A stretch of 10,164 nucleotides of DNA, from contig JBJMMA010000028.1 in NCBI GenBank assembly GCA_045805065.1, positions 1 to 10,164 of the forward strand, given 5' to 3'. Shown one piece after another: positions 1 through 10,164 of this stretch. The notes below the pieces were generated by a model that worked only from the letters and a program-made list of their open reading frames with translations, did not search any database and was not told the origin of the DNA. The position numbers and the translations under genes were made by a program. The stretch is from Bdellovibrionia bacterium (GTDB lineage: Bacteria; Bdellovibrionota; UBA1018). Numbering within the stretch: the stretch's first letter is position 1; the number at the start of each line of letters is the position of its first letter.

Positions 1-317
1 AATGAAACGGTGGTCGAAATGCGGACCAGGCCCTGCTCGCCGCTTTGAAGTTCGCGAAGCTTTTTGCCAGCTTCTTCTGACAGAGCGAAGATCCGGCGCG
101 TGTATTCGAGAAGGGCCACGCCTTCATCGGTGAGTCGAACACTGCGGGTGCTCCGCTTGAAGAGGTCCACTCCCAGATGGGCCTCAAGTCTTTGGACCTG
201 TTTGCTGAGAAGCGCTTTGGAGGTCGCAAGCGAGTTTGCGGCCGCGGTAAAGCCTCCCTCAATGGCTACGGAATGAAATGCAAGCAGATCCTCAATTCTG
301 CGGCTGATTGTTTCCAT
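1..317 (-). CDS. LysR-family transcriptional regulator, N-terminal part (3' end outside window)
   Basis: Manual translation from ATG at 317: METISRRIEDLLAFHSVAIEGGFTAAANSLATSKALLSKQVQRLEAHLGVDLFKRSTRSVRLTDEGVALLEY... This matches the LysR HTH pattern (F..AA..L..S...S.QV..LE..LG..LF.R.TR.V.LT..G). The frame is open to position 1, and the gene is divergent from an SDR. Confidence 0.96.
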   Translation of the reverse strand, partial: METISRRIEDLLAFHSVAIEGGFTAAANSLATSKALLSKQVQRLEAHLGVDLFKRSTRSVRLTDEGVALLEYTRRIFALSEEAGKKLRELQSGEQGLVRISTTVS

Positions 318-328
318 ATGTTGACAAT
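307..328. promoter_or_regulatory. Putative LysR binding site (interrupted inverted repeat)
   Basis: ATTGT(307-311)-N12-ACAAT(324-328) contains T-N11-A (T312..A324). It overlaps the LysR start codon in the divergent control region, a typical autoregulatory position. Confidence 0.5.
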
Positions 329-402
329 ATGTCTCGTATTGTAGCTTTTTGCAAGTCGCCGCTCGGTGTAGATTGGGAGTCAGAAAGAGAGAATCCTATT
401 TT

Positions 403-1005
403 ATGAAAGTCATTTTATTTGGTGCAACTGGAGCGATCGGAACCCAAGTTCAAAAGGCGCTTGAGACTTCGGGACACGAGGTCATCGGCGTTGGGCGCAA
501 AACCGGCAGATATCAGGCTGACATGGGCGATCGTGAGAGCCTGCGCAAGCTCTACCAGACGATTGGATCCTTTGATGCCGTAGTCAGTGCCGCGGGCGAA
601 GTGGCATTTGCGCCGCTCGAGAGACTGGGCGCCGAGGAGTGGAAGCGGTCTCTGGAAGGCAAGTTTCTGGGTCAGGTGCAGCTGGTTCAGGAGGCGATTC
701 CTTACATTCGCGAAAAAGGGTCCTTTACTCTCGTGTCAGGCATTCTGGCGGATGAGCCTATAGTCGCGGGAGCGGCGGCCACAGCGGTTAATCGCGCCAT
801 CGAAGGATTTGCTCTGGCTGCTGCGATTGAGCTTCCTAAGGGGTTGAGAATTAACGTTGTCAGTCCAACCGTTCTTGAAGAGTCCATGAAGACGTATGGT
901 CCCTTTTTTCCCGGTTTTATTCCCGTGCCTGGCGCTAAGGTGGCACAAGCTTTCTTGAAGTCGATCCTGGGTGCTCAGACGGGGGAGGTTTATCGGGTAT
1001 TCTGA
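403..1005 (+). CDS. Short-chain dehydrogenase/reductase (PRK07578/Lin1944-like subgroup), 200 aa
   Basis: ATG403 begins MKVILFGATGAIG (Rossmann motif). DAVVSAAG, GSFTLVSG, RINVVSP and C-terminal FFPGF..GAQTGEVY fit this subgroup. ATG403 is preferred to TTG349 because the Rossmann beta-1 strand starts there, behind a purine-rich tract. Confidence 0.93.
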   Translation: MKVILFGATGAIGTQVQKALETSGHEVIGVGRKTGRYQADMGDRESLRKLYQTIGSFDAVVSAAGEVAFAPLERLGAEEWKRSLEGKFLGQVQLVQEAIPYIREKGSFTLVSGILADEPIVAGAAATAVNRAIEGFALAAAIELPKGLRINVVSPTVLEESMKTYGPFFPGFIPVPGAKVAQAFLKSILGAQTGEVYRVF

Positions 1006-1090
1006 GTGTTTTTATTTCAATTGTTGATAAATACGTTGAGTTTCAGGCCCGCTTGTTTTAGCTCTACGCTGCAAATCGCACGGGAGTGGT

Positions 1091-1756
1091 ATGAAAAAAG
1101 TCAGCTTGAATCGTATGCATCAGGTGGTCAGCTTTCTGATCGTATTCGTTTCCCTTCAGTTCTTAGGAAGTTCAGCGTTCGCCGATTCGTACTTCCATAA
1201 CAATCGATTGGACGCCACGGTTCCTGCGAACTGCAGGGAAATGGAAATTCGCAATTTCTATACACTCTCTCGTTTCATGATTTACGGAATTCAGGGCGCT
1301 CGCGCTGCCGGATTCACTCACGAGTATCCGATCACCCGCCGAGATGCCGAGAGTCTTTGGGGAACTTTGAAATCAGAGAGCCTTCATGGCACCCCTAAGT
1401 TAACTGGTAATACGGCAACTCTTTACGCCTACGGGCGCCAGATGGGATTCGACTTTGTGAATGAAGGAGAAGTGCTGGAGCTTCTGGCAATTCTTCAGCT
1501 CAAACAAGAGTATCCGGACCGTGAGTACTTTCTGACTGGAAGCGTGGCATACGGCGAGGCCGGCGTTCCAAATATGGGCGAGCTCGATATCGTCGTCGCC
1601 AGACGCTCAGACTGCGGCGTTGTCGCTGTAGGCGAGGCAAAGCTTGGCGTGAATCAAAGACCGCACGCAGCTCAGCAGCTCCGTCGTTTCATGCAGTTCC
1701 TTCAGCACAAGCTCTGTCTGCGCGGCGAAAAAGCTCCAGTCTGCACCTTGCGATAA
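1091..1756 (+). CDS. Secreted hypothetical protein with PD-(D/E)XK nuclease-like motif, 221 aa
   Basis: GGGAG RBS. Basic N-region, hydrophobic core and AFA|DS signal peptidase I site. The C-terminal half has EGEVLE (helix), GELDIVV, VGEAK and AAQQLRRF. Confidence 0.7.
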   Translation: MKKVSLNRMHQVVSFLIVFVSLQFLGSSAFADSYFHNNRLDATVPANCREMEIRNFYTLSRFMIYGIQGARAAGFTHEYPITRRDAESLWGTLKSESLHGTPKLTGNTATLYAYGRQMGFDFVNEGEVLELLAILQLKQEYPDREYFLTGSVAYGEAGVPNMGELDIVVARRSDCGVVAVGEAKLGVNQRPHAAQQLRRFMQFLQHKLCLRGEKAPVCTLR

Positions 1757-1762
1757 GTAGGC

Positions 1763-2170
1763 TTAGTCTTTTCGGGCCTGAAGTGTTTTCGCGAAGCGAT
1801 GATACGACGGCAAGATTTCCTGAAAGAAGTCAAACCGCCGAAAGGTGAGTTCACGGAACTCTTTCCCGTCGCTCACGCTGTCCATATGGGAAATGATTCG
1901 GTAAATCGGTCCGACGATCAGGTTTGAAACGAAAACGCCTGCCAGGACAAAAATTGAAAAGCCGACGCAGATCCCGAGAGCGGCCGGATAATTCCCCGAC
2001 TGACCCATTGAGCCACTGACAGCTTCCCGATAGATCGATTCTGCCCATAGAGTAAAAAGCGCTAGGCTTACGCCGTAAACGAGAAAGACGATCTGGACTT
2101 TCACGTTAATCAAAAGCTTACGTCTTTTGTAAGCGGGCTTGGATGGGATCAGGTTTTCGTTGTTTTCCAT
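1763..2170 (-). CDS. Small inner-membrane protein, 2 TM helices plus HAMP-like tail, 135 aa
   Basis: GAGG RBS. Basic KRRKLLIN N-terminus, hydrophobic segments IVFLVYGVSLALFTLW and AALGICVGFSIFVLAGVFV, then SNLIVGPIYRI..HM..V..G.....L.FRRFDFFQEI (HAMP-like pattern). Confidence 0.75.
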   Translation of the reverse strand: MENNENLIPSKPAYKRRKLLINVKVQIVFLVYGVSLALFTLWAESIYREAVSGSMGQSGNYPAALGICVGFSIFVLAGVFVSNLIVGPIYRIISHMDSVSDGKEFRELTFRRFDFFQEILPSYHRFAKTLQARKD

Positions 2171-2188
2171 AGGGCCTCATTTTTTTCT

Positions 2189-2223
2189 TCGCCAATTGAA
2201 AATATTTACCAGTATAATTACTG
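2189..2223 (+). promoter_or_regulatory. Possible sigma70 promoter for the pilin-like gene, -10 inside a palindrome
   Basis: TCGCCA(2189-2194)-N18-TATAAT(2213-2218). The -10 lies within CAGTA-TAAT-TACTG (2210-2223) in an AT-rich divergent intergenic region. Confidence 0.35.
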
Positions 2224-2286
2224 AAACCAGCACCATCAGATTTCACGGATTCGACGTATTTTCTTTGTTTAACGTAGTATTCAAGG

Positions 2287-3042
2287 ATGGATCGAGTGAT
2301 TGTGAACATAAAGCGCGAATTTTCGAACGTTAAACAAAATATCGATAAAACTAAAAACGTTTACGCCAATGAAAGTGGCTTTTCGATGATCGAGATCATG
2401 GTGGCATTCGGTCTCGCCGCCATCCTTCTTTTGGGCATAACGACAACCACGACGCTGACTCACAACAACACGAGCAACATGCATGGCGTTTTGTATCGCG
2501 ACGAACTTGTAAGACAGGTGCAGCAGCTCTCATCCACTCCTCAGACTCTTCAGAAGACATTGGCTTACAGTGCAAATACTTCCTTACGTGCATGCGTTCA
2601 GCCACCGGGAACGGCAGGAGCTAACCCAGGTTGTACGCATCTGACGGAGTATCCTGTCGTGCTGACGGATATTGCAGGATCTGCCGTGACGGGACCTGCT
2701 GCTATTCCGATCACTGATGAATCCCTGAGCGGTACTCCGCTTTTTTATTCCGTCATGGACGGAAGTTTGTGTCGTAATGGCGCGGTTCCCGTCACATCTC
2801 CCGATAGTCGGTGCGCCCTTGAGGTGGTGACGAGCTTTGTTCCAACCTGCACTGACGCGTCCAATTACTGTCAGGATCCTAAGAAGATCTCGATTACCTT
2901 CCAGTACCGCGTTCGGTTGGCTACGATTGCAAGCGGGCCGAAGCCTCTGGGCGGTGCGCAGCTGAAGTCCATTATCGCTCCTCCGGCTCCTTTGAGTTAC
3001 GTGAATGCGATGTCCATTCAGAGCGGGTTTTTCACTAACTGA
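2287..3042 (+). CDS. Type IV pilin-like / pseudopilin protein with prepilin cleavage-methylation motif (start may be GTG2296 or GTG2302)
   Basis: NESG|FSMIEIMVAFGLAAILLLGI gives G-1, F+1, E+5 and a hydrophobic helix (G at 2377-2379). A charged leader precedes it and a globular domain with 6 Cys follows. Confidence 0.88.
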   Translation: MDRVIVNIKREFSNVKQNIDKTKNVYANESGFSMIEIMVAFGLAAILLLGITTTTTLTHNNTSNMHGVLYRDELVRQVQQLSSTPQTLQKTLAYSANTSLRACVQPPGTAGANPGCTHLTEYPVVLTDIAGSAVTGPAAIPITDESLSGTPLFYSVMDGSLCRNGAVPVTSPDSRCALEVVTSFVPTCTDASNYCQDPKKISITFQYRVRLATIASGPKPLGGAQLKSIIAPPAPLSYVNAMSIQSGFFTN

Positions 3043-3045
3043 AAA

Positions 3046-4596
3046 TCAGTGTGTGGTTACGCCGCCCGCAACGCCCGAATAGCTTCCGAGAGTGGCGCCG
3101 TTATAAAGGTCTACGCTTCCCGTCATTGTATTGATCTGCGATATCGATCCGCCATAGGCTTTAACACTTCCAGTGACATTGGTCAGGGTGCCAACAGTCG
3201 TATTGTAAAGTGTAAGATTTCCGGTGAAGTTGGATAGATTAGCGATTGTGCCGCCATAGATCGTCAGCTGGCCAATGTTAAAGTTTGAGCCGCTATTGAG
3301 AATCGAAGCGTTTTGCAGTCCAACGAAGGATGCCGTGACGTTTGAGATATCATTCACGTTGAATCCGCAAAGCATGAACCTTCCAGAGGTAATGTTGCTA
3401 AAGGATACTGCAGTGGGTGCTGTGGCACCGCTTGTAATCCATCCGCGGTGAACTGCGATGAAGTAATCACTGGTAGCTGTGTTGGTGATGTTGGAGAACT
3501 GGGAGACCGAATCAGCGTTTGCGTACAGATAGCCCGTGACGTTGGATACATCGCTTACGGTATGCGCGACGATGTAAGTGTGCGGCGAAGTGATATTTGA
3601 GACGCAACCGATGGTTTTGGCGTTCAGACTCACGCCAGCGCATGGCGCGGTCACGTTGGAAACGGATGAGATATTACTTGCCGTAGCCCATGTGTTTCCA
3701 GTGATGTTGGAGATATCAGATATATTTTCATCTGCTGCATGCAGGTCATGCGTGATGTTGGTGTATTGCACGGCACACGTGCCCAAGGTGGGAATGGTGT
3801 CGTAAGCAATCGCGGGATTGCCAAGCGCCTTCATCGAGTTGCAGAGCTTTGAGCCAGTCGATGGATCAAAGACCGTGATGTCTCCGGCAGTTGTTGGATC
3901 AACGATAGGATTGTAAGGATCGTTTGGATCGCCAGGAGATGCGGATTGCTGGGACACTCCGGTTTGAATGGCTGAGAGTGGAACCGTAAGCAACGGCACA
4001 GACTCGATAGGTTTCAATGCAATCTTATTGGGCAAATCAATGCCAGGCTTTTGTTCCACCAGGAAGCCGATGCTCACGATTGCGGAGGGTTTGCCTTTGC
4101 AGTCAGTTGCTCCTCCGCAACTGATTGTGAACCATGTCGTTGCTTGAATCTGGCAAGTCGCCGAGCTTGAGGCATCGCAAAGGCTTCCGGTGAGGGCGTC
4201 ATAACTGACGGGATTGGCTGCTGTGCCCGAAATTTGATTTCCGCGCGTATCAAAAATCTTGAGGTCATGTTTATTGTTTCCTGAAGCATCGACTGTGTTG
4301 CATGGCGTGGTGTTGCTTGCGTCGATGCAGCCTAGCAGCTGGGAAGAAGGGTCCGTCTCTGCGGATTTTAGCAAAACTGAAGGGATGGACACGGAGGCTC
4401 TCAGTGAGTTGGCGATTGCGTCACGACTGTTCCGAACGCGATCGTTCTGAAGCATGTTGTTCATATTGCGTGAGCGCGTAGTCGAGGAATAAAGCATGGA
4501 GCCGGCTGCAACGCTCAGTCCCGCAAGAACGATGAGGGAAGTGAAGCCCGCGCTTTTGTTTTCCCCCGATAGGATTCCTTTGGAAACCTTGCTCAT
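3046..4596 (-). CDS. Pilin-like protein lacking Glu+5 (PilX/GspK-style N-terminus) with 6-Cys domain and C-terminal beta-solenoid repeats, 516 aa
   Basis: ATG4596 follows a TAAGGGG RBS and is preferred to ATG4647. The 17-aa leader ends KSAG|FTSLIVLAGLSVAAGSMLY. The next domain aligns with the 2287-3042 protein, then a Pro/Asp linker (SPGDPNDPYNP) and about 13 repeats of mostly 17-20 aa. Confidence 0.82.
   Translation of the reverse strand: MSKVSKGILSGENKSAGFTSLIVLAGLSVAAGSMLYSSTTRSRNMNNMLQNDRVRNSRDAIANSLRASVSIPSVLLKSAETDPSSQLLGCIDASNTTPCNTVDASGNNKHDLKIFDTRGNQISGTAANPVSYDALTGSLCDASSSATCQIQATTWFTISCGGATDCKGKPSAIVSIGFLVEQKPGIDLPNKIALKPIESVPLLTVPLSAIQTGVSQQSASPGDPNDPYNPIVDPTTAGDITVFDPSTGSKLCNSMKALGNPAIAYDTIPTLGTCAVQYTNITHDLHAADENISDISNITGNTWATASNISSVSNVTAPCAGVSLNAKTIGCVSNITSPHTYIVAHTVSDVSNVTGYLYANADSVSQFSNITNTATSDYFIAVHRGWITSGATAPTAVSFSNITSGRFMLCGFNVNDISNVTASFVGLQNASILNSGSNFNIGQLTIYGGTIANLSNFTGNLTLYNTTVGTLTNVTGSVKAYGGSISQINTMTGSVDLYNGATLGSYSGVAGGVTTH
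3049..3768 (-). repeat. Protein-level tandem repeat (S/T)N(I/V/F)T, period about 17-20 aa
   Basis: Anchors TNIT, SNIT, SNVT, SNIT, SNVT, SNIT, SNIT, SNVT, SNFN, SNFT, TNVT, NTMT, SGVA occur with spacings 17,17,20,18,17,32,18,19,18,17,17,18. The repeat is degenerate at DNA level. Confidence 0.85.
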
Positions 4597-4614
4597 ATTT
4601 TGCCCCTTACTTTT

Positions 4615-4643
4615 AGGATATGATGTCCGACAGAAAGCGTCAA
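4615..4643 (-). promoter_or_regulatory. Putative sigma70 promoter for the 516-aa pilin-like gene
   Basis: Minus strand TTGACG(4643-4638)-N17-TATCCT(4620-4615), just upstream of the RBS and ATG4596. It also supports the 4596 start. Confidence 0.55.
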
Positions 4644-4833
4644 GCATCGGGGTGTATGGATATGATTCAGGTTCAATGAGTTAAGCTTATAAAAGCTCAG
4701 CGCGAATTTGGTAAAGTAAAGTTATGTAATTTAATAAAGCGAGCGGCGCTCGGTACCTATTTTAGGTGAATACGCCTGAGCTCCCAAGAGATACTTGCCG
4801 CAAGGATCAATCATCGGTTATCTCTGAGGCCAC

Positions 4834-5994
4834 ATGACATCCGTTAGGGCATCGCTTAAGCGCTTCTTCTCTCCCTTTCTCTTGGCATTTACCGCGATCA
4901 TCTTGGGAGTTCTCACTTATGTCGCGCTCCGCGCATCGACATCTGTCTGGCAGTGGCTGGTGCTTTTCGGATTAGGAGCTCTTTTCTGGACGCTTCCCGC
5001 GATCCAGTGGCGATCTGAGGCTGACCTTCATTCGCGAGGCCAACTTCTTTTGCAGCAAGCGAGTTATCTCAGCATGGGTTTTCTCAGCTGGATGCTTGTG
5101 ATTACAGTGATTCGCGATTTGAGTTTGCTAGGGATCAAGCTGATTGAAGCTGTGTCTTGGGCTGCGCCTGAATCGGCGTCAAGGTTGGCTCATCAGACAT
5201 CGGGAGTCTGGATGTTTGCGGCAGCGGGACTCTGCACTCTTTGGGGAATTCTTGTAGCAAGCAAAGGCCTTCGTATTCGCGAAGTGAGAGTTCCTGTCGA
5301 GGGCCTGCCGCGTGAACTCGAAGGCTTCAAGATCGCACAGATCAGTGATCTGCATGTGGGGCCAACGATTGGGCGCGATTATGTGGAGAAAGTAGTTGGA
5401 CTTGTCAGCAAGCTTAAGCCTGATCTCACGGTTTTGACCGGAGATATCGTGGATGGCAATATCGCTAATTTTCGCGAAGCCGTGCAGCCATTCACCCGTC
5501 TCGTGCCTCAGGGTAAAGTCTACTTTGCTCCCGGAAACCATGAGTACTACTGGGACATTCATCTTTGGTTAAAAGAGCTATCCCGACTTGGGATCAAAAT
5601 TCTTCTTAACCAGGGTGAGGCTGTCGAGGCGCGTGGCGCGAAGCTCTGGGTGGGAGGTGTGACCGATCCTGCTGCAGGTCATGCTCCTTCTGTGGAGAAG
5701 GCCTCACAAGGAAGTCAGAATGCAGACTTCAAGCTCCTCCTATCGCATCGTCCTGAAATCGCAAGTGACGCGAAGAAAGCAGGCTTTGACCTTCAGCTCT
5801 CCGGACACACGCATGGAGGTCAATTTTTTCCATGGACCATCGTTGTGAAGTTCTTTCACGAATATGTAACGGGTCTCTATCAGGATGGCTCACTTCATGT
5901 TTACGTGAGTCCGGGCACTGGTACGTGGGGCCCTCCGATTCGCGTAGGTACAACTCCTGAGCTGACCTGCATTGAGTTGCTAAGGAAAGAATAA
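4834..5994 (+). CDS. Membrane-anchored metallophosphoesterase (calcineurin-like, YkuE/YaeI type), 386 aa
   Basis: All five motifs are present: QISDLH, LTGDIVD, PGNHE, LLSHRP, SGHTHGGQ, plus YVSPGTGTWGPPIR. About 4 N-terminal hydrophobic helices; GAGG RBS. Confidence 0.95.
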   Translation: MTSVRASLKRFFSPFLLAFTAIILGVLTYVALRASTSVWQWLVLFGLGALFWTLPAIQWRSEADLHSRGQLLLQQASYLSMGFLSWMLVITVIRDLSLLGIKLIEAVSWAAPESASRLAHQTSGVWMFAAAGLCTLWGILVASKGLRIREVRVPVEGLPRELEGFKIAQISDLHVGPTIGRDYVEKVVGLVSKLKPDLTVLTGDIVDGNIANFREAVQPFTRLVPQGKVYFAPGNHEYYWDIHLWLKELSRLGIKILLNQGEAVEARGAKLWVGGVTDPAAGHAPSVEKASQGSQNADFKLLLSHRPEIASDAKKAGFDLQLSGHTHGGQFFPWTIVVKFFHEYVTGLYQDGSLHVYVSPGTGTWGPPIRVGTTPELTCIELLRKE

Positions 5995-6013
5995 GGGACT
6001 ACCATCAGGAGAT

Positions 6014-6934
6014 ATGCTCCATTTTCGCTCCCAGGCGATCGGATGGGCGCTCTCATTTTTCATCTCGCTGAGTCTTCTGAGCGGAGCTTCTACTGCGGTC
6101 GCAAATGAATACGAACTTTTCTCAATAGGAACGGATGGCCTGGCTCATCCGGTGGCTGATTACGATGCGATTGTCAGCTCGTTGAAAAAGGGGGACGTGG
6201 TCAGATTCACCGACGGAAAGTCCTATCGATTGACTGCAAATCTGCACGATGGGCAAGGCTCCGTGAGTCGAATATTCTCCGTGAAGGCACCTGCCGGTGC
6301 CGCTTTACGCTTGCCACGAAAATCCAATCCTCTTTTTGTTGAGATGATCAATCGCTCAATTGACGGATCCAAGGCACTGGCTGAGGCAGGGGTTCCTGTG
6401 GTCTCCATTCAAGGGTCAAAAAGAGGAGAGTATCTTTTGGTCGATCAGATCAAACCGGGATTGATCAAGGCTGATGCGTTTTTTCGCGAGCCTGATCAAG
6501 TCAGTCGATCCGTTCGAAAAAAAATGGTGAGTCGATTGATTGAGTTTGCATCAACCACTGCGTATTTCAAGCACATTGGAGATTTTGGGCTTTCTCAAAT
6601 GGCATACGATGCTTTCAGTGATCGATGGGTGCTCCTTGACTGGACCGCGGGGCATGAGATTCCGGCTTCTCAAGCGGACTCAAAGAACTGCTTTGAGCAC
6701 GTTTTTGAACCAGTTCTGAAAAATCAAAATCCATCCCGGAAAAAGTGGATTGAATCCATCCGGGGAAAGATCGACCAGGCCATTCGCGAGGAGCGGCAGA
6801 AAATTCAGTCAGACCCCTTTCTTCTGGAGCGATTAAAACGGGTTGAAGAACAAGTAGTGAGAACTCCTCGTGCAAGTCAGGCTAGCTTCATGAATTGCAT
6901 GATTTTTAATATGTCTCACTCGATCGAGTTTTAA
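6014..6934 (+). CDS. Secreted hypothetical protein with atypical protein-kinase-like motifs, 306 aa
   Basis: AGGAG RBS; signal peptide ending AVA|NE. Motifs occur in kinase order: GQGSVSRIF, AALRLP, AGVPVV, YLLVDQI, HIGDFGLSQM, WVLLDW. Confidence 0.68.
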   Translation: MLHFRSQAIGWALSFFISLSLLSGASTAVANEYELFSIGTDGLAHPVADYDAIVSSLKKGDVVRFTDGKSYRLTANLHDGQGSVSRIFSVKAPAGAALRLPRKSNPLFVEMINRSIDGSKALAEAGVPVVSIQGSKRGEYLLVDQIKPGLIKADAFFREPDQVSRSVRKKMVSRLIEFASTTAYFKHIGDFGLSQMAYDAFSDRWVLLDWTAGHEIPASQADSKNCFEHVFEPVLKNQNPSRKKWIESIRGKIDQAIREERQKIQSDPFLLERLKRVEEQVVRTPRASQASFMNCMIFNMSHSIEF

Positions 6935-6935
6935 A

Positions 6936-8345
6936 TCACGGAAGTATCGGAAAAGTGTAAACCCCCTGTCGATACGGAAGCGTTGTCGGTTGAAGCGCGA
7001 CGGAGAACGTCGGAAAAGCAACTCCATTCAGGAACGTCATACCCGTATAGTCACCGATCAAGCGGCCGCGAGCGGTCGTTGAAATCCACTGAGGCTGCAT
7101 CGGACCTGCAAGATGAGTCGGCGCCGTCCAGGTGTTTCCACTGTCTATGGATGAAGTGTAATAAGTATCGATCTGACAAGCGTTCTCATCAGTCAGGCAC
7201 GCGCCAGCGGATACGGTGTAAAAGACGAGTCCCAACTTTCCATTGCCATTTGAATTATAGGATGGGTCTGCTGCGATTCCAGGAAAAATATGATTGAGCG
7301 ACGCGCTCACCGGAAACGTGTTGATGCGAGTTGGCGCGCTCCATGTGATCCCATCGGTCGAGGTCGAGAGCACCAGTCCATTGGCAGTGCATTGAGTCTC
7401 AAACCGGCAGTCAAACCAGGTGAGATAGAGCTTGCCGGAGGCGTCAATCGTCACGGATGGATTAGGATCCTGTCTCAGGCTTGCGCGCGCCGGTGCGGTT
7501 TGTGGCGTTGCAATTCTCTGCGAGCCGCTCCAGGTCGTGCCGCCATCGTCAGAGTAAAACACATAAAACTGAGAGAAATCCGTGTTTGAAATCGGCACAA
7601 TCACTCGGCCAGTGGGCATCACAATGGGCTGTCCCGCGATGCCTTGGAGCTGGTCGGCGGTTGTTTTTGATGCTTCCCAGGTTTTTCCGCCATCGGTGGA
7701 GCGGGTCATGTAGATCACGCCTGAGATATTATCATTATACTGTGTGTAACAGGTGCCATAATGGGGGGATTGCGGAAAGTTATCGCAGGCAGTCCAGTTC
7801 TTATCGGGTTCAGGCCCTGATGCTACCGTGATGGGATTACCAAAAGTTTTTCCATCATCACTGGAGAGGCTGACATAAATCGCATTCTGCCCGCCACCAC
7901 CTCCCGAGTAAGAAAGAATCCAGTTCGAATGCTTGGCATCGTAAGCGACGACCGGATCCGTGACTTCGCCAATTGATCCGCCTGCGTAGGTTGTCGTGTT
8001 AGGGAGTGCGCCGCGCTGCCAAGTAGCTCCTGCGTCATTGGAAACTGCCCAGCCGATATTGGTGACGCCTCCGGTTTCAAGGCGCGCGATATGATATCCT
8101 GCGACTAAGGTATTGCCATGGGATGCGATGTTGGTTTCCATCGCGGTCTCATGCTGCCCGTCTGGGTTTGCGTATGGATCAAAACTCAACTGAGTCAGAG
8201 CGTTCCCGGGAGCGGTTTGAAACTGGTGCGATTTCAAGTCTTCTGAGTTGCATCCGAAGAGGAGAGCAGTAAAAGACGCACCGAATAACAGTAGCGTGCT
8301 GAGCTTTTCTGAAATCTTACCATGCGTCACTGTGATCGTGGTCAT
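6936..8345 (-). CDS. BNR/Asp-box repeat beta-propeller lipoprotein (sialidase-like family), up to 469 aa
   Basis: Lipobox LLFG|C (Cys32) after a hydrophobic stretch. Six Asp-boxes: SNDAGATW, SSDDGKTF, STDGGKTW, SDDGGTTW, STDGITW, SIDSGNTW. Also DP-V-YD, DK-W and GDY motifs. The exact start is uncertain (no clear RBS). Confidence 0.88.
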   Translation of the reverse strand: MTTITVTHGKISEKLSTLLLFGASFTALLFGCNSEDLKSHQFQTAPGNALTQLSFDPYANPDGQHETAMETNIASHGNTLVAGYHIARLETGGVTNIGWAVSNDAGATWQRGALPNTTTYAGGSIGEVTDPVVAYDAKHSNWILSYSGGGGGQNAIYVSLSSDDGKTFGNPITVASGPEPDKNWTACDNFPQSPHYGTCYTQYNDNISGVIYMTRSTDGGKTWEASKTTADQLQGIAGQPIVMPTGRVIVPISNTDFSQFYVFYSDDGGTTWSGSQRIATPQTAPARASLRQDPNPSVTIDASGKLYLTWFDCRFETQCTANGLVLSTSTDGITWSAPTRINTFPVSASLNHIFPGIAADPSYNSNGNGKLGLVFYTVSAGACLTDENACQIDTYYTSSIDSGNTWTAPTHLAGPMQPQWISTTARGRLIGDYTGMTFLNGVAFPTFSVALQPTTLPYRQGVYTFPILP

Positions 8346-8357
8346 CGGAGGCCTGGG

Positions 8358-8373
8358 TGCAATGGTTGTTCCC
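8358..8373 (-). promoter_or_regulatory. Putative sigma54 (-24/-12) promoter for the BNR lipoprotein
   Basis: Minus strand GGGAACAACCATTGCA is GG-N10-GC with GGAAC and TTGCA halves (consensus TGGCAC-N5-TTGCW). Confidence 0.5.
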
Positions 8374-8384
8374 TGATAGCCGGT

Positions 8385-8400
8385 TGGTGCGGCGCTAGCG
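8385..8400 (+). promoter_or_regulatory. Possible weaker sigma54 promoter for the 8435 gene
   Basis: TGGTGCGGCGCTAGCG is GG(8386-8387)-N10-GC(8398-8399), about 35 nt upstream of ATG8435. The -12 half is TAGC rather than TTGC. Confidence 0.3.
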
Positions 8401-8434
8401 TTTATAAGAAGCGCTGTGATAAGCTCAGAACATC

Positions 8435-8917
8435 ATGAAGAAGCAGCGGATCCGACATCTTTTTCCTCATCATGGCGCAATCCAGGCAGAAACAAATGTA
8501 CCGCGTGGATGGATCAGTCCCCAGGGGCGTTTTCTGGAGACCAAACAACATTGGGCGAGTATCAATGCTCACTTTCGCAGACCAGATGCCCGCTCATTTT
8601 CAAAAGAGGAAGAACCTGAGGAAGCGGAACAGGCTGAAAAGAACGCGCACCTGGCTTATCAGCTGGGCTGGATCAGTGTTGGCCATTCAGGCAGGATGAA
8701 TGCGGTCGCTCATCAAAGAACCTTCGCAACAAGCACTCATCCAGCTGTTGGAACACTGAGGGAGCTTCTGGCCGAAGTGCCGCATCTCACGATTCAAATC
8801 GAGCTTCAGATTGGTGAGTTCATTCCTTCACGCGGAGTGCATGAGGACTTCGATTTGCGAGACTATGATCTGGATTACTTGATCAAGCGCGGAAGACTCA
8901 AGCATACCATCGGCTGA
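8435..8917 (+). CDS. Hypothetical cytoplasmic protein with twin GWIS motifs, 160 aa
   Basis: Longest ORF filling the gap between flanking genes without overlap. Protein-like composition with RGWISPQGRF...HW...AYQLGWISVG; His-rich. Confidence 0.72.
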   Translation: MKKQRIRHLFPHHGAIQAETNVPRGWISPQGRFLETKQHWASINAHFRRPDARSFSKEEEPEEAEQAEKNAHLAYQLGWISVGHSGRMNAVAHQRTFATSTHPAVGTLRELLAEVPHLTIQIELQIGEFIPSRGVHEDFDLRDYDLDYLIKRGRLKHTIG

Positions 8918-8927
8918 TTGAGCCAGT

Positions 8928-10164
8928 TTAAGTTTTTGTTCGAGCGTCTCTTGGGAGTGTCACGCGAAAAGTAGTGCCACGTTTTTTGTCGCTCTGGACG
9001 TCTACGCGACCCCGATGTGCTTCAGCCACCCCTCGGACTAAGGTTAGACCCAGTCCCCATCCTTTCCTGTGACTGGATTCAACGGCCTTGCTTCTGACAA
9101 ACGGATCAAAGAGTTGCTTTTGATCATCAGGCGAGATGGGCTCACCCAAGTTGTGAACGGATATTTCGATCATTGATTCATGGGCTGATATTTTCAAAGT
9201 CACGGGAGTGTCGTGAAAACCGTATTTGATGCCGTTGCTGAGAAGATTTTCGATCAGACGGTAGATGTTTTTACAGCTCCAGAAGCCGATCAAGGAATCG
9301 GGAAGCTCTCGACGAAAACGATCGCCATGAACGGAAATCATTTCCTCACAAACGCTGTTTGCGATCTGTGTGAGATCGCACTCTTCGATCTCGATGGGCA
9401 AACCCTTGCCCGCGCGAATGCGACTGGCATCCAGAAGGTCGTCGATCATCTTGTCTGCTCGGCTCAGGCTATCTATAATTCTTGACGCAAGACTTGGGAT
9501 ACGGTCCAGGTGATCCGGGTGTCTTGCGATCATTTGAGCAGTCATGCGCGATGCGCTGAGAGGGTTTTTCAAATCATGAGAAAGCGTATTCATGAACTGT
9601 CGCAATTCGTGCTCGCTTTGGATTCTTTCTTTCTCCAGGCGTTTTATCGGGCTGATGTCCCGGAAAGACAGGATGCCAAAAGCGCGGTGCCCGAAGGCCG
9701 CGGGCAGAAGGGTTCCGTCGATGATGAAATGTGACGTACTCGTAGAAGTTTCCCAGCAAAGCTCAAAATCACGAAGAACCTCGCCTCGAAGAACGCGATG
9801 CCGTGGCATTTGCTCTGGCGGAATGATCTCGCCGTTGGTGTCATAAGCGCGAAACGCATGAGTTCCGGATTCTGGTAGGACGGTAGGGATCGTGACCTGA
9901 AGATTCTTTGTCGCATCGTTCTTGAAGAAGATCGAACGACTTTCTGAATCCAAAAGAATGACAGGAGTAGGGACCGAGTTCAAAACCATCTCATACCAGG
10001 CGCGCTCATTGCGTATGGATTCGTTGGATCGCTTGAGAGAATCTTCAAACTGCTTTCTCTCCGTTATCTCAAGCACTGTTCCGCGCATCCGGACCGGCTT
10101 TCCCTTTTCATCGTAATAAGGGCGGCCTTTTCCCAGAAGCCAGTGAAGACTTCCATCGGGCCAG
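8928..10164 (-). CDS. PAS/PAC-domain sensor histidine kinase (5' end outside window)
   Basis: The frame is open beyond ATG10088 to the edge, giving WPDGSLHWLLGKGRPYYDEKGKPVRMRGTVLEITERK (PAC motif). A further PAS domain ends in RDIS. H-box SHDLKNPL, N-box ENLLSNGIKY, G1 VHNLGEPI, F-box LFDPF, G2 GWGLGL. Confidence 0.96.
   Translation of the reverse strand, partial: WPDGSLHWLLGKGRPYYDEKGKPVRMRGTVLEITERKQFEDSLKRSNESIRNERAWYEMVLNSVPTPVILLDSESRSIFFKNDATKNLQVTIPTVLPESGTHAFRAYDTNGEIIPPEQMPRHRVLRGEVLRDFELCWETSTSTSHFIIDGTLLPAAFGHRAFGILSFRDISPIKRLEKERIQSEHELRQFMNTLSHDLKNPLSASRMTAQMIARHPDHLDRIPSLASRIIDSLSRADKMIDDLLDASRIRAGKGLPIEIEECDLTQIANSVCEEMISVHGDRFRRELPDSLIGFWSCKNIYRLIENLLSNGIKYGFHDTPVTLKISAHESMIEISVHNLGEPISPDDQKQLFDPFVRSKAVESSHRKGWGLGLTLVRGVAEAHRGRVDVQSDKKRGTTFRVTLPRDARTKT

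Follow-up and report, generated by a model that had tools for sequence, protein, structure and literature searches.

The window, meaning the whole stretch of 10,164 nucleotides that was analysed, carries a gene for a predicted exported kinase-fold protein at 6014..6934 on the + strand. According to the list of open reading frames, this gene starts with ATG and encodes 306 aa followed by a stop codon. The DNA shows a Shine-Dalgarno-like motif, AGGAG, at 6007..6011 (+), at a short spacing of 2 nt ahead of the ATG. Upstream on the same strand, at 4834..5994, lies a gene for a membrane-anchored metallophosphoesterase (PF00149, E 3.3e-15), which is separated from the query gene by 19 nt. The two genes are possibly co-transcribed, judging from their layout, and a scan of the + strand from 4600 to 7200, which includes the gap, turned up no sigma-70-like site. 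The metallophosphoesterase has transmembrane segments and a K/R-rich stretch after the last of them; under the positive-inside rule, its phosphoesterase domain probably lies in the cytoplasm.

Residues 1-30 of the query protein (6014..6103, +) read as a Sec-type signal peptide with predicted cleavage after A-V-A. The N-terminus runs MLHFRSQ / AIGWALSFFISLSLL / SGASTAVA|NE, with n, h and c regions arranged as in a signal peptidase I substrate. The full Sec/SPase I feature set is present: R5 provides a positive n-region, residues 8-22 form the h-region, and Ala occupies positions -3 and -1 (A28 and A30), without a Cys at +1. In the AlphaFold2 (AF2) model, the signal segment is a helix with lower pLDDT.

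Conservation was counted in 138 aligned members of the protein family, out of 153 proteins, with the 15 longer than 420 aa left out. Position 28 is Ala in 83/138 members and position 30 in 114/138. A crude hand rule for signal peptides (a hydrophobic run of nine residues, with small residues at both -3 and -1) was applied to 123 evaluable members, leaving out 15 further members that are N-terminally truncated. Under this rule, 99 of the 123 have a signal-peptide-like N-terminus at the aligned site. This supports the Sec-type signal noted in the initial annotation, and export, as predicted from hand-rule signal peptides, is a trait of the family.

Kinase-like motifs, fold and C-terminal tail

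The motifs that the initial annotation had listed in the query protein are real, and every one was read from the DNA at exactly the coordinates it had been given. The signal peptide is followed by an N-terminal extension of the N-lobe (residues 31-69; 6104..6220, +), which is modelled as short strands and one helix at pLDDT 97-98 and contains the conserved residues L35, F36, Y50, G60, D61, F65 and G68 (counts over 138 members). Conservation and profile alignments place the end of beta-1, a Gly-rich loop (G80-x-G82) and beta-2 at residues 77-88 (6242..6277, +). The stretch GQGSVSRIF starts at the G80 codon at 6251. Glycine is found at position 80 in 117/138 members and at position 82 in 130/138, T or S stands in for the third Gly, and position 87 is V or I in 133/138. 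As originally proposed, this segment aligns on the kinase Gly loop, which can be seen in alignments with TTK, STK33 and the Pkinase profile.

Strand beta-3, A97-L98-R99-L100-P101 (6302..6316, +), has Arg where kinases carry the ATP-binding Lys. A97-L98-R99 spans 6302-6310, and the R99 codon is cgc at 6308. Position 99 is Arg in 134/138 members and Lys in 2/138, and the canonical beta-3 Lys (VAIK) is accordingly not what the family carries. R99 falls on the kinase Lys in the hhalign comparison with 19 Pkinase domains and in the HMMER alignment with STK33, where A-L-R lies on A-I-K. It falls two residues before the Lys in a gapless HMMER alignment to TTK and in a shallow hhalign run that contained only two kinase segments. 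The homologue P0004, which is 52% identical to the query, has A-L-K at beta-3, that is, Lys for R99. Assignment of Arg to the beta-3 Lys position is thus supported by two profile alignments and by the Lys of P0004; the 2-residue offset in the TTK alignment speaks against it. A search for the alpha-C Glu among the 138 members found no conserved acidic column in helix 106-125, where positions 110, 113 and 117 are mixed.

Beta-5 and the hinge, YLLVDQI (residues 140-146; 6431..6451, +), include a strand at 140-144 in the AF2 model; Y140 is present in 105/138 members, and position 144 is E or D in 118/138. The catalytic loop H187-I-G-D190-F-G-L-S-Q195 (6572..6598, +) was placed by conservation and hhalign. 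Its D190 (gat at 6581) is Asp in 137/138 members, while position 195 is Gln in 121/138 and Asn in 12/138. As read from the sequence, the catalytic-loop Asp is kept and the Asn is represented only by a conservative replacement, Gln. The earlier assignment of this Gln to the Asn position is strengthened by the 12 members that keep Asn and by the agreeing hhalign register. Asn195 is paired with Leu191 (G-D-L-x3-N) in 6/12 Asn members, as against 5/121 Gln members. We take G-D-L-x3-N to be the pattern of Bud32, RIO and APH catalytic loops.

The DFG-equivalent, metal-binding Asp is assigned to W205-V-L-L-D209-W (6626..6643, +), both by conservation and by hhalign, which aligns it with the DFG Asp. 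W205 occurs in 135/138 members, D209 (at 6638) in 137/138 and W210 in 110/138. The I/L-x-D-W/F motif around this second Asp presumably resembles the APH pattern. The initial annotation had made its reading depend on conservation of the two Asp residues in homologues, and both D190 and D209 proved conserved, at 137/138 each. Arg99 and Gln195 are found together in 115/138 members.

The strongest profile evidence for kinase homology comes from hhalign against the 19 Pkinase domains, which were taken from related genomes (probability 95.7%, E 1e-8, 142 columns). This alignment sets R99 on the Lys, D190 on the HRD Asp, Q195 on the Asn and D209 on the DFG Asp. Searched against the PDB with HMMER, the family profile matched TTK (5e-5), the Staphylococcus aureus kinase 4eqm (Stk1; 2.7e-4) and HopBF1 (0.02), and a long-form family profile matched STK33 (E 5.8e-5).

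The AF2 model of the query (pLDDT 91.7, pTM 0.84) is bilobal and kinase-like, with its elements in the expected order, and a paralogue was modelled with similar scores (pLDDT 92.1, pTM 0.86). Foldseek returned 176 PDB matches at E<=1e-3, including PRPK/Bud32 (5e-7), RIO2 (7e-6) and HopBF1 (4.6e-5). The best VIA-align match was Bud32 4ww5 (Z 12.0, rmsd 3.6, 192 aligned), followed by MTR kinase (11.2), Rio1 (10.9), APH(2'') (10.8), WaaP (9.3), HopBF1 (9.3; rmsd 3.6, 154 aligned) and OspG (8.2). All 50 of the VIA-align matches listed are kinase-fold entries by title. Structural neighbours of the Atlas model are Kdo/RIO/Bud32/Pkinase entries at a TM of about 0.5. The C-lobe is small in the AF2 model and has no long activation segment. 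It includes a long helix at residues 240-266 (6731..6811, +) with a near-invariant R261 (6794-6796; 122/138). AF2, Foldseek and VIA-align all favour the bilobal, kinase-like architecture that had been named as a point on which the initial reading could fail. The protein is predicted to adopt the two-lobed fold of kinases and is structurally nearest to small ones of the Bud32/RIO/HopBF1/APH type. The motifs are not a product of chance, since no columns are better conserved in this family of 412 representatives and since they lie on the expected elements of a confident model.

A further feature, absent from the initial annotation, is a conserved Cys in a C-terminal tail. The tail helix (residues 287-306; 6872..6931, +), delimited by conservation and by the model, carries a lone Cys, C295 (6896-6898), and Cys occupies this position in 126/138 members. 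Exactly one Cys lies beyond residue 30 in 94/138 members. The tail beyond the conserved Cys is 4-97 aa long (median 11) and has hydrophobic residues at +3/+4 and +7/+8. The Cys is kept whatever the length of the linker, including in the Bacteriovorax-type forms of 433-464 aa. With a pLDDT of 57-70 in the query model and 61-66 in the paralogue model, the tail is poorly placed. These features describe a predicted flexible, amphipathic C-terminal tail after a variable-length linker, in which the Cys is usually the sole one of the mature protein. The tail is probably not part of the fold. It could act in trans as a disulfide or covalent tether, as a membrane or partner anchor, or as a latency switch.

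A large family in Bdellovibrionota

The family is large and has no name in any library searched. A sequence search returned the self-hit at 100% and three homologues at 52-77% identity, an exhaustive HMMER search yielded 412 cluster representatives (clusters at 50% identity), and a profile search of a set of 5.8 billion proteins added only one member. No Pfam or NCBIfam model matches the query, and the gathering threshold of Pkinase (PF00069) is not reached. Homology to Pkinase is detectable only by comparing profile with profile. A Pfam scan of the 138 members gave no match better than E 9.9e-5; PF00069 is absent among the families matched, and the 25 families listed do not include PF22303. 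APH (PF01636) is touched by only 2/138 members, at E of at least 0.011, and RIO1 (PF01163) by 1/138, at 0.047. PF06293 and PF10707 (YrbL) have matches in 0/121 genomes of the phylum. One region of the 949-aa protein P0005 scores 25.7 bits for YrbL, under the 31.5-bit cut-off. A search of the literature found no paper on the family.

Matches to the family at E<=1e-3 occur in 47/200 other genomes of the phylum, 33 of them at <=1e-20. Every member with an organism name belongs to Bdellovibrionota, and the named relatives come from Bacteriovorax, Halobacteriovorax and Bacteriovoracaceae, along with a 'hypothetical protein' of a Bdellovibrionales MAG. The genomes sampled came from Bdellovibrionota, plus Escherichia coli K-12; the family has so far been seen in the former, and E. 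coli K-12 has no match. In G201, a genome of the same genus (95% complete, 490 contigs), the nearest relative is only 37% identical, which suggests that the query gene is accessory. The sequencing runs listed as containing the sequence are four soil-metagenome DNA runs from one study, with no RNA run listed.

The protein had no tblastn match in phage or plasmid collections, four close homologues used as queries found no related locus in genome contigs or metagenome contigs, and PHROGs gave only a 25-residue match at chance level. Two viral clusters (0.95-0.96) among the Atlas feature neighbours were given no weight, as no alignment-based search confirmed a viral relative. Structural matches in BFVD are generic viral kinases and were likewise set aside. 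A PDB match to isoeugenol synthase, obtained with a single sequence at E 0.08, was dismissed as chance.

No conserved gene neighbour emerged from the flanks of 12 other loci of the family, which are heterogeneous and point to no pathway. They include genes for an M14 peptidase, prephenate dehydrogenase, a radical SAM protein, a primase and a GNAT protein, as well as an LMW phosphatase, an Hsp70-like protein, lipoate ligase, an integrase and others. A metallophosphoesterase neighbour, as seen in the window, was found at 0/12 of these loci. In one member, P0084, a signal peptide, a metallophosphoesterase and the family domain are fused; its phosphoesterase is not similar to that of the window. 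Since the partnership is represented by one fusion and one adjacency, with dissimilar phosphoesterases, it is kept as a weak lead only.

Possible activities outside the cytoplasm

The reading that we favour, with a probability of about 0.55, is that the query is a Sec-exported minimal protein-kinase-like (PKL) domain, and most likely an active, metal-dependent transferase that works outside the cytoplasm of its producer. By sequence, a derived nucleotide/metal site is kept, comprising the GxG loop, A-x-Arg, Asp...Gln and a DFG-type Asp in L-L-D-W. The transferase is probably active, because its catalytic Asp and metal ligands are near-invariant even though members share no more than 22-35% identity with the query. 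Work outside the cytoplasm is suggested by the occurrence of export as a family trait. The enzyme would depend on a divalent metal and use a nucleotide triphosphate donor, with phosphotransfer as the default reading. Against this reading, ATP is generally regarded as absent from the periplasm. The enzyme might act in the envelope of the producer itself, but for a predator the more plausible site is inside or on the surface of prey cells, which would supply nucleotides. The initial annotation had likewise proposed a possible effector in other cells, or one using scavenged nucleotides.

Comparison with known kinase systems places the family near the small kinase folds. Bud32/PRPK and the RIO kinases (PF06293/PF01163) are the top structural matches and have the same minimal architecture; the G-D-L-x3-N catalytic loop, a minority form in the family, presumably matches their pattern as well. 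However, the family has no HMM match to either, carries Arg for Lys and Gln for Asn, and adds a Sec signal, a 40-residue N-terminal extension and the C-terminal Cys tail. Bud32 and RIO proteins are cytoplasmic or nuclear. HopBF1 and OspG/NleH are small bacterial kinase folds that act outside their producer; HopBF1 and OspG match the family structurally, and an OspG-family cluster is among the Atlas feature neighbours (0.93). These effector kinases are type III substrates of plant or animal pathogens, are without a Sec signal and retain both Lys and Asn. In contrast, the present family is found in predatory environmental bacteria and has a Sec signal, and its profile reaches HopBF1 only at E 0.02.

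Eukaryotic-like Ser/Thr kinases (PF00069) have their four catalytic positions in register with the family in the hhalign comparison. The family differs from them in its Arg and Gln substitutions, in its predicted export, and in having, according to the AF2 model, no activation loop, APE motif or region from alpha-G to alpha-I. MTR kinase, APH and WaaP are strong structural matches in VIA-align, but both the Lys and the Asn are retained in those enzymes, which are cytoplasmic.

A nucleotide-binding pseudokinase is a serious rival to an active transferase, although we consider it unlikely. Such a module would bind a nucleotide or an anionic ligand, or scaffold a partner, without catalysing transfer. 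Once exported, it might serve as a sensor, an adaptor or an inhibitor, whether in the envelope or in prey. Several properties of the family point this way: Arg takes the place of the beta-3 Lys in 134/138 members, no alpha-C Glu is identifiable, Gln replaces Asn, and an ATP-poor periplasm fits a non-catalytic role. A beta-3 Lys changed to Arg is a classic sign of a pseudokinase and, according to PMC12599244, recurs with retained or predicted nucleotide binding in KSR1 and EphB6, both of which still bind ATP, and in two groups of bacterial pseudokinases, ActPs2 and the DYD proteins, the latter being membrane-associated kinases of actinobacteria and firmicutes. In ActPs2, however, the HRD Asp is gone and the DFG motif is missing from most members (PMC12599244), whereas D190 and D209 are each retained in 137/138 members of the present family at 22-35% identity to the query. 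The interchange of Gln with Asn and of Lys with Arg further argues for the tuning of a working site rather than its decay.

A precedent for Arg at this position is Lani_1194/NoeA, in which Arg replaces K72 and an alpha-C Glu cannot be identified; its authors proposed it to be a kinase with a conserved active site, and it is a cytoplasmic methyltransferase fusion that keeps the Asn (PMC9758233). An alpha-C Glu is missing or unidentifiable in the DYD proteins and Lani_1194, and no conserved one could be identified in the present family. The present family has L-L-D-W-T and no DYD motif. The passages of PMC12599244 and PMC9758233 on which we draw do not describe ActPs2, DYD, KSR1, EphB6 or Lani_1194 as Sec-exported or Cys-tailed.

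A more speculative proposal, which we offer tentatively and regard as rather improbable, is that this Bdellovibrionota family of export kinase folds has an active site rebuilt around Arg and Gln, which would use a non-ATP donor or perform non-phosphoryl chemistry, with the Cys tail as a covalent element. The Cys might then accept a self-made modification, close over the metal site as a cysteine-switch latch, or tether the protein to a partner through a disulfide. Such enzymes would act outside the cytoplasm on molecules of the prey or the envelope, and would form a mechanistically new class of secreted kinase-fold enzymes in bacteria. Kinase folds can do other chemistry, as SelO and SidJ illustrate, and alpha-kinases use Gln at the equivalent metal-ligand position.

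Taken as an alternative to phosphotransfer, a kinase fold with AMPylation-like, nucleotidyl or acyl-phosphate chemistry, or with a pyrophosphate donor available in the envelope, appears doubtful. Arg and Gln would here reshape the phosphate/metal site, and the C-terminal Cys would be a covalent acceptor, a tether or a cysteine switch. It is consistent with this that the two longer side chains are fixed together in 115/138 members, and that a lone Cys is carried in 126/138, at any linker length, on a flexible tail that both AF2 models place poorly (pLDDT 57-70). The metallophosphoesterase fusion in P0084 and the position of the window's gene, 19 nt after a metallophosphoesterase gene, could also be read in its favour. 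That link, however, amounts to one fusion and one adjacency and is absent from the 12 other loci, the phosphoesterase domain of the window is probably cytoplasmic, and the Cys could merely form an intermolecular disulfide.

It is highly improbable that the domain is not exported at all, its hydrophobic N-terminus being a mis-called start or an uncleaved anchor, and that it works as an ordinary cytoplasmic kinase of small molecules or proteins: although 24/123 evaluable members fail the crude rule, the signal peptide was called by that rule rather than by SignalP and AGGAG lies only 2 nt from the ATG, the next in-frame start is only at Met111, the homologues P0002 and P0004 have the same N-terminal layout, the A-x-A columns are conserved across the whole family, most of the 24 members still have a hydrophobic N-terminal segment, and an N-in anchor, even if uncleaved, would leave the domain outside the cytoplasm.

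To our knowledge, Sec-exported kinase-fold enzymes are rare in bacteria. Known secreted kinase folds, such as Fam20C, CotH, the type III/IV effector kinases, SelO and SidJ, have revealed unexpected chemistry, and the secreted proteins of predatory bacteria act on other bacteria. The family described here unites predicted export, a strictly conserved but non-canonical R/D/Q/D tetrad, a lone conserved C-terminal Cys and occurrence in predatory bacteria. If active, it would test both a role for kinase folds outside the bacterial cytoplasm and the ability of Arg and Gln to stand in for Lys and Asn. If inactive, it would still be unusual, as an exported pseudokinase of wide distribution.

A divergent member of the kinase-like superfamily

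The 306-aa open reading frame at 6014–6934 (+) in the ORF listing of the window encodes a protein that is, by fold and profile, a member of the kinase-like superfamily. Its AlphaFold2 model, built from a 138-row family alignment, has a mean pLDDT of 91.7 and a pTM of 0.84, and its elements are ordered as in a small kinase. Residues 31–69 form an N-terminal extension ahead of beta-1 (70–76), the Gly loop, beta-2 (85–90), beta-3 (96–101), alpha-C (106–125), beta-4 and beta-5 (132–144), the hinge, alpha-D and alpha-E (165–180), and the catalytic loop (187–195). Two short strands then lead to D209, followed by a long helix (240–266) and two further helices, the last of which (287–301) has a pLDDT of 57–70.

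The bilobal kinase fold proposed in the initial annotation is borne out by this model and by structural searches. Foldseek returned 176 PDB matches at E ≤ 1e-3, headed by PRPK/Bud32 (5e-7), RIO2, and HopBF1 (4.6e-5). VIA-align, which is independent of Foldseek, gave Z-scores of 12.0 for Bud32, 11.2 for MTR kinase, 10.9 for Rio1, 10.8 for APH(2''), 9.3 for both WaaP and HopBF1, and 8.2 for OspG, and all 50 listed rows are kinase-fold by title. Atlas's independent model of the protein has the same structural neighbours.

Neither Pfam nor NCBIfam matched the protein, and the single sequence found no meaningful match in the PDB. A word-indexed search recovered only three close homologues (77, 58, and 52% identity), and an exhaustive HMMER search of 1.84 billion cluster representatives yielded 412 proteins at E ≤ 1e-3 (156 at E ≤ 1e-10), the best 150 of which were inspected. 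Conservation was counted over 138 of 153 proteins, leaving aside 15 longer than 420 aa. When these 138 members were scanned singly, no Pfam family appeared in more than three, and none scored better than E 9.9e-5. Models for Kdo kinases (PF06293) and YrbL (PF10707) found no match in 121 genomes from the phylum, while the E. coli control matched both. The sole publicly named member is annotated 'hypothetical protein', and no description of such a family was found in the open-access literature searched. The protein thus falls in none of the named families tested, and its family is set apart from all of them by the combination of export, an R/D/Q/D site (R99, D190, Q195, D209), and a Cys tail.

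Active-site register and conservation

The substitutions of Arg for Lys and Gln for Asn claimed in the initial annotation depend on register. An hhalign alignment of the family with 19 Pkinase domains from related genomes, spanning 142 columns (probability 95.7%, E 1e-8), pairs R99 with the VAIK Lys and D190 with the HRD Asp, and sets Q195 opposite the Asn and D209 opposite the DFG Asp. A second, independent alignment agrees for the Arg: a PDB search with a profile built from five long-form members matched STK33 at E 5.8e-5, placing A-L-R on A-I-K. In a gapless match of the family profile to TTK (E 5e-5), however, R99 lies two residues before the Lys, and a shallow hhalign alignment with just two kinase segments repeated this offset. 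The Arg-on-Lys mapping is favoured because the family follows an A-x-[RK] pattern, because the length of the beta-2/beta-3 hairpin varies among members, and because P0004, a homologue 52% identical to the protein, has A-L-K at beta-3 and is otherwise unchanged around the site. We infer that R99 occupies the beta-3 Lys position.

Across the 138 members, D190 and D209 are each conserved in 137, so the check on the two Asp residues that the initial annotation set itself does not refute it. The position of R99 holds Arg in 134, Lys in two, Gly in one, and a gap in one; that of Q195 holds Gln in 121, Asn in 12, and other residues in five. Nearby positions are also well kept, including G80 (117), G82 (130), P101 (120), and W205 (135), with A97 shared between Ala (84) and Val (47). 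The family alignment contains no conserved alpha-C Glu.

Residues 191 and 195 of the catalytic loop seem to have changed as a unit, Asn going with Leu and Gln with Phe. Leu replaces Phe after the catalytic Asp in 6 of 12 Asn members versus 5 of 121 Gln members (Fisher's test, p = 5e-5, with related sequences that are not independent). G-D-L-x3-N is the catalytic-loop pattern of Bud32, RIO, and APH, which points to G-D-F-x3-Q as a derivative of a functional loop.

The main rival explanation is that the protein is an exported pseudokinase. Against this, the residues serving as catalytic base and as the two metal ligands are near-invariant even among members only 22–35% identical to it, which argues for an active enzyme. 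Arg at the beta-3 position has precedents: it is compatible with nucleotide binding in KSR1 and EphB6, and likewise in models of ActPs2 and DYD (PMC12599244). The Lani_1194/NoeA family also has Arg there, and its authors regard the active site as of conserved kinase type (PMC9758233). Taken together, fold, register, and conservation support the structural part of the original interpretation.

A conserved C-terminal cysteine

A lone Cys in the C-terminal region (C295) occurs in 126 of 138 members, and 94 of 138 have no second Cys beyond residue 30. The stretch after it is 4–97 residues long, with a median of 11, and is hydrophobic at +3/+4 and +7/+8. R261, in the last core helix, is kept in 122 of 138 members, and the linker from this helix to the Cys ranges from ~4 to ~190 residues. 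Long forms of 433–464 aa (loci L009, L011–L014, and L035–L038, the last four from Bacteriovorax and Halobacteriovorax records) carry a helical insert of ~170 aa without a Pfam match after the kinase-fold domain, and still end in S-C-x3-I-x-S-F-F or similar. Given this variable linker, the kept C-terminal sequence, and a tail pLDDT of 57–70 in the models of both the protein and its paralogue, the tail seems to be a flexible module that lies outside the fold and is conserved in its own right. A bolder alternative, non-canonical chemistry or a donor other than ATP, would make this Cys a covalent element.

Export, neighbourhood, and distribution

Checked against the DNA, the motif positions first reported were all exact: on the + strand, GQGSVSRIF begins with G80 at 6251, R99 (cgc) lies at 6308, D190 (gat) at 6581, and D209 at 6638. 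The Sec-type signal was likewise found. A single Arg, a hydrophobic core of 15 residues, and S-G-A-S-T-A-V-A come ahead of N31 at the N-terminus, a layout that fits a signal peptidase I substrate, with no lipobox Cys; judged from sequence, export is a trait of the family.

An AGGAG at 6007–6011 lies just 2 nt ahead of the ATG. The upstream gene (4834–5994), encoding a membrane-anchored metallophosphoesterase (PF00149, E 3.3e-15), ends 19 nt before the kinase-fold gene, and no sigma-70-like site was found between them on the + strand, so co-transcription is possible. By the positive-inside rule, the encoded phosphoesterase domain probably lies in the cytoplasm. P0084, a 582-aa metagenome protein, fuses a signal peptide, a calcineurin-like metallophosphoesterase, and a domain of this family with the Cys tail kept; the two phosphoesterases show no similarity to each other. 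At 12 other family loci, the neighbours are mutually unrelated and include no metallophosphoesterase. One fusion and one adjacency give a weak lead to a possible functional link.

Downstream, the gene converges on one for a 469-aa BNR/sialidase-like protein (6936–8345, −; PF13088, E 6.6e-21) that carries a lipobox-like L-F-G-C. Their stop codons are 1 nt apart, with no terminator-like site between them. Elsewhere in the window, a 533-aa ORF (3046–4647, −) without a Pfam or NCBIfam match has a hydrophobic G-F-T-S-L-I-V-L segment near its N-terminus and about ten S-N-[IV]-T-based repeats (DISNITGN, VSNVTA, FSNITN, etc.) in its C-terminal half. As it adjoins a prepilin-type gene (2287–3042, PF07963), it may encode a pilus-associated adhesin. 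ORFs of 221 aa (1091–1756, +; signal-peptide-like N-terminus) and 160 aa (8435–8917, +) have no family match.

Long forms come from Bacteriovorax, Halobacteriovorax, and Bacteriovoracaceae records and one short form from a Bdellovibrionales MAG, which identifies the phylum as Bdellovibrionota. Among 200 other genomes of this phylum, 47 match at E ≤ 1e-3 (33 of them at ≤ 1e-20, by hand count). A genome carries at most four copies, and entire taxonomic families have no match in the genomes searched. A same-genus genome holds only a 37% relative. The source genome has a second copy on another contig (G000:C143:17340-18107; L002:1483-2331), of 282 aa and 31% identity, with G-C-G-G-T-T, A-L-R-I-P, I-G-D-F-K-A-D-Q, and L-I-D-W motifs and the Cys tail; its neighbours are a gene for an M14 carboxypeptidase and an ORF of 505 aa without a Pfam match. 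Tandem arrays also occur: P0005 (949 aa) has four matched stretches and three L-x-D-W motifs, one region scoring 25.7 bits against the YrbL-PhoP_reg model, below its cut-off, and P0009 (508 aa) and P0103 (517 aa) have two motif copies each. Copies in three other genomes of the phylum (G057:C2:480571-481280, G007:C49:16809-17444, and G191:C65:1709-2290) contain internal stop codons and probably represent pseudogenes, as would fit an accessory family undergoing turnover.

Given its patchy occurrence, copy number, divergent relatives, and interrupted copies, the family has the character of an accessory group of exported proteins that evolves quickly. The protein would be a metal-dependent transferase that uses a nucleotide triphosphate and works after export; from the lifestyle of the phylum, we would guess that it acts either in the producer's own envelope or in prey.
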